From Candidatus Binatia bacterium (GTDB lineage: Bacteria > Desulfobacterota > Binatia > HRBIN30): DNA of 64,000 bases. Below the pieces are notes generated by a model. The model did not search any database. It worked only from the letters and a program-made list of their open reading frames with translations, and was not told the origin of the DNA. The stretch is taken from assembly GCA_038245295.1 (NCBI GenBank), contig JBBRSP010000017.1, forward strand, positions 50,144 through 114,143, read 5' to 3'. Made by a program: the position numbers and the translations under genes. How positions within the stretch are numbered: position 1 is the stretch's first letter; every line of letters begins with the position of its first letter. Below, piece after piece: positions 1 through 64,000 of this stretch.

Positions 1-387
1 TCCGGCGATGCGGACTGGAAGCAGAAGGTCATGGCTTTGACGGACGGTTGGGGAGTCGACGTGGCTGTCGAAGCGGTCGGCATTCCGGCAACCTTCGAGA
101 TGGCGACGCAGATCGTGCGACCCGGTGGTCATGTGGCCAACGTCGGGGTGCATGGCCAACCGGTGTCTTTACGCCTCCAGGATCTGTGGATTCACAACAT
201 CACCATCAGCATGGGTTTGGTGAACACCAACACGACGCCCATGCCTCTCAAGCTCGTCGCCGAGGGCAAGCTCAAGGTCGATCAGTTCGCCAGTCATCAC
301 TTCAAGCTGCACGACATGATGGCCGCCTACGACACGTTTAGTCGGGCCGCCGAGACCAAAGCCCTCAAGGTGATCATCGAACGCTAG
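1..387 (+). CDS. Zn-dependent alcohol dehydrogenase (MDR family), C-terminal part; 5' end lies outside the window
   Basis: Frame is open from base 1; GVDVAVEAVG, RPGGHVANVGVHG and C-terminal ALKVII motifs. Confidence 0.9.
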   Translation, partial: SGDADWKQKVMALTDGWGVDVAVEAVGIPATFEMATQIVRPGGHVANVGVHGQPVSLRLQDLWIHNITISMGLVNTNTTPMPLKLVAEGKLKVDQFASHHFKLHDMMAAYDTFSRAAETKALKVIIER

Positions 388-505
388 CCCAGGCGCTTAC
401 CGCGGGCAGTCCGCCGGGTTGCGGTTCTCGGGGGTGAATGCTTCTGCGCCTGCTCCTGTGCCCACAAACCAAGAGAACCTGCGACCCGCAAAGCGAGCGG
501 GCCGG

Positions 506-1807
506 ATGAGTAAGCAGGCGAAGCCTTTACCGCCGGATGCGACGAGCGTCCCGGCGCGCGTCGAACAGTTCTTTGCTGATCTGGGTCCAGGGCTTGTCAC
601 CGGCGCTGCCGACGATGATCCGTCCGGCATCTCTACCTATTCGGTAACCGGCGCCTCGTTTGGCTACGCGACGCTGTGGATTGCCTTGTTCTCGTTTCCG
701 CTGATGGTCTCGGTGCAGCTCATGTGCGCCCGGCTAGGGATGGTTACGGGGCGGGGGCTCGCCGGGGTTGTGCGCAAGCGGTACTCGCGTTGGGTGCTCT
801 GGGGTGCCTGTCTGCTGCTGATTGTTGCCAATGTCATCAACATCGGCGCCGATCTTGGTGGAATGGCCGAAGCGACGGAGTTGGTGACCGGTATCGATCG
901 GCGAATCCTGATGCCGCTTTACGGCGGGTTCATCATTTCGCTGCTGTTCTTCTCTTCGTACCGGCAAATCGCCCGCGTCTTCAAATGGTTGACGCTGGTA
1001 CTGTTCGCCTATGTCGGGTCGGGGATTCTAGCCAATCCGGCATGGGGGACGGCGTTGCGCGCTACCTTCATCCCGCACATGGAGTGGTCGGCGCGTTACT
1101 TTTCGGTTCTCGTCGGTGTGCTCGGTACGACAATCTCACCCTACCTGTTCTTCTGGCAGGCATCGGTCGAAGTCGAGGAAGAGCGCGCCATGGGGCGGCG
1201 CACCCTGAGGGAGCGACAGGGGGCAACCGACGTCGAGCTGCGCACCTCGTTCATCGACGTGGTCACAGGAATGTTCTTCTCGAACTTCATTATGTACTTC
1301 ATCATCCTCACCACGGCGGCGACGTTGCACGCCAACGGCCAAACGCAAATCACCACGGCGCGCGAGGCGGCCGAGGCGCTACGTCCACTGGCCGGACCAG
1401 CCGCCTATTGGCTGTTTACGCTCGGGCTCCTGGGTACCGGAATGCTCGGTGTGCCGGTGCTGGCGGGCTCGTGCGCCTATACGATCGGTGAAGCGTTCGG
1501 GTGGCACGGCTCGCTCGAAGATAGGCCGAACGGCGCGCGCCGATTCTACGCGGTGGTCGCGGCAGCCATTGTGTTCGGCCTGTTGCTCGACGTGATCGGC
1601 ATCAATGCCGTCAGCATGCTGTTCTGGTCGGCCGTGGTAAACGGTGTGCTGGCACCGCCACTGATCGTTTTGGTCCTGTTGCTGACCAGCGATCAGACTA
1701 TCATGGGGAAACGCACCAACCCGCCGCTGCTGCGTTGGACCGGCTGGATCACTGCCATCACCATGACCGGGGCGGCCGTGGCTATGCTGGTGACCGCGCT
1801 GCTGTGA
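506..1807 (+). CDS. NRAMP/MntH-related divalent metal transporter
   Basis: LGPGLVTGAADDDPSGISTYS, GTTISPYLFFWQ and many TM helices; ATG 506 preferred over the ORF-track start at 419. Confidence 0.88.
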   Translation: MSKQAKPLPPDATSVPARVEQFFADLGPGLVTGAADDDPSGISTYSVTGASFGYATLWIALFSFPLMVSVQLMCARLGMVTGRGLAGVVRKRYSRWVLWGACLLLIVANVINIGADLGGMAEATELVTGIDRRILMPLYGGFIISLLFFSSYRQIARVFKWLTLVLFAYVGSGILANPAWGTALRATFIPHMEWSARYFSVLVGVLGTTISPYLFFWQASVEVEEERAMGRRTLRERQGATDVELRTSFIDVVTGMFFSNFIMYFIILTTAATLHANGQTQITTAREAAEALRPLAGPAAYWLFTLGLLGTGMLGVPVLAGSCAYTIGEAFGWHGSLEDRPNGARRFYAVVAAAIVFGLLLDVIGINAVSMLFWSAVVNGVLAPPLIVLVLLLTSDQTIMGKRTNPPLLRWTGWITAITMTGAAVAMLVTALL

Positions 1808-1836
1808 ACGCCCTCGCCGCGAGGCCAGGCTTCTTG

Positions 1837-1863
1837 CGTAGAACTACCTGCGTAATTCCCCGA
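1837..1863 (+). promoter_or_regulatory. 27-bp operator-like motif, copy 1 (CGTAG-AA-CTACC-TG-CGTAA-TT-CCCCGA), upstream of the hybrid kinase
   Basis: Matches three other intergenic copies (3970, 8261, 12480); followed by TTTAAT and TATCAA at a similar spacing. Confidence 0.55.
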
Positions 1864-1896
1864 CCTTTAATCGGCGTTGCGGCGCTTGTATCAACT

Positions 1897-3486
1897 ATGT
1901 CGATGACTGATACGCCCACCGCAGCGCAGATCTTGGCTGACTATCGCAATACACAGGCAGCGCTGGCGGCGTCGGAGTTGCGTTACCGGCGGCTATTTGA
2001 AACCGCTCAGGATGGCATCCTCATCATCGACGCGACCACCGGATGCGTCATCGACGCCAACCCGTTCATGACGAAGCTCCTGAACTACCCGCTCCAACAC
2101 TTTCTCGGCAAGGAATTGTGGGAGCTCGGCTTGTTTGCCGATGCAGCAAGCTGCCGAGAAAACTTCGAGACCCTCCTGCGCGATGGCTACGTCCGCTACG
2201 AGCACCTGCCGCTGAGCCGCGAGTCTGGTTCACCCATCGCAGTGGAGTTCGTCAGCAACGTGTACCAGGTGGCCGATGCGAAGATCATCCAGTGCAACAT
2301 CCGCGACATCAGCGCCCGGCGTGTCACCGAGGAGCAGGAACACAACCATTTGACCGCCCTCGCCGAGCTCGATCGGCGCAAGAACGAGTTCCTCACCATG
2401 TTGTCGCACGAGCTGCGCAACCCTCTAGCGCCGATCTTGAACGCGGTGCATCTACTCGCCACCCAAGGCGGCGAAACACCGGTCCAGAAGCAAGCGCGGC
2501 AGATCATTGAACGGCAGGTGGGGCAGCTCAAGCGGCTGGTCGATGACCTCCTGGAGGTATCGCGTCTCAACACCGGGCGGCTCGAGCTGCGACGCGAGAA
2601 TATCAGCCTCAACGCGGTTGTCAGTCTCGCCGCCGAGACGGTGCGCCCGTTGATGGAGGCGCGGCAGCATAAGTTCACCGTTTCCGTCCCCGAGCGCGAA
2701 CTGTGGGTGAATGCCGATGCCGTTCGGCTGCAACAGGTTTTGCTCAACCTTCTCATGAACGCCTACAAGTACACCGACGTCGGCGGCCAGATCAGCGTAA
2801 CCCTCGATGGTGCATCCGATGAAGGCGTCGTGCGAGTGCGCGATACCGGTCGTGGCATCTCCGCCGAGCTACTACCGCGCATCTTCGATCTCTTTGCACA
2901 GGCCGAGCAGACGCTTGATCGCGCCGAGGGGGGACTTGGTGTCGGCCTGACCGTCGTACGCCGGTTGATGGAGCTACACGGTGGCACGGCGACGGTGACG
3001 AGCACGCCGGGGCAGGGCAGCGAGTTCGTCGTGCGTATGCCGCTAACGGTGCTTTCGGCCCCGGGGCCAGAACTCTTTCCGCCAGTCGTCGTCGAGCCGG
3101 CGTTCCGCAGTGTCCGCGTCCTGGTCGTCGATGACAATGTCGACGCAGCAGAATGTCTAGCTCTCCTTTTGCGCATCGCGGGCCATGAGGTCAGCGTCGC
3201 CGCTACGGGGCCGACAGCCTTGTCGTCGGCGATCGAGGCGAAGCCGGAAATGGTGTTCCTTGATATTGGCTTGCCGGGGATGGATGGTTTCGAGGTGGCC
3301 GAGCGGATTCGCGCCGAACCAACGCTGTCCCGGACGGTCCTTGCCGCCCTGAGCGGCTACGGTCAGCCGGAGGATCGCCAGCGCGCGCGCACCGCCGGCT
3401 TCAATCACTATCTGGTAAAACCGGTACCCTTCGCGGAGATCGAACAGCTTGTCGAGACGGTCGGGCGCGCCGGAGCGGCCGCCTGA
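1897..3486 (+). CDS. Cytoplasmic PAS-domain hybrid sensor histidine kinase/response regulator
   Basis: PAS (LFETAQDGILIID...CNIRDIS), H-box LSHELRNPL, N/G boxes (NAYKYT, DTGRGI, GLGVGL), receiver VLVVDDN...LDIGLPGMDG; start at ATG 1897 or 1903. Confidence 0.92.
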   Translation: MSMTDTPTAAQILADYRNTQAALAASELRYRRLFETAQDGILIIDATTGCVIDANPFMTKLLNYPLQHFLGKELWELGLFADAASCRENFETLLRDGYVRYEHLPLSRESGSPIAVEFVSNVYQVADAKIIQCNIRDISARRVTEEQEHNHLTALAELDRRKNEFLTMLSHELRNPLAPILNAVHLLATQGGETPVQKQARQIIERQVGQLKRLVDDLLEVSRLNTGRLELRRENISLNAVVSLAAETVRPLMEARQHKFTVSVPERELWVNADAVRLQQVLLNLLMNAYKYTDVGGQISVTLDGASDEGVVRVRDTGRGISAELLPRIFDLFAQAEQTLDRAEGGLGVGLTVVRRLMELHGGTATVTSTPGQGSEFVVRMPLTVLSAPGPELFPPVVVEPAFRSVRVLVVDDNVDAAECLALLLRIAGHEVSVAATGPTALSSAIEAKPEMVFLDIGLPGMDGFEVAERIRAEPTLSRTVLAALSGYGQPEDRQRARTAGFNHYLVKPVPFAEIEQLVETVGRAGAAA

Positions 3487-3651
3487 CGCCGAGTACCTTG
3501 GTTCGCAAACTCGGCCACGTATCGCGCTCGTGCTGAGCCTGTTCTAGGGGCGGTTCGGGAACCGCCCGCTTCTGTCTGAGCTTATCGAAGGATGAACGGC
3601 GAGCCTAAGTACTATTCGGCGCAGGTACGGTGACGTACCCGCAACCGCCCT

Positions 3652-3724
3652 CCGCAGTCTAAAGCCTGCGCCTACCCGTCCGCTTCAGGGTGCGCACTCA
3701 GTCTGGTAGGCGCAGGCTTTAGCC
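3652..3724. repeat. GTAG-type REP doublet (REPIN-like)
   Basis: ccgcagtctaaagcctgcgcctacc ... ggtaggcgcaggctttagcc inverted pair; other REP-type fragments at about 3545-3600. Confidence 0.8.
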
Positions 3725-3726
3725 GT

Positions 3727-3894
3727 TTAGTCGACGGCGTCCTTGATCTTGTCGATCACCTTCTCGGCATGTTGCTTCACTTTGCCGATGGACTGATCGA
3801 CACGTCCTTCGTGCTTCAGCTTAGCATCGCCGGTGAGGGCGCCGGCCGCTTCTTTTACACGTCCCTTGAGCTCATCAATTTTTCCACTGGTCAT
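3727..3894 (-). CDS. csbD: CsbD-family general stress protein (55 aa; absent from the ORF track)
   Basis: Manual translation MTSGKIDELKGRVKEAAGALTGDAKLKHEGRVDQSIGKVKQHAEKVIDKIKDAVD; AAGGAG RBS upstream. Confidence 0.92.
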   Translation of the reverse strand: MTSGKIDELKGRVKEAAGALTGDAKLKHEGRVDQSIGKVKQHAEKVIDKIKDAVD

Positions 3895-3969
3895 GTGCGT
3901 TACTCCTTTGTTTGCGTTGTGACGTTACGTTCAAAAACCACTCTAAGGTGGGCCATCCATGCGGCAAGA

Positions 3970-3996
3970 TCGGATTACCACGCGCGTAGTTTCACG
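3970..3996 (-). promoter_or_regulatory. 27-bp operator-like motif, copy 2, upstream of csbD
   Basis: Minus strand CGTGA-AA-CTACG-CG-CGTGG-TA-ATCCGA, then TTGCCG-16 nt-TAGAGT. Confidence 0.6.
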
Positions 3997-4019
3997 CGGC
4001 GTGGATATCCGCAGTTGCA

Positions 4020-5738
4020 CTAGTGCCGCACGCGCCCTTTCAGGATGTTGTGTTCGATGGTCGGGATGAGGTCCTGGAGGATTACGTCCTCGTAACGTCC
4101 CGACGTCGGGTTCGTCAGATCAGGCACCTGCGATTCTGACACCCGGTGGTTCACGTAGAACGAGCCCTTGCGTCCGCCGGCGCCAGGAAGGACAACGACG
4201 AACATGTTCTGCATCTGCTTCGACACCATCAGTGGGTCGAGCATGTCGCCGAGGCGCTCGTAGTCGTTTGGCGACTGGCCATAACCGGGCAGGATATACA
4301 GTACAGGAAAGCTCCTTGTCGTATGGAAGTATGCCGGTGGGCGATAGATCAGCACCGCCTCGTTCGGGGTCGCACCGCTCCCCAGACGCAGTGAGGGGGC
4401 GGCGATCATCGACTTCATGATATCACCGCGCGGATCGAGGTCGGTGATATCGATGTCGCCGGGCCCGTGAAATCCGTCGGCGAAGCTTGAGTCGACGTAC
4501 GCGAACAGCGTCAAGAGACGCTGCCAGACGACCAACTGGCCGCAGACGTTGCCGTGTAACAACTGGTCGGTTGTATCATCGGCTTCCGGCACGCCGACGT
4601 GACCGCCGGTGTACTGAACCATCAGGAATTGCTGTGACAGGGTGGGGAACTGCGTGCAGTTGCCGGGAAAGTCACCGAGGCTGTCGACGGTAAGTCCTTT
4701 GGAACGCAGCAGCGCCACGAAGTTCTCATAGTGACGTCCGAAGCCGAATTGGTCCTCGCTGCCGACATCCATGTAGATGCGCTGCGTCGCGATGTCGGTT
4801 GCCGAGCGCGCCGCGGTGCGCGTCAGCGGATCCTCGGCCAGCCAGTTGGCGCGATCGGGATCGTAGTCGAATTGGCCGTTGCCCTCGCCGAAGTCGCTGG
4901 TTCCGGCAACGCCGTCGAGGCCGACATCCTGAAACGTCTCGCCCAATTCCGGCTCGTAGACGAGATTGTCGTTGGTGTCGGTAAACGGCTCGGAGAAGTT
5001 GACGACGATACCTTCACCGACATCGTAGACACCGTCGCTGTCCAAGTCAGCCAGCTTGCGCCCACCGACATCCACCGCGGTGGCGCCGCTGACGATCATC
5101 GGGAGTGACCCGACGGCAAGCAGGGCAACGTCGGCCGACTGGGTCGGTGTCTCGCTGATTTGGCGAGCCCCGTCCTGGTTGGCATCGCCGCCATCGAGAA
5201 ACTGCATCGGGTTGGCCGACAGGGTGAAGGTCCCAAAGGCGTCGTCCCGCAGCAGATGTGCCGGCTGCGAGTCCATCGCCAGATATTGACGCGTCGGATC
5301 GGTATGGTGCAGGACCGGATTGCCGAAGGCGATGACCAGATCCTTATTCATTGCCAGTCGCAGATCACGCCCGGGATAGGGGGCCTGATGGTCGAAGGTG
5401 AAGTCGTCGCCGACGTTGAGCGGGCGCGTTGTTTGCGCCTTCACTTCGAGGTTGTCGTGGACAACGTCGCGCAGCAGTTGCCGCATGTCGACAGGGCCGC
5501 CGAGCGAGGCAATCGTGCTGAAGGTGTCGGCGTGTTTGGTGCCGAGGTTCATGGCGCCAAAGGCGCCCATCGAAACGCCACTGATGGCGCGGTACTGGCG
5601 CTCGATTGTCAGGGACCCGCCGGGAGTCGGGCTCGGCCCGACATCAGGCCCGCTGCCCCCATGCCCCCCACACGCGGCGAGGGCGGTAAGGGTAAGAGGG
5701 AGAACGCGGCTCAGGAAACTCTTGGTTAGGGATAACAT
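4020..5738 (-). CDS. Lipoprotein alpha/beta-hydrolase (Fes/antigen-85-like esterase family), circularly permuted, with acidic DxDxDG insert
   Basis: Lipobox LAAC; RAISGVSMG nucleophile elbow near the N-terminus; IYMDVGSED and YTGGH; IYRPPAY...FPVLYILPG block at the C-terminus. Confidence 0.8.
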   Translation of the reverse strand: MLSLTKSFLSRVLPLTLTALAACGGHGGSGPDVGPSPTPGGSLTIERQYRAISGVSMGAFGAMNLGTKHADTFSTIASLGGPVDMRQLLRDVVHDNLEVKAQTTRPLNVGDDFTFDHQAPYPGRDLRLAMNKDLVIAFGNPVLHHTDPTRQYLAMDSQPAHLLRDDAFGTFTLSANPMQFLDGGDANQDGARQISETPTQSADVALLAVGSLPMIVSGATAVDVGGRKLADLDSDGVYDVGEGIVVNFSEPFTDTNDNLVYEPELGETFQDVGLDGVAGTSDFGEGNGQFDYDPDRANWLAEDPLTRTAARSATDIATQRIYMDVGSEDQFGFGRHYENFVALLRSKGLTVDSLGDFPGNCTQFPTLSQQFLMVQYTGGHVGVPEADDTTDQLLHGNVCGQLVVWQRLLTLFAYVDSSFADGFHGPGDIDITDLDPRGDIMKSMIAAPSLRLGSGATPNEAVLIYRPPAYFHTTRSFPVLYILPGYGQSPNDYERLGDMLDPLMVSKQMQNMFVVVLPGAGGRKGSFYVNHRVSESQVPDLTNPTSGRYEDVILQDLIPTIEHNILKGRVRH

Positions 5739-5747
5739 AAGAAACCT

Positions 5748-6155
5748 TTACGGGCCGACTTCGGTGAAGCCGGTAACTTCCAGCGTACTCATGAAACGAC
5801 CGTCGGTGCGGTCGGGGAGCTGCGGGAAGGTGAAGTGGAAGGCAGTGCTGGCGTGCGGCGCCAGATCGTTGGCCAGCTCGAACGGTACGGCGCGACCGGG
5901 GTTGTCGGCGCTCGGGTGTAACTCATCGGTCCATAGAAACTGTTGCCGCAGCTCCAAGTGAATACCGTGCAACGTCGAGCCCGACTTGTTGATGAGTGTG
6001 CCCGATACCGAGGTGCCGGCAATCGCGACATCGCTGAGCGTCACCGTGCGTTCGGCGTCACCCGGTTGCAGCACGGTCGCCGCTAGGGTCGCGCCGGGGC
6101 GCGAGACGAGAGGTAGCCCGAGGAGGGCAACAAATAGAAAAATGCGTGGGGTCAT
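5748..6155 (-). CDS. Secreted hypothetical protein (small beta-rich domain)
   Basis: Signal-peptide-like N-terminus MTPRIFLFVALLGL; lies between sod and the esterase in the same orientation. Confidence 0.7.
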   Translation of the reverse strand: MTPRIFLFVALLGLPLVSRPGATLAATVLQPGDAERTVTLSDVAIAGTSVSGTLINKSGSTLHGIHLELRQQFLWTDELHPSADNPGRAVPFELANDLAPHASTAFHFTFPQLPDRTDGRFMSTLEVTGFTEVGP

Positions 6156-6171
6156 GATCGAACTCCAGTGT

Positions 6172-6786
6172 TTACAGTCCAAGATCGAGCGTGCGCACCT
6201 TCTTGAAGCGTTGCGCTACGTCTTGCCAGTTGACGATCTTCCAGAACGCCGTGACCCAGTCGGCTTTGACGTTCTTGTATTGCAGGTAATAGGCGTGCTC
6301 CCACATATCGAGAACCAGCAACGGAACGGTCCCATTGCCGATGTTGCCCTGGTGATCGTAGACCTGCTCGACGACCAGCCGCTGGCCGACCGGCTCCCAG
6401 GCCATGGCGCCCCATCCGGAACCCTGAACGTTGAGCGCCGCCTGGGTCAGCTGACTCTGCAGCCCGTCGACGGAACCAAATGATTCCTTGATGGCGGCAC
6501 CCAGGTCGTCCGGAGGCGCTCCACCGCCCTTGGGGCTCATATTGAGCCAGAACAGGGAGTGCAGGACGTGGCCGGAGACGTGAAAGGCGAGATTCTTCTG
6601 CAGTTGGTTGATGGCGTCGAAGTTGTTCTGCTCACGCGCCGCGGCAAGTTTGTCGAGCGTCGCGTTGGCGCCTGTGACATATGCGGCGTGGTGTTTGGTG
6701 TGGTGCAATTCCAGGAGGGCCGCGGAGTAGTGCGGCTCCAAGGCGGCGTAGTCGTAAGGTAGATCGGGAAGGGTGTATTTCTTCAT
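6172..6786 (-). CDS. sodA: Fe/Mn superoxide dismutase
   Basis: YTLPDLPYDYAALEPH, LHHTKHHAAYV, GSGW, DMWEHAYY signature; metal specificity not determined. Confidence 0.93.
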   Translation of the reverse strand: MKKYTLPDLPYDYAALEPHYSAALLELHHTKHHAAYVTGANATLDKLAAAREQNNFDAINQLQKNLAFHVSGHVLHSLFWLNMSPKGGGAPPDDLGAAIKESFGSVDGLQSQLTQAALNVQGSGWGAMAWEPVGQRLVVEQVYDHQGNIGNGTVPLLVLDMWEHAYYLQYKNVKADWVTAFWKIVNWQDVAQRFKKVRTLDLGL

Positions 6787-6922
6787 AGGGACCTCCATCG
6801 TCCATAGGATGCGCCCTGGAAGAGGTGCCGCCAATATACGAAATGCAAGAAGTGAATCTGCGAGCGCTCACGTAAGTGTGGAGACACGGCGCAAGAGTGT
6901 CCGGCACTGGATACCGGCTTCC

Positions 6923-7082
6923 GGGACCGTCGATAAACTGAAATGGAGCAACGTCATCCCGGCGAAAGCCGGGATCTCCCCCTGCTGGAAGCCTCGAAGG
7001 CTGGCGAGATACCGGCTTTCGCCGGTATGACGGAGGTGTTTGCGCAGTTGCAAACGATGAATCAGAGAAAATCGATAGTCTC
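6923..7082. mobile_element. MITE family A, copy 1 (about 160 bp)
   Basis: Closely similar to 32511-32668 and 41777-41936; imperfect TIR gggaccgtcgat/atcgatagtctc; internal GTCATCCCGGCGAAAGCCGG palindromic doublet. Confidence 0.75.
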
Positions 7083-7115
7083 TTCTTCAGCCTGCGCTCG
7101 CTTGTTGGTCGAGCG

Positions 7116-7265
7116 TTACAATCGACCGGTAAGCAACAGCACAACCAGCACGAGCAAGATGATCCCGCCGACGCCGGAGGGAGCATAGCCGTAGTTGTGA
7201 TAACCCCAGTTCGGCAGACCGCCGAAGACCAATAGCAACAAGACGACGAGTAGAATGAGAGGCAT
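7116..7265 (-). CDS. DUF3309-family small membrane protein (49 aa; absent from the ORF track)
   Basis: MPLILLVVLLLLVFGGLPNWGYHNYGYAPSGVGGIILLVLVVLLLTGRL; AAGGAG RBS. Confidence 0.88.
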   Translation of the reverse strand: MPLILLVVLLLLVFGGLPNWGYHNYGYAPSGVGGIILLVLVVLLLTGRL

Positions 7266-7294
7266 GGGAGTTCTCCTTTGGATGGCTCCGAGAG

Positions 7295-7582
7295 TTAGGT
7301 CCGCGGTGCTGCAGCGGTGCTTGGCGCCGTCGCATGAGTCGTCTGGGCCCGGAGGTGCTCACCTAGTTCGCTGGCTTTCTCGGCCAGGTCGTGGCGAATC
7401 TGTTGGCCTGCCTTCGGGGCGAACAGCAACGCCAAGCCGGCTCCCAGCATGATGCCGGTGCCAAAGACTCCGAACACGCCAAGCGTCGAAGCGACCCGGC
7501 TGGTCGACTTGGTCTGTAAACCGATGGCGTTTGCCAACTCTTCCTTTGATGGAAGGGCCTCGAGAAGATCTTCGAGTTTCAT
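7295..7582 (-). CDS. YtxH-domain general stress protein
   Basis: GIMLGAGLALLFAPKAGQQIRHDL motif; AAGGAG RBS. Confidence 0.85.
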   Translation of the reverse strand: MKLEDLLEALPSKEELANAIGLQTKSTSRVASTLGVFGVFGTGIMLGAGLALLFAPKAGQQIRHDLAEKASELGEHLRAQTTHATAPSTAAAPRT

Positions 7583-7603
7583 GATGGCTGCTCCTTTGGG
7601 TCG

Positions 7604-7975
7604 CTAGACCCGTTCAACCGCCACGCTACGCGGCGGGGTGTTGCTGGAAGGAAAAAGTCGGGCGCTGATTTCGCGTGTTGCCAGCACGGTGGCAAATCGG
7701 GTCGCCGCACCAAGCAGGACAACGGTCAGTCGCGAGTTGAGCCCGCCGCCGAGAACGTAGCCAATGCCGAGGGCGGCACCCAATGTTACGTAGGGCCGCT
7801 GTTTAAGCTGGTGCGTCAGGGTCTGTTGCGCCGCGCTGGAAGCGTCGCGCACTGCTTCGGCGAGGGCCGTCGCGTCATGTTGGATCTCGCGCGCGTGTTG
7901 GCGCAGCGAGCGCTCGTCGACAAATTCGGCGTTTGCGGCACTCCAGGCGCCGTTAACGTGCGTGGCGTGGGTCAT
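7604..7975 (-). CDS. ElaB/YqjD (DUF883)-like membrane-anchored protein
   Basis: Helical N-terminus followed by QRPYVTLGAALGIGYVLG. Confidence 0.7.
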   Translation of the reverse strand: MTHATHVNGAWSAANAEFVDERSLRQHAREIQHDATALAEAVRDASSAAQQTLTHQLKQRPYVTLGAALGIGYVLGGGLNSRLTVVLLGAATRFATVLATREISARLFPSSNTPPRSVAVERV

Positions 7976-8208
7976 CGCCGAGCCCGCCTAAGGCTGGAGA
8001 CGATGCGTCCCATCACAAACCCGAAAGCGACGGCGCCCAGGATTGCGACGACGGGCCGTTGGCGAACGCCGCGGCGCGTCCGTTCCTGTAACTCCGTGAG
8101 TGTCGTGCCGACGGTGTCGATATCGGCTCCGACGGCATCAACGAGGGGCGCGATAGATTCGTCGGCAAGGATGGTGTCGGTGGTCATCGTGGTCTCCTGT
8201 GTCTCCAT
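7972..8208 (-). CDS. ElaB/YqjD (DUF883)-like small protein
   Basis: VRQRPVVAILGAVAFGFVMGRI followed by a basic tail; 4-bp overlap with the next gene; start could be the later Met (MTTDT). Confidence 0.72.
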   Translation of the reverse strand: METQETTMTTDTILADESIAPLVDAVGADIDTVGTTLTELQERTRRGVRQRPVVAILGAVAFGFVMGRIVSSLRRARR

Positions 8209-8260
8209 GCAATGAAACAGTCACGCTTCTTTCTATCGGCATGTCAGGTAAGCAGTAAGC

Positions 8261-8287
8261 TCGGAGTACTACGCGCGTGCTTCTACG
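8261..8287 (-). promoter_or_regulatory. 27-bp operator-like motif, copy 3, upstream of the ElaB/YtxH/DUF3309 operon
   Basis: Minus strand CGTAG-AA-GCACG-CG-CGTAG-TA-CTCCGA; 26 of 27 positions identical to copy 4. Confidence 0.7.
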
Positions 8288-8402
8288 CGGCGACGGCGTT
8301 GCGGCGCTCATGGAGTGGTCTGTGCCGGTGTGTTGCCAGCGGGATGGGCCACGAAATTACGTGGCTAGTGCAGCGCCGCGGTGGTCAGTATAAGTGCCCG
8401 CC

Positions 8403-9389
8403 ATGAACGCCGCGGAGAAGCCGTTGAGTCTGTCCCCGGCGCCGCTGATCGATGTCGAGGAGTTGGAAGTGCGCTACGGCACACGCGCCGCTCTGCGTGG
8501 TCTTAGTTTTACAGTGAAGGCCGGCGAGGTCGTCGGACTGCTCGGACCAAACGGCGCCGGAAAGACAACGACGTTTTCGGTCCTCGCGACGCTACGTAAG
8601 CCAGATGCGGGGCGCGTCACCGTCGCCGGCCTGTCGGTGGCCGACGCCCCCAAACAGGTGCGCCGAATGCTCGGCGTCGTTCCACAATCTCTCGCTCTGT
8701 ATCCGACGTTCAGCGCCCGCGAGAATGTGGTTCTCTTCGCGCGGTTGGCGGGGTTACGTGGCCGGGCGGTACACGTCGCCGCGACGGCGGCCCTGCAACT
8801 CGTCGGTCTCGAGGATCGCGCCGACGATCGCGTCGGGTCGTTTTCCGGCGGTATGCAACACCGGCTTAATTTGGCCTGTGGCATCCTGCACGCGCCGCGT
8901 GTCGTACTGCTCGACGAACCTACCGTCGGCGTCGATCCGCAGTCGCGCGAGCGCATCGGCGAGGCGGTGCGCGATCAAGCCCGGCGCGGCGCCGCGGTTC
9001 TTTACAGCACTCATGATCTCGACGAGGCCGAGCGCGTTTGCGACCGCGTAGTGCTGATCGACGAAGGACACGTGGTGAGCGACGGCACGCCGGAGGAGTT
9101 GATTCGCCGCTCGGGTGGCGTGCTGCGCCTCGAGGTCGTCACCCGCGCGCCGCTGCCCGTCGGTTGGTTTGAGGGGGTGGACGGAGTTGTTCCGATCCAC
9201 GCCGCAGCGGTGGCGCCGCTATTGAGCCGGGGCCCGACTGTCCATGTCGGACTCACTGACCTGAGCAGCGCGTCGCGCGTTCTCGAGCGCGCCACGGCGT
9301 GTGGTGGGGGAGTGCTCGAGTTTCATGTCCACCAACCCAGCCTGCAGGACGTGTTCATGGCGCTGACCGGGCGGGCGCTGCGCGATTGA
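8403..9389 (+). CDS. ABC-2 exporter ATP-binding subunit (DrrA/CcmA-like)
   Basis: GPNGAGKTT, FSGGMQ, LLDEPTVGVD and H-loop STH. Confidence 0.93.
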   Translation: MNAAEKPLSLSPAPLIDVEELEVRYGTRAALRGLSFTVKAGEVVGLLGPNGAGKTTTFSVLATLRKPDAGRVTVAGLSVADAPKQVRRMLGVVPQSLALYPTFSARENVVLFARLAGLRGRAVHVAATAALQLVGLEDRADDRVGSFSGGMQHRLNLACGILHAPRVVLLDEPTVGVDPQSRERIGEAVRDQARRGAAVLYSTHDLDEAERVCDRVVLIDEGHVVSDGTPEELIRRSGGVLRLEVVTRAPLPVGWFEGVDGVVPIHAAAVAPLLSRGPTVHVGLTDLSSASRVLERATACGGGVLEFHVHQPSLQDVFMALTGRALRD

Positions 9390-9396
9390 GGATTGT

Positions 9397-11076
9397 ATGT
9401 CATCGCTGTTGACCCTCATCGGCAAGGACTTGCGCTTGCTCGGGCGTGACCGAGCCGCGCTGGTGTTCATTCTGCTGGCGCCGCTGATCGTAATCTGTGT
9501 GGCGGGCTTGTCTCTGGCCAACCTCTATGGCGCCGACCCGACCGGGCAAACGGCCTACGACTTGCCCCTGTTCGATGAGGACGGCAGTCGCCTATCGCAA
9601 GAGATTCGTGAACGCCTGGCGCAGGAGCCGGCGGTGCGTCTGCGCGACGTCGGCAGCCGCGCCGAAGCGCAAGAACTGGTGCGCGACAAACAGGCCGGCT
9701 CAGCGCTCATCATTCCGCGCGGCACGGCGGCAGCGTTGACCGCCGGCGCAGGCGCCAAGATCATCCTGTTCAACGATCCGGTGAAGTATCTGGAACGCAT
9801 CAATCTGCGGACTCGGATTCTCGAACTGCGTGATGCGATCAGTACGGAGCAGGGCGCCGCTGTGCGACAGGGGGCCGCGGCGGAACGAGCCAAGGCCGAA
9901 GAGAAGATTGCCGCCTTCAAGGCGGTCGTGGTGAACCAGCGCGCCAAGCTCGAGGCGGCATGGAGTGAGGCGAGACGGATTCGTGCCGCGGTCTTGGAGG
10001 CAGCCCGACGTGATGCGGTGCAGGCGCGCGGCGAGGCGACTCGCGTGATCAAGAACGAGTGGCAGCAGCACTCGGCGCGTGTGCAGAAAGATGTTCAGAG
10101 CCAGGTCGAGCAACTGCGCCAGGAGTTTCGGGCGTATGTCGAAGCCTTGGCGACGGCGCGGCAGGGCTTTGAAGCATGGCTGGAAGATCTCAAGACGCGC
10201 GCCGGCAGCCATGCCAGCGACATCCCGCCGCCGCCGTCGTTTCCGGAGTTGCCTGTGTCGCTCAAGCAGATCGTTGACGGCAGTCGGGCTCCTGTGGAAC
10301 TGCGCCTGCCGGAGGTAGAGCTTGCGTTGCCGACCCCCAGAATGCCTGATCTGCCGGCGCTGCCGGACCTGCCTGAAATTGAGCTTCCGGAGATCGTTTT
10401 GCCGCCATTGCCGCCGGCGCCGTCGAGTCTCGAGATCGAAGTGGTCAGTCTCGCCGGCGTCCCAACCTACATCAATACCTTCGATCAGAACGTGCCCGGG
10501 TTCGCCGTGACCTTCCTGATGCTCGGTATGTTGCTGGGCATCTCGCTCGGACTCCTGGATGAACGTGAGTGGGGCACCATGCAGCGCGTGCGCGCGTTGC
10601 CGGTAGGGCCGTCGCAGTTCCTGTTGGCCAAACTATTGACGCGCTTCCTGGTGGGTGTGGGGCAGATGATCGTGCTGCTGACGATCGGTTGGCTCGCCTT
10701 CGGTGTGTCGCTCGGACCACAACCTGTGGCGCTGCTGTTGCCGATCGTCGGGATCGCATATGCCGGAACGGCCTTCGGCTTGATCGTCGCAGCCGTGGCA
10801 ACGAGTCGCGAGGCGGTCTTCTCGGTCGGATCGGTGGTGATGGTGACAATGTCCGCCGTCGGCGGTTGCTGGTGGCCGATCGACCTGGAACCGCGTTGGA
10901 TGCGCAGTGTCGCTCTGGCCTTTCCAACGACCTGGGCGATGGATGCCTTCAACGATCTCATGATCCGGCGGCGCACCATCGATGCGGCATATCTGCCGAC
11001 GGCGGTCATGCTCGCCTACGGCAGCCTCTACCTGCTGATTGGTCTGATGATCTTTCGCCGCCGCGCCGAGGGATGA
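9397..11076 (+). CDS. ABC-2 type permease with a long coiled-coil/Pro-rich extracytoplasmic insertion
   Basis: KDLRLLGRDRAAL N-terminus, EREWGTMQRVRALP, GGCWWPIDLEPRWM, about 6 TM helices. Confidence 0.88.
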   Translation: MSSLLTLIGKDLRLLGRDRAALVFILLAPLIVICVAGLSLANLYGADPTGQTAYDLPLFDEDGSRLSQEIRERLAQEPAVRLRDVGSRAEAQELVRDKQAGSALIIPRGTAAALTAGAGAKIILFNDPVKYLERINLRTRILELRDAISTEQGAAVRQGAAAERAKAEEKIAAFKAVVVNQRAKLEAAWSEARRIRAAVLEAARRDAVQARGEATRVIKNEWQQHSARVQKDVQSQVEQLRQEFRAYVEALATARQGFEAWLEDLKTRAGSHASDIPPPPSFPELPVSLKQIVDGSRAPVELRLPEVELALPTPRMPDLPALPDLPEIELPEIVLPPLPPAPSSLEIEVVSLAGVPTYINTFDQNVPGFAVTFLMLGMLLGISLGLLDEREWGTMQRVRALPVGPSQFLLAKLLTRFLVGVGQMIVLLTIGWLAFGVSLGPQPVALLLPIVGIAYAGTAFGLIVAAVATSREAVFSVGSVVMVTMSAVGGCWWPIDLEPRWMRSVALAFPTTWAMDAFNDLMIRRRTIDAAYLPTAVMLAYGSLYLLIGLMIFRRRAEG

Positions 11077-11116
11077 GTGGATCGATTGTGCGAGTCGCGG
11101 GTAGCCGCAGGCTTTA

Positions 11117-11263
11117 GAGGTTGGCGCAAAACTCGCTGAGCCGGCTTCGACAGGCTCATGGTTCGACGAGCTCACCATGGGAGGGTGTTTGGTTGATTCC
11201 GAAGGCAGTTTTCCGCTCGCCCTGATCTAGTCGAAGGGTGAGCGTAGGTTTTGAGATACCCTC
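11117..11263. mobile_element. MITE family B, degenerate copy in inverted orientation, inside a GTAG REP
   Basis: Ends gaggttggcgcaaaac/gttttgagataccctc; interior is the reverse complement of 51966-52099; flanks gtagccgcaggcttta | ttttgcctgcg. Confidence 0.7.
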
Positions 11264-11366
11264 TTTTGCCTGCGCTGTAGGTCAATTGTGCGAGAAAGGG
11301 GGGGCCCCGGCGGCGAGAGAAGGGCGATCGTTACCCGCCGCCGGGTTGTGTGTAGAGGTGAGGCGG

Positions 11367-12374
11367 CTACTCTACTCGAAGCTCTACACGACGGTTCTGG
11401 GCGCGGCCGTCATCGGTATCGTTCGAGGCAACCGGCTTTGATTCGCCGAAACCTTCGGTCTTGATCCGATCAGCTGGCAGGCCGCGCTTTACGAGGTAAT
11501 CACGAACCGCGCTAGCGCGGCGCTCGGAGAGTTTCTCATTGTACGAATCGGAGCCTTTGCTGTCGGTGTGGCCTTCGACGATTACCAGGACACCGCCTTC
11601 GGCTTTCAACGTCGCTGCCGCTTCGTCGAGAACGGGGGCAGCGTCTTTACGGATATTCGACTTGTCGAAATCAAAATGCACGCTGCGCAGCACCAGCTTC
11701 TTCTTGACGGGCGGCGCCGGGGCTGGGGCCGGAGCTTGTGCGACGACCGGAGCCGGAGCTGGACGCGGTGCTTCGGCCGGGCCGTTGAAGGCGTACTTCA
11801 CACCGATACCAACCGTGGCCCACTGGGCGTCGGCCGGACCCTGGTCGTCTTGCGCCTGGTTGGACAAGGTTGTCGGGCGTGGCGACATGTAGGTTCGATT
11901 CCAGCGCCCGAAGACACCCAGGGCGACCTGAGGTGTGATGTTGAAGTCGATACCACCGCCAACGGAGAAGCCTGGCGCCGTGTGGTTCAAGCGTCCGCTG
12001 AGCCCGGTGAAGGCACCACCCTGACCGGTTGCATAAATGTCGACCATCTCACCAAGCGGCACGGAAAGGCGCGGACCAATGGTCCCGCCAAGCATGGTGG
12101 TGGTTTGGTTCTCGTGGCTGAAGCCGCGGTGATCGTTGTCCGGCAGCTGCCCCGTAAAGTGCAGTTGGCCTTGCAGGCCGAGGTAGTCGTTGAACATGTA
12201 ACCCACATAAGGGTTGGCGGTCGCTCCCTCATGGACGTGGGCGCGGTAGTTCTTATTGGTCGGCAGCGACGCACCGAGGTCGATACCAACGAAAGCACCA
12301 TCCGCGTGAACGGTGGTGGCGGCCCAGAGCAGCAGCGGCGGAGTTACCAGCAGGAAGCGTTTACGCAGGTTCAT
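11367..12374 (-). CDS. ompA: OmpA-family outer membrane protein (beta-barrel, Pro-Ala linker, OmpA_C domain)
   Basis: Signal peptide, barrel strands, APAPAP linker, VHFDFDKS, EGHTDSKG, NRRVE; start chosen by GAGG spacing. Confidence 0.9.
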   Translation of the reverse strand: MNLRKRFLLVTPPLLLWAATTVHADGAFVGIDLGASLPTNKNYRAHVHEGATANPYVGYMFNDYLGLQGQLHFTGQLPDNDHRGFSHENQTTTMLGGTIGPRLSVPLGEMVDIYATGQGGAFTGLSGRLNHTAPGFSVGGGIDFNITPQVALGVFGRWNRTYMSPRPTTLSNQAQDDQGPADAQWATVGIGVKYAFNGPAEAPRPAPAPVVAQAPAPAPAPPVKKKLVLRSVHFDFDKSNIRKDAAPVLDEAAATLKAEGGVLVIVEGHTDSKGSDSYNEKLSERRASAVRDYLVKRGLPADRIKTEGFGESKPVASNDTDDGRAQNRRVELRVE

Positions 12375-12479
12375 TGTCATATCCTCTTTTCCGTTCATGG
12401 TGGCCCGGGCACTGGCGATCGGTTGATCGGTGAGCTGACCACGAGTCCTGTTATAGGTTGTCGGCCCTGCTCCATAAGC

Positions 12480-12506
12480 TCGGAGTACTACGCGCGTGGT
12501 TCTACG
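12480..12506 (-). promoter_or_regulatory. 27-bp operator-like motif, copy 4, upstream of ompA
   Basis: Minus strand CGTAG-AA-CCACG-CG-CGTAG-TA-CTCCGA, then TTATGG-16 nt-TATAAC. Confidence 0.7.
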
Positions 12507-12573
12507 TGCCGGGTTGGGTCGACGCAGGGCGTTTTGGGTAGGGTGAGACGTGTGTTGGGGCGACGCGTGTCGA

Positions 12574-13392
12574 TCAGCGGCCGGTGAGCTCGCGGCGTAG
12601 GCTGCGGGTCATCAGCCGCTCGTACAAAGCGGGTGCAAGGCGACTGAGCCACATGGTCGTCTTGCCGACCGCCGTGAGCACAACGAGATCGCGGCCGCGG
12701 CTTGCCGCGTCGAACACCGCGTCGGCCACACTGGCCGGCTCTGCCAGGCTGCCGACGGTCGACTGCGGGTGTCGCGTGACGCTGCCGTCGCCATCGAGCG
12801 CCGAAGTGCTGAGGCCGGTGCGGGTGAATCCGGGACAAACCAGCAGGACATCGACGCCCGTGTCGCGCAACTCGCCGCGCAGCGAACCGAACAGGCCCAT
12901 ACACGCGTGTTTACTGGCGGCATAGCCGGTGCGCCCATACAGGGGTGCGATGCCCGCGATGGAGCTGACGGTGACGATCAGGCCACGGCGCCGAGCCAGG
13001 CTCGGCAGGGCGGCCTTGGTGCAGTAGAGGGGACCAAAGAAGTTGACGTTCATCACCTTGCGGTAGACGGCGGTCGCGGTGTCGACGAAGGCGCTGCGGT
13101 GGGTGATGCCGGCGTTGTTGATCAGTACGTCGATGTCGCCGAAGCGTGCGACAATTCCAGCCATAACGCCGACGCACTGCGATTCGTCGGTGATGTCGCA
13201 CGGTAGCGCCAAATAGGGGACGCCGAGTTGGCGCAGCTCAGCGGCGACGGGCTCGAGCCGGTCCTCGCTGAGGTCCAAGAGTGCGACGTTGGCGCCGGCC
13301 TGGGCGAAGCGTCGACAGAGCGCCGAACCGATGCCGCCGGCGGCGCCGGTGACGACGACAGTGCTGCCGGCAAAGGTACGTCGGCGGCCCAT
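12574..13392 (-). CDS. Classical SDR oxidoreductase
   Basis: TGAAGGIG, NNAG, YAASK. Confidence 0.92.
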   Translation of the reverse strand: MGRRRTFAGSTVVVTGAAGGIGSALCRRFAQAGANVALLDLSEDRLEPVAAELRQLGVPYLALPCDITDESQCVGVMAGIVARFGDIDVLINNAGITHRSAFVDTATAVYRKVMNVNFFGPLYCTKAALPSLARRRGLIVTVSSIAGIAPLYGRTGYAASKHACMGLFGSLRGELRDTGVDVLLVCPGFTRTGLSTSALDGDGSVTRHPQSTVGSLAEPASVADAVFDAASRGRDLVVLTAVGKTTMWLSRLAPALYERLMTRSLRRELTGR

Positions 13393-14360
13393 CAGCGATG
13401 CGCCTCCACGTACGTGTCAAACACCTCCGACGTCGTCTTACGTGGCACGAAGCCGAACTCTTCCTTGAGGCGTCGGTTGGCGAGGACAGGGCGATATCGC
13501 AAGAAGCCAACCTGTTCCGGGCCATACCGCGTCAGGTGTAGCCGTTTGAGCAGTCCGAGCACGGCGATGACGATCGCCGGAGGCAAGGAGACGTACGGCT
13601 TGCACAAACGCTCGGCCATCTCGCGCAGCGTGATGGCCCCGTCGGCGGCCAAATTGAAGATACCGCGGCCGCCGACATGGATGCCGCGCAGGATGGCGGC
13701 GACCACATCCTGATCCCAAATGAGGACGAATGGTGTCGTGGCGCCGCCGATTCCAAGCACGTACGGATGATTGAACATGGCGGTGATCTGGTTGTCGGCG
13801 CGCGCCCCGAGGATGGTGCCGGGGCGGAATACAAGTTGCTCGAGCTCGGGATGGTTCTTGCGCCACTCGGCGAGCACTTCTTCGACCAGGCGTTTGTGAT
13901 CGGAGTAGGCAAACTCGGGGTTGCCACGTAGCTCGTCGCTCTCATCGAGGCACTCGGGATTGTCGGCGTAATAACCATAGGCGGCACCGCTACTCGTATA
14001 GACCAGCTTTCTTACATGCGCGGCGAGGCAGGCGCGCAGCACGTTGCCGGTGCCGATTACATCGACTTTGTACTCGTGATCGCGGCCCATGTTCGGATCA
14101 GGTGTGACGATGGCCGCCAGGTGAACGACGAGATCGACAGCGTAGTGGCCGAACAAGGCCGCGAGATCGTCTTCGCAGATGTCGGCGACGACATATTCGA
14201 CGCCGCTTAGACGCTGCGCCGCCGGCACGGGTCGGATGTCGGCGGCGACGATTGTCTTGACGGCACGGCGATCGCCCGCCAGTGCCTCGATGAGTTGGCG
14301 GCCGATGTAGCCGCCGGCACCGGTGACAAGGACGGAATGATACGGGTCTTCGACAGCCAT
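13392..14360 (-). CDS. Extended SDR / NAD-dependent epimerase-dehydratase
   Basis: TGAGGYIG, VVHLAA, TSSGAAYG, YSDHK. Confidence 0.9.
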   Translation of the reverse strand: MAVEDPYHSVLVTGAGGYIGRQLIEALAGDRRAVKTIVAADIRPVPAAQRLSGVEYVVADICEDDLAALFGHYAVDLVVHLAAIVTPDPNMGRDHEYKVDVIGTGNVLRACLAAHVRKLVYTSSGAAYGYYADNPECLDESDELRGNPEFAYSDHKRLVEEVLAEWRKNHPELEQLVFRPGTILGARADNQITAMFNHPYVLGIGGATTPFVLIWDQDVVAAILRGIHVGGRGIFNLAADGAITLREMAERLCKPYVSLPPAIVIAVLGLLKRLHLTRYGPEQVGFLRYRPVLANRRLKEEFGFVPRKTTSEVFDTYVEAHR

Positions 14361-14378
14361 CGTCGGGCTCCTTTTCTA

Positions 14379-16130
14379 TTACTCGCCGGCCGGCTCCTGA
14401 TGCATGTCCTTGAACGACTGCAGTCCTGGCGCAAACAGATGCGCTGTTGGCTCGACGTCGACGTGAATGACGCTGCACCGCTTCTCCGCCAGGCAACGCC
14501 GCAGCGCTGGTTCGAGCTCGTCCGGGTCAGACACCCGTTCGCCATACGCGCCCATCGAGTCGGCGAGGCGATCCCAGGCGATCTCTCCCAGATCGGTGTT
14601 GATCGTGCGGCTGCGATCCGGCCCGAGAGCGTGCTCGAACATGTCCTTGAAGGGCTCCAAGGCAAACATCTGATTGATCTTCACCATGCCCCACTGACGA
14701 TCGACGCAAACCAGGAAGATCACCGGCAGGTTGTGGCGTACGGCAGTCTCGATCTCCTGCATATGGAAGCCCATCGCCCCATCGCCGATCAGGCAGTAGA
14801 CCTGAGTGCCTGGCCGAGCGACGGCGGCGCCGAGAGCTTGACCAATACCGGCGCCAAGATGGCCGAAGTGAGATGTTGAGAGCTGGGTGTTGGGTCGGCG
14901 CAGCTCGGTGAAAGACTGGCCCCAGACGGCGGTGTTGCCGCCGTCGAAGACTACGACGGCGTCGTCGGCGAAGACGCTGCGGCAGATCGTCGGCACGTGC
15001 CCGGTGATCATCGGTGCCGTGCGGTTGTCGAGGGCGGCATTGAGCTCGAGGCGGTGTGCCGCCTTGAGAATTGCGAGTTGCTCAACCAGCGCCCGGCGTG
15101 CGGCGGGCGCCGGCGAACCGCCGCGCAGCTTGGCGGCGAGTGCGGCGAGGAAGGTCCGCGCGTCGCTGACGATGGCGAGGTCGACTGGGCGGTTGTGGCC
15201 GAGTTGCTGTTCGTCGACGTCGACCTGGATCCATTGTTGTTTGCTGGGCGGTGCCCAGTATGGGACCTTACCCCACCAGTCGGTTTCACCAACCTCGCAG
15301 CCGAGGCAGAGGACCACGTCGGCCTCGTTGTGCAGGCGGGTGCAGGCATCCATGTGCACCATCGGCCAGGCCAAGGCGGAAGTCTCGGCAATGGCGCCGC
15401 GGGCACTCCATGAGGTGGTTACGGGTGCGCCCAGCAACTCGGCGACCTCCAACAGTTCGGCGGAAGCGGTGGCGTGTAGAATACCGCCGCCGGCGTGCAA
15501 AATCGGCAGGCGTGCCTTGGTGAGCATCGTCGCCGCGGCGTCGACCAGGGTGGCACTGGGTGCCGGTGGTTCGAGGCAACGGTATTGGTGCGGGTCGAGC
15601 AGCGGCGCCGTCGCGCATCGGCTGTTGATGATGTCTTCCGGAATGTCCAAGTGCACAACCCCTGGTCGGCCGATGAAGGAGACGCGCAAGGCTTCACGTA
15701 GCAACTCGGGCAGACGGTCAACCGACGGCACGGCGCGCGACCACTTGCTGATGGCACCGACGGCACGCACCTGGTCGAAAGATTGATAGCCGCCGCCGCG
15801 ATCCGGGTAGACGATGCCGTGACGTCGACAGCTGGTGAGCAAGAGGACACGGTTGCCTTCGCCATTCTCGACGGCGATACCGGAGAGCATGTTGGCGACA
15901 CCCGGGCCGTTGCTGGCGATGCAGACGCCGAGTTTGCCCGTCAGCCGCGCGTAGGCGCCGGCCATGTGGGCGGCCACGGATTCGTGCCGCGGCGAGATCA
16001 TCTTCATGCCGAGCTCGACACAGTGAGCGAACAGCTGCAGATAGGTCCCGTCGATGATGCCGAAGAAGTTCTCGACTCCTTCGCGCTGCAGCATCGCCGC
16101 GATGATGGCTCCACCGGTCGTCTCCGCCAT
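14379..16130 (-). CDS. Thiamine-diphosphate-dependent enzyme (acetolactate synthase / acyl-CoA lyase superfamily)
   Basis: RHESVAAHMA catalytic Glu, GPGVAN, GRPGVVHLDIPED, GDGAMGF ThDP motif. Confidence 0.9.
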   Translation of the reverse strand: MAETTGGAIIAAMLQREGVENFFGIIDGTYLQLFAHCVELGMKMISPRHESVAAHMAGAYARLTGKLGVCIASNGPGVANMLSGIAVENGEGNRVLLLTSCRRHGIVYPDRGGGYQSFDQVRAVGAISKWSRAVPSVDRLPELLREALRVSFIGRPGVVHLDIPEDIINSRCATAPLLDPHQYRCLEPPAPSATLVDAAATMLTKARLPILHAGGGILHATASAELLEVAELLGAPVTTSWSARGAIAETSALAWPMVHMDACTRLHNEADVVLCLGCEVGETDWWGKVPYWAPPSKQQWIQVDVDEQQLGHNRPVDLAIVSDARTFLAALAAKLRGGSPAPAARRALVEQLAILKAAHRLELNAALDNRTAPMITGHVPTICRSVFADDAVVVFDGGNTAVWGQSFTELRRPNTQLSTSHFGHLGAGIGQALGAAVARPGTQVYCLIGDGAMGFHMQEIETAVRHNLPVIFLVCVDRQWGMVKINQMFALEPFKDMFEHALGPDRSRTINTDLGEIAWDRLADSMGAYGERVSDPDELEPALRRCLAEKRCSVIHVDVEPTAHLFAPGLQSFKDMHQEPAGE

Positions 16131-16407
16131 GCGATAGTCTCCTCGCCAGGAAGCTTATGCAGCGACCACGCCAGACGAAGTGGACTCCTAGGACTTCATC
16201 TGCACCGCCGGCGGATTCTCAGATGTAAGAAGGCGGGGAGGGCGATTCCTGGATGAGCGGTTTCGAGATGGCCCGACCTCGCACACCGCCACCCCTCGTG
16301 TCGCCATCGCCCACTACGCGCCATAGGCGGTCTCCACTCTTGGCGCATGCGGATGTTCATTGGACCAGGCGTTGTGCGTCGGCCCCGGAGTTGGTGTAGA
16401 GGAGGCT

Positions 16408-16890
16408 ATGATTAGCGTTGAGGACTTGACCGTCATCCTGCCGCGCGTCTTGAGCGCACTGTTCGTTGGTGTGGCGCTCGGACTCAATCGGGATCTGCAC
16501 AACAAGTCGGCTGGCGTCCGCACCCACGCGCTCGTCACGTTGGGCGCGGCGTTCGCCGTTCTGGCGCTCGTCGACCCGCATGCTGCTTCCGGGTATCCCG
16601 TTCCCGATTCCATCAGCCGCGTCGTGCAAGGCGTCGTCACCGGAGTTGGGTTCCTTGGTGCGGGAGTCATCCTGCGTGACCCGGAAGGACACGTCTATGG
16701 ACTGACCACAGCCGCAACGATCTGGGTGGCGGCGACGCTCGGGATGCTGTGCGGCCTTGGCCACTGGCCTCTGGTCGCCAGTGGAACCGTGCTCGTGTTA
16801 CTCGTGCTCATCCTGGGGGGGCCCTTCGAGCATTGGGTCGAGCGGATCATCAAGGGGAAGAAGAAGCCGCACCCCGTCGCACCGCGTTGA
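16408..16890 (+). CDS. MgtC/SapB family membrane protein
   Basis: AGVRTHALV, SRVVQGVVTGVGFLGAGVI, GLTTAATIW; GGAGG RBS. Confidence 0.92.
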   Translation: MISVEDLTVILPRVLSALFVGVALGLNRDLHNKSAGVRTHALVTLGAAFAVLALVDPHAASGYPVPDSISRVVQGVVTGVGFLGAGVILRDPEGHVYGLTTAATIWVAATLGMLCGLGHWPLVASGTVLVLLVLILGGPFEHWVERIIKGKKKPHPVAPR

Positions 16891-16938
16891 GCGGTCCCCC
16901 CCGCGCCAAGGCGCGAGAGGGAGACAACTCTCTACCGT

Positions 16939-19362
16939 CTACTGCACGTTACGCTGCAGGAACGCCGCCAGCGGTGCGATGACGTTGTTGTTGGCATCGT
17001 CCTGTGAAGCCAGCACGTCGACGTGCGCGAAGCCTTCACTCATGTAGACCTCGTAGCCGCCGGCGATGCCGCCGAAGGTGGGGAAGGCGGCGCTCGGCAT
17101 GCTGGTGTTGACGACGCGTGGCGTTGAGCCGTCGCAGCTCGGCGCCGTGCAGATCCCGATGGTGGTGCCGAACGGCACGTAGCCGCCAGGCACCGGCACC
17201 AAGCCGTTGCTGCCGCCGAATGCGATCACCGGCACGTTGATGTTGGCCGACTGCGTCAGGTTCTCGATATCGCGGCGGCCGCGACCGATCGACAAGGCGG
17301 ACGAATCGAGACCGATCGATTGCGAACACGAACTATCCGCGGCGGCCTGGGTGGCGCCGCTGCAAACTGCTCCGACATTGCCGACGGTGCAGGTTCCAGG
17401 ATTCGCCGAGCACTTACCGGCCACCGAAGTAACGCTCGGTCCGGCCGTCGGATAGTACCAGTCGACGAAGTTCGTCTTGCCTTCGTAGAACGTCGGCAGC
17501 AGGCGCGCGAAGCTGGTCACTTCCTTCTCTTGTCCCCAGACGTTGCCGGGCAGCGTGGTGGGCGGAGCGCCGTTGAACGGCGTGACGCAGCCGATGCCTG
17601 GGCAAGGCGGGAACGAGGCGCTCTCGGTGATGTCGAGCCATGTGGTCAAGCCACTGACGATCGGGCCCGGTGATCCGACCGACGTCGAGATGAACGTCGC
17701 AAACGAGGCGATTAAACCGTCGTCATCAATGAAGCTGCCGATGCCGCCGAGCACCGTTGCCTGCGGCAGGGCACTGAGGCTGCCCAGGTCGGGAACGGCC
17801 TGGATCGGCGTCGAACCACCAAACAGTTGCTGTAGGATGATCTGCCCGCTGTCCGGATCGCCGATCCCCTGAATCGCCGCCGGCTCAACCGCGGCCAGCA
17901 AACGCGGGTTCAAAAGGCCGCGCGCATAGGCCGTCGTCGGCGGCGTGCACTTCGCCGGTGTCTTGCCGGCGCAATCGGCGTCGCTCTGGCAATCCGTGCC
18001 GTCGACGCACTTGGCGAAATTCTCACGCACAGCGGCATACAGGCCGCCGTCGAATTTGGCGATCATACGATCGAGCGAGTCGCTCGTGAGTGGTGTGCCA
18101 CTGTTGGAGCCACCGCCACCTTCGAGCAAGACAAGACCGCGCACCTTGGCGTAGCCGGGATTCACCGGGCCGATTCCGGTCAGATCGAAATCGGTGGAAG
18201 CGTAGCGTGCCGCGAAGCCGGTGCCGGCCGAGTGGCCACCTAGGAAGACGTTGTTGTGCAACGCCTGGCCGCGGGCCTTGGTAACGACGGCGTCGACGTC
18301 GCGCGAGAAGACGAGATTGGTCCAGTTGGCCATGAACGCCGTGTCGGCCTGGGCATCGTAGAACACGGCGCGCCGCTTCAGCTCCGGCGACAGCGGACTG
18401 AGGTTCAGCTCGGCGCCGAACAACCAGTCGAGTCCAAGCAGCGGGTCCTGATCGATCTCGGCGACATCGAGCCCGTAGCTGTCCTCGAGTTGATTGGTGC
18501 GGCGATCGATGGCCCACACTTCGATCTGACGGCTGTAGTCGTTTCGCATGCGGGTGATCAGATTGTCGGCGAGGATCTTAAATCCGCTGGCGCCGCCTTC
18601 GAAGCCGGGGACAACCACGAGAATCGCGTCCGGGGTGCCGCGTAGGCGGGTGTAGCGGTAGCGCGTGTAGCGCGCGTTATTGAGGCTGAACTTCTTGCCG
18701 AACTGTGTTTGCAGCAAGGGGTTGGTGACCACGACCCCCGGGCTGCCGGGTGAGTTCGCCGGCTGTGCCGCGCTGGGGATGTCGAATGTCGCACCGGCGA
18801 CCGTGCCGATGCCACCGGAGCAGGCGCCGGAGTCGCTCGCATCGATCAGCAGATCGGCGTTCGAGTCGGAGGCATCGAGGCAAAAGAAGGAGCTCGCACA
18901 CTGTGTTTGCGTGAACTTCCCGGCCGATCCGACACACGTGAGGGCCGGTTTAATCGCGCAGGTCACCTTGCCGGTGGCGGCGACCTTCTTGACGCAGGCC
19001 ACCTTGTCGCCCTTCGGCGTCGTCTTGAACCCGCAGGTCGATTGCGCCGCAACCTTGCTCAAGAAGCCCTGACACTGGGTGCGTAGTTTGCCGCCGGCGA
19101 CGGCGATCTTCACCACGTCCTTGGCGCACTTCGTGTACTTGCCGTGTGTGGCTGCGGAGCTCAGGCCATCGAACGAGGCGCAGTCGCACATGACGTCGAT
19201 GACATTGCGCAGCGAGTTGATCTGCGTCGTGTCGGTCGCCAAAGAAGCCCCGGCGAGGCACTTGTCGGCCGGCACCGCGTGCGCGGTAACAACTAGAAGT
19301 GGCAGCACGGCGAGCGCCAGGGCTGGGGTGCGGAACCGCAGGGAAAATAGACGTCGAATCAC
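16939..19362 (-). CDS. Large secreted alpha/beta-hydrolase-like protein with a Cys-rich N-terminal domain
   Basis: GTG start after GAGGAGG, signal peptide ending AHA, GHSAG nucleophile motif, C-terminal GFAHVD, many Cys. Confidence 0.75.
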   Translation of the reverse strand: MIRRLFSLRFRTPALALAVLPLLVVTAHAVPADKCLAGASLATDTTQINSLRNVIDVMCDCASFDGLSSAATHGKYTKCAKDVVKIAVAGGKLRTQCQGFLSKVAAQSTCGFKTTPKGDKVACVKKVAATGKVTCAIKPALTCVGSAGKFTQTQCASSFFCLDASDSNADLLIDASDSGACSGGIGTVAGATFDIPSAAQPANSPGSPGVVVTNPLLQTQFGKKFSLNNARYTRYRYTRLRGTPDAILVVVPGFEGGASGFKILADNLITRMRNDYSRQIEVWAIDRRTNQLEDSYGLDVAEIDQDPLLGLDWLFGAELNLSPLSPELKRRAVFYDAQADTAFMANWTNLVFSRDVDAVVTKARGQALHNNVFLGGHSAGTGFAARYASTDFDLTGIGPVNPGYAKVRGLVLLEGGGGSNSGTPLTSDSLDRMIAKFDGGLYAAVRENFAKCVDGTDCQSDADCAGKTPAKCTPPTTAYARGLLNPRLLAAVEPAAIQGIGDPDSGQIILQQLFGGSTPIQAVPDLGSLSALPQATVLGGIGSFIDDDGLIASFATFISTSVGSPGPIVSGLTTWLDITESASFPPCPGIGCVTPFNGAPPTTLPGNVWGQEKEVTSFARLLPTFYEGKTNFVDWYYPTAGPSVTSVAGKCSANPGTCTVGNVGAVCSGATQAAADSSCSQSIGLDSSALSIGRGRRDIENLTQSANINVPVIAFGGSNGLVPVPGGYVPFGTTIGICTAPSCDGSTPRVVNTSMPSAAFPTFGGIAGGYEVYMSEGFAHVDVLASQDDANNNVIAPLAAFLQRNVQ

Positions 19363-19475
19363 AGAGTCCTCCTCCGGCTCGCTGCAGGGGCACGAGCCGA
19401 CACAAACGATCACTACGTGGATAGGCGGCGGAGTATCTCTTCCTTGGCGTACTGAGGCAATAGGCCCACCGCGCC

Positions 19476-21245
19476 CTAGCGAGATTGTGTGCGCCCGACT
19501 GCCAGTGTGCCGGTAGCCGGCAACTCCGCACTGGCGCCAACCGCCGGCAAGTGGAAGGGGCCACCGCCGGCCTCCGTCCACGCAAACCAACGGTACTCTG
19601 GGCTTTCGAGGGGCGCGTGGAAACGGAAGGCGACCTGTTGCGGCCGTCCGTCTTCGGTGATGCGGCGGATCTCGGCTGTGAAGTCGGCACGCTCGATCTG
19701 CTCGCCAACCGTGAATGGCTGATCCGGACGGCGCAGAAGCTGTTCGACCGTGGTGCGGATGAACCCGCGTGCCGCGGTGATGACCAGGGTGTCGCCGCTT
19801 TCGCGCGCGACGTGGTTGTCGCTGAACATGGAGGTGAGCACGGCGACGCGCCGTGTCGTCAGAGCCGGAGTTTCCAGCGCCTGGACAATCGGCAGATAGC
19901 CGACGAGCTCGACGGCATTGACGAACACCATCGTTTGGTGAGGCGTGGCGCTGTCGACCGGGGCGGTGGCGACGATGGCTTCTATCGGCGCATTGAAAAC
20001 CGGCAGCGCGACGACGCGCACCACCAGAAGCAGCGCCGCGAGCGGGGCGTGCAGCACGATCATTACTGTGGCCAAACGCGTGCCGGCCGCCGGCGTGGGC
20101 GCGTCGACGCGGCCCTCGCGGTTGAACAGCATCGCGAGTAAGGCGGCGACGCCAACGCCGGAGAAGGGCAACAGACGATCCATCGGAAACCCGGCGCAGA
20201 AGGGTACCAGTGCCAGCGACAGGCCGACCGCCCAGAAGCGCGCCTCGCGGCGGGCTCGCAACAACGGCAGCAGCCAGCGCAGCAGTTGGATGCATGCGGC
20301 GATTCCCAGCACCGTCAGGGCGATCTGCCCGACGCGGGGTAAGACGACGAAGAGATCACTGGGGATCTTGAACCACTGAGCCAACTGCAGGATCGGCCAG
20401 CGGTCGGCGAGAGCCACGGCGAACTCGACGGGCCGGTGCGCCGGATCGATGTAGAGGCCGCTGCCGGTGGTGCCATACCCGAGGTGCTCGTAGAGCAGCC
20501 GCCACGCCACGAGGAGCACCGCATAGGGAAGCAGCGCCGCCAGCCGATGGTGTCGTGGTGAGGTGTCCATCGTCAGCTGCCACGCCGCCAAGTAGCCGAC
20601 GGTTGCCAATCCAGCCTCGCTGCACGAGAGAGCGGCCGCAAAGAGGAGAGACGCGGCGGCGGCCCAGGCGCTGGAGCCGCTACTGCGCCAATGCCGATGT
20701 GCTTCAAGGGTGAGAACCGCCAGGACCAGAGCGATCAGCACGTGGCGGTTGGCGAGCCAACCGACGGACATGGAGTGTGCGTCGTCGACCGCGAAGAATA
20801 GAGCGGCCAATCCGGCTACCGCTGTGGCGCCGTGCAGCCGGCGATAGAACCGGGCAACCACGAAGATGGCGAGGCCGTACCATAGGACGCTCTGCAGATG
20901 TTGGAGCGGAAAGTTGTCCGGCCACAACGCATAGTCGAGCATGTGGGACAGAGCGGTGAGCGGACGTAGAAACGCCAGGGTGATCTGCGGATCCGCCCAC
21001 CACGTCAACAACCCGGTCGGCAAAATCGCGGCGCGGCGCGGGCCGTTGGGTATGAACGCGAAAAGGTCCCACAGTGGTCGAGCCCCTTTACCGATCGAAC
21101 CGCTGCCCTGCAGAATGGCACGCTGGAAGTAATCGTCGATGATCAAGCCGGTACCCAATGCCGGTAGCGTCAGCATCATTCCGAGCAGCGCGGCTGTGAT
21201 CGGTGTCCAGGGGCGCGCGAGTTGGTCGAACAGACGTTGGAGCAT
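19476..21245 (-). CDS. Polytopic membrane protein, probable GT-C fold glycosyltransferase (TMTC/ArnT-like)
   Basis: DD motif after TM1 (IIDDY), FLRPLT, HLQSVLWY, AALFFAVDDAHSMSVGWLANR; about 11 TM helices. Confidence 0.6.
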   Translation of the reverse strand: MLQRLFDQLARPWTPITAALLGMMLTLPALGTGLIIDDYFQRAILQGSGSIGKGARPLWDLFAFIPNGPRRAAILPTGLLTWWADPQITLAFLRPLTALSHMLDYALWPDNFPLQHLQSVLWYGLAIFVVARFYRRLHGATAVAGLAALFFAVDDAHSMSVGWLANRHVLIALVLAVLTLEAHRHWRSSGSSAWAAAASLLFAAALSCSEAGLATVGYLAAWQLTMDTSPRHHRLAALLPYAVLLVAWRLLYEHLGYGTTGSGLYIDPAHRPVEFAVALADRWPILQLAQWFKIPSDLFVVLPRVGQIALTVLGIAACIQLLRWLLPLLRARREARFWAVGLSLALVPFCAGFPMDRLLPFSGVGVAALLAMLFNREGRVDAPTPAAGTRLATVMIVLHAPLAALLLVVRVVALPVFNAPIEAIVATAPVDSATPHQTMVFVNAVELVGYLPIVQALETPALTTRRVAVLTSMFSDNHVARESGDTLVITAARGFIRTTVEQLLRRPDQPFTVGEQIERADFTAEIRRITEDGRPQQVAFRFHAPLESPEYRWFAWTEAGGGPFHLPAVGASAELPATGTLAVGRTQSR

Positions 21246-21508
21246 TGTGCAGCCAAATCAGAGTTGCTCGTGGGAAAGCAACGGCGCTCGGGTGCTCTGT
21301 CACTTTCATTTGGAATTCTCGAAGAATGAGCTGTTGCGAAACCGCGGCGCCACTCTCAAAGGCGTAAGTGGGCGTGGGCTGCCCCCCCACAAGTGAATGG
21401 TCCACGTCTACCGCCGGCCTTGGTCCCCCCGGGGCCGGCGGTCCTCCCTCGGGCACTTCACGCTCCTATGCGATTCTGGTAACCGGACTACCCACGAAGC
21501 CACACCCT

Positions 21509-22573
21509 ATGGAAGTGCCCACCGAATCCACCACATCGTCGCCGCGCGGCGAGTTCGCCGACGCGCTCGCGCGGCTACGTATTCCGCCGTTTTATGCCGA
21601 GCCGCGCGCCGAATGGAGCGCTCTGCGCGGCAACGCCGGGTTGATCGACGGGCATTGTGCCGATCTGCTGCGTCTCAACGGTGGCGATCGCGCCACCTTC
21701 CTGCAGGGCATGATCACCAATGACATTCTGAAGACGCCGGTCGGCGCCGGTGTCTATGCGGCGCTGCTGACGATCCAGGGGCGCATCGTCTCTGATATGC
21801 GTGTGCTTCAACTGGCCGACGAGATCTGGCTCGACCTTCCCCCGGGCGCCGCACCGATCGTTCGCGCCGCCCTGGAAAAGTACATCATCGCCGACGATGT
21901 CGAGTTTGCCGAAGACGAAGCCTGGCGGCCGCTGCTGAGTATCGAGGGACCTAAGGCGGCGCGTGTTGTGGTCGCGGTTCTCGGGGAAAGCTTCGATGAT
22001 TTGGCGCCGCTCGCACACCGCGAAGGTTTGTTCGAAGGTCACGTCGTGCGCGTCGTCGCCGCCGCGCGCAGCGGTGCCGCCGGGTTCGTTGTCTTTGGCG
22101 CGCCGGAGATGCGCGGCGACCTGTGGGCACGCTGTTGCGCCGCCGGAGCGGATCCGGTCGGTGCCGAAGCGCTCAACGTCTTGCGTATCGAAGCCGGCAT
22201 TCCGTGGCTCGGCGTCGACATCGACGACTCGGTTCTCAGCGGCGAAGCGGAGATTGAAACGGCGATCAGCTTCCGCAAGGGCTGCTACCTCGGCCAGGAA
22301 GTCGTCGAACGCGTTGCGGCGCGAGGGCAGGTACAACGCAAGCGTGTTGGGCTGCGCTTTGGCGGCTCTGACGTTCCGGCGCGTGACTCGAAGCTATTTG
22401 CGGCCGACAAGGAAGTGGGTCGCGTGACCAGTGCCGTCTTCTCCTTCGCAGCCGAAGCGGTGATCGGCATGGGCTACGTGCGGCGCGAGGCCTGGGAGCC
22501 GGGGACGGCACTGCGCTGTGAGTCGGTCGCCCGGGCAATTGACGCAACGGTGGCACCTCTAAGACTAACCTGA
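21509..22573 (+). CDS. ygfZ: YgfZ/GcvT-like folate-binding Fe-S maturation protein
   Basis: KGCYLGQE signature, FLQGMITND, LRIEAGIP. Confidence 0.85.
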   Translation: MEVPTESTTSSPRGEFADALARLRIPPFYAEPRAEWSALRGNAGLIDGHCADLLRLNGGDRATFLQGMITNDILKTPVGAGVYAALLTIQGRIVSDMRVLQLADEIWLDLPPGAAPIVRAALEKYIIADDVEFAEDEAWRPLLSIEGPKAARVVVAVLGESFDDLAPLAHREGLFEGHVVRVVAAARSGAAGFVVFGAPEMRGDLWARCCAAGADPVGAEALNVLRIEAGIPWLGVDIDDSVLSGEAEIETAISFRKGCYLGQEVVERVAARGQVQRKRVGLRFGGSDVPARDSKLFAADKEVGRVTSAVFSFAAEAVIGMGYVRREAWEPGTALRCESVARAIDATVAPLRLT

Positions 22574-22574
22574 C

Positions 22575-22615
22575 TGCGACGCAGTCAGACGCAGTCCGAC
22601 CGGTCCGACGGATCC
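22575..22615. repeat. Degenerate 9-bp tandem repeat (cgacgcagt / cgaccggtc / cgacggatc)
   Basis: Visible 9-nt periodicity; a related tract occurs at about 28478-28518. Confidence 0.55.
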
Positions 22616-22703
22616 ATCACTGCGGCGATATTCCGGGGGCGCCGGAGGGGTTTGTATCGCGGCCTTGAAAAGTCTAGTTGCCAGCGACACGAGGAGGAGG
22701 AAC

Positions 22704-22847
22704 ATGCCGAATCAGTTGGGTAAGCGTTACATCTGTGATGCCTGCGGCACGGAAGCGCTGTGCAACAAGCCGGGCGCCGGCACCATTGAGTGTTGCGGCG
22801 CCGAAATGAAGCTGAAGGAAGCCAAGCCGGTTCCGTCGAGCGACTGA
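22704..22847 (+). CDS. Desulforedoxin-like miniprotein 1 (47 aa)
   Basis: MPNQLGKRYICDACGTEALCNKPGAGTIECCGAEMKLKEAKPVPSSD; Cx2Cx15CC; strong GAGGAGG RBS. Confidence 0.82.
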   Translation: MPNQLGKRYICDACGTEALCNKPGAGTIECCGAEMKLKEAKPVPSSD

Positions 22848-22851
22848 GCCC

Positions 22852-23571
22852 GTGTCGGCGGTTCTGTACGACAAGCGCGGTGCCGTCGGCATCGTCACCC
22901 TGAATCGCCCGGACAGCCTGAATGCCTACGACGTCGCGATGCGCGACGCCCTGCACGAGGCGTTGTGCGCCGTGCGCGACGACGACGAAGTCCGTTGCGC
23001 CATTCTTCAGGGCAACGGCGCGGCATTTTGCACGGGCGGTGACGTGCGCGAGTTCGGCACCGCACCCTCGCCGACGGTTGCTCGCCAGGCGCGCTGGCGG
23101 CGTGATAACTGGGGCCTCATGCGGCGCTTGTCGAAGCCGTTGATCGCCGCTGTTCACGGCTACGCCGCCGGCGGTGGCTTTGAGATGGCGCTGTTGTGCG
23201 ACCTTTGTATCGCATCACCCGACGCGACCTTCTGGTACCCGGAGACGGCACTCGGGATGATCCCCGGTGTTGCCGGAACACAGACGACGACGCGCCAGCT
23301 CGGCCAGGCGAGAGCACTGGAATTGATCCTGACCGGGCGCCGTCTGAACGCCACCGAGGCGCTGTCCTGGGGTGTGATCACCCGTGTCGTACCGCGCCGC
23401 CGTCTGCGTCACGCGGCGCTGCAGCTGGCAGGGCGCCTCTCGATCTTGCCAAGACAACTGGCCGCGGCGACCAAGCGTGCGGTGGACGAAGGTATGGACG
23501 TCGATCTTTCGACGGGGCTGCGGCTCGAACGTCGACTGGGTGCGTTGGTGGAACAGAGGAGTAGAGCGTGA
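22852..23571 (+). CDS. Enoyl-CoA hydratase/isomerase (crotonase), short C-terminus
   Basis: LNRPDSLNA, FCTGGD, GGGFE and PE catalytic glutamates. Confidence 0.92.
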   Translation: MSAVLYDKRGAVGIVTLNRPDSLNAYDVAMRDALHEALCAVRDDDEVRCAILQGNGAAFCTGGDVREFGTAPSPTVARQARWRRDNWGLMRRLSKPLIAAVHGYAAGGGFEMALLCDLCIASPDATFWYPETALGMIPGVAGTQTTTRQLGQARALELILTGRRLNATEALSWGVITRVVPRRRLRHAALQLAGRLSILPRQLAAATKRAVDEGMDVDLSTGLRLERRLGALVEQRSRA

Positions 23572-25130
23572 ACACTTCCAATTTTCTCAGCATCCCCGCT
23601 TCCATGTTCGATGAGCAGGAGATGATTGTCTTCGATGAGGCGCGCTTGACCTACGGACAACTTTGGTCCGAGGTGCAACAGCTCGCCAACGCCCTGCGCA
23701 GCCTCGGTGTCGGCACAGGGGATACTGTCGCGGTGCTGCAAACGAACTCGCATCGCTTCGTGCAGGCCTACTATGCCGCTGCCTTGATGGGGGCTGTGTT
23801 CTTGCCCGTGAACTATCGCGCCAAGCTTCCCGAGCTCGAGTACATGCTCAATGCCGCCAACACCAAGGTCCTGCTGCTCGGCGATCGCTACCTCGGCGCG
23901 ATTCAAGAGCTACGCCCGAAGCTGACGACGATTCAGCACTACATCACGCTGGAGAGCCCGCATGCCGATGCCAGACACGTCGACGAGATTCTTGCTGGGC
24001 AAGCGAGCGAATTCGAGCCCGTCGAAGTCGAAGACGAAGACACGACAATCCTCATGTACACCAGCGGCACCACGGCTCTGCCGAAACAGGTGCTGCTGAC
24101 GCACAACGACTTCACCGCTTACGTTACCGCCAACGTCGAGATGGCCGACGGTACGCCGCGCGGCACCTCACTCATCTGTGTGCCGCTATACCACATCGCC
24201 GGCGCCACCAACGTGATGTCCAACATGTGGTCCGGTCGCAAGATGGTGCTGCTGCGCCAGTTCGATACGCTCGAGTGGCTGCAGGCGGTCGAGCGCGAAC
24301 GGGTCACCCACGCCTTCCTGGTGCCGACAATGGTCAAGCAACTCCTTGATCATCCCGACTTCGCCAAGTTCGATCTGAGCAGCCTGCAGAATCTCTCCTA
24401 CGGCGGTGCCGCCATGCCGTTCCCGGTGATCCGGCGCGCCATCGAGATGTTCCCGAAGACCGTCGGCTTCGTGAACGCCTTTGGGCAAACCGAAACGACC
24501 TCGACGCTGACCGTCCTCGGCCCTGACGATCATCGGCTCGATGGCACACCGGCGGAAGTCGAAGTGCGACTCAAGCGCCTGAAGTCGATCGGCCTGCCGC
24601 TGCCCGATGTTGAGCTCAAGGTTGTCGACGATGACGGCAACGACGTTGCGCCGGGCGCGGTGGGCGAGCTGTGGGTGCGCACACCGCGCGTCATGAAGGG
24701 CTACGGCTCGGCCGGTGGCACAACTTCACCGCTGGTGCAGGACGGTTGGCTGCCGACACGCGACATGGGCTGGATTGACGAAGACGGCTACGCCTTCCTG
24801 GCGGGGCGCAAAGACGACATGATCATCCGCGGCGGCGAGAACATCGCTCCGGCGGAGGTCGAAGCGGTGCTCTATTCGCATCCCGGGGTCGACGAGGCGG
24901 CGGTCATCGGCATCCCGGATGTCGAGTGGGGCCAACGGGTCGCCGCCGTCGTCGCACCGCGACCGGGTGTGACTCTCACCGAGGCGGAGATCATCAGCTT
25001 CTGCCAGCAGCGCCTGGCGAGCTTCAAGAAGCCGGAGGTCGTGCGCTTCATGGAGTCGTTGCCGAAGAACCAAATGGGCAAGGTCCTGAAAAAGGATTTG
25101 CGCGCCGAATTTGGGGGCGCGGCGGCGTGA
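23568..25130 (+). CDS. Acyl-CoA synthetase / AMP-dependent ligase
   Basis: YTSGTTALPK, FGQTET, GRKDDMIIRGGENI, PKNQMGKVLK. Confidence 0.93.
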   Translation: MNTSNFLSIPASMFDEQEMIVFDEARLTYGQLWSEVQQLANALRSLGVGTGDTVAVLQTNSHRFVQAYYAAALMGAVFLPVNYRAKLPELEYMLNAANTKVLLLGDRYLGAIQELRPKLTTIQHYITLESPHADARHVDEILAGQASEFEPVEVEDEDTTILMYTSGTTALPKQVLLTHNDFTAYVTANVEMADGTPRGTSLICVPLYHIAGATNVMSNMWSGRKMVLLRQFDTLEWLQAVERERVTHAFLVPTMVKQLLDHPDFAKFDLSSLQNLSYGGAAMPFPVIRRAIEMFPKTVGFVNAFGQTETTSTLTVLGPDDHRLDGTPAEVEVRLKRLKSIGLPLPDVELKVVDDDGNDVAPGAVGELWVRTPRVMKGYGSAGGTTSPLVQDGWLPTRDMGWIDEDGYAFLAGRKDDMIIRGGENIAPAEVEAVLYSHPGVDEAAVIGIPDVEWGQRVAAVVAPRPGVTLTEAEIISFCQQRLASFKKPEVVRFMESLPKNQMGKVLKKDLRAEFGGAAA

Positions 25131-25870
25131 AACGCCGGTCCGCGCCGCTGCATGTCGCCATCGATGCCACTGGCGTGGCCAGGGTCACCTTTGCCGTGCC
25201 TCGCCTCGACGAGTCGCTCGCGGCGGCCTTGTGTGATGCGGCATTGGAGCTCGAAGCGGATGCGGCCGTGCGCGTCGTCACTCTGTCGGGAAGCGGAGCG
25301 GATTTCTGCGTCGGTGCACCGTCCCACGCACCGTGGTTGCAACGGCTCGACTGTGTGCGCGCCTTCGGGGCCGTGTCGAAGCCGATCATCGCCGCGTTGC
25401 ACGGCAAGGTCATCGGCGAAGGGTGCGAGCTGGCGTTGGCGTGTGATCTGCGAATCGCCGCGAGCAATGTGACCTTGGCGATGCCACAGGTGGCCCGTGG
25501 CTATCTGCCGCGCTGCGGCGCAACGCAGCGGCTGCCAAGGTTGATCGGACGCATGCGTAGTCTCGAGTTGCTGCTGAGCGGACGCCCTGTCGCGGCGAAG
25601 GAAGCGTTGACGATCGGCCTGGTGACTCAGGTGCAACCGTTGTCGCGGCTCGACTCGGCATTGCGGCGGATGGCGGCGGAGCTGTCGCGTAAAGGTCCGC
25701 TTGCCTTGCGCTATGCGAAGGAAGCGATAGGGAAGGGCGCCGACATGACATTCGAGCAGGGGATGCGGTTGGAAGAAGATCTGTACGTGTTACTGCAGAC
25801 GACCGAGGATCGACGCGAAGGCATCGACGCGTTTTTGCAGAAGCGGTCGCCGCGGTTTGTTGGGCGCTAG
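25127..25870 (+). CDS. Crotonase-family protein with a degenerate active site
   Basis: FCVGA, SKPIIAALHG, GEGCELALACDLR, MPQ where PE is expected; GTG overlaps the ligase stop codon. Confidence 0.85.
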   Translation: MKRRSAPLHVAIDATGVARVTFAVPRLDESLAAALCDAALELEADAAVRVVTLSGSGADFCVGAPSHAPWLQRLDCVRAFGAVSKPIIAALHGKVIGEGCELALACDLRIAASNVTLAMPQVARGYLPRCGATQRLPRLIGRMRSLELLLSGRPVAAKEALTIGLVTQVQPLSRLDSALRRMAAELSRKGPLALRYAKEAIGKGADMTFEQGMRLEEDLYVLLQTTEDRREGIDAFLQKRSPRFVGR

Positions 25871-25896
25871 GGAAGAACGAAACCAGGGAGGGTGAG

Positions 25897-26016
25897 ATGG
25901 CAAACCAGTTGGGCAAAATGTACCTGTGCAGCAAGTGCAGCTCGCAAGTGATCGTCACCAAGGGCGGCAATGGCACGCTCAAGTGTTGTAGTCAGGACAT
26001 GGAGCAGAAGAAGTAG
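25897..26016 (+). CDS. Desulforedoxin-like miniprotein 2 (39 aa; absent from the ORF track)
   Basis: MANQLGKMYLCSKCSSQVIVTKGGNGTLKCCSQDMEQKK; Cx2Cx15CC; GGGAGG RBS. Confidence 0.85.
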   Translation: MANQLGKMYLCSKCSSQVIVTKGGNGTLKCCSQDMEQKK

Positions 26017-26020
26017 GCCG

Positions 26021-26827
26021 ATGCTCTCACACGCACAGGTCGCCGAGCATGCCGACCGTGTCGGGCGCGATGGCTACACGATCGTCGAGAACGCCATCGA
26101 GCCCGAGATGATCGACGCCATCGCCGAGGATCTGCTGCGCCTCGAGCACAAACACAACATCCGGCCGGCGAACAACCCGTTCGAAGGGAACAAGACGGTT
26201 CGGATCTACAACTTGCTGGTCTTCGGCGAGCTGTACGAACGCATCCCGGTGCACGAGAATGTGTTGCCGGTAGTCGAGAGTGTGCTCGACCCTGGCTGTC
26301 TCATTTCATCGCTTTCGTCGATCTCTATCTGTGCCGAGGAGCGGGCTCAGCCGATCCATGCCGACGATCAGTTGATCCCGCTGCCGCGTCCGCATCCGCC
26401 GTTGGTTTGCAACAGCATGTGGGCACTCACCGACTTCACAGAAGAGAATGGAGCCACCCGTCTGGTTCCCGGCTCGCACAAGCTGGATCACGCGCCCGAC
26501 TATTCGAAGCGCATCGAGACGATTCCTGCCGCGATGGCGAAGGGCAGCGTGCTGGTGTGGAACGGCAGCCTGTGGCACGGCGGCGGCGCCAACAAAACCG
26601 CCGAGCGGCGTGTCGGGATCGCCATGAACTACTGCGCCGGCTACATGCGCCAGCAGGAAAATCAGCAGCTTGGCATTCCGCGCGACATCGCCAAAGGATT
26701 CTCGCCGCGCCTGCGCGAGCTCGTCGGCTATGGCGTCTACAACGGCCTCATTGGACACATCAACAAGAAGAGCCCGGTCGGCTTGCTCGACGGGGACGGC
26801 GAGCAGCGGCTTACTTGGGATGTCTGA
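26021..26827 (+). CDS. Phytanoyl-CoA dioxygenase (PhyH) family Fe(II)/2-oxoglutarate oxygenase
   Basis: QPIHAD (HxD), DFTEENGATRLVPGSH, LWHGGGAN, RQQEN. Confidence 0.92.
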   Translation: MLSHAQVAEHADRVGRDGYTIVENAIEPEMIDAIAEDLLRLEHKHNIRPANNPFEGNKTVRIYNLLVFGELYERIPVHENVLPVVESVLDPGCLISSLSSISICAEERAQPIHADDQLIPLPRPHPPLVCNSMWALTDFTEENGATRLVPGSHKLDHAPDYSKRIETIPAAMAKGSVLVWNGSLWHGGGANKTAERRVGIAMNYCAGYMRQQENQQLGIPRDIAKGFSPRLRELVGYGVYNGLIGHINKKSPVGLLDGDGEQRLTWDV

Positions 26828-26832
26828 TGGCA

Positions 26833-26912
26833 CCGCAGGCTGAAGCCTGCGCCTACCACGTTGAAGTATACAGCCCGAATGTAAGCCGGTAGACGCAAGC
26901 TTTAGCTTGCGG
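26833..26912. repeat. GTAG-type REP doublet
   Basis: ccgcaggctgaagcctgcgcctacc ... ggtagacgcaagctttagcttgcgg. Confidence 0.82.
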
Positions 26913-26990
26913 TGATGGTCCGTCCGACCCGATGCGCCGAGCCGTCTCGCGTTTGGCATCGGCGAGCATCGTCGCTATGAGCCGACGCGG

Positions 26991-28385
<1,395 letters not shown>

Positions 28386-28394
28386 CGCAGCAAC

Positions 28395-28466
28395 CCTTAG
28401 CCTTAGCCTTAGCCTTAGCCTTAGCCTTAGCCTTAGCCCGAGCCCTAGCCTGCGCCTTTGCCTAGG
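28395..28466. repeat. Hexamer microsatellite (CCTTAG)7 followed by degenerate units
   Basis: Seven perfect copies at 28395-28436, then cccgag, ccctag, cctgcg, cctttg, cctagg. Confidence 0.95.
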
Positions 28467-28599
28467 CCCGCGTCGCTGCGATGCGACCGATGCGACGGTC
28501 CGACGGATGCGACGGATCGCCCATTGGGGCACTCTGATTGACTGAGCGTTACCCCTGGGGTTTTACGCCGAAGACCAAGACACTCAGAAGGAGGTCCAC

Positions 28600-29247
28600 A
28601 TGCCCACTGTACTCGGAGCCGGTGTTTCACCGTTTGTGCGTAAGGTTCGCGTCGCGTTGGCGGAGAAGGGGATTGCTTACGAGCATGATCCGGTGATTCC
28701 GTTCGGCGCGCCGCCGGAGTTCAGGAAGATCAGCCCGCTTGGGAAGATCCCCGCCTATCGCGATGGCGACAAAGAGCTGTGCGACTCGTCGGTCATCTGC
28801 GCCTATCTCGAGAAGACACACCCATCGCCATCGCTCTATCCGTCCGATGCCTACGACTACGCTCGCGCCTTGTGGTTCGAGGAGTATGCCGACGGCGGCA
28901 TGGTGAGCGTCGTCGGTCCGAAGATCTTCATGCAGAAGGTGCTCAATCCGTTGTTCTTCCAGAAGGCGACGGATGAGGCGGTCGTCAAGAAAGCCGTCGA
29001 GGAAGAGTTGCCGGTGTTCTTCGACTATCTCGAAAGCCAGTTGGGCACCGCGCCGTTTCTGGTCGGCAATCAGTTCAGCATCGGCGACATTGGCGTCGGC
29101 TCGCAGTTCGTGAATCTCAAGCACGCTGGCGTGTCGGTGGACGCCAAACGCTGGCCCAAGCTGGCGAAGTACGTTGCCGGGCTGTTCGCGCGACCGTCGT
29201 TCAAGGCGTTGATCGACGAAGAGTCGGCGCAATTCGGCGGAGCCTAG
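28600..29247 (+). CDS. Glutathione S-transferase family protein
   Basis: SPFVRKVR, SPLGKIP, DSSVICAYLE, FSIGDI. Confidence 0.93.
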   Translation: MPTVLGAGVSPFVRKVRVALAEKGIAYEHDPVIPFGAPPEFRKISPLGKIPAYRDGDKELCDSSVICAYLEKTHPSPSLYPSDAYDYARALWFEEYADGGMVSVVGPKIFMQKVLNPLFFQKATDEAVVKKAVEEELPVFFDYLESQLGTAPFLVGNQFSIGDIGVGSQFVNLKHAGVSVDAKRWPKLAKYVAGLFARPSFKALIDEESAQFGGA

Positions 29248-29250
29248 ACT

Positions 29251-29344
29251 CCGCACGCTGAAGCTTGCGCCTACCTCGCTCGGGCAGCACGTCGTTCCTG
29301 ACACCCACCGTGTGCGAGTTGGTAGGCGCAGGCTTCAGCCTGCG
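29251..29344. repeat. GTAG-type REP doublet
   Basis: ccgcacgctgaagcttgcgcctacc ... ggtaggcgcaggcttcagcctgcg. Confidence 0.82.
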
Positions 29345-29415
29345 ATGGAATGCCGGGCGGCGGCCATTGAATCCAGTGGGTAGCGCGCTTCGCGAGAAGG
29401 AAATAAAGAGGGGGC

Positions 29416-30651
29416 ATGAAGTTCCCGCAATCCGGCCGCGCCGCCGTAGATATTCTCGAAGATCTCGATGTCCTCAAACGCCGCGACATCGACTGGAAGT
29501 CCGGTCGTGCTTTCAGCCTGGCGTATTTTGCCGGCCAGGATGTTCTCGACCTGGCGACCGACGCCTACGTCAAGTTCCTCTCCACCAATGCTCTGAATCC
29601 CGCCGCCTTCCCCAGCCTGGCGCGCATGCAGCGTGATGTCGTGGGTTGGATGATCGATCTCCTCAACGGCGGACCCGAGGCTGCCGGCTTCATGACTACC
29701 GGTGGCACCGAGAGTATCCTCATGGCCGTCAAAGCGGCGCGCACGCGTGGTCGCAAACGCGGCATCGCGCATCCCGAGATGGTCCTTCCGGCGTCGGCGC
29801 ATGCCGCCTTCGAGAAGGGTGCCGAGTACTTCGGCGTCAAGTCGGTGCGGATCCCGGTGCGCGCCGACTACCGCGCCGACGTCGACGCGATGTCTGCGGC
29901 GGTGAACGCCAATACCGTCCTGCTGGTCGCTTCCGCTCCGCAATACCCGCAGGGGGTGATCGATCCGATCGCCGCAGTGGCGGCAATCGCCTCGCACCAC
30001 GACATCAATTGCCATGTCGATGCCTGTATGGGCGGCATCACGTTGCCGATGCTTGAGCGTCTTGGGTACCCGATCGCCGCTTTCGATTTCCGTGTTCCGG
30101 GGGTGACGTCGATCTCGGTTGATCTCCACAAGTATGGCTACACCGCCAAGGGCGCTTCGGTGATCTTGCATCGCAACAAGGAGCTGCGGAAACATCAGAC
30201 GTTCGTTACCGAGAACTGGCTCGGCGGCGCCTACGGCAGCTCCGGTGTGATGGGTACCAAGGGTGGCGGCTCGATCGCCGCGGCGTGGGCCGTCATGCAG
30301 TATCTGGGAGAAGAGGGCTATCTGCGTCTCACCAAACAGGCCCGCGATGCGACCGAAGCGCTGCGCGACGGCCTAGGCGGCGTGCCCGGCGTGCGGCTTC
30401 GGGCCGAGCCCGACGCCACCTTGCTGAGCTTTTCCTTCGACGACGTGGATGCCTTCGCTGTTGGCTCGGCGCTGCGGGCGCGCGATTGGCTGGCCGATGA
30501 GCAGAAACCGCCACCGAGTCTGCATTGCACCGTCAACGCCGTGCACGGACCCGTCATCAACGAGTTTCTCGAGGCTCTCACCGAGTCGATCGAAGAAGTG
30601 CGCGCCGCTTCTTCGCCGGGCGTGCAGAAGGCGTACGCCGGCGTCGAGTAG
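29416..30651 (+). CDS. PLP-dependent group II decarboxylase-fold enzyme, sphingosine-1-phosphate-lyase-like
   Basis: TTGGTESILMA, AHAAFEK, SAPQYPQGVIDPI, HVDACMGG, SISVDLHKYG. Confidence 0.85.
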   Translation: MKFPQSGRAAVDILEDLDVLKRRDIDWKSGRAFSLAYFAGQDVLDLATDAYVKFLSTNALNPAAFPSLARMQRDVVGWMIDLLNGGPEAAGFMTTGGTESILMAVKAARTRGRKRGIAHPEMVLPASAHAAFEKGAEYFGVKSVRIPVRADYRADVDAMSAAVNANTVLLVASAPQYPQGVIDPIAAVAAIASHHDINCHVDACMGGITLPMLERLGYPIAAFDFRVPGVTSISVDLHKYGYTAKGASVILHRNKELRKHQTFVTENWLGGAYGSSGVMGTKGGGSIAAAWAVMQYLGEEGYLRLTKQARDATEALRDGLGGVPGVRLRAEPDATLLSFSFDDVDAFAVGSALRARDWLADEQKPPPSLHCTVNAVHGPVINEFLEALTESIEEVRAASSPGVQKAYAGVE

Positions 30652-30706
30652 GAACCCTCACCCCGGCTTTGCAAATACGATCAATGGTCCGGCAGCGATC
30701 AGCTGT

Positions 30707-30786
30707 CCGCAGGCTGAAGCCTGCGCCTACCGCGCTGGAATTCGCGGTGGGAGTGGAGATTGGTAGGCGCAGGCTTCAGCCTGCGG
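30707..30786. repeat. GTAG-type REP doublet
   Basis: ccgcaggctgaagcctgcgcctacc ... ggtaggcgcaggcttcagcctgcgg. Confidence 0.85.
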
Positions 30787-30880
30787 ACGAGGCGAATTCC
30801 TGCGCGAAGCCGAGTGAGGGCCCGCACTTGCTTTCCTCCCACCGAAGCAGGCAATCTCCGCGGCGCATGCGAGATCAACG

Positions 30881-32038
30881 ATGAGTACTTCCATCCGTGA
30901 CCGCACCGCCATCGTCGGCATCGGTCAAACCTCTTTCGGCAAGGGTCTGGAAGACAGCGAGCTGTCGCTCGCCTGCCAGGCCATCGTCATGGCCCTTGCG
31001 GATGCCGGTTTGGAGCCGAGTCAGGTCGACGGCCTGGCGATGTTCTCCATGGAGAGCGGCCGCGAGGTCGAGGTGGCGCGCAACGTTGGCCTCGGCGACA
31101 TTACCTACTTCGGCGAGATTGGTTATGGCGGCGGCGCCGGTTGTGCCGCCGTCGGCCACGCGTCGATGGCCGTCGCCACCGGGCAATGCAAAGTCGCCGT
31201 TGCCTGGCGGGCCCGTAAACGTTCGGCCAAGGCCAGCCGACCGTGGGCCAATGTCGCGGCGCGTGTCGGCGGGGCGCATCAATGGACCCGCCCGTTCGGC
31301 TTGCTGCGGCCGGTCGACGAGATCGCCATGCTGACACGGCGCTACATGCACCAGTTCGGCGCGACACGCGAACACCTCGCCAATGTCGCGCTCGCTTTCC
31401 GCAAACACGCCAACCGCAACCCCAACGCGACGATGTACGAGAAGAAGATGACGCGCGACGACTATCGGAAGGCGCGCTGGGTTTCGGAGCCGCTGTGCCT
31501 GTTCGACAACTGCCTCGAAACCGATGGTGCGCTCGCGGTGGTCATCACCTCGGCGGAGCGGGCCAAGGATCTGCCGCAGAAGCCGGTTTATCTCCACTCG
31601 TTCGCCCAGGGTATCCCGCGGCAGCATCAGGTTATGACCAATTACTTCAATGATGATCCGCTGCTTGGTCCATCGTACGCCTGCGCCAAACTGCTGTGGC
31701 AGAACAGCGACTTCAAGCCGAAGGACGTCCGTGTGGCACAACTCTACGACGCCTTCAGTCCGCTCATCCCACTGTCACTCGAAGGCTACGGCTTCTGTGG
31801 GCGCGGCGAAGGCGCGGCATTCACCGACAACGGTGCCCTCGAGTGGCCGAATGGTCGGCTGCCAACCAACACCGCCGGTGGCGGAATGTCGGAAGCCTAT
31901 GTGCACGGATTCAACCTTGTCATCGAGGGCGTGCGGCAGATGCGTGGCACCTCGACCTCGCAGGTGGACGCCGCCGAGTCCTGCCTGGTGACCAGCGGCG
32001 AAGGTGTGCCCACCAGCGCCTTGTTGCTGCGGAGGTAA
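30881..32038 (+). CDS. SCP-x/lipid-transfer-type thiolase-superfamily protein (Ltp2-like aldolase)
   Basis: TAIVGIGQT, DNCLETDG, QLYDAFS, NTAGGGMSEAYVHG. Confidence 0.88.
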   Translation: MSTSIRDRTAIVGIGQTSFGKGLEDSELSLACQAIVMALADAGLEPSQVDGLAMFSMESGREVEVARNVGLGDITYFGEIGYGGGAGCAAVGHASMAVATGQCKVAVAWRARKRSAKASRPWANVAARVGGAHQWTRPFGLLRPVDEIAMLTRRYMHQFGATREHLANVALAFRKHANRNPNATMYEKKMTRDDYRKARWVSEPLCLFDNCLETDGALAVVITSAERAKDLPQKPVYLHSFAQGIPRQHQVMTNYFNDDPLLGPSYACAKLLWQNSDFKPKDVRVAQLYDAFSPLIPLSLEGYGFCGRGEGAAFTDNGALEWPNGRLPTNTAGGGMSEAYVHGFNLVIEGVRQMRGTSTSQVDAAESCLVTSGEGVPTSALLLRR

Positions 32039-32041
32039 GTT

Positions 32042-32479
32042 GTGGAAAGCGCCTTTCTTCTCCCTGATCTTGAAGATCCTGAAGGTGCCCCGTTCTGGGA
32101 GGGCACAGCGCGCGGCGAATTGCGCGTTCAGGCTTGCGCCGCCTGCGGCCAATGCCGCATTCCGCCGCGGCCGATGTGCCCGAGTTGTCACTCGACCAAG
32201 CAGCGCTGGGAGATTCTCAGCGGCCGCGGTCGTATCTGGTCGTTTGTCGTGCCGTATCCGCCGCTGTTGCCGGCCTATCAGGCTTTGGCTCCCTACAACG
32301 TGATCGTCGTCGAGCTCGAGGAAGATCCGCGGCTACGTCTGGTGGGTAACCTCGTGGCGCGCGCGGACGGGCCGATCAACGAGGTGGATCCGACGACGAT
32401 CCGCATCGGCCAGGCAGTCCGCGTCGTGTTTCAACCCGAAGGCGATGTGGTGTTTCCTCGGTGGATAGCGATTGTGTGA
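32042..32479 (+). CDS. DUF35 Zn-ribbon/OB-fold protein (thiolase partner)
   Basis: PFWEG, CAAC...PPRPMCPSC, SGRGRIWSF; GTG start. Confidence 0.92.
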   Translation: MESAFLLPDLEDPEGAPFWEGTARGELRVQACAACGQCRIPPRPMCPSCHSTKQRWEILSGRGRIWSFVVPYPPLLPAYQALAPYNVIVVELEEDPRLRLVGNLVARADGPINEVDPTTIRIGQAVRVVFQPEGDVVFPRWIAIV

Positions 32480-32510
32480 CGTATCGCTTGCGGTCGTCGT
32501 TCCGGCCAAG

Positions 32511-32668
32511 GAGACTGTCGATAAACTGAAATGAAGCAACGTCATCCCGGCGAAAGCCGGGATCTCCTCGAGTGGAAGACCAAGAATGCTGGGGAGATAC
32601 CGGCTTTCGCCGGTATGACGGGGGTTTGCGCTGTTTCAAACGATGAATCAGAGAAAATCGACAGGCTC
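32511..32668. mobile_element. MITE family A, copy 2, inserted in the loop of a GTCnTTCCGGC-type palindrome (element spans about 32495-32742)
   Basis: TIR gagactgtcgat/atcgacaggctc; flanks gttccggc-caag | gaag-gccggaac. Confidence 0.8.
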
Positions 32669-32783
32669 GAAGGCCGGAACCCAGTGATGGGGTCGAAGCG
32701 CCAGGGCTAAACGCCTGGATCCCGGCTTTCGCCGGGATGACGGGCTTGACGGGTCGGGAGCACGATGGTCGCGCGGAGCACCT

Positions 32784-33962
32784 ATGACAAACGAAGTCGT
32801 CTACAACCCATTCGCCTACGAGATCCACGAGGATCCTTATCCAACGTACAAACGCCTGCGCGACGAGGCGCCAGCCTACTACAATGCACAGCACGACTTC
32901 TGGGCTCTGTCGCGTTACCAGGATCTCTACGAGGCGATGCACGATTGGCAAACCTACTCGAACCTCGGGGGCGTCGCTCTGGAGAAGGGTAGCGGCATGG
33001 CGCCGCCGATGATCATCGCCATGGACCCGCCGCGCCAGACCAAGCTGCGCAAGATCATCAGCAGCGCCTTTACCCCACGCCGCATCGCCATGCTGGAGCC
33101 GAAGGTGCGCGAGCTGACGCGGAAGTATTTGGCGCCGCTCGTTCATCGCGGTGAATTCGACTTCATCCAGGACTTCGCCGCAAGGCTACCCATGGACGTG
33201 ATCAGCACGATGATGGGTGTGCCGGAAGCCGACCAGGACATGTTGCGCGGCTGGGCCGATGCTTTATTGCACCGCGAGGAAGGCAATCCGGAAGTCCCTA
33301 AAGAAGGCATCGAAGGCGCCACCAATCTGGTGCGTTACTTCGCTACCGACATTCGCAAACGCCGAGGCAACCTGGGCGACGATCTGATCAGTGCCCTGAT
33401 CACCATCGAATCCGACGGCGAGAAGCTCAGTGATGACGAGATCTACGGGTTCTGCTTTCTGTTGGTGATCGCCGGGAATGAAACGACCACCAAGATGCTC
33501 GGCAACGTCCTGCTGCAACTGCACCGCCATCGCGATCAACGCGATCAGGTCGTCGCCGATCCGCGGCGTGCTGCCGATGCGGTGGAAGAGATCGTGCGCT
33601 TCGACAACTCGACGCAGATGTTGGCGCGGGTGTTGACCCGTGACGTCGAGATGCACGGTCGGAGGATGCAGGCCGGCAAGAAGCTTCTCTTGTTGTTGGG
33701 TGCGGGCAACCGCGACGAGCGTGTCTTCGATAATCCCGACAAGTTCGACATAAACCGCAAACCGCAACAACATCTCGGCTTCGGCTTCGGGACTCACGTC
33801 TGCCTCGGTGCGGCATTGGCACGTCTCGAAGGCCGCGTGGCGCTCGAGGAGATCCACGCGGTCATTCACGATTACGAGGTGGATGAGGCGGGTATGGAAC
33901 GTGTGCACTCAACCAACGTACGCGGCTACTCGCGCATGCCGATTCGCTTCCGCGCCGGCTAA
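32784..33962 (+). CDS. Cytochrome P450
   Basis: AGNETT I-helix, EIVR (ExxR), FGFGTHVCLG heme motif. Confidence 0.95.
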   Translation: MTNEVVYNPFAYEIHEDPYPTYKRLRDEAPAYYNAQHDFWALSRYQDLYEAMHDWQTYSNLGGVALEKGSGMAPPMIIAMDPPRQTKLRKIISSAFTPRRIAMLEPKVRELTRKYLAPLVHRGEFDFIQDFAARLPMDVISTMMGVPEADQDMLRGWADALLHREEGNPEVPKEGIEGATNLVRYFATDIRKRRGNLGDDLISALITIESDGEKLSDDEIYGFCFLLVIAGNETTTKMLGNVLLQLHRHRDQRDQVVADPRRAADAVEEIVRFDNSTQMLARVLTRDVEMHGRRMQAGKKLLLLLGAGNRDERVFDNPDKFDINRKPQQHLGFGFGTHVCLGAALARLEGRVALEEIHAVIHDYEVDEAGMERVHSTNVRGYSRMPIRFRAG

Positions 33963-33979
33963 CCGCCGCTATTTGTACC

Positions 33980-34068
33980 GCCGCAGGCTAACGTCGGCTA
34001 AAGCCTGCGCCTACCCGTGTGCGTTTTCACTCGGAACGGGAGCCGGTAGGCGCAGGCTTCAGCCTGCG
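33980..34068. repeat. GTAG-type REP doublet
   Basis: gctaaagcctgcgcctacc ... ggtaggcgcaggcttcagcctgcg. Confidence 0.8.
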
Positions 34069-34151
34069 CCGTTTGTGCCGCGACGGCAGGGGCAAAACCC
34101 GATGGGCTCGATGCGGACCACCCGGCTTTGCCCTGGGCAAAGCCGGCGCCC

Positions 34152-34814
34152 CTAACGACCCAGAAGTAGACCGAGGATCACCACCGCGCCGACGAGCGCG
34201 ACGATGAGCAGGGTCATCGAGCTCGACGACGAGGACGCCGGATCGGCGGCGTTGTCGATGAACGGCGCTTCGGTGTCATGCTCGGCTGGGCGAACGGCGT
34301 GGGGCTCGTCCGTATGCTGCACCGGCACATCCAGCGGCTCCGCCGCCGCCATTGCCTCGCGCTCCAGCTCGTCTTCGTCGATGGCGCCTTCGGTCGGGTC
34401 CTTGATCTCGCCGTCCGATTGCAACTCGGCCAGCATCTCTTGAGCCGTCTCGAGGTCGGCGTGTGCCACATAGATCTGCACGATCATCGAGCGCGCCAGG
34501 GCGCCGCGGTCGGGGAGTCCGGGGCCGCAGAACAGCTCTTCGCCCTTGCATCGTTGCGCCGTGAAGATGCCGGCGCCGGCGAGGCAGGCGGCTACCACGT
34601 GGGCTTGCTGGCCGGGTAGGGTGGCGAGCACGGTATCGAGACGGATCTCGAGCTCCGCCTCCTCAGACTGTTCGTGTTCGTCGTCGACTTCTTCGCCGCG
34701 TCGAGCCCCGCGCGCCGGCGGCGGGCCCGCCTTGAGGGCTCCGCCGCACTCGGCGCACGTCTTGGCCTGGGCGACGTACTCGCCGCCGCAGTCTGGGCAG
34801 TGTTGAACTTGCAC
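34152..34814 (-). CDS. Hypothetical protein: N-terminal Zn ribbon, small central domain, acidic linker, C-terminal TM anchor
   Basis: CPDCG...CAECG; hydrophobic C-terminus; GTG start at 34814 inferred. Confidence 0.7.
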   Translation of the reverse strand: MQVQHCPDCGGEYVAQAKTCAECGGALKAGPPPARGARRGEEVDDEHEQSEEAELEIRLDTVLATLPGQQAHVVAACLAGAGIFTAQRCKGEELFCGPGLPDRGALARSMIVQIYVAHADLETAQEMLAELQSDGEIKDPTEGAIDEDELEREAMAAAEPLDVPVQHTDEPHAVRPAEHDTEAPFIDNAADPASSSSSSMTLLIVALVGAVVILGLLLGR

Positions 34815-34831
34815 GCTGCGCTCCCTGCGGC

Positions 34832-35335
34832 TTAGCCGCCGTAGAAGGTTTTCTCGCCGAGATCCTTCATCCACAGCGTCGCGTCGTCGGCGCGGCCTTC
34901 CGGCTGTTGGCGCACCGACACGTCGACTACTTCACCGATCATGACACTGTGGTCGCCGCGCTCGATGCACTCGACCAGCTTGCATTCGATGACCGCCGGA
35001 GCCTTGTCGAGAAGCGGCGCGCCCGTGCTTCCCGTCTTGTAGGCCTCTCCCGAGATCGTGTTGCCGTCCTTGGTGGCCGGTTTGAAGAAGGCGAATGCCA
35101 TCGCCTGTTGGCCTTTGCCGAGAACATTGAGCGCGAAGGTTTTCGTTTCCTTGATCATCGCATGGGTCCCGGAGTCGGCTTTGACGCCGACGACGACGAG
35201 CGGCGGCTCGAACGACGCCTGGGTTACCCAGTTGACCGTCGCGGCGGCGACTTGTCCGGCCTTGTTCTCGGCGGTCAGGACGTAGAGTCCGTAAGGGATC
35301 ATGCGCAGCGCCGTCTTCTTTTCAGCAGCATCCAT
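34832..35335 (-). CDS. Flavin reductase-like (RutF/DIM6) protein
   Basis: ALRMIPYGLYVLT, QASFEPPLV, GDHSVMIGEV. Confidence 0.9.
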   Translation of the reverse strand: MDAAEKKTALRMIPYGLYVLTAENKAGQVAAATVNWVTQASFEPPLVVVGVKADSGTHAMIKETKTFALNVLGKGQQAMAFAFFKPATKDGNTISGEAYKTGSTGAPLLDKAPAVIECKLVECIERGDHSVMIGEVVDVSVRQQPEGRADDATLWMKDLGEKTFYGG

Positions 35336-35432
35336 GGTCAGAGTCTCCTTCTTCACGGGCTTCGGTTCGCCGTTACTCGGGGGTTGCGGCCTCGAAGTCA
35401 AGACGCCGCCCCGACGGGCGCACGTCGGATGA

Positions 35433-36032
35433 TCAACGTGCGGCGTGGATGGAGTGCACGCCCTCGGCAATTTCTCCCGCCAGATCGTCGAGCGCCGCGC
35501 TCATCGCGGCGACCGCTGCCTCGGTGTCGCCACCGGCGCTCTGTTTCACGATTGTGCTCTCGTGCCAAAGGACAGTGTCCTTGCCGCGCCGTACTACCCA
35601 GTGCGCCGCCAGCTCGGCGACGCCCGAGGCATCCACTTCGAAGTGGGTGATGTCGACCTGGACGCCGAAGTCGACACCGCCGGGCGGCCACGGATAGTTG
35701 GCGACGCGCCCGATACGCTCACGATTCTCGATATCCTGTGCCAGTACACGCGGCACGGCGCTGCGCAGGGGTTCGGCCCAGCGTTCGTACTCGGCGACGC
35801 GCACACGGTTGCTGCCGTCGCGGCGAACCATCTGCGGCCGGTCCAGATAGGACGGCAGCGAGATGGGTCCGAGGCCAACCGTGAGCTTGGCGGTGGCGGC
35901 GTCGGTGTTGCGCTCGACCGGGCGCAAGACGAAGTATTGTGTCGGGTCGGGACGCGGCTCGAGAACCGAACAGCCGGCGACGAGGCACGAGAGAAGCAGG
36001 ACGACAACAAGACGAAGCGGCGAAAGGGTCAT
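35433..36032 (-). CDS. pqiC: PqiC-like ABC auxiliary lipoprotein
   Basis: Lipobox VAGC, LPSYLDRPQMV, WAEPL. Confidence 0.85.
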   Translation of the reverse strand: MTLSPLRLVVVLLLSCLVAGCSVLEPRPDPTQYFVLRPVERNTDAATAKLTVGLGPISLPSYLDRPQMVRRDGSNRVRVAEYERWAEPLRSAVPRVLAQDIENRERIGRVANYPWPPGGVDFGVQVDITHFEVDASGVAELAAHWVVRRGKDTVLWHESTIVKQSAGGDTEAAVAAMSAALDDLAGEIAEGVHSIHAAR

Positions 36033-37000
36033 GGGTTCTTCTCCTGCGGAATGGGCTTGCCGCGCAGCAACCCACCCGGGTTGTGCTCGATGGAATCGGC
36101 AAGAATGCGCACCGCCTGGGCCGCCTCGCTGACGTCACGCAGAGCTGTTTGTATGTCGTGCCACATGGGGGCGTCGGCTCCCAAACTCTGCTGCACATCT
36201 TCCAGGGCGGTGTTGGCCGTACGCAAGGTCACGTCGAGCTGGCTCGCGCTCTCCTGCAAGCTGGTGCGTAGGGGAACGACCTGACCATCGAGGTTGTCGA
36301 TCAGCTTTCCGAGACGATCGGAAGTCGCTTGCAGGCTGTGCATGGTGCCGCCGAGCGACTCGATGGTGTTCTTCAGTTCCATCGAGGTGGTGAGCGTCTC
36401 GATGCCATTCGCGGCGCCGACGATCGCCCGGATCAACCCTTCGAAGTCGACCTTATCGAGGCGGCCAATGAATTCCGAGGCGCGCATCTGCACTTGTTCA
36501 AATTCGGTCGGCACGGTGGGGATCTGTGGGTAGTTGACGCCGGTGTTGAACGTGTAGCGCTCTTGCGTGCCGGGGAAGAGATCGAGGCGGACATACAACA
36601 CGCCGGTCACGATGCTTTCGATCGATAGTTGGCCGCGCAGGCCGGCGCTGATGACCTGCTTGAAGACCTCCGGATCCTGCAAGCGGATCTCGGCGCCATG
36701 CTCCTTCAGCTTGTCGTTGTCGATGCTGATGATCACTGGGATGCGCACGCTTTCGGTGTGCCCCTTGGTCGACACGTTCAGGTTGAGCTGAACGGCCTGC
36801 ACCGAGCCGACCTCGACGCCGCGGAACTTGACCGGTGCGCCGGTTCGCAGGCCGCTGACGTCGCTGTCAAAGAACAGTACGAACATCTGGCGATTGGCGC
36901 GCAGCAGGCCCGAGCCGAACAACGCAAGGCTGACGACGGCGAGAGCCAAGGCGCCGACAACGAAGGCGCCGATGGCGGCTGGACTGGCACGTTTGCTCAT
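36029..37000 (-). CDS. MCE/MlaD-domain protein with a helical C-terminal region
   Basis: N-terminal TM, VSGLRTGAPVKFRGVEVGSV. Confidence 0.92.
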   Translation of the reverse strand: MSKRASPAAIGAFVVGALALAVVSLALFGSGLLRANRQMFVLFFDSDVSGLRTGAPVKFRGVEVGSVQAVQLNLNVSTKGHTESVRIPVIISIDNDKLKEHGAEIRLQDPEVFKQVISAGLRGQLSIESIVTGVLYVRLDLFPGTQERYTFNTGVNYPQIPTVPTEFEQVQMRASEFIGRLDKVDFEGLIRAIVGAANGIETLTTSMELKNTIESLGGTMHSLQATSDRLGKLIDNLDGQVVPLRTSLQESASQLDVTLRTANTALEDVQQSLGADAPMWHDIQTALRDVSEAAQAVRILADSIEHNPGGLLRGKPIPQEKNP

Positions 37001-37007
37001 AGGCTCC

Positions 37008-37784
37008 TCATCGTTTCTTCTCCGCGCCGCGCGTCAGAAACTCCAACACCTTGGGATTGTCGGAGTGCGCCAGAAGCTCCTTCGGATCACCACCGGCGAT
37101 CATCGTGCGAGTTTCGGCATCGAGAAAAACACTGTTGTTGGCGATGTTGAAGATGCTCGCGAGCTCATGCGTCACCACCACGACGGTGGCGCCGAGGCTG
37201 TCGCGTAGCTCGAGGATCAGGCGGTCGAGGAGATACGAGCTGATCGGGTCGAGGCCGGCCGATGGCTCGTCGAAAAACAACACTTCGGGATCGAGCGCCA
37301 TGGCTCGTGCCAGAGCGGCACGCTTCTGCATGCCGCCGCTGATCTCCGATGGGTAGTAGTCCTCGAAGCCCTTGAGACCGACGAGCGCCAGCTTGAGCGA
37401 GGCAACCTGACGGATGTCGTGCGGCTTCAAGTCGGTGAACTCACCGAGCGGCAAGGCGACATTCTCGGCCAGGGTCATCGAGCTCCACAAGGCGCCGCTT
37501 TGGTACATGACGCCGCAGCGCCGCAGGATCTGCTCGCGCAGCTTGGGATCGGCACGTGTGAAGTTGTCGTCGCCGTACCAGATTTCGCCGCGTGCCGGAT
37601 CGTTGAGGCCGACGAGATGGCGCAGCAGAGTACTCTTGCCGCAGCCGCTGCCACCCATGACGACGAACACGTCGGCGCGGCGAATGGTGAAATCGAGGTC
37701 GCGCTGCAACACGAAGTTGCCGTAGGCCATCGTCAGCTGATCGACACGGATGTGAGCATCGGAATCTGTCGTGCTTGTCGCCAT
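37008..37784 (-). CDS. mlaF: MlaF-like ABC ATPase
   Basis: GGSGCGKST, ISGGMQKR, FFDEPSAGLDP. Confidence 0.9.
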   Translation of the reverse strand: MATSTTDSDAHIRVDQLTMAYGNFVLQRDLDFTIRRADVFVVMGGSGCGKSTLLRHLVGLNDPARGEIWYGDDNFTRADPKLREQILRRCGVMYQSGALWSSMTLAENVALPLGEFTDLKPHDIRQVASLKLALVGLKGFEDYYPSEISGGMQKRAALARAMALDPEVLFFDEPSAGLDPISSYLLDRLILELRDSLGATVVVVTHELASIFNIANNSVFLDAETRTMIAGGDPKELLAHSDNPKVLEFLTRGAEKKR

Positions 37785-37786
37785 CG

Positions 37787-38926
37787 TCAGATCCCCAAGA
37801 GGTAGAACAACACGGCGAAGATGCCGCAGGCGGTGATGATCCACACGATGCTGGTGACCACCGCCGATGTTGTCGCCTCACCGACCGCCGCCGAGCTCTT
37901 GCCGGCCTGGATGCCGCGCAGGCAGCCGGCCAGAGCGATCAACACGCCATACACCGACGCCTTGAAAACGCCGCCGACGAGATCACCCAGACTGATCGCA
38001 CTGACGGTCTGCTGGTAGTAACGGATCGGCGACAGGCCGAGCAGCCCGACCGACACCGTTGCGCCACCGAGGATGCCGAGCAGGTCGGAGTAGAGGCAGA
38101 GCAGCGGCATCATCAGGAACAGGGCGATCATCCGAGGCAATACGAGGAACTCGAGCGGTGAGATGCCCATCGTCGTCAGCGCGTCGAGCTCTTGTGTGGC
38201 TTTCATACTGCCGAGTTGCGCCGCGTAGGCCGCGCCTGTGCGACCGGCCATGACAATCGCCGTCATCATGGCGCCCATCTCGCGCACGGTGGCGATACCG
38301 ACGAGGTTGGCGACGTAGATGGTTGCGCCGAATTGCTGCAGCTGCACGGCGCCAACGAAGGCGAGGATGAGGCCCACCAGGAAACTGATCAACGTGACGA
38401 TGGGTAGGGCCTCGGCGCCCGCTTGTTGCACCAGCAGCAGCAGGTCGGACGTGCGGTAGCGGGCCCGGAACGCCAGGAGTTTCCCAAACGCCAGCGTCGC
38501 CTCGCCGATGAAGCCGAGTACGGCGCGCGCCGAATCGGCGCTGTCGATGACGCGGCGGCCAATCGCGGTGAACATGCCGACGCGGCCCGCGTCGTGTCGC
38601 GCATCGGCCTTTTCCGGGACGGCCTCGACCAGGGCCAGCAGCCGCTGCACGCCTTGCGGCAAACCGCCGCGATCGACGTCGAGGTGGTGTCGCCCCGCCG
38701 CGGCGAGGAGCTCCACGAGATAAGTGATGAAGCCGGTATCCCATTCGGTCAGTTTACTCGTGTCGAAGCTCACGTGCGCGATACCGTCCGTCGTAAAGGG
38801 CAACTCGTAGGTGTGAGCCGCCGGCATCGACGCACCGAGCGTCCAGGGGCCGACGAAGCGCAAGCGGACCTGGCTGTCGTGGCGCGCGGCGGAGAGCTCA
38901 GGATGCGGACGGCGAGAGACAGTCAC
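37787..38926 (-). CDS. mlaE: MlaE-family permease with an N-terminal STAS-like domain
   Basis: REMGAMMTAIVMAGRTG, ELDAL, VGEATTSAVV. Confidence 0.9.
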   Translation of the reverse strand: MTVSRRPHPELSAARHDSQVRLRFVGPWTLGASMPAAHTYELPFTTDGIAHVSFDTSKLTEWDTGFITYLVELLAAAGRHHLDVDRGGLPQGVQRLLALVEAVPEKADARHDAGRVGMFTAIGRRVIDSADSARAVLGFIGEATLAFGKLLAFRARYRTSDLLLLVQQAGAEALPIVTLISFLVGLILAFVGAVQLQQFGATIYVANLVGIATVREMGAMMTAIVMAGRTGAAYAAQLGSMKATQELDALTTMGISPLEFLVLPRMIALFLMMPLLCLYSDLLGILGGATVSVGLLGLSPIRYYQQTVSAISLGDLVGGVFKASVYGVLIALAGCLRGIQAGKSSAAVGEATTSAVVTSIVWIITACGIFAVLFYLLGI

Positions 38927-39008
38927 GGCGCGCCAAGATAGGCGGTCTTGCGGACGAAGGAAAGCAAGGAGGCAGGGTGTTACGGAGTAACATCCAAACG
39001 GCCTGCCT

Positions 39009-41024
39009 TTACGGCGTGCGGTCGCGAAACCGTTGATCGGTGGAGTTTACCGCCGGACTGGGAAACACGGACTCCCAGCATTCGGCGCTGGCGCTGCGCC
39101 GCAATTGGGCGCGCACTTCCGTGGTGGCCGTCAGCGGCAACGGGAGTTGCAGGTAGGCGCCGCCGCCACTTACCTGGATGAACGCCATTTCGCTTCCGGA
39201 GCGCAGGCGCACGCGTGACACGCCGATGCCGTTACCGCCGCGTTGGCGGTAGTCGTAGCCAACGATGCCGAGCTTCTTCCAACAGGTGCCTCCATCGCAT
39301 AGGCCACCGGCGAGGACCGGGTAGGAGCTAACCAGCGCGTCGTCACGATAGAGGCACATGGAGTAGCTCGTATCGACCATGGGATTGCCAAAGTCACCCA
39401 GCGTCGCGAGGCCACGGCTCCATGTCCACTCCAGCCGCCGCCGTCCAACCACCGGTGAAGATCGCAGGAACAGTGTTGATTGAGCCGCACCGTGACAGTC
39501 CGGACTGGGTGTCGGCGGACAGGGCGGTGCGGCAGCCAGCGGGCACAGGCGAAGACCCCAGGCATCGAGAACACCGGTGTCTTGGGGCGCCCGGTCGAAG
39601 ACCGTCAATCGCCACGGCCCGTCGGCGGATTCGCCGATGAACGCCGTCAGCCCGCTGCTCGGCAGATGCGGGAAACCATCGGTGGGCGGGCACGGGAGTT
39701 GTGTCGAGCCGAAGTCGGAGAGGGAGAAGTCGAACGCGTCCTCGGCGCCGCACGATTGTCCGAGCACCTTGACCTCGTGTCCGGACGGCGAAGTCAGATG
39801 AAACTCCAGATCGTGCACGTAGGTGTGATGCCCTTGCACCCCAATCAGTTCGACCCGTCCCACGGCACCCGTCCCGACGGGGACGCGGAGAAACGACGTC
39901 GTACTGCTGCCGTCCGGGATGCTCTTGGGCAAATCAGTGGAGGCCAACGAGGCGGCGACAACACACGCGGGCTTGGTGCAAATATCGAGTTGCCAACTCT
40001 GCAAGGTACCACTGTTGCCGCTGGCGCGGTCGACGATCTGCAACGTCCACAATCCAGCCGCCGGCTGCCCGGCGAGCGGCGCCAGGCTGCCGCTCGGATG
40101 AACCACCGTTGCTCCGGTGGTCGGGCAGGGCAGCGGCACCTTGCTAGCGTTGTCAAAGCTGAGATCGATGTCGGCGCTCCTGCAGCCGGCGCCGTCAAAG
40201 ATCAGTAAATCGATGCCAGCCGGGCTGAAGAGGTGGATGGTGAGTTCGCTCACGTCGGCATGTTGGAGGCGCAGGTTGCTGAGGCTGATGCGGGTGATGT
40301 CGCCCGGATCACTTACGAGCAGGCTCGAGTACGTCGCGCCGTTATCGCCGACGGCAACCGGGACGCTGGCCGAAATCGTCGGCGGGCAGTTGCTGGTCGC
40401 CGCGGTAATGATCACCGGGGCGGTTGCGACGTTGTTACTCTCGTTCGCTTCGGGAAGTACATTTTGTGGGTCGAGCGTGACGCGCAGCGTGTACGTGTCG
40501 GGAGCGAGATCGAGGCCCGTCAGGTCGATGTATTGGCACGGTAGGCCGGTGTCGTAGATATCGGCGCAGCCGGCGCTGATGCCCTGATTGTTGCAGTCGA
40601 ACTTGGTCTGGCCGCACTCGTAGTCGAGCAAACAAAATCCATACTTGCGGCTCTGCGCCACGACGGTGCCGTGGCCATCGACCAACTCACCGACGGCGAA
40701 GCCTTCGAAATGCGCGTGCCCGTGGGCCGGGCTGCAAACGTAGAGCGGGTTCGTACACGCGGCGCCCGGGTTGCCTTGGCAGTCGGGGCAACCGGGGTCG
40801 CCCAATACCAGGTCGTCCGGCCCCAGGTTACGCGCCCGCAGAGAATAACGCAGCAGCCGTTGGCCGGTGAGTCCCGCGGCGCAACCCTCGGCTACATCGC
40901 CCGCGTCGACGTCACCGGTCGATACCGAGACGTCGGTGATCTCCGGGACCAGGTCCGGCAACGCTGCCGCGCCACGGGCGATCAGCAGGGCCGCCACCGC
41001 GGCGGCGAGAATCAATCGGCGCAT
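39009..41024 (-). CDS. Secreted lysyl-oxidase-like protein with two proprotein-convertase P-domains and a C-terminal Cys-containing domain
   Basis: HGHAH, KYGFCLLD, QGISAGCADIY...CQYID, PEANESNN; two repeats of H...L...L.SP.G...G.W.L...D....G.L..W.L. Confidence 0.82.
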   Translation of the reverse strand: MRRLILAAAVAALLIARGAAALPDLVPEITDVSVSTGDVDAGDVAEGCAAGLTGQRLLRYSLRARNLGPDDLVLGDPGCPDCQGNPGAACTNPLYVCSPAHGHAHFEGFAVGELVDGHGTVVAQSRKYGFCLLDYECGQTKFDCNNQGISAGCADIYDTGLPCQYIDLTGLDLAPDTYTLRVTLDPQNVLPEANESNNVATAPVIITAATSNCPPTISASVPVAVGDNGATYSSLLVSDPGDITRISLSNLRLQHADVSELTIHLFSPAGIDLLIFDGAGCRSADIDLSFDNASKVPLPCPTTGATVVHPSGSLAPLAGQPAAGLWTLQIVDRASGNSGTLQSWQLDICTKPACVVAASLASTDLPKSIPDGSSTTSFLRVPVGTGAVGRVELIGVQGHHTYVHDLEFHLTSPSGHEVKVLGQSCGAEDAFDFSLSDFGSTQLPCPPTDGFPHLPSSGLTAFIGESADGPWRLTVFDRAPQDTGVLDAWGLRLCPLAAAPPCPPTPSPDCHGAAQSTLFLRSSPVVGRRRLEWTWSRGLATLGDFGNPMVDTSYSMCLYRDDALVSSYPVLAGGLCDGGTCWKKLGIVGYDYRQRGGNGIGVSRVRLRSGSEMAFIQVSGGGAYLQLPLPLTATTEVRAQLRRSASAECWESVFPSPAVNSTDQRFRDRTP

Positions 41025-41149
41025 CACGTGCCGCAAGTTATCCAAGCGTGTGGGGGGTACCAAGGGGAAAAGTTGCTCTCGTCGTCGCGACGAAAGTCGG
41101 GACCGCGAGAGCTTCCCGTGCCACGCCGGCTGTGTCAGAAACCAGGGCG

Positions 41150-41707
41150 ATGAACGGCCACGGTATCGACACCACACGCCTGTGCCTCGATCCGCTCGAG
41201 GCGGCGGATGCCGAGGCGTTGCATGAGTTGTTCACCGCGCCAGGCGTGCGTCGCTTTCTGTGGGGCGATCAGACCATTCCCTTCGAGCAGGCGATCGAAG
41301 TGATCGAGATCAGCCGCGGCCTGCTTGGCAAGGAAGGTAGCGGGTTGTGGGGTGTGCGGCTCAAGCGCAGTACCAATCTCGTCGGGGCATGTGGCTATTG
41401 GTACTTTCGCAACCCGCCGGAACGCGAAATCCTCTATGCCATGGCGCCGCAGTATTGGGGCCGCGGGTATGCCTCGGAGGCTGCGGCGGCCGCGCTGCGT
41501 TATGGGTTCGAAGAGTTACGCTTTACGGAAGTGCGCGGCAGCACCGATGCTCCCAATGTGGCGTCGGTGCGCGTGATGGAGAAGATCGGCATGCGCTGCG
41601 AGCGCCGGCAGACGGCCGCCGGGCTAGATACGCTCTTCTTCAGCATCAGTCGCGGCGTCTTCGAGGCACGCGCCGCTAACTATACCCTGCGTCCGCCGCT
41701 CTCCTAG
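41150..41707 (+). CDS. GNAT N-acetyltransferase, RimJ/RimL family
   Basis: DTTRLCL, YWGRGYASEA, NVASVRVMEKIGM. Confidence 0.9.
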   Translation: MNGHGIDTTRLCLDPLEAADAEALHELFTAPGVRRFLWGDQTIPFEQAIEVIEISRGLLGKEGSGLWGVRLKRSTNLVGACGYWYFRNPPEREILYAMAPQYWGRGYASEAAAAALRYGFEELRFTEVRGSTDAPNVASVRVMEKIGMRCERRQTAAGLDTLFFSISRGVFEARAANYTLRPPLS

Positions 41708-41776
41708 CCCGCCGCGTTTGTCGGTATAGGGTCCATTTGAAAACCGCGGCGGCGAGGATTCGTGATTCCGGCGAAA

Positions 41777-41936
41777 GAGACTGGCGATAAACTAAAAGGA
41801 AGCAACGTCATCCCGGCGAAAGCCGGGATCTCCTCGAGTGGAAGGCCAAAAATGCTTGGGAGATACCGGCTTTCGCCGGTATGACGGAGGTGTTTGCGGA
41901 GTTTCAAACGATGACTCAAAGAAAACCGACAGCCTC
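41777..41936. mobile_element. MITE family A, copy 3
   Basis: Ends gagactggcgat/accgacagcctc; flanked by the inverted half-palindromes cgtgattccggcgaaa and tttcgccgggatgacg. Confidence 0.78.
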
Positions 41937-42043
41937 TTTCGCCGGGATGACGTTGCCTACCCCTTGGGAATCAAACGGGCCCACTACCCGTTTGTCAAAG
42001 ACGCTTGCGACAGAGCGGCGCTCCTAGTAGCCAGTTTAGACGG

Positions 42044-44242
42044 ATGACGACGAGCGCCGACAGTCAGGATCTGCGGCGTGCTACCGAGCGCGCCCTGATC
42101 GCGTCGATCCTGGGGACCGTGGTCATGGCCACCGGCGATCCGATCGTCCGGATCTTCCTGGACTGGCGCATTCCGCTCATCCGCGGCGTCACGCTGGGGT
42201 TGCTGTTCGGACTGCTCTACGTGGTCCGCAAACGCACGCTGCCCGTCAACTACTTGGTCATCGCGCTCGGCGGCTTGACCGTTCTCGCCGTCGCTGGCGC
42301 CTCGATTGTCGCCGTAACGCATAGTACCGCCGTCCTGGCCCTGCTCTATGTCGCCGTGGCGATGACGGCCGCGGCCTTCATTCCATGGGGCATGGGCGGA
42401 CAGTTCTACGCCGTTGGCCTGATGCTCGCTCTCTACCTTGGTGCGGCCTATGCCACCTCCGGCATCGAAACGCGCGAAGTGCTCGGTGTCGTCGTCAGCC
42501 TGTGCGCCTCGTTGTTCGTCATGTCGCAGCTCGATCGCGTCCGCGCCGCCAGCGCCAAAGAGGAGCAGGAACGCCGCCTGCGTGAGGAACAACTGCGCCG
42601 CGAACGCTCCTTTTTCAAACAGGTGATCGATACGAATCCGCATCCGGTCTTCGCCAAGGATAAGGACGGGCGCTTCCGCCTGGTCAACGAAGCCGTCGCC
42701 GAGCTCTACGGCACCACGGTCGAAGCCCTGGTCGGGCGCACCGATGAGGATTTCAATCCGAAGACCGCCGAGGTCGCGCACTTCCGCCGCGCCGATCTCG
42801 ACGTCCTCGAGTCGCGGCGCGAGACCATCACCCCGGAAGAGGTCATCACCGATGCTCGCGGTCGCATGCACTGGTTGCGCACCATCAAGCGGCCCATTGT
42901 CGACGTCGATGGCGAAACCACTCTGGTGCTTGGCGTCTCGACCGACATCACCGAACAGAAGGCGGTGCGCGAGTTCATTCAGGAGGAGGCACGCATCGCC
43001 TCGATCCTGGCGCGCGTTGGAGAGCAAATCATCGGTGGTCTCGGGCAAACGAATCTGCGCCGCCGTCTGTGTGAGGTGACGCGCGAAGCCACCGGCTGCC
43101 GCGAATCCGAGATGTGGGCTCTTGATCCGGGCGATCAATGCCTGAAGGCCATCGAGCATAGCGGGACTGCCCCGGAAATCTGGGAAGCGATCCGCGTCCT
43201 CGCTGTTCCTCTGTCGATGGCCGACGCCGTCAAGACACCGACAGTCTACGACGACGTGCAACTCGTTCTGCCCGATGAGATTGCCCAGATGGTCCAGGCC
43301 GCGCACCTCGGTGCGGCGCCGCCGCTTGGCTGCACTGTGCTGATGTGGTTGCGCCGCGGCGATCAGATTACCGGCTTGCTGAGCGCCGTGTTCGATGCCG
43401 GCGCCGGCGGCTCCGAGGCCTGGCGACTACGCGTCGCCCATGGCTTGGCGCAGCTGGCGTCCCTGGCAATCGAAAACGCCGTCTTGTTGGACCAACTGGA
43501 TCGCGCCAATCGTTTGAAGTCGGAGTTCGTCGCCACGATGTCGCACGAGCTGCGCACCCCGCTCAATGTGATCCTTGGTTACGGCGAGTTGCTCATGAAC
43601 GGCGGCATCGGCACGCCGTGCCCCGAGCAGAGCGAGGCATTGGGCCGCATGCGCGAGAACGCATTGCACCTCCTCGACCTGGTCAATACGACCCTCGATG
43701 TGAGCCGGCTCGAAGCCGGACACGTGGCGCTCGACGTCGAGACGGTCACGCCGGCCGACCTTTTGGCCACCATCGAGCACGAGACACGCGATCTGCCCCG
43801 TGCCCCGGGTGTGTCTGTCGAATGGGAGACGGTCGGCGAGCTGCCGGAGCTGCGCACCGACCCGGTCAAGGTCAAGGTTGTGCTCAAGAACCTGGTCGGC
43901 AACGCGCTCAAGTTTACCAAGCAGGGCGGTGTCTACGTCCTTGCCGAACCCAGCCACGGCGGCGTCGTCGTGAGTGTGCGCGACACCGGCATCGGCATTT
44001 CACCAACCCAACAGGAGTCGATCTTCGAGGCCTTTCGCCAGGGTGACGGATCGATTGCCGTCGAGTACGGCGGTGTTGGGCTCGGGTTGTTCATCGTTCG
44101 CCGCCTGGTCGACGCGATCGGCGCCACGATCAGCCTGGAAAGCGCCTTGGGAGCGGGCTCGACGTTTCGCGTCTGGCTGCCGCCCGAACCGCCGCTCACG
44201 ACGGCGAGTGCAACAGAGCCACTACCCATGGCGCGTAGATGA
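42044..44242 (+). CDS. Membrane sensor histidine kinase (TM-PAS-GAF-HisKA-HATPase)
   Basis: N-terminal TM helices, PAS (VFAKDKDGRF), GAF-like region, MSHELRTPL, NALKFT, GVGLGL. Confidence 0.92.
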   Translation: MTTSADSQDLRRATERALIASILGTVVMATGDPIVRIFLDWRIPLIRGVTLGLLFGLLYVVRKRTLPVNYLVIALGGLTVLAVAGASIVAVTHSTAVLALLYVAVAMTAAAFIPWGMGGQFYAVGLMLALYLGAAYATSGIETREVLGVVVSLCASLFVMSQLDRVRAASAKEEQERRLREEQLRRERSFFKQVIDTNPHPVFAKDKDGRFRLVNEAVAELYGTTVEALVGRTDEDFNPKTAEVAHFRRADLDVLESRRETITPEEVITDARGRMHWLRTIKRPIVDVDGETTLVLGVSTDITEQKAVREFIQEEARIASILARVGEQIIGGLGQTNLRRRLCEVTREATGCRESEMWALDPGDQCLKAIEHSGTAPEIWEAIRVLAVPLSMADAVKTPTVYDDVQLVLPDEIAQMVQAAHLGAAPPLGCTVLMWLRRGDQITGLLSAVFDAGAGGSEAWRLRVAHGLAQLASLAIENAVLLDQLDRANRLKSEFVATMSHELRTPLNVILGYGELLMNGGIGTPCPEQSEALGRMRENALHLLDLVNTTLDVSRLEAGHVALDVETVTPADLLATIEHETRDLPRAPGVSVEWETVGELPELRTDPVKVKVVLKNLVGNALKFTKQGGVYVLAEPSHGGVVVSVRDTGIGISPTQQESIFEAFRQGDGSIAVEYGGVGLGLFIVRRLVDAIGATISLESALGAGSTFRVWLPPEPPLTTASATEPLPMARR

Positions 44243-44927
44243 TGCCCATCTGTCCGGCCAGGTAGGTAATCCAGATCGCGTCGCGCGAGCCGCGGATCTC
44301 TTCGTGGGCAATTTCAGTCAGCGCGATCAGCCCGTCGGACACCACAAAGAGGATGCTACCCGCTGCCGCCAACCACCAGCCGCCGCCGGCGCCAAGCGCC
44401 AGTAGGATGGCCGTCGTCGACATCGCGGCGATGAGCGCACCATAAGCAGCCGCTCCAAGGCGCAGCGCTACTTTCGCGTGTGGGCTGCGCGCCATGCGCC
44501 ACCAGGCCCAGGCGATTGCTAGGGCGTAGACCGAGGCGATGGCGTACAAGGCCGGCTGCAGTAAGGCCACGTCGTTGGGGATCGCTGCGGCATGGTACGC
44601 TTCGATGTAGAAAACGTGGCCGATACCAAAGGCGATCATCCCGGCGATGAACCGGCTGGGAACCGGGATGAGGTTGGCCATGAACAGATCGCCGATAAAC
44701 GAGAATGCCATGCCCCACAGCGCCGTGCGCGCGTAGGCGGCGATCTCGCGCTGTTGCAGATTCCAGATGAGCCAGGCGGAGAGGATCAGCGAAGCGCTCA
44801 CGCCGATGCGAATCGGCCACCAGACGCGCCCTGGACCATGCGCATCCGGCGCGTCGCGCCAGCCAAACACCATGGCGCCGGCAAAGAGGCCAACCTGCAT
44901 CACCCAAAGAATCCCGATCAACGGCAT
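44196..44927 (-). CDS. YhhN/TMEM86 lysoplasmalogenase-family membrane protein
   Basis: FSFIGDLFM, GMIAFGIGHVFY, GSILFVVSD, TYLAGQ. Confidence 0.85.
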   Translation of the reverse strand: MPLIGILWVMQVGLFAGAMVFGWRDAPDAHGPGRVWWPIRIGVSASLILSAWLIWNLQQREIAAYARTALWGMAFSFIGDLFMANLIPVPSRFIAGMIAFGIGHVFYIEAYHAAAIPNDVALLQPALYAIASVYALAIAWAWWRMARSPHAKVALRLGAAAYGALIAAMSTTAILLALGAGGGWWLAAAGSILFVVSDGLIALTEIAHEEIRGSRDAIWITYLAGQMGIIYAPWVVALLHSPS

Positions 44928-45016
44928 ACTGTTCCTTAGTAGGGGCGGTTCGAGAACCGCCCAGTTGCTTCGGTACGCCTCCGACGGCTGCATCCACCGC
45001 GACGCAGGACGACGCC

Positions 45017-46078
45017 TCAGAGTTTGCGCAGCTCCGGCATCACATCCGACGCAAACAGCCGCATGCTCGCCTCGGCCTCCGCCGCCGGCATGCCGGCGTA
45101 GCTGAAGACGCCGATGAACGTCTCGCTGCCGACACGTGACCGGATATCGACGATCTTTTCGTAACACTGCTCGGGCGTGCCCCAGACCTGCAGGTCGACG
45201 AAGAAGTCGGTGACGCCCTGCGCCCCGTGCTCGTGGACCACCTGTTGCACGCGGCCGTAGTATTCGTAGCCCGGCATCTGGCTCAGATGATCGGCCGAGA
45301 ATTCATAATGGTCGATCACACTCTGCCAGTACCCGCCGATGTAACGCCGTGCCATGTCGCGGGCGCGTTCTGGATCGCGATCGCAGAAGGTCCACCCGGC
45401 GGCAATCGGCGCTAGCGGATCCGTGCCGTTGATCTCGCGAAAGATGCTGCGGTACTCAACCAACTCGGCCGCCACCGTGTCCCACGGCTTCTGCGGGATG
45501 ATGAGAATTCCGACCCCAAGCTCGGCCATGATGCGGATCGATTCCGGCGATACAGCGGCGGCGTAGGTGCGACCGCGGAAGGGTTTGAACGGCGCCGGCC
45601 GCAGGTCGCGCCGCGGTTGTTGGATGAACTTGCCGTCGTACTCGCAGTAGCCCTGGTCGAGGCCACGCAGGATCATCTCCGCCGATTCGACAAAGCGGCC
45701 GCGCGACTCCGGCATCGGCACGCGGAAGCCGTCGAATTCGACGCGCCCCAGGCCGCGTCCGATGCCGAAGGTCATGCGGCCGTTCGACATCGCGTCGAGC
45801 ATCGAAACCTGCTCCGCGACTCGCATCGGGTCGTGCCACGGCAACACCACGACCATCGATCCGAGCCCGATGCGTTCGGTACGTCCGGCCATGTAGCTGA
45901 GGAACTGCAGGACATCGGGGCACATGGTGTAGTCGGTAAAATGATGCTCAACACCCCAGATCGACTCGTACCCCAGCGGCTCGGCGAGCTGCGCCAGCGC
46001 GAGATCGTCGCGATAGACATCGATGTCGGGGCGCGCCCGTCCCGGGTTCTGAAAGATCACGGCGGTGCCAACGTGCAT
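45017..46078 (-). CDS. Luciferase-like (LLM) flavin-dependent oxidoreductase
   Basis: AEPLGYESIWGVEHHF, PMRVAEQVSMLD, FGIGRG. Confidence 0.92.
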   Translation of the reverse strand: MHVGTAVIFQNPGRARPDIDVYRDDLALAQLAEPLGYESIWGVEHHFTDYTMCPDVLQFLSYMAGRTERIGLGSMVVVLPWHDPMRVAEQVSMLDAMSNGRMTFGIGRGLGRVEFDGFRVPMPESRGRFVESAEMILRGLDQGYCEYDGKFIQQPRRDLRPAPFKPFRGRTYAAAVSPESIRIMAELGVGILIIPQKPWDTVAAELVEYRSIFREINGTDPLAPIAAGWTFCDRDPERARDMARRYIGGYWQSVIDHYEFSADHLSQMPGYEYYGRVQQVVHEHGAQGVTDFFVDLQVWGTPEQCYEKIVDIRSRVGSETFIGVFSYAGMPAAEAEASMRLFASDVMPELRKL

Positions 46079-46243
46079 GGCGCGTAGTTGCCTCAAAACC
46101 TCGCCTCGGCGCAAGCCGATCCCCACCGCGGCAACCCGTTTGGGCAATTTATGCGCCGTTGAGGCAGTTTTTTCTTGTTTGCTTGAACTGGGTTGTAGTA
46201 ACGGTCACCAAAAGTCTGTTCCTTTCTGGGAGGGGTGTTGAGA

Positions 46244-49200
46244 ATGACGAGAAGATCGCTTCGCCGAGGACTGTCCGCTGCATTTCTGGTGGGCCTTGGC
46301 CTGATTGCCCTGACGAGCGGCCGCGCGACGGCTGCTCCGTACACGCTTTTTGAAAGCGGCCCGGTCCGCCCACTGGCGAAATCGCCGGACGGGACCAAGC
46401 TGTTTGTCACCAACATCCCCGATGGCCGTTTGGAGATCTTCTCCATTGGTGTCGGCGGCGGCCTCACCAAGACGGCATCGGTTGTCGTCGGCCTCGAGCC
46501 GGTCGCCGTCGCAGCGCGCAGCAACAGCGAAGTCTGGGTCGTCAACCACCTCTCGGATAGCGTCAGCATCGTTGACGTCGCCTCCTCGCCGCCGCGCGTT
46601 GTTCGCACGTTGCTGGTCGGCGACGAGCCGCGCGATATCCTGTTCGCCGGCACCGGCGGCAATCGCGCCTTCATTACATGCGCCCACCGCGGCCAGAACA
46701 ATCCGAACGACCCGCAGTTGACGACCGCGAGTGTCGGCCGCGCCGACGTCTGGACATTCGACGCGACCAACCTCGGCTCCTCCCTGGGCGGTAATCCGAT
46801 CAACATCCTGTCTCTGTTCGGTGATACCCCGCGAGCCCTGGCCAAGAGCCCGGACGGCAACACGGTGTATGCCGCGGTCTTCCACTCGGGCAACAAGACG
46901 GCCACCGTCTCCGAGGGTGCCGTCTGTAACGACGGCAACCTCGATGACAACCTGGTGGCGGGTTCCTGCACGGTCGGTGGCCAGACTGTTCCCGGCGGCG
47001 TCCCGAATCCTGAGAACGATCACAACGGCGTGAATCGCCGCGAGCTCGGCTTGATCGTGCGCCACAACGGGACCAACTGGGTCGACGGCATTTGTGCCGG
47101 TGGCTCGCGCAGCGGCATGGAGTGTTTCACCAACGCCGATTGTCCAAGCAGCACGTGCACCATCCGTAACTGGGACAATGCGATCAAGTTCACCCTGCCG
47201 GATAAGGACGTCTTCGTCATCGATCCCAACAGCAATCCGCCGGCACAGCTTGCCGGTGCCGCAGGCTTCTATTCCACGGTCGGCACGATCCTGTTCAACA
47301 TGGTTGCCAACCCGGTGAGCGGCAAGATCTACGTCAGCAATTTCGACGCAAACAACGCGACGCGTTTCGAAGGTCCCGGCGTCTTTGGCGGCTCGACCGT
47401 GCAGGGACACCTCATGGAGGCGCGCATCTCGATCCTCAACGGTGGCGCCGTCACGACGCGCCGTCTGAACAAACACATCGATTACAGTGTCCGGCCGGCC
47501 GTGGCCGGCGTCAAAGACAACAGCTTGACGACGCCGACGGAAATGGCCGTCACGTCGGACGGCGCCACGTTGTATGTGGCTGCGTTCGGTTCGAGCAAGA
47601 TCGGTGTGTTCGATACGGCGCAGTTGGAGAACGACACGTTCACGCCGAATGGCGCCAACAACATCACCGTCAGCGGCGGCGGCCCGGGCGGTCTGGTGCT
47701 CAACGAAACCGACCATCGGCTTTACGTGCTGACGCGTTTCGACAACGGCGTCGGTGTCATCAACACCGACACGAAGACGGAAGTCGATCACATCTCCTTG
47801 TTCAACCCCGAGCCGACGTCGGTCATCAACGGCCGTCCGTTCCTCTACGACGGAAACTTGACGTCGAGCAACGGTGAAGCGGCGTGCGCCAGTTGCCACA
47901 TCTTCGGCGATATGGACGATCTCGCCTGGGACCTTGGCAACCCGGATGACAACAATGCCACCAACCCTCTGACCATCAAACTATCGGTCGGCGCCGGCAG
48001 TGTCAGCAGCGACTTCCATCCGATGAAGGGCCCCATGACGACGCAGACCCTGCGCGGCATGAACACCCACGGTGCCATGCACTGGCGCGGTGATCGCAAT
48101 CCCGGAACCAACGTCCCCGACGAAGATGCGTCCTTCAAGAAGTTCAACGTCGCTTTCCCGGGTTTGGTCGGTCGAACCGCTCAGCTGACTACCGGGGAAA
48201 TGCAGGCGTTTACCGACTTCATCCTGCAGGTGACGCTGCCGCCGAACCCGATCCGCGCCATCGACAACTCCATGAACACGGCGCAGACGAACGGTTTCAA
48301 TTTCTACAAAGGCAACACCGGGCGTTGCGCCGACGGTCTCTCCAGCCTCGTCTGCACAACGAGCAGCACGGCCAACGGCCAGTTGGCGTTTAGTTGTAAT
48401 GGTTGCCACGTGCTTGATCGCAGCATCGGTGCCTTCGGCGCCGACGGCAAAGCCAGCTTCGAGAACGAGCCGCAGATGATGAAGGTGGCCCACCTGCGCA
48501 ACCTGTACCAGAAGGTCGGCATGTTCGGCATGCCGGACGTCAACTTCTTCGACGACCATGCCGGTGAAAACAACAACCTGGGTGACCAGATCCGCGGCTT
48601 CGGTTTCTTGCACGACGGCAGTGTGGCGACCGTCTTCCACTTCCTACATGCGTCGGTGTTCACGGACAACAACGGCCTCGGGTTTCCCAACAGTTCGGGT
48701 GGTAATGGCGACCCTGTGCGCCGCGACGTCGAAGCGTTCCTGATGGCGTTCGACACCAACCTCTATCCGGTGATCGGGCAGCAGATCACCCTTACCGCGA
48801 CCAATGCGGCGACGGTCAACGCGCGCGTCGACGTCTTGATCGCCCAGGCGGCGGCGGGCCAAGCCGACCTCGTCGTCAAAGGCATCGTCGGCGGCGTGCA
48901 GCGCGGATACTACCGCACCGCCGGTGGCACGTTCCAATCCGATCGCGGTGCCGAGTCTCCCTTCTCGGATGCCGTCATGCGGGCTCAAGCGGCAACCACA
49001 GGCCAGGAGTTGACCTACACCGCGGTGCCTCTGGGCTCGGCTGTGCGTATCGGTGTCGACCGCGACCTCGACAACTACTTCGATCGCGACGAAATCGATG
49101 CCGGGTCGAACCCGGACGATGCCAACAGCATCCCGGGCGCTGCGACGCCGACGCCGACGAATTCGCCTGTTCCGGTAGCAACCGCGACCAGGACGGCGAC

Positions 49201-50224
49201 CTCCACCGCGTCGCCGACCTCGACGGCGATGCCCAGCAGCACCGCGACGTCGACTCTTCCGCCGACGGCAACACCGACGATCACCAACACCCCATCGCCG
49301 ACACACACGGCGACGGATCTCCCAACCCACACGCCGACGCAGACGGCTACTATCACCGACACGCCGACGCAGACGGCGACTGAGACGCCGACCGTGACGC
49401 CTGGTGGTCCGACGCTGACGCCGACAGGCACGCCGACGGAAACCGGTACGCCGACGCAGACCTTCACCCACACGTCGACGCCGACGATTACCAATACGCC
49501 GGTTCCACCGACGATGACGTTTACCAATACGCCGACGTCGACTCCGACGGTGACGTTGACCTTCACGCCGACGCCGACCAACACGCCGACGTCGACGGTT
49601 ACCGAGACGCCGACGATCACCCTGACGCCGACACCAACCTCGACGTTCACGCCAACCGAAACGGCTACACCGACACGTGTTGTTGACTGTATCGGTGGCA
49701 CGCAACTGGTCGCTCCACATCTGCGTGTTGGTGCCGATCTCGATCCTTCGGGCGACGAGACCTTCAGCATGAGCGGCCACTGGATCGTCTCGCCGTCGGT
49801 CCCGGCCATCAATCCGGTTGGCAACGGCTTCCGCTTCGCGGTTGGTGGTGTGAACGGACTGTTGCTCTATGACCGTGTCATCCCTCCTGGCCTCAGGCCC
49901 GGTCCTGGCTTGCCGGGGTGGGCGCTGAGCCTGAGTGGGCGTGTCGCCAAGTACACGGACCCGAACGGCACCGTCGGTGGCATCACCAACGTGTCGATCT
50001 CCGCGTCCCGACGTATCCCCGGTCAGTACACGGTAAAGGTCCGTGGCAAGCGAGGCGACTTCCAGGTGCGACCGGACGAACATCCGGTGACCGTGCTCAT
50101 GGTCCTCGGCGGTGACGCGGCAGGCCAGTCCGGTCAATGTGCCTACAACGCCTTCAATCCGGCTCTTGGGCTGAAGCCGAACTGCAAGCTGTCGAAGACG
50201 GGCAACGTCCTGTCCTGCCGATAG
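46244..50224 (+). CDS. Secreted YVTN/YncE beta-propeller fused to a di-heme c (CCP/MauG-like) domain, Thr-Pro linker and C-terminal domain
   Basis: Signal peptide; VGLEPVAV / VGDEPRD propeller repeats; CASCH and CNGCH; GFLHDGS; about 180-aa T/P tract. Confidence 0.82.
49138..49675 (+). repeat. Coding low-complexity Thr-Pro repeat (acgccgacg-type codons)
   Basis: TPTxTxT periodicity in the translation. Confidence 0.9.
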
Positions 50225-50246
50225 GCTTCTGCTGCGCTCCGTTTCC

Positions 50247-50281
50247 AACCCCTCCTCCGCCACGGCGGGGGAGGGGTTTTT
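50247..50281 (+). terminator. Rho-independent terminator
   Basis: aacccctcctccgcc-ac-ggcgggggaggggtt hairpin with a T tract, just after the stop at 50224. Confidence 0.8.
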
Positions 50282-50340
50282 CTTCGACGATCCATTTTCG
50301 ATGTGCTGGTTCAGTCCTCGATTGAAGCTTCATCCCATGC

Positions 50341-50406
50341 CGCAGGCTGAAGCCTGCGCCTACCGGTTTGCGCCTTCTGTTTGGTAGGCGCAGGCTTCAG
50401 CCTGCG
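50341..50406. repeat. GTAG-type REP doublet
   Basis: cgcaggctgaagcctgcgcctacc ... ggtaggcgcaggcttcagcctgcg, perfect inverted pair. Confidence 0.88.
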
Positions 50407-50457
50407 GTGAGGAGAATGACAAGAGTAAGCGGGAGAGCGCTGCCCAAAGGATGACTG

Positions 50458-51930
50458 ATGTTGCGACGTGGCCTGAAGACGGTTGGACTAGGCTTGCTGG
50501 CGCTCGTCGCCATCCTGTTCGGGCGTGCGGCGTTGCTCACGTCATCCGTGGTTGCCGTCGCGGCGGCGCCGCCGCTAGCCGTGGCCCCGGGTGCCATCGA
50601 ACGCTTCGCCGGCGCGTTGCGTCTGCAGACGATCTCGCATCAAGACCAGGCGCAGATGGATGGCGTGCCCTTCACGGCTCTGCACGCCTATCTCGAACAA
50701 CAGTTCCCACTGGTGCACCAGCATCTGAGCCGCGAGACCGTCGAGGGCCTTTCCCTGTTGTACACGTGGCAGGGCAGCGACCCGAAGCGTGCACCGATCG
50801 TGTTGCTGTCGCATCTCGATGTCGTGCCGGTGGAGCCTGGGACCGACACTCTGTGGCAACACCCGCCGTTTGCCGGCGTGGTCGCGGACGGCTTCCTGTG
50901 GGGTCGCGGCGCCATGGACGACAAGATCGGCGTGCTCGGCATTCTCGAAGCGGCCGAGTCGCTGTTGCGGCAGGGCTTCCAACCACAGGCGACGATCTAC
51001 TTTGCCTTCGGACATGATGAAGAGCTCGGTGGCCCGCATGGCGCGCCGAATCTGGCGGCGTTGCTGAAACAGCGCGGCGTGCACGCCGACTTCGTGCTCG
51101 ACGAGGGTGGCTCGCTGATCAAAGGCATTCTCCCCGGCCTCGACCGGCCGGTGGCTTGCGTCGGCGTGGCGGAGAAGGGTTACGTCAGCGTCGAGCTGAC
51201 GGTAGAAAGTGACGGCGGTCATTCGTCGTCGCCGCCGCGCCACACGGCGATCGGCCAGCTCAGTCAGGTCATCGCGCGCCTCGAGGATCACCCGATGCCC
51301 GGTGGAGTGCGAGGGCCGGTACGCGAGTTCCTCAATCGCATCGGACCCGAGATGGGTTTTGGATACCGCATCGTCTTCGCCAACCTGTGGCTCTTCGAGC
51401 CGGTGGTGGCGCTGGCGATGGGCACCAACCCGGCGGCCAACGCGACACTGCGTACGACAACGGCGGTGACCATGGTCGAGGGCGGCGTGAAGGATAACGT
51501 GTTGCCGAAGAGCGCCCGGGCAGTGGTGAACTTCCGCATCTTGCCGGGTGAGTCGGTCGACTCGGTTGTGGCGCACGTCAAGCAGGTCGTTGCCGACGAC
51601 AAGGTGAAGATCCGCATCCTGCCTGGCCCGCGTGAGCCGACGCCAAGCTCGCCGACCGACTCGACCGCTTTCGCCGGTATCGATCGAACCATCCGAAGTG
51701 TCTTCCCTCAGGCAGTCGTGGCACCGTACCTCACCATCGGCGGCACCGACGCGCGCCACTATCTCGAGGTGTCGCCGAACGTCTATCGCTTCATGCCAAT
51801 GGTTGCCGATCCTTCCGATCTCAACCGTACGCACGGCACCAACGAGCGTCTGGCGGTGGAGCAATACGACAAGGTCGTGCAGTTCTACGCCACCATCCTG
51901 CGCCTCAGCAGTCCCAGCCCCGCAGGTTAA
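50458..51930 (+). CDS. M20 metallopeptidase (carboxypeptidase S / PM20D1-like)
   Basis: SHLDVVP, GRGAMDDK, GHDEE, LDEG, GGTDARHY, HGTNE; N-terminal anchor. Confidence 0.92.
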   Translation: MLRRGLKTVGLGLLALVAILFGRAALLTSSVVAVAAAPPLAVAPGAIERFAGALRLQTISHQDQAQMDGVPFTALHAYLEQQFPLVHQHLSRETVEGLSLLYTWQGSDPKRAPIVLLSHLDVVPVEPGTDTLWQHPPFAGVVADGFLWGRGAMDDKIGVLGILEAAESLLRQGFQPQATIYFAFGHDEELGGPHGAPNLAALLKQRGVHADFVLDEGGSLIKGILPGLDRPVACVGVAEKGYVSVELTVESDGGHSSSPPRHTAIGQLSQVIARLEDHPMPGGVRGPVREFLNRIGPEMGFGYRIVFANLWLFEPVVALAMGTNPAANATLRTTTAVTMVEGGVKDNVLPKSARAVVNFRILPGESVDSVVAHVKQVVADDKVKIRILPGPREPTPSSPTDSTAFAGIDRTIRSVFPQAVVAPYLTIGGTDARHYLEVSPNVYRFMPMVADPSDLNRTHGTNERLAVEQYDKVVQFYATILRLSSPSPAG

Positions 51931-51965
51931 AGCCGGGACATCCAGACGGGTAGGCGCAGGCTTTA

Positions 51966-52099
51966 GAGGCTGTCTCAAAACATAGGCTCGCCCTTCGACG
52001 GGCTCAGGGCGAGCGGACAAAATGTCTTTGAAAATCAACCAATCAACCGCTCAGGCTGAGCTTGTCGAAGCCGGCTCCCCGAGGTTTTGAGACAGCCTC
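51966..52099. mobile_element. MITE family B, intact 134-bp copy with TTTA target-site duplication inside a GTAG REP
   Basis: Perfect TIR gaggctgtctcaaaac/gttttgagacagcctc; ggtaggcgcaggc-TTTA[element]TTTA-gcc. Confidence 0.88.
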
Positions 52100-52218
52100 T
52101 TTAGCCGGCGGAGTCGCGCTCTCCGGGGTAAGGGCTGCGTCCGCTATCTTTAGGGGATTTGATGTTTTCTTCCGCGCCTCCCTCAGGCACCGTGAGGTGG
52201 TCCCATGAGGAGATACCC

Positions 52219-52929
52219 ATGAACCATGAACGTCGAGAGTTCGTCCGCAACACAACTGCATTCCTGGCCGCCGCGGCCGGTGGGCTCGTGGTCCCGCTGG
52301 CATCGCGCGCCCTGGAGGTGGAGAGCGGCACCAAGCCCGAGATCGACGCGGACATCTCCGCGCCCGAAGATCTGATGCGCGAGCACGGGCTGCTCGATCG
52401 TATCCTGCTGGTCTACGAAGAAGGGCTGCGGCGTTTGCGCGTCAAAGAAGATGTGCCGCCCGAGGTGTTCCAGAAGCCGGCGACGCTGATCCGCAAGTTC
52501 GTCGAGGACTACCACGAGCGGCAGGAAGAGAACTTCATCTTCACCGCGTTCGAACAGCACAAGACGTTGGTCGACCTGGTGAATGTCTTGCGACAGCAAC
52601 ACGATGCCGGCCGCAAGCTCACCGATGTCGTCCTCAACGCCGCGACGGCGGCGAACTTTGCCAAGAGCGACGCGCGCCAACAGCTTGTGCACGCCTGCGA
52701 AGCCTTCATCCATATGTACCGCCCGCACGCGGCCCGCGAAGACACGGTGCTGTTCCCGGCTCTCTATAAGGTGATCGGCGCCAAAGCGGTGGGTGAGCTG
52801 GGAGAGAAGTTCGAAGCCGAGGAGCAGCGTCTCTTCGGTGCGGAGGGCTTCGATAAGAATGTCGACGCGGTGGCGGCGATCGAGAAGCAGTTGGGCATCT
52901 ACGAGCTCGCGGCGTTCACGCCCAGATGA
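52219..52929 (+). CDS. Hemerythrin-like (HHE) domain protein with a putative Tat signal
   Basis: RREFV followed by a hydrophobic stretch; LMREH, YHERQEE, QH, HAAREDTVLFP. Confidence 0.85.
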   Translation: MNHERREFVRNTTAFLAAAAGGLVVPLASRALEVESGTKPEIDADISAPEDLMREHGLLDRILLVYEEGLRRLRVKEDVPPEVFQKPATLIRKFVEDYHERQEENFIFTAFEQHKTLVDLVNVLRQQHDAGRKLTDVVLNAATAANFAKSDARQQLVHACEAFIHMYRPHAAREDTVLFPALYKVIGAKAVGELGEKFEAEEQRLFGAEGFDKNVDAVAAIEKQLGIYELAAFTPR

Positions 52930-53251
52930 GTGGGCGGCATTGCGCGCGCCGAGGGGTTTGTGGACTTTGCCATTGGCGGGTCGTTCACGCACGGCAGCAA
53001 GGCGAGCTTCGGCAGCTACAACGGAAGGGAGCGATGTGGACGTCGGCGTCGATGTGCATGCCGGCGCTACCTGGATGTTTACGCATCGCTTCGGCATGTT
53101 CGCCGAATATCGCTTCACGCACTATGATGCCCACGTGAACAACAACTCCGACTTCACCGGCTACGACGTGACCTTCACGGCGCCGGTGGATTTCAAAGCG
53201 ACGATCGATACACACCACTTCCTTACCGGATTTGCCTGCCACTTCGACTGA
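52930..53251 (+). pseudogene. Remnant of an outer-membrane beta-barrel gene (internal deletion and frameshift)
   Basis: One frame gives ARAEGFVDFAIGGSFT (signal end plus first strand); another gives VGVDVHAGATW...GMFAEYRFT...HHFLTGFACHF (C-terminal strands). Confidence 0.6.
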
Positions 53252-53285
53252 GGCTCGCTCTGCACACAGCACGCCGCAGGCTTTA

Positions 53286-53419
53286 GAGGCTGTCTCAAAA
53301 CATAGGCTCACCCTTCGACGGGCTCAGGGCGAGCGGACAAAATGTCTTTGAAAATCAACCAAACACCCGCTCAGGCTGAGCCTGTCGAAGCCGGCTCCGC
53401 AAGACTTTGAGACAGCCTC
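53286..53419. mobile_element. MITE family B, 134-bp copy inside a REP remnant
   Basis: Near-identical to 51966-52099 and in the same orientation; flanks cgcaggc-TTTA | TTTC-gcctgcg. Confidence 0.86.
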
Positions 53420-53501
53420 TTTCGCCTGCGACCGTTGGCCTTGTCGGATCTTAGGTGCACAGACCCCGGCGCCGACCGGAGTGTGCTTCGGCCTGTTCCG
53501 T

Positions 53502-54491
53502 CTAGGGGAACGTCTCGAACAAATCGCGCAGGTCCTCGACACCTTCATCCCCGGCGTGGCGCAGCAGCGGCGATACGTGGAAGATCTCCTGCAACGATTT
53601 GAGCGTCGAGCTGTGATCGTAGCGAATCGAATTGTGATAACCGCCGCCTTTGGCGAGCGGCGATAAGATGAGGAACGGGATGGGGCAGTCCGCCAGGCAG
53701 GTACGCGACAGCTCGGCTTCGTCCCAGGCGATGATGATGACGCCGTTGTCCTTGTAGGCCTGTGATGCCTGGATGACCGGGATCCATTGCGCCAACCAGT
53801 TGTCTCCTTGCTTCACCGGGTTGCGCAGGGGCGCGCACGGGCTGTGCATGTCGTTGCACTGGTTGGGTGTGAGGAAGTTGTACCGCGCCACCTTGTTGTT
53901 CTGCAGATCGGCGGTGAGCTCGCTGAATGGTCGGATGTTCTTCACGCAACGCGGCGCGAGTGGATCGGCGCTCATCGTTTGGGTGTTGTAGTTGATCACG
54001 TCGTCGAAGAAGACCATCGGGTTGTGCTTCGGCTCGTAGTTGGCAATGCCGGTTAGCGGGCATACGTCCGCCGTGATGTCCTCTTGATAGGAGCGCCACG
54101 ACACCCCTGCCTTCTCGAGCAACGTCACCAGGTGATCGGTCTCCGGGCGGTGGTTGGCGTCGGGATCGTCGTCGTTGGTGATGCCGAAATTGTCGCCTGC
54201 TTCGAGCCAGATGTAGTTCGGCTCACTCGGGTGCAGAGTGCCGTCGTTCGGCCCTTTGTAGTTGTCTGTGTAGGACGAAATCGGCACCAGCGTGTTGTTC
54301 AGGTACGGCGCGTTGGCATTGGCAAGGATCCCGTCGAGGTTCTTGTTCTCCATGAGAATCAGGAACACCGTGCGGATATGCTTGTCGGCGGCCACGGAGT
54401 TGACGCCTTCGCCATCTTCCCCACACCCCACCGCACCCAAGGCCATGACGGCCAGAGACAACACGCAACGGACCCAGGCGACTCGCTTCAT
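53502..54491 (-). CDS. Phosphoesterase-family (acid phosphatase / PLC-like) lipoprotein
   Basis: Lipobox AVGC; FLILMENK, HPSEPNY, KHNP, PNQCNDMH, WDE, YDHSSTLK. Confidence 0.88.
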   Translation of the reverse strand: MKRVAWVRCVLSLAVMALGAVGCGEDGEGVNSVAADKHIRTVFLILMENKNLDGILANANAPYLNNTLVPISSYTDNYKGPNDGTLHPSEPNYIWLEAGDNFGITNDDDPDANHRPETDHLVTLLEKAGVSWRSYQEDITADVCPLTGIANYEPKHNPMVFFDDVINYNTQTMSADPLAPRCVKNIRPFSELTADLQNNKVARYNFLTPNQCNDMHSPCAPLRNPVKQGDNWLAQWIPVIQASQAYKDNGVIIIAWDEAELSRTCLADCPIPFLILSPLAKGGGYHNSIRYDHSSTLKSLQEIFHVSPLLRHAGDEGVEDLRDLFETFP

Positions 54492-54636
54492 GCACACTCC
54501 GTTTCGATTGAAAAAGTAGCGCACGAGGTACCATGTGCGGCGTGGGGTGGCAAAGAGATTGTGCTCCCTCGACGGTCACCGCGCGGTTGTTTCGCACCAC
54601 TCTCCCTGGCATACGAAAGCGATCTAAGGAGACCGG

Positions 54637-55572
54637 ATGCCGTTGGATCTGCAAGCGAAGCAATTGATCGATCAACTCACTGCCATGGGCGGACCACAGC
54701 TGCATGAGATGCCCGTCGAGGGGGCGCGCCAGATGATGCGTGCCATGGCCGGTCTGAGTAGCGCCGGGGCGCCCGCCGTCTCGCGTGTCGAAGAGCTGCA
54801 TATTCCGGGGCCGGCCGGTGAGATTCCGGCGCGCCTCTATGCGCCGGCCAGCTCTCCGCCATTGCCAGCCCTGGTGTTCTTTCACGGCGGCGGCTGGGTG
54901 ATTGGTGACCTGGAGACCCACGACCTGACCTGTCGCAAGTTGGCCCTCGGGAGCGACTGCGCCGTCATCTCGATCGATTATCGCCTGGCGCCGGAACACA
55001 AGTTCCCCGCCGCGCCGGAAGATTGTTACGCCGCGCTGCAGTGGGTGGCGGAGCACGGGAAATCGCTGGGCATCGACCCATCGCGCATCGCTGTCGGTGG
55101 CGATAGCGCCGGTGGCAACCTGACCGCCGTCGTGGCGCAGATGGCGCGTGACCGTCGCGGTCATGCGCCGATCTTCCAACTGTTGATCTATCCGGCCACC
55201 GACGCGGCGCGCGACACCGCGTCCTACCACGACAACGCCGATGGCTATCTGCTCAGCGCTGACGCGATGAAGTGGTTCTACGGTCACTACCTCGCCGAAG
55301 CCAGCAGTCCGGCCGACCCGCTGCACTCGCCGCTGCACGCCAAGTCGCTCAAGGGGCTGCCGCCGGCGCTGGTGATCACCGCCGAGTTCGATCCGCTGCG
55401 CGACGAGGGCGAGGCCTACGGAGAGGCGCTGCGGCGCGCCGGTGTACCGGTGGCGATGACGCGTTACGCCGGTATGATCCACGGCTTCTTCGGCATGGGC
55501 ACACTCATGGAGCAGGCCAATACGGCCATGTACCAGGCTTGTGACGCTCTACGCGCTGCCTTTCGAGGCTGA
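54637..55572 (+). CDS. Hormone-sensitive-lipase family esterase
   Basis: HGGGW, DYRLAPE, GDSAG, DPLRDEG, HGF. Confidence 0.94.
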   Translation: MPLDLQAKQLIDQLTAMGGPQLHEMPVEGARQMMRAMAGLSSAGAPAVSRVEELHIPGPAGEIPARLYAPASSPPLPALVFFHGGGWVIGDLETHDLTCRKLALGSDCAVISIDYRLAPEHKFPAAPEDCYAALQWVAEHGKSLGIDPSRIAVGGDSAGGNLTAVVAQMARDRRGHAPIFQLLIYPATDAARDTASYHDNADGYLLSADAMKWFYGHYLAEASSPADPLHSPLHAKSLKGLPPALVITAEFDPLRDEGEAYGEALRRAGVPVAMTRYAGMIHGFFGMGTLMEQANTAMYQACDALRAAFRG

Positions 55573-55591
55573 CCAGAAAGCGAGCCAAACG

Positions 55592-56665
55592 ATGAAGGTG
55601 ATCGACGCCGACGCACACGTCATCGAGGGGCGCGAGTTCATGACCGCCGTCATGGACCGCTTCCCCGATAAGATTCGCTTCAGCCGGCCCGAGGACGGTG
55701 GCACGGCCCTCTACATCGAAGGCCGGGCATACCCGCAATCAACCGGCCCCGGTGCCGGCTGTCGCGCCGAAGAGGGCATGTGTCTGGATCGCGGCGCCAA
55801 CCCGTTCACGATCGAAGGCGTGCTCGCCGATGCCGATCGGGAGGGCATCGATTCGATGGTCTTCTTTCCGAGCGCGGCGCTCGGACTGCCCGGCTTCACC
55901 GACCAGAAGTTCGCCGCCGCCTTCGCCCGCACCTACAATCAATGGATGGCCGACTACTGCGCTACCGGCAAAGGCCGACTGTTCGGCGTCGGTCTAGTGC
56001 CGATTGAGGATGTTGGCGAATCGCTCAAGATCATGGCCGAAGCCAAGCAACTCGGCCTGGTCGCAACGATGGTTCCCGCCGTCTTGCGTGAGCGCAATCT
56101 CGATCACCCCGACCTCGAACCATTCTATGCCGCGGCGGTCGATCTCGACATGCCGCTCGGCATCCACGGGGCGCCCGGCATCCATCTGCCGAAGATCGGT
56201 ACGGAGCGTTTCACCAACTATCTGCAGGTGCATTGCATCAGTTTTCCGTTCGACATGATGGTCGCCTCGACGGCTCTCGTGCTCGGTGGCGTTCTCGAAC
56301 GTCACCCCGGCCTGCGCGTCGCTCTGTTGGAGTCAGGGATCGGTTGGGTGCCGTATTTCATGGAGCGCATGCACGAGCACATCGAAAAGCGTGGGCGCCT
56401 GGCGCCGGAGTGTAAACGCGAGCCGGAAGAGTACATCGCGCGTGGTCAGTTGTGGGTCAGCTGCGAAGCAGAGGAGGCAGCGATCCCGTTTGCGGTGGAG
56501 CAGCTCGGGGACAAGTTTCTGATGTATGCCAGCGACTACCCGCATTGGGACGGCGACTTCCCGTATTCGACCAAACCGCTGCGCGAGCGTACCGACATCG
56601 CCCCCGATGTCAAAGCGCGCATCATGGGCCTCAATGCCGAGGCCTTCTACAAACTCCCGCAATAG
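55592..56665 (+). CDS. Amidohydrolase_2 family metal-dependent hydrolase/decarboxylase
   Basis: IDADAH, YNQW, LESGIGWVP, ASDYPHWD. Confidence 0.9.
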   Translation: MKVIDADAHVIEGREFMTAVMDRFPDKIRFSRPEDGGTALYIEGRAYPQSTGPGAGCRAEEGMCLDRGANPFTIEGVLADADREGIDSMVFFPSAALGLPGFTDQKFAAAFARTYNQWMADYCATGKGRLFGVGLVPIEDVGESLKIMAEAKQLGLVATMVPAVLRERNLDHPDLEPFYAAAVDLDMPLGIHGAPGIHLPKIGTERFTNYLQVHCISFPFDMMVASTALVLGGVLERHPGLRVALLESGIGWVPYFMERMHEHIEKRGRLAPECKREPEEYIARGQLWVSCEAEEAAIPFAVEQLGDKFLMYASDYPHWDGDFPYSTKPLRERTDIAPDVKARIMGLNAEAFYKLPQ

Positions 56666-56679
56666 AGCCGCGGGCGCGC

Positions 56680-58068
56680 ATGAGCCAAGACTGGAAGCGT
56701 TATCCCCACGCGCCAGAGTGGGGCGACCCACGCTGGTTCACCTTCCCCGACTGTGACGGCGAATTGCCGCACATGGGGATGGAAACCTATTTCGTCGACG
56801 GCTTTCTGACCGGCCAGAAGTCCGGCCGCCACTACGCGTTCATGACGATTTTTACCGACATGCGTGTTCTCGGCAAACGCCTGCGCGCCAGCTTCTATAC
56901 CTTCGCTCTCTACGATCTCGACAAACGCCATTACGGCACGTTCACCGAATACGACTTCCCGCGCCCACCGCGTATCCGTCGTCGCCACAAGATTGAGAAT
57001 ACCCCCGGGCATCTCGGGTTGTCTTTCTCAACCGCCCACGGCAAGGCGCGCTGGGAGAATGCCGGGCACGCGGCGGGTGACCTACGACCGTTCGCGTGGC
57101 TCGTCGACCTGTGCGGCCGCGACCACCACGGCGCTGAGATGCGTTTGCAGCTCGACATCGATGCGCAACGGCCGCCGGCGCCGATCGGCGGTGTCGAGCA
57201 GGGTGGTAAGATGATGTTCCTCGGCGCCGAGGAAACCTTCTCATATTACCAGAGCGGACTCGACATGAGCGGCCACCTGCGCTGGGGCGATATCGACGAA
57301 CCGGTCGAGGGCCATGTCGGTTGGATCGATCGACAATGGGCCGAAGCGGATTTCACCAAGCACCAGGACCGCCAGAGCACGCGGTATCGCCACGAGTGGC
57401 GGGTGATGCAGTTCGACAACGGCTGGGACATGAGCTGCTTTCACCAGTACAACCGCCACGCCCACAATATGCTGGTGCCGTGGACCGGCATGTCGGCCCA
57501 GGGACCGGCGCCGGACTTCGAGTTGTGGTCGACACATCGGGTCGAGCTGATGCACCCGGAGTTCATCCGTAGCCCGGGTATCGTGCGTGGCCAGGCGATG
57601 CTGACCGAAGGGCCGCGCTACTTTCCGTATCGCTACCGCATGCTGGTGCCGGAGTGGGATCTCGACGTCAGCAGCGAGCCGTTCATCGAGGCTCCGGCGC
57701 ACCAGTTGCCGATTGAGTATTGGACTGGTCCTGTGAAGATCCGCGGTGTCGTGTTTGGCGAAGAGACCGAGGGGGTTGGCTTCGACGAACGCTGCTGCCC
57801 GCGCCTGCGCGACTTCGAGTTGTCGGCGGCGCTACAGCTGACCATCGAACATGTTCCTGGCCTGGAGGAGGACGAACGGCGGCAACTGGAGCTGCGCGCC
57901 TGGGAGGTCGAAGCCCTGGCGCTGCGCGGCGACCGGCCGGCTGCGGCGCGACATCTCCGGCACTATATTTCGCCGTCGCTGGCCGCGGCGAAGGAGGAAG
58001 TACGAGCGCGCGTTCTTCCCCTTGCCTCAGACCTGTTGGATGTTCTCGAGGGGCGCGCCGCGCGTTGA
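56680..58068 (+). CDS. CrtC/AttH-like double-lipocalin protein with a C-terminal helical extension
   Basis: ETYFVDG, SYYQS, GWIDRQW, HEWRVMQFDNG, YWTGPV. Confidence 0.65.
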   Translation: MSQDWKRYPHAPEWGDPRWFTFPDCDGELPHMGMETYFVDGFLTGQKSGRHYAFMTIFTDMRVLGKRLRASFYTFALYDLDKRHYGTFTEYDFPRPPRIRRRHKIENTPGHLGLSFSTAHGKARWENAGHAAGDLRPFAWLVDLCGRDHHGAEMRLQLDIDAQRPPAPIGGVEQGGKMMFLGAEETFSYYQSGLDMSGHLRWGDIDEPVEGHVGWIDRQWAEADFTKHQDRQSTRYRHEWRVMQFDNGWDMSCFHQYNRHAHNMLVPWTGMSAQGPAPDFELWSTHRVELMHPEFIRSPGIVRGQAMLTEGPRYFPYRYRMLVPEWDLDVSSEPFIEAPAHQLPIEYWTGPVKIRGVVFGEETEGVGFDERCCPRLRDFELSAALQLTIEHVPGLEEDERRQLELRAWEVEALALRGDRPAAARHLRHYISPSLAAAKEEVRARVLPLASDLLDVLEGRAAR

Positions 58069-58102
58069 TCGCGCTGACCTTATTTCAAGAAGGAGAGACG
58101 TG

Positions 58103-58891
58103 ATGATTCTCGATCGTTTCAAACTGACCGACAAGGTTGCCATCGTCACCGGCGCCGGCCGTGGCATCGGCGCCGGCTGTGCCACGGCATTCGCCGAAAT
58201 GGGCGCCCACATCGTGTGTGCGGCGCGTACGCGCGAGCAGATCGAGGCAACCGCAGCGGCGGTGCGCCAGCATGGTCGCCGCGCCCTGGCCGTCGAATGC
58301 GATGTTAACGCCAAGGAGGATCTGGAGAAGGTCGTCGAGGCGACGATGAAAGAGTTCGGCCGCATCGACGTCATCGTCAACAACGCCGGCGGCACGCCGC
58401 CGCAGGAGGCGCTCTATCTGAGTGAGAAGGGCTTCGAAGAGGCCTTTCATTTCAACGTGACGTCGGCGTTCTCGCTGACACGCATGGCGGTGCCGCACAT
58501 GTTGAAAACAGCGGGTGGCGGCTCGGTGGTGAATATCTCGTCGGCGGCGGGACGGTTCCCGCTGGCCGGCTTCGTTGCCTATGGGACGGCGAAGGCGGCT
58601 CTGGCGTTCATGACCCGGATTCTCGGCCAGGAGTTTGCCCCAAAGGTGCGCGTCAACGCCATCGCCGTCGGCGCAACGGAGACGACGGCGCTGGGTATGT
58701 TCCTCAACGATGACCTGCGCAGCAAGATGGAAGCACTGACGCCGATGCGGCGTCTCGGGCAGGTGGAGGATATCGCCCTCGGCGCCCTGTATCTCGCGTC
58801 GCCGGCGTCGAGTTGGGTTACCGGCAAGATTTTCGAGATCGATGGAGGCACGGAAAGCGGCAACTGGCCGTTCGAATCGCCGCATCTGTGA
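58103..58891 (+). CDS. Classical SDR (7-alpha-HSDH-like)
   Basis: TGAGRGIG, NNAGG, YGTAK, VRVNAI; AAGGAG RBS; start 58100 or 58103. Confidence 0.9.
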   Translation: MILDRFKLTDKVAIVTGAGRGIGAGCATAFAEMGAHIVCAARTREQIEATAAAVRQHGRRALAVECDVNAKEDLEKVVEATMKEFGRIDVIVNNAGGTPPQEALYLSEKGFEEAFHFNVTSAFSLTRMAVPHMLKTAGGGSVVNISSAAGRFPLAGFVAYGTAKAALAFMTRILGQEFAPKVRVNAIAVGATETTALGMFLNDDLRSKMEALTPMRRLGQVEDIALGALYLASPASSWVTGKIFEIDGGTESGNWPFESPHL

Positions 58892-59038
58892 CCGGCGGGC
58901 GGGAGTGGGGCCTTTGACAATGCTCCACGTTGTCTCTAGGGTCTCGCGATCTCGTAGAAAGCACGTCGCTTCCCCGGCGCTCCGGAAAACTCGGGGCGTC
59001 TGACGAATCCTGCAAACGACGAGATGAAGGAGGCGGCT

Positions 59039-59386
59039 ATGACGATGGCGGAAATTCAGGCCATGTTGACGACCATGATGCGGACAATCGACAAAAAGAC
59101 TGTCCTTACAGTGGAACAGAGCAAAGATAACACGCGGTCGGCGGTCACAGTTCACCTATCGCGTGATCGGCGCAAGCGTTCCTTCGACCTGGCGGACGCG
59201 GATCTGGTGGCGAGCCAGAACGACCTGATGCGTCGCAGCACAATCCGAACGACCCTCAAGCAGGCGCACGATCGCATGTGGCAGGTGAGCGGGTATATCT
59301 TCAACACCAAGATGGAAGAGCACAAACAAGAGAGCGCCGTATTTCGCCCGATGATGGGCGGCGGCGGTCGCGGCGGTCGCCGCTAG
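59039..59386 (+). CDS. Hypothetical protein with a Gly/Arg tail
   Basis: AAGGAGG RBS, followed by a terminator; ends GGGGRGGRR. Confidence 0.7.
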   Translation: MTMAEIQAMLTTMMRTIDKKTVLTVEQSKDNTRSAVTVHLSRDRRKRSFDLADADLVASQNDLMRRSTIRTTLKQAHDRMWQVSGYIFNTKMEEHKQESAVFRPMMGGGGRGGRR

Positions 59387-59405
59387 ATCTTCGCGCTTTT
59401 AACCT

Positions 59406-59433
59406 AGAAACGCCGCCGCAAGGCGGCGTTTCT
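59406..59433. terminator. Hairpin terminator, possibly bidirectional
   Basis: agaaacgccgcc-gcaa-ggcggcgtttct perfect stem with a GCAA loop, between convergent genes. Confidence 0.8.
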
Positions 59434-59520
59434 GTTTCTGCCACAGGTCTTTCCGCTGTAACCGCAGCGCAGGCTAAATCCGGCGCCCACCATGCTGAAA
59501 TTCGCAGGCGGAATGGAGGC

Positions 59521-59546
59521 GGGTAGGCGCAGGCTCCAGCCTGCGG
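59521..59546. repeat. Single GTAG-type REP
   Basis: gggtaggcgcaggctccagcctgcgg. Confidence 0.75.
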
Positions 59547-59568
59547 TGAGCTGAGACTGATGCGCAAC

Positions 59569-59784
59569 CTAGTCGTTCTCCCAACGTGAGCCGACGACGA
59601 GCAGCCCGAGTAGCGCCACACCGACCACCACAACGAGCAGCGCGCTCGAGATGAAGTACGAATAGATCGACAGGGCAACGCCGATCAGCGTCGGTGCGGC
59701 TTTGTGCTGGCGCCAACCGTAGACGAGGATTGCCGTGCCGAGGAGCGAGAACAGCGACGACCAAAGCAGCCAGGCGGAATCCAT
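59569..59784 (-). CDS. Small membrane protein (about 71 aa)
   Basis: MDSAWLLWSSLFSLLGTAILVYGWRQ...YSYFI; 2-3 TM helices. Confidence 0.7.
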   Translation of the reverse strand: MDSAWLLWSSLFSLLGTAILVYGWRQHKAAPTLIGVALSIYSYFISSALLVVVVGVALLGLLVVGSRWEND

Positions 59785-59795
59785 GAAACCAATGC

Positions 59796-61310
59796 TCAGT
59801 TCGGCGGTTGATGCGCCGGACGCAGAAGGTCGTTGATTGTCTTGACCGGATTGAAGGTCGTCGACGGAACTTCGACGAAAACGGTATTCCAGAAGGCCAT
59901 GGCGCCATTCCACAGGCCGGGATGTTCAATTGCCTTAACGGCGTGGCCATCGATGGACTTCTCGGTGATGAACACGGCGTCGCGGTCGACATACGCATGC
60001 AGGTCAAAACGTTCGCCGCGCCAGTTCTTGAGGCCACAGACAAGATCGACCGGATTGAAGTGTGTGGCAGCGGCGAGGCGCTGTTGTTGCTCGGGCACGG
60101 TCGTGTCGACCTCGGCGCTCTCAACGATCTGCAGCGACAGGCCGCCGTCGCCTGCGCGTACCCAGAAGGGACCACCACCCGGCTCACCTTCATTGCGCAC
60201 CATGCCGCAGACGCGCAGCGGCCGGTCGAGCTTGTCGATGAGGTAGGCACGCACGGGATCGCGATCGGTTGGTTCGAGCGCCGGCGGCAGGACAACGCAC
60301 AACTCGCGCGTCGCAAACTGCAAGGCTTCGTCGATGGCCGCCGGCGGGCAATCCGACGGCACCAGTTGCCTCAGATGCTCGAAGCTGCGGGCCTGGAGCT
60401 CGACAAGGATGGCACCGAGCACTCGTTTCCACGTGAGGGTGGGTTCCTTGAGGTGATCGGGCACGACGTTGTCGATGTTCTTGATGAAGACGATGTCGGC
60501 ATCGAGCGTGTTGAGGTTCTCGATGAGCGCGCCGTGGCCGCCCGGTCGGAAGATCATGCGCCCCTTGGCGTCGCGTAACGGACGATTGTCGAGGTCGACC
60601 GCTACCGTGTCGGTACGCTGAAACTGTTCGGAGAAGCCAACTTGAAATGAGACGTGCAGTGAGGATTCGAGCTGCGGGCGTACCCGAGCCAAAAGTGCCT
60701 CGAAACGTGTCAGGTGCTGCGGTGAGACGGTGAAGTGCAAGCGGCAGACATCGTGCTGATCGCGCGTGTACGCGGCGGCCTCGACGAGATGCTCCTCGAA
60801 GGGTGTACGTGCCGACGTGCCGTAGCGGTGGAACTCGAGCAGACCCTTGGGGAGTGATGGATAGTAGAGCCCGGAAGGGCAGAGCAGTGCATCGAGTTGC
60901 GCACCCTGGGATGGCGGGCCGGCGATCTTGGCCTGCAAGTCGGCGTAGAACGCAAAACGTTCCAGGTTGGCGAAGAACGCAGCGACCGCGGCGTCCGGTG
61001 TGGCGTCCGCCGCGGTCGCGAGTTGGTGGCGGAAGCCGAGGACGGCTTTGAACATACGACTCGCGGCACCGGAGGCCGGAACGAACTTGAGGACATGCCT
61101 CTGCCGCGCCTCGTGGTCGAATGCCTTGGCGTAAGAAGCGACCTGCTCGTCCGTGAGAACGCGGATCCCGTCGTTGAGGGTGCACGGCCGCTCCAGCCGC
61201 CGGCACGCCGGGGGATTCTCGAACTGCGCGATCTGCCGCAGTACCTCGGCCTGGGTGATGCCGAGGCTATCCAGTTGCCGGAGATCTTGCTCGCTCAACG
61301 ATGTGGTCAT
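59796..61310 (-). CDS. DUF4301 family protein
   Basis: KFVPASGAASRMFK, FRPGGHGALIENLN, RVCGMVRNEGEPGGGPFW, THFNPVD, TFNPVKT. Confidence 0.92.
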   Translation of the reverse strand: MTTSLSEQDLRQLDSLGITQAEVLRQIAQFENPPACRRLERPCTLNDGIRVLTDEQVASYAKAFDHEARQRHVLKFVPASGAASRMFKAVLGFRHQLATAADATPDAAVAAFFANLERFAFYADLQAKIAGPPSQGAQLDALLCPSGLYYPSLPKGLLEFHRYGTSARTPFEEHLVEAAAYTRDQHDVCRLHFTVSPQHLTRFEALLARVRPQLESSLHVSFQVGFSEQFQRTDTVAVDLDNRPLRDAKGRMIFRPGGHGALIENLNTLDADIVFIKNIDNVVPDHLKEPTLTWKRVLGAILVELQARSFEHLRQLVPSDCPPAAIDEALQFATRELCVVLPPALEPTDRDPVRAYLIDKLDRPLRVCGMVRNEGEPGGGPFWVRAGDGGLSLQIVESAEVDTTVPEQQQRLAAATHFNPVDLVCGLKNWRGERFDLHAYVDRDAVFITEKSIDGHAVKAIEHPGLWNGAMAFWNTVFVEVPSTTFNPVKTINDLLRPAHQPPN

Positions 61311-61320
61311 CGCTCGCTCG

Positions 61321-61399
61321 CCGCAGGCTGAAGCCTGCGCCTACCATTGTGATTACAGGGCTGAAGAGCAAATCGGTAGGCGCAGGCTTCAGCCTGCGG
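61321..61399. repeat. GTAG-type REP doublet
   Basis: ccgcaggctgaagcctgcgcctacc ... ggtaggcgcaggcttcagcctgcgg. Confidence 0.88.
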
Positions 61400-61441
61400 C
61401 GTGAGTTGGAGCGCTCGTCTCGACGGAGCGGGCATGTAGAC

Positions 61442-63145
61442 TCAGTCGGCCGCACCGCCGGCGACGGCGATGGTCAGCTTGCGGCCCTTGAACTGAATGC
61501 CGTTGAGCTTTTTCAGGACATTGGGGACGCTGTCGTCGGCAACATCGACCAGCGTCTCCTTTTCGAGCAGCTGGATGGCGCCGATGCCCTCACGTCCAAC
61601 CTTGGCGACGCCGGCGATGACACCGACGACATCTCCGGGTCCGATGCCGCGATCCTTGCCGACATTCATCGACAGGCGGGTCATGCCTGGCTCGTGCGAA
61701 GTGACGGAAGCCGGTCCACGCTTGCGCGGCCGCGGACCCTCATCGCGATCGGAGTCGCGCGTTCCGTAATCGCGTGGCCCGGTGTCGCGCCGTTCGTAGG
61801 ACGAGTAGCCACGCGATTGGGGCCGCTCTTCGATGATCTGTTCGGCCTCACGCGCCTTGTCGCCGCCCAGCATGTGCATGAGGGCGCTGGCGATGTCGGT
61901 GGCGGAAAAGTTCTGCTCGAGCAGCTGATCGATGAGCGCGTCCTGACGCTTGTACTCGCCCTTGTCCAAGATTTCGCGCAGCGATTCGAGGAACAGGTTT
62001 GAACGCTTCTCCTCAACCTCCTCGGCCGACGGCACACGCTCGCGGCGGATGCGGCCTTTGGTGAAGCGGATGATCTGCTGCATCTTGTAGATTTCACGTC
62101 CGGCGACGAAGGTGATAGCGCGACCGCTGCGGCCGGCGCGTCCGGTGCGGCCAATGCGGTGCACGTAATCTTCGGCGTCGTGCGGCAGGTCGAAGTTGAA
62201 CACCACTTCGATGTCGTCGACATCGAGTCCGCGGGCCGCGACGTCGGTCGCCACCAGGAACTCAAAGCCGCGGCGGCGGAACTTGGCCATGACACGCTCG
62301 CGTGTCGCCTGCGAGATGCCACCGTGCAGCTTGTCGGCGCTATAGCCGCGCGCCTCCAGATGATCGGCGAGCTCGTCGACCATCATCTTGGTGGCGCAGA
62401 AAATGATGGCGTATTTGATGTCCTGAACGTCGATCAGACGGCACAGGACTTCGAGCTTCGATCGTCGGTCGATCTCGTAGTAGACCTGGTCGATCGCCGG
62501 CACGGTCATCGCCTGCTCTTGGATGCGAATGTTGACCGGGTTGCGGGCGAAGCGCTTGATCAGCTGCGTAATCTGCGCCGGTAGGGTGGCGGAGAAGAAC
62601 ACCGTCTGCCGTTCGGGCGGCGCTTCCTTCAGGATGGTCTCGATGTCTTCGCGGAAGCCCATGTCGAGCATCCGATCGGCTTCATCGAGGATGACCATGC
62701 TGATCTTGCCGAGCTGCAAGGTGCCGCGGCCGAGATGGTCCATTATGCGTCCGGGTGTGCCGATGACGATCTGCGCCCCTTCGCGCAGGCCGCGCAGCTG
62801 GCGGTCGTAGGACTGTCCGCCGTAGATCGGCAACTCGCGCACGCCGCGCTTGAACAGCGCCAGCTTGGCGACTTCCTCGGCGACCTGCATGGCGAGCTCA
62901 CGCGTCGGGCATAGGATCAACACCTGCGGCGCGCGCAGATGGGCATCGACACGTTCGATGGCGGGGATGGCGAAAGCGGCGGTCTTTCCGGAGCCCGTCT
63001 GCGACAGGCCAACGACATCGGCACCGGCGAGTAGCTGGGGAATTGTTTCGGATTGGATCGGCGAAGCCTCTTCGAATCCCATCTTCGCAACGGCCTTGAG
63101 AATCTCGGGGGAAAGGCCGAGCTCAGAGAATGGTTTCTTCTGCAT
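61442..63145 (-). CDS. deaD: DEAD-box RNA helicase with a DbpA-type RNA-binding domain (DeaD/CsdA-like)
   Basis: Q motif, TGSGKT, PTRELA, DEAD, SAT, ARGLD, HRIGRTGRAG, C-terminal NVGKDRGIGPGDVVG. Confidence 0.92.
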   Translation of the reverse strand: MQKKPFSELGLSPEILKAVAKMGFEEASPIQSETIPQLLAGADVVGLSQTGSGKTAAFAIPAIERVDAHLRAPQVLILCPTRELAMQVAEEVAKLALFKRGVRELPIYGGQSYDRQLRGLREGAQIVIGTPGRIMDHLGRGTLQLGKISMVILDEADRMLDMGFREDIETILKEAPPERQTVFFSATLPAQITQLIKRFARNPVNIRIQEQAMTVPAIDQVYYEIDRRSKLEVLCRLIDVQDIKYAIIFCATKMMVDELADHLEARGYSADKLHGGISQATRERVMAKFRRRGFEFLVATDVAARGLDVDDIEVVFNFDLPHDAEDYVHRIGRTGRAGRSGRAITFVAGREIYKMQQIIRFTKGRIRRERVPSAEEVEEKRSNLFLESLREILDKGEYKRQDALIDQLLEQNFSATDIASALMHMLGGDKAREAEQIIEERPQSRGYSSYERRDTGPRDYGTRDSDRDEGPRPRKRGPASVTSHEPGMTRLSMNVGKDRGIGPGDVVGVIAGVAKVGREGIGAIQLLEKETLVDVADDSVPNVLKKLNGIQFKGRKLTIAVAGGAAD

Positions 63146-63255
63146 TGCCCTCTTCTAACGCGGTGCGTGACCAGATGCCATCAGGGGGAGGGTTTGCGAA
63201 TCTGCCAGGTACCGAGCGGGCGTCAATCGGCGGTGTCTGTTTTCCCGAAAGGGGA

Positions 63256-63301
63256 GCTCTTGTTGGACATCCACCCGACGGCTCTTGTTGGACATCCACC
63301 C
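63256..63301. repeat. 21-bp direct repeat with a 25-bp period, upstream of deaD
   Basis: gctcttgttggacatccaccc at 63256-63276 and 63281-63301. Confidence 0.9.
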
Positions 63302-63474
63302 AACGCGACTCGGCGAATGTGCCGTGAGATCAGCGCCTTAAATGAACGCACCGCTCAGCGACTGTCCTTCTTGCCGTTCTTTATCCATGGCAGATTTCGG
63401 CCAGTACGTCGTCGGACGGGGGGCGGCCGACTGCGGCTTCGATTTCATCCAGCGTTGACAGGCCCGGGGCCGGG

Positions 63475-64000
63475 TCAGCGCCGACGGCGGTGCCCTGTGG
63501 GGTGACGCAGAGACTTCAGCTCAGCCTCGAGGATGCTGATCCTCGCCAACGCCGCTTCCTTGGCAGCGCACTCGTGCTCCTTGTCGTCGCGCTCTTGTTC
63601 TTTCGCGGCGCGCTCAGCATTGGCCATCTCTTCGGCCGTCGGAAACAACACGCTAGCGTTTGCGCCCGTCGCGATGCGGACACGTGTGTTGCGCCCGTCA
63701 CCGACGCTGCGTAGCCGGCAGCCGAAAACCTTCGAGCCGACGCGATCCGTTTTGGTCGCCTCGACACGCACCAGGCCACGCTTACCCACCCGGCGGAACA
63801 CCTACCAGCGCACGCCGTCGCGGTGCTCGTCGTACCAAGGATCGAAGACAATCAGCTCACGCACCCCGAGCTCGTCGTAGCGCGGCAGCACACCTTGATA
63901 GTCCTTCTCCCAATCCTGCGACACGATCTCCATGGCAAAGCTCGGCACGACGCGATCAAGCCACAGCTTCCAGGTGCGCACATAGGTGGTCGGATCGATG
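63475..64000 (-). pseudogene. Uma2-family (PD-(D/E)XK) endonuclease, 3' part, with an in-frame TAG
   Basis: Reads ..RTWKLWLDRVVPSFAMEIVSQDWEKDY...YDELGVRELIVFDP...GVRW*VFRR...FPTAEE plus coiled-coil tail; stop at 63802-63804. Confidence 0.78.

Follow-up and report, generated by a model that had tools for sequence, protein, structure and literature searches.

Desulforedoxin is a dimer. Among other small proteins, the MbtH-like proteins sit beside adenylating enzymes, and LysW, which carries an EDWGE motif, is loaded by an ATP-grasp ligase. As far as the available part of a preprint goes, superoxide reductase (SOR) is reported to retain activity without its centre I (bioRxiv 10.1101/2022.12.19.521142), and the accessible portion of another article offers a precedent for a globular body with an acidic C-terminal tail serving as a carrier, the AmCP/LysW proteins (PMC9303977). 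Our literature search, which covered main texts and few subscription journals, found no report on a family of desulforedoxin-fold mini-proteins, including any that joined desulforedoxin to a CoA ligase or enoyl-CoA hydratase.

Here, we analyzed a 64,000-nucleotide stretch of DNA from Candidatus Binatia bacterium (the window), in which two mini-ORFs bracket two crotonase genes and a ligase gene (Table 1). We give almost even chances to the reading in which the desulforedoxin-fold mini-protein made up of ORF1 and ORF2 has its terminal Asp activated by the ligase, and so works as a carrier or is itself a protein substrate.

Table 1. Features of the locus, with positions counted from the first letter of the window
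Feature	Position	Strand	Remarks
YgfZ-like gene	21509..22573	+	upstream neighbour, conserved in this lineage only
Purine-rich RBS-like run upstream of ORF1	22691..22700	+	sequence
ORF1 (tail-bearing half)	22704..22847	+	47 aa; desulforedoxin fold; Cys11/14/30/31; non-ligand Cys20
C-terminal tail of ORF1 (K-P-V-P-S-S-D-stop)	22824..22847	+	best-conserved feature of the family
Crotonase 1	22852..23571	+	PF00378; G62/D64, E111 and E131 intact; without the usual C-terminal helix
Adenylate-forming (acyl-CoA ligase-type) enzyme	23568..25130	+	PF00501/PF13193
Crotonase 2	25127..25870	+	degenerate active site; conserved C-terminal helices
Purine-rich RBS-like run upstream of ORF2	25885..25891	+	sequence
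ORF2 (tail-less half)	25897..26016	+	39 aa; desulforedoxin fold; four Cys
PhyH-family 2OG dioxygenase	26021..26827	+	PF05721; local addition, not core

Both mini-ORFs contain C-x2-C-x15-CC-x3-M, and 4 nt lie between the stop of ORF1 and the start at 22852, as they do between the stop of ORF2 and the start at 26021. The motif, spacing, ribosome-binding sites and places of the two ORFs had all been described in the original prediction and were confirmed by sequence, and profile search returned the identities it had assigned to the crotonase, ligase, crotonase, PhyH, YgfZ-like and SthA genes. In the Pfam search, both mini-ORFs passed the PF06397 cut-off of 23 bits (ORF1, 23.3; ORF2, 33.7), and this was their sole Pfam match at E<=1; NCBIfam TIGR00319 gave 14.2 and 27 bits, under its cut-off of 36 for both. 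Sequence matches to 1cfw and 1vzg pointed to the desulforedoxin fold. Apart from ORF1 and ORF2, the genome had no PF06397 match with E<0.01, with which a regular-expression scan for the motif concurred. The SOR catalytic domain PF01880 had no match in this genome (96.6% complete), and the catalytic neelaredoxin domain TIGR00320 scored about 21-25 bits against the 147 required; the claim of desulforedoxin-type proteins without an SOR thus held. A search for sigma-70-type promoters found none, terminators showed no excess, and no RNA holder turned up for the operon.

The mini-ORFs are not chance products, because the family occurs in 36 of 41 related genomes. In addition, pS exceeded pN in all 82 comparisons for ORF1 (median pS 0.59, pN 0.14) and in all 28 for ORF2 (median 0.60 and 0.15). 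Both mini-ORFs are real genes under purifying selection.

Relatives elsewhere consist of an ORF2-like domain followed by an ORF1-like domain in a tandem of ∼100 aa, in which ORF1 corresponds to the C-terminal and ORF2 to the N-terminal domain. ORF1 and ORF2 are the halves of one protein, and such natural fusions also support the heterodimer that had been suggested for the pair. In four loci of family f4 (L017-L020), the order ygfZ-mini-protein-crotonase-ligase-crotonase was found with one fused 97-aa protein, and their ligases were 67-68% identical to that of the window. The fused protein of this syntenic operon in close relatives has lost all Cys ligands. Among 120 tail domains, 80 lacked every Cys ligand, 86 kept at most one and 29 had all four. 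The original proposal of a role requiring Fe or Zn is not supported, given these 80 domains and the ligand-free f4 protein; where metal is bound, we infer that it is structural. The model of a fused relative reached a pLDDT of 94 (68, which is low, in the tail), and its best structural match was desulforedoxin 1cfw (rmsd 1.2 Å, 36/36 residues, with a low Z of 3.6) even without Cys ligands. Foldseek against the PDB gave no match at E<=0.001 for this model, and ESM Atlas matches fell in unnamed or PF06397 clusters only. The family shows a redox fold reused after metal loss.

Across the family, G-K-R-Y is kept, as is a C-terminal tail that is free and ends in P-[SA]-S-D. SD or AD formed the C-terminal end in 124 of 162 relatives, the terminal Asp was invariant in alignments A2 and A4 (both selected for having the tail), and 24 of the 32 longer matches, nearly all singletons, still ended at the tail. 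It is likely that the conserved Asp-ended tail, rather than the often-lost metal site, carries or is the molecule on which these enzymes act. The Asp-ended tail of ORF1 was overlooked in the earlier reading. Cys20 was considered as an essential nucleophile and rejected, as it is present in only 105 of 120 domains and replaced in the f4 proteins. Candidate ligase-mini-protein fusions were likewise discarded, the two ligase-containing ones read being frameshifted singletons.

The ligase of the window keeps all core adenylation motifs. Of 45 ligases adjoining mini-genes, 44 fall in one clade (71 members, support 1.0) with no solved structure among its members, and just 1 of the genome's 26 ligases belongs to it. 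Clade members score at least 574 bits on the clade profile and others at most 278. A complex prediction for the L018 ligase and its fused mini-protein gave scores of 0.10 and 0.21 against a mark of 0.32, with the controls not folded, and is not used here for or against a complex.

The mini-protein is inherited together with this ligase clade and one crotonase clade. A ligase lay within 6 kb of the mini-gene in 54 of 80 loci; neighbour counts such as this rest on tblastn, because the simple gene caller missed Ala/Arg-rich genes. In 29 genomes no clade ligase adjoined the mini-gene, but 26 of them had one elsewhere. Among 151 genomes of the order that holds Nocardia, 28 had the ligase, 28 the mini-protein and 27 both, and the crotonase (27/27 carriers versus 0/16 non-carriers) and an amidohydrolase (27/27 versus 1/16) followed the same pattern, related genomes not being independent samples in such counts. 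Five relatives without the mini-protein missed both enzyme orthologues, and four in which it was unlinked had both. G063, a further apparent ligase exception, proved to have a ligase truncated where its contig stops. The linkage of the mini-ORFs to CoA-ligase and crotonase genes, which had been put forward as a check, is thus conserved in homologues. Sampled carriers belong to Actinomycetota, Chloroflexota, Alpha-, Beta- and Gammaproteobacteria, Myxococcota, Binatia and others. The tail domain is estimated to occur in about 3,900 of the stretches stored for the GTDB collection, and the mini-genes are annotated as hypothetical or not called.

In crotonases, the oxyanion-hole motif and two glutamates have well-known roles. 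The motif and both catalytic glutamates were invariant in all 81 orthologues of crotonase 1 (clade support 0.994). Crotonase 2 has lost the oxyanion motif, and 41 of 53 sequences have Gln in place of the second Glu. In other phyla, a remnant of crotonase 2 precedes crotonase 1 within one fused protein. The two crotonases are likely to be complementary halves of one enzyme, with crotonase 2 as the probable partner subunit of crotonase 1.

The surrounding genes are far less constant. The operon had been described as ending in a 2OG dioxygenase, which is true here but atypical, a PhyH ending being found in 3 of 12 related operons and in none of 24 metagenome loci. The P450 was linked in 2 of 12 related operons. 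The YgfZ-like gene lay upstream in 15 of 16 related operons and in only 5 of 80 GTDB loci, all with an unfused four-Cys gene. The dioxygenase, like the P450 and sthA, is a local addition, and PhyH, SthA, P450 and YgfZ were ruled out as functional partners, as they are not conserved. A CaiB-like transferase, the amidohydrolase and a fused crotonase form a recurring single-copy module. The amidohydrolase had no clear orthologue in the genome of the window, and none was found at E<=1e-25 in 11 Binatia-order and 11 Dehalococcoidia genomes, a search whose distant query makes it no proof of absence.

A different explanation, which we regard as possible but somewhat doubtful, is that the mini-protein is an accessory subunit or scaffold, docking by its tail on the ligase (perhaps on the crotonases too) to activate, stabilise or channel, with the ligase acting on a free small acid. 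MbtH-like proteins and DUF35 partners would be its models, and proline-rich C-terminal tails can serve as docking peptides, a role that the conserved tail fits as well as it fits a carrier. The mini-gene usually lies a few nt upstream of the ligase gene, and ordinary beta-oxidation genes are neighbours. Copy numbers of mini-protein and ligase track each other in the Nocardia-order sample (6 versus 5 in G163) while the crotonase stays single-copy, as expected of an activator subunit rather than a carrier, and the distance matrices of 48 pairs correlate (rho 0.65, falling to 0.42 when the four f4 rows are left out, with no correction for shared ancestry). A Fisher test in the same comparison gives too strong a result because the genomes are kin. 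However, 10 Dehalococcoidia genomes keep the mini-gene pair and crotonases with the full clade ligase not found, the pair is unlinked from the ligase in most Dehalococcoidia, no recurring ligase fusion was found, and the invariance of the terminal Asp would be left unexplained. The crotonase is also kept in 9 of 13 genomes with a mini-protein but without a full clade ligase, and CoA transferases adjoin mini-genes or crotonases in G045, G229 and G293. A shared substrate, rather than an activator of one enzyme, is favoured by persistence of the crotonase without the ligase, by the CoA transferase neighbours and by a set of partners that between them form, process and cleave acyl bonds. On the other hand, replacement of the ligase rests on these three draft genomes, and two ligase-bearing Dehalococcoidia genomes show no mini-protein, which speaks against a carrier.

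Conservation at the extreme C-terminus, the recurring transferase-amidohydrolase-crotonase module and the precedent of pearlin-type scaffolds, as given in the accessible part of the source (PMC9303977), would also suit a precursor peptide consumed once, its terminal Asp being converted and then cleaved away to give a small product or cofactor. We think this improbable, as the body is modelled as a well-folded two-domain protein, the peptide is duplicated with the ligase in catabolic clusters and the amidohydrolase orthologue was not found here. Very improbable, in our view, is a metal chaperone or a redox or metal sensor for the operon enzymes or the dioxygenase: the four Cys kept in both ORFs and in a minority of tail domains, and the YgfZ-like neighbour in this lineage, agree with it, but most tail domains and the syntenic f4 protein have no ligands and PhyH is not conserved. 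Least credible of all is an electron shuttle, that is, a true desulforedoxin serving the P450, dioxygenase or SOR. Its motif and fold match, and no ferredoxin for the P450 was present among the ORFs read in 14-40 kb of the window, which had suggested this role; yet a PF13459 ferredoxin lies on another contig of the genome, no SOR was found, the supposed oxygenase partners and sthA are not conserved neighbours, and we know of no external electron carrier needed by 2OG dioxygenases. It is unlikely because most relatives, the f4 fused protein included, keep at most one Cys ligand and cannot bind metal.

If the terminal Asp is indeed activated, ORF1 and ORF2 would form a heterodimer with one protruding tail, and the ligase would adenylate a carboxylate of the terminal Asp and then pass the acyl group to CoA or an amine, with a CoA transferase taking over activation from the ligase in a few genomes. 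Crotonase 1, its missing helix supplied by crotonase 2, would act on the tethered thioester, and the amidohydrolase, where present, would release the product; this release step would not be universal, since the genome of the window has no clear orthologue. Somewhat more tentatively, we suggest a new carrier class. The C-terminal Asp of a mini-protein derived from desulforedoxin would be activated by an adenylate-forming ligase or a CoA transferase, and the group so tethered would be acted on by a heteromeric crotonase and then freed by an amidohydrolase. Thousands of bacteria from soil, sediment and sea, in many phyla, would have this pathway, hitherto unrecognised. An acyl-CoA-ligase-type enzyme would then act on a protein C-terminus, and the mini-protein would stand as a carrier class beside ACP, ThiS/MoaD and LysW. 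Whatever the mechanism, the ligase clade, split crotonase and amidohydrolase have a defined missing partner, and therefore these enzymes may show no activity when expressed alone. Harmless hosts in culture exist, among them Sphingobium scionense (L139) with a fused homologue, and the family is therefore directly testable.

The original prediction of an undescribed role for the pair is supported. Among described systems, the mini-protein shares the C-x2-C-x15-CC motif, fold and two-domain arrangement with desulforedoxin (PDB 1cfw/1dxg) and desulfoferrodoxin centre I, but differs in being a hetero-pair or tandem fusion with an Asp-ended tail on one half, in the loss of ligands in most relatives, in the lack of an SOR and in its link to acyl-CoA enzymes. 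The nearest solved ligases are feruloyl-CoA synthetase (8weu/8wev), FadD5 and MenE, which have the core adenylation motifs in common with the clade; on the clade profile, the best of them reaches 324 bits and members at least 574, in searches of different databases. As with MbtH-like proteins, a small protein is inherited along with an adenylating enzyme and its gene lies next to that of the enzyme, but here the enzyme is of the acyl-CoA ligase type and stands alone instead of being an NRPS domain, the crotonases are co-inherited, and neither the MbtH profile nor its fold matched in Pfam and structural searches. LysW ends in Glu and has an ATP-grasp ligase, whereas the mini-protein family ends in Asp and is partnered by a PF00501 ligase and crotonases, and searches of Pfam, NCBIfam and the PDB gave no homology to LysW-type carriers. 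The likeness to the LysW/Vzb22 amino-group carrier proteins, as far as the available part of their description goes, lies in a small globular body with an acidic C-terminal extension and a ligase and hydrolase nearby (PMC9303977).

The original prediction of two short ORFs with a C-x2-C-x15-CC-x3-M motif, RBS-like runs and 4-nt gaps to the next gene was confirmed at the stated positions. Both ORF1 and ORF2 matched the desulforedoxin domain PF06397 in the HMM check, and solved desulforedoxin/desulfoferrodoxin chains in a sequence search. A genome-wide search detected no further desulforedoxin-type ORFs, and no superoxide-reductase catalytic domain was found in the window's genome. Both ORFs are under purifying selection, since pS exceeded pN in all comparisons (82/82 for ORF1 and 28/28 for ORF2).

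The nearest matches that carry a name are Candidatus Binataceae/Binatia records, and the window probably belongs to this group. This mini-protein family was present in 36 of 41 related genomes. The order ORF1-crotonase 1-ligase-crotonase 2-ORF2 was observed in 12 of 20 related operon loci fetched, and among the 24 of 80 metagenome loci with at least 4.2 kb of downstream sequence, 22 had the full five-gene order and two ended at crotonase 2. Thus, the proposed linkage of the mini-ORFs to CoA-ligase and crotonase genes is conserved. PhyH and sthA lay downstream in three of the 12 related operons and a thiolase/OB/P450 block in two; PhyH followed the operon in none of the 24 metagenome loci. On the basis of this rare linkage, the oxygenases beside the window operon are local additions. 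Further gene sets of the window are included in the table.

Table. Coordinates of features in the window and in fetched loci (L-numbers)
Feature	Location	Strand	Remarks
ORF1	22704-22847		47 aa, tail-bearing half
Crotonase 1	22852-23571
Ligase	23568-25130
Crotonase 2	25127-25870
ORF2	25897-26016		39 aa, tail-less half
PhyH	26021-26827
Putative GST, PLP-dependent decarboxylase-like gene, SCP2-type thiolase + OB-fold partner, P450	28600-33962		Names read from ORFs
Putative Mla/Mce-like ABC transport set	35433-38926	-	Permease, ATPase, MlaD-like protein and lipoprotein, assigned by eye
Fused crotonase (example)	L142:7734-8744		~340 aa
Sir2-family deacylase	L274:6065-6853
Sir2-family deacylase	L241:3106-3882
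Sir2-family deacylase	L269:5909-6685
Sir2-family deacylase	L270:5799-6590
CaiB-like/Amidohydro_3/crotonase module	L191:7571-10116		Also L276-L295

A protein search among 50%-identity representatives returned 486 matches, many of which were tandems of ~100 aa joining a tail-less ORF2-like domain to a tail-bearing ORF1-like domain. In four loci of a family of the same order (f4; L017-L020), the same operon encodes a single fused 97-aa mini-protein, with ligases 67-68% identical to that of the window. ORF1 and ORF2 together equal one fused protein, and the heterodimer idea is upheld by this natural fusion. The fused f4 protein keeps none of the metal ligands; its AlphaFold model (pLDDT 94 overall, 68 in the last block) has desulforedoxin 1cfw as its best structural match (rmsd 1.2 A, 36/36 residues, Z 3.6). 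A DNA pattern scan of GTDB gave an estimated 3,900 or so stretches, and 120 loci were drawn from 2 of 64 parts. Of their tail domains, 29 had all four Cys ligands, 5 had three Cys and a His, 6 had one ligand and 80 had none, which shows that the metal site is dispensable across the family. The retained features were G-K-R-Y, two glycines and the tail, although the pattern required the tail and is uninformative on its conservation. In protein searches, 124 of 162 relatives had an SD or AD terminus, the remainder including tail-less halves and apparently mis-called ends, and 24 of 32 longer matches (nearly all singletons) still terminated at the tail. The tail is free and Asp-ended. Two long matches containing a ligase were read as possible ligase-mini-protein fusions and rejected, both being frameshifted. 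One subfamily (P0072, P0077, P0097, P0098, P0100, P0108, P0112, P0114, P0150, P0155, P0159 and P0162) carries the tail domain behind a different N-terminal domain of ~60 aa, which takes the place of the ORF2-like domain.

An adenylate-forming enzyme abuts the mini-gene in five of six annotated plasmid loci, and 54 of the 80 flanked GTDB loci have a ligase within 6 kb of it. Of 100 ligases placed in a tree, 71 form one clade (support 1.0) that contains 44 of 45 adjacent ligases and all operon ligases but, of the 26 ligases encoded in the window's genome, only one. Its members retain every catalytic motif and have clade-specific invariant residues (Y185, R224, W237, Y278, H322 and R337); no solved structure was found for any of them. 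Among 29 genomes lacking a clade ligase at the mini-gene locus, 26 encode one elsewhere and a 27th has a ligase fragment at a contig end. In the reverse test, which covered 151 genomes from the order that includes Nocardia, ligase and mini-protein each occurred in 28 and together in 27, the two odd cases being the weakest matches. Of 81 Dehalococcoidia-class genomes, 52 had the ligase, 50 of these with a mini-protein match; matches without ligase occurred in 16 genomes, as a strong pair in 10 of them and as weak, unpaired candidates in the other 6. One Dehalococcoidia genome (G224; L255-L258) has 14 mini-protein matches and six clade ligases. In Streptomyces, Actinocorallia and Nocardia loci (L113, L118, L129, L131, L148 and L186), an ABC transporter precedes the fused mini-gene, often followed by an Amidohydro_2 gene, with the ligase located further off.

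Crotonase 1 has its oxyanion motif and both glutamates intact in all 81 orthologues, but its final helix is missing; in crotonase 2, the active site is degenerate and the C-terminal helices are conserved. The crotonase 1 clade (support 0.994) contains 21 proteins of other phyla, mostly ~330-350 aa, and HHalign pairs their N-terminal part with crotonase 2 (93%, E 3e-7; 59% when 33 further crotonases from the window's genome are used instead). Crotonases 1 and 2 are thus complementary halves that are fused in other phyla, and in the window they are likely to form an undescribed heteromeric crotonase. The fused crotonase was found in 27/27 genomes carrying the mini-protein and 0/16 others, always single-copy and often unlinked. 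Crotonase 1 occurred in 9 of the 13 genomes that have the mini-protein without a full ligase, in 6/6 ligase genomes and in 0/7 with neither. Five close relatives without the mini-protein lacked both the ligase and crotonase orthologues, and four with an unlinked mini-protein had both. The mini-protein is strictly inherited together with two enzymes, one that activates acids and a crotonase that processes thioesters. In several Dehalococcoidia, a Sir2-family deacylase directly follows crotonase 1, often before the ligase, possibly reflecting acylation control of the ligase.

Additional partners were an Amidohydro_3 protein (21/80 loci; 27/27 carrier versus 1/16 non-carrier genomes) and a CaiB-like transferase (18/80), and no clear amidohydrolase orthologue was found in the window's genome. 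Three ligase-less genomes (G045, G229 and G293) have family I CoA-transferase subunits upstream of the mini-genes, two of them with a CaiB pair upstream of the crotonases. A mostly single-copy module combines a CaiB-like transferase (divergent N-terminal half), Amidohydro_3 and fused crotonase; in several genomes the genes next to it read, from their sequences, as PEP carboxykinase, an acyl-CoA dehydrogenase, a MaoC-like protein and a second ligase.

The reading we favour, at close to even chances, is that the mini-protein is a carrier or substrate, which would be shared between ligase and crotonases. Three points speak for it: what is invariant in the mini-protein is a carboxylate at the end of a flexible arm; mini-protein and crotonases persist where CoA transferases seem to replace the ligase; and in many lineages the set also includes an amide hydrolase, as it does in the pathways of amino-group carriers (PMC9303977). 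An accessory subunit, which is possible though with the balance somewhat against it, would account equally well for gene adjacency and matching copy numbers. Other proposals fit more poorly than either: a consumed precursor is improbable, and a metal chaperone or sensor very unlikely. The original suggestion of an electron shuttle for nearby oxygenases, the least probable of all, was not borne out, because the metal site is dispensable and the oxygenases are local additions.

No description of the family was found in the literature searched, in support of an undescribed role for the mini-ORFs in an acyl-CoA operon; the mini-protein and its partners are a real, undescribed, multi-phylum system. 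Despite its desulforedoxin domain, the mini-protein is no superoxide reductase. It differs from LysW-type carriers in its Asp rather than Glu end and in its ligase family, and it is not a member of the MbtH-like proteins, although it may work like either.
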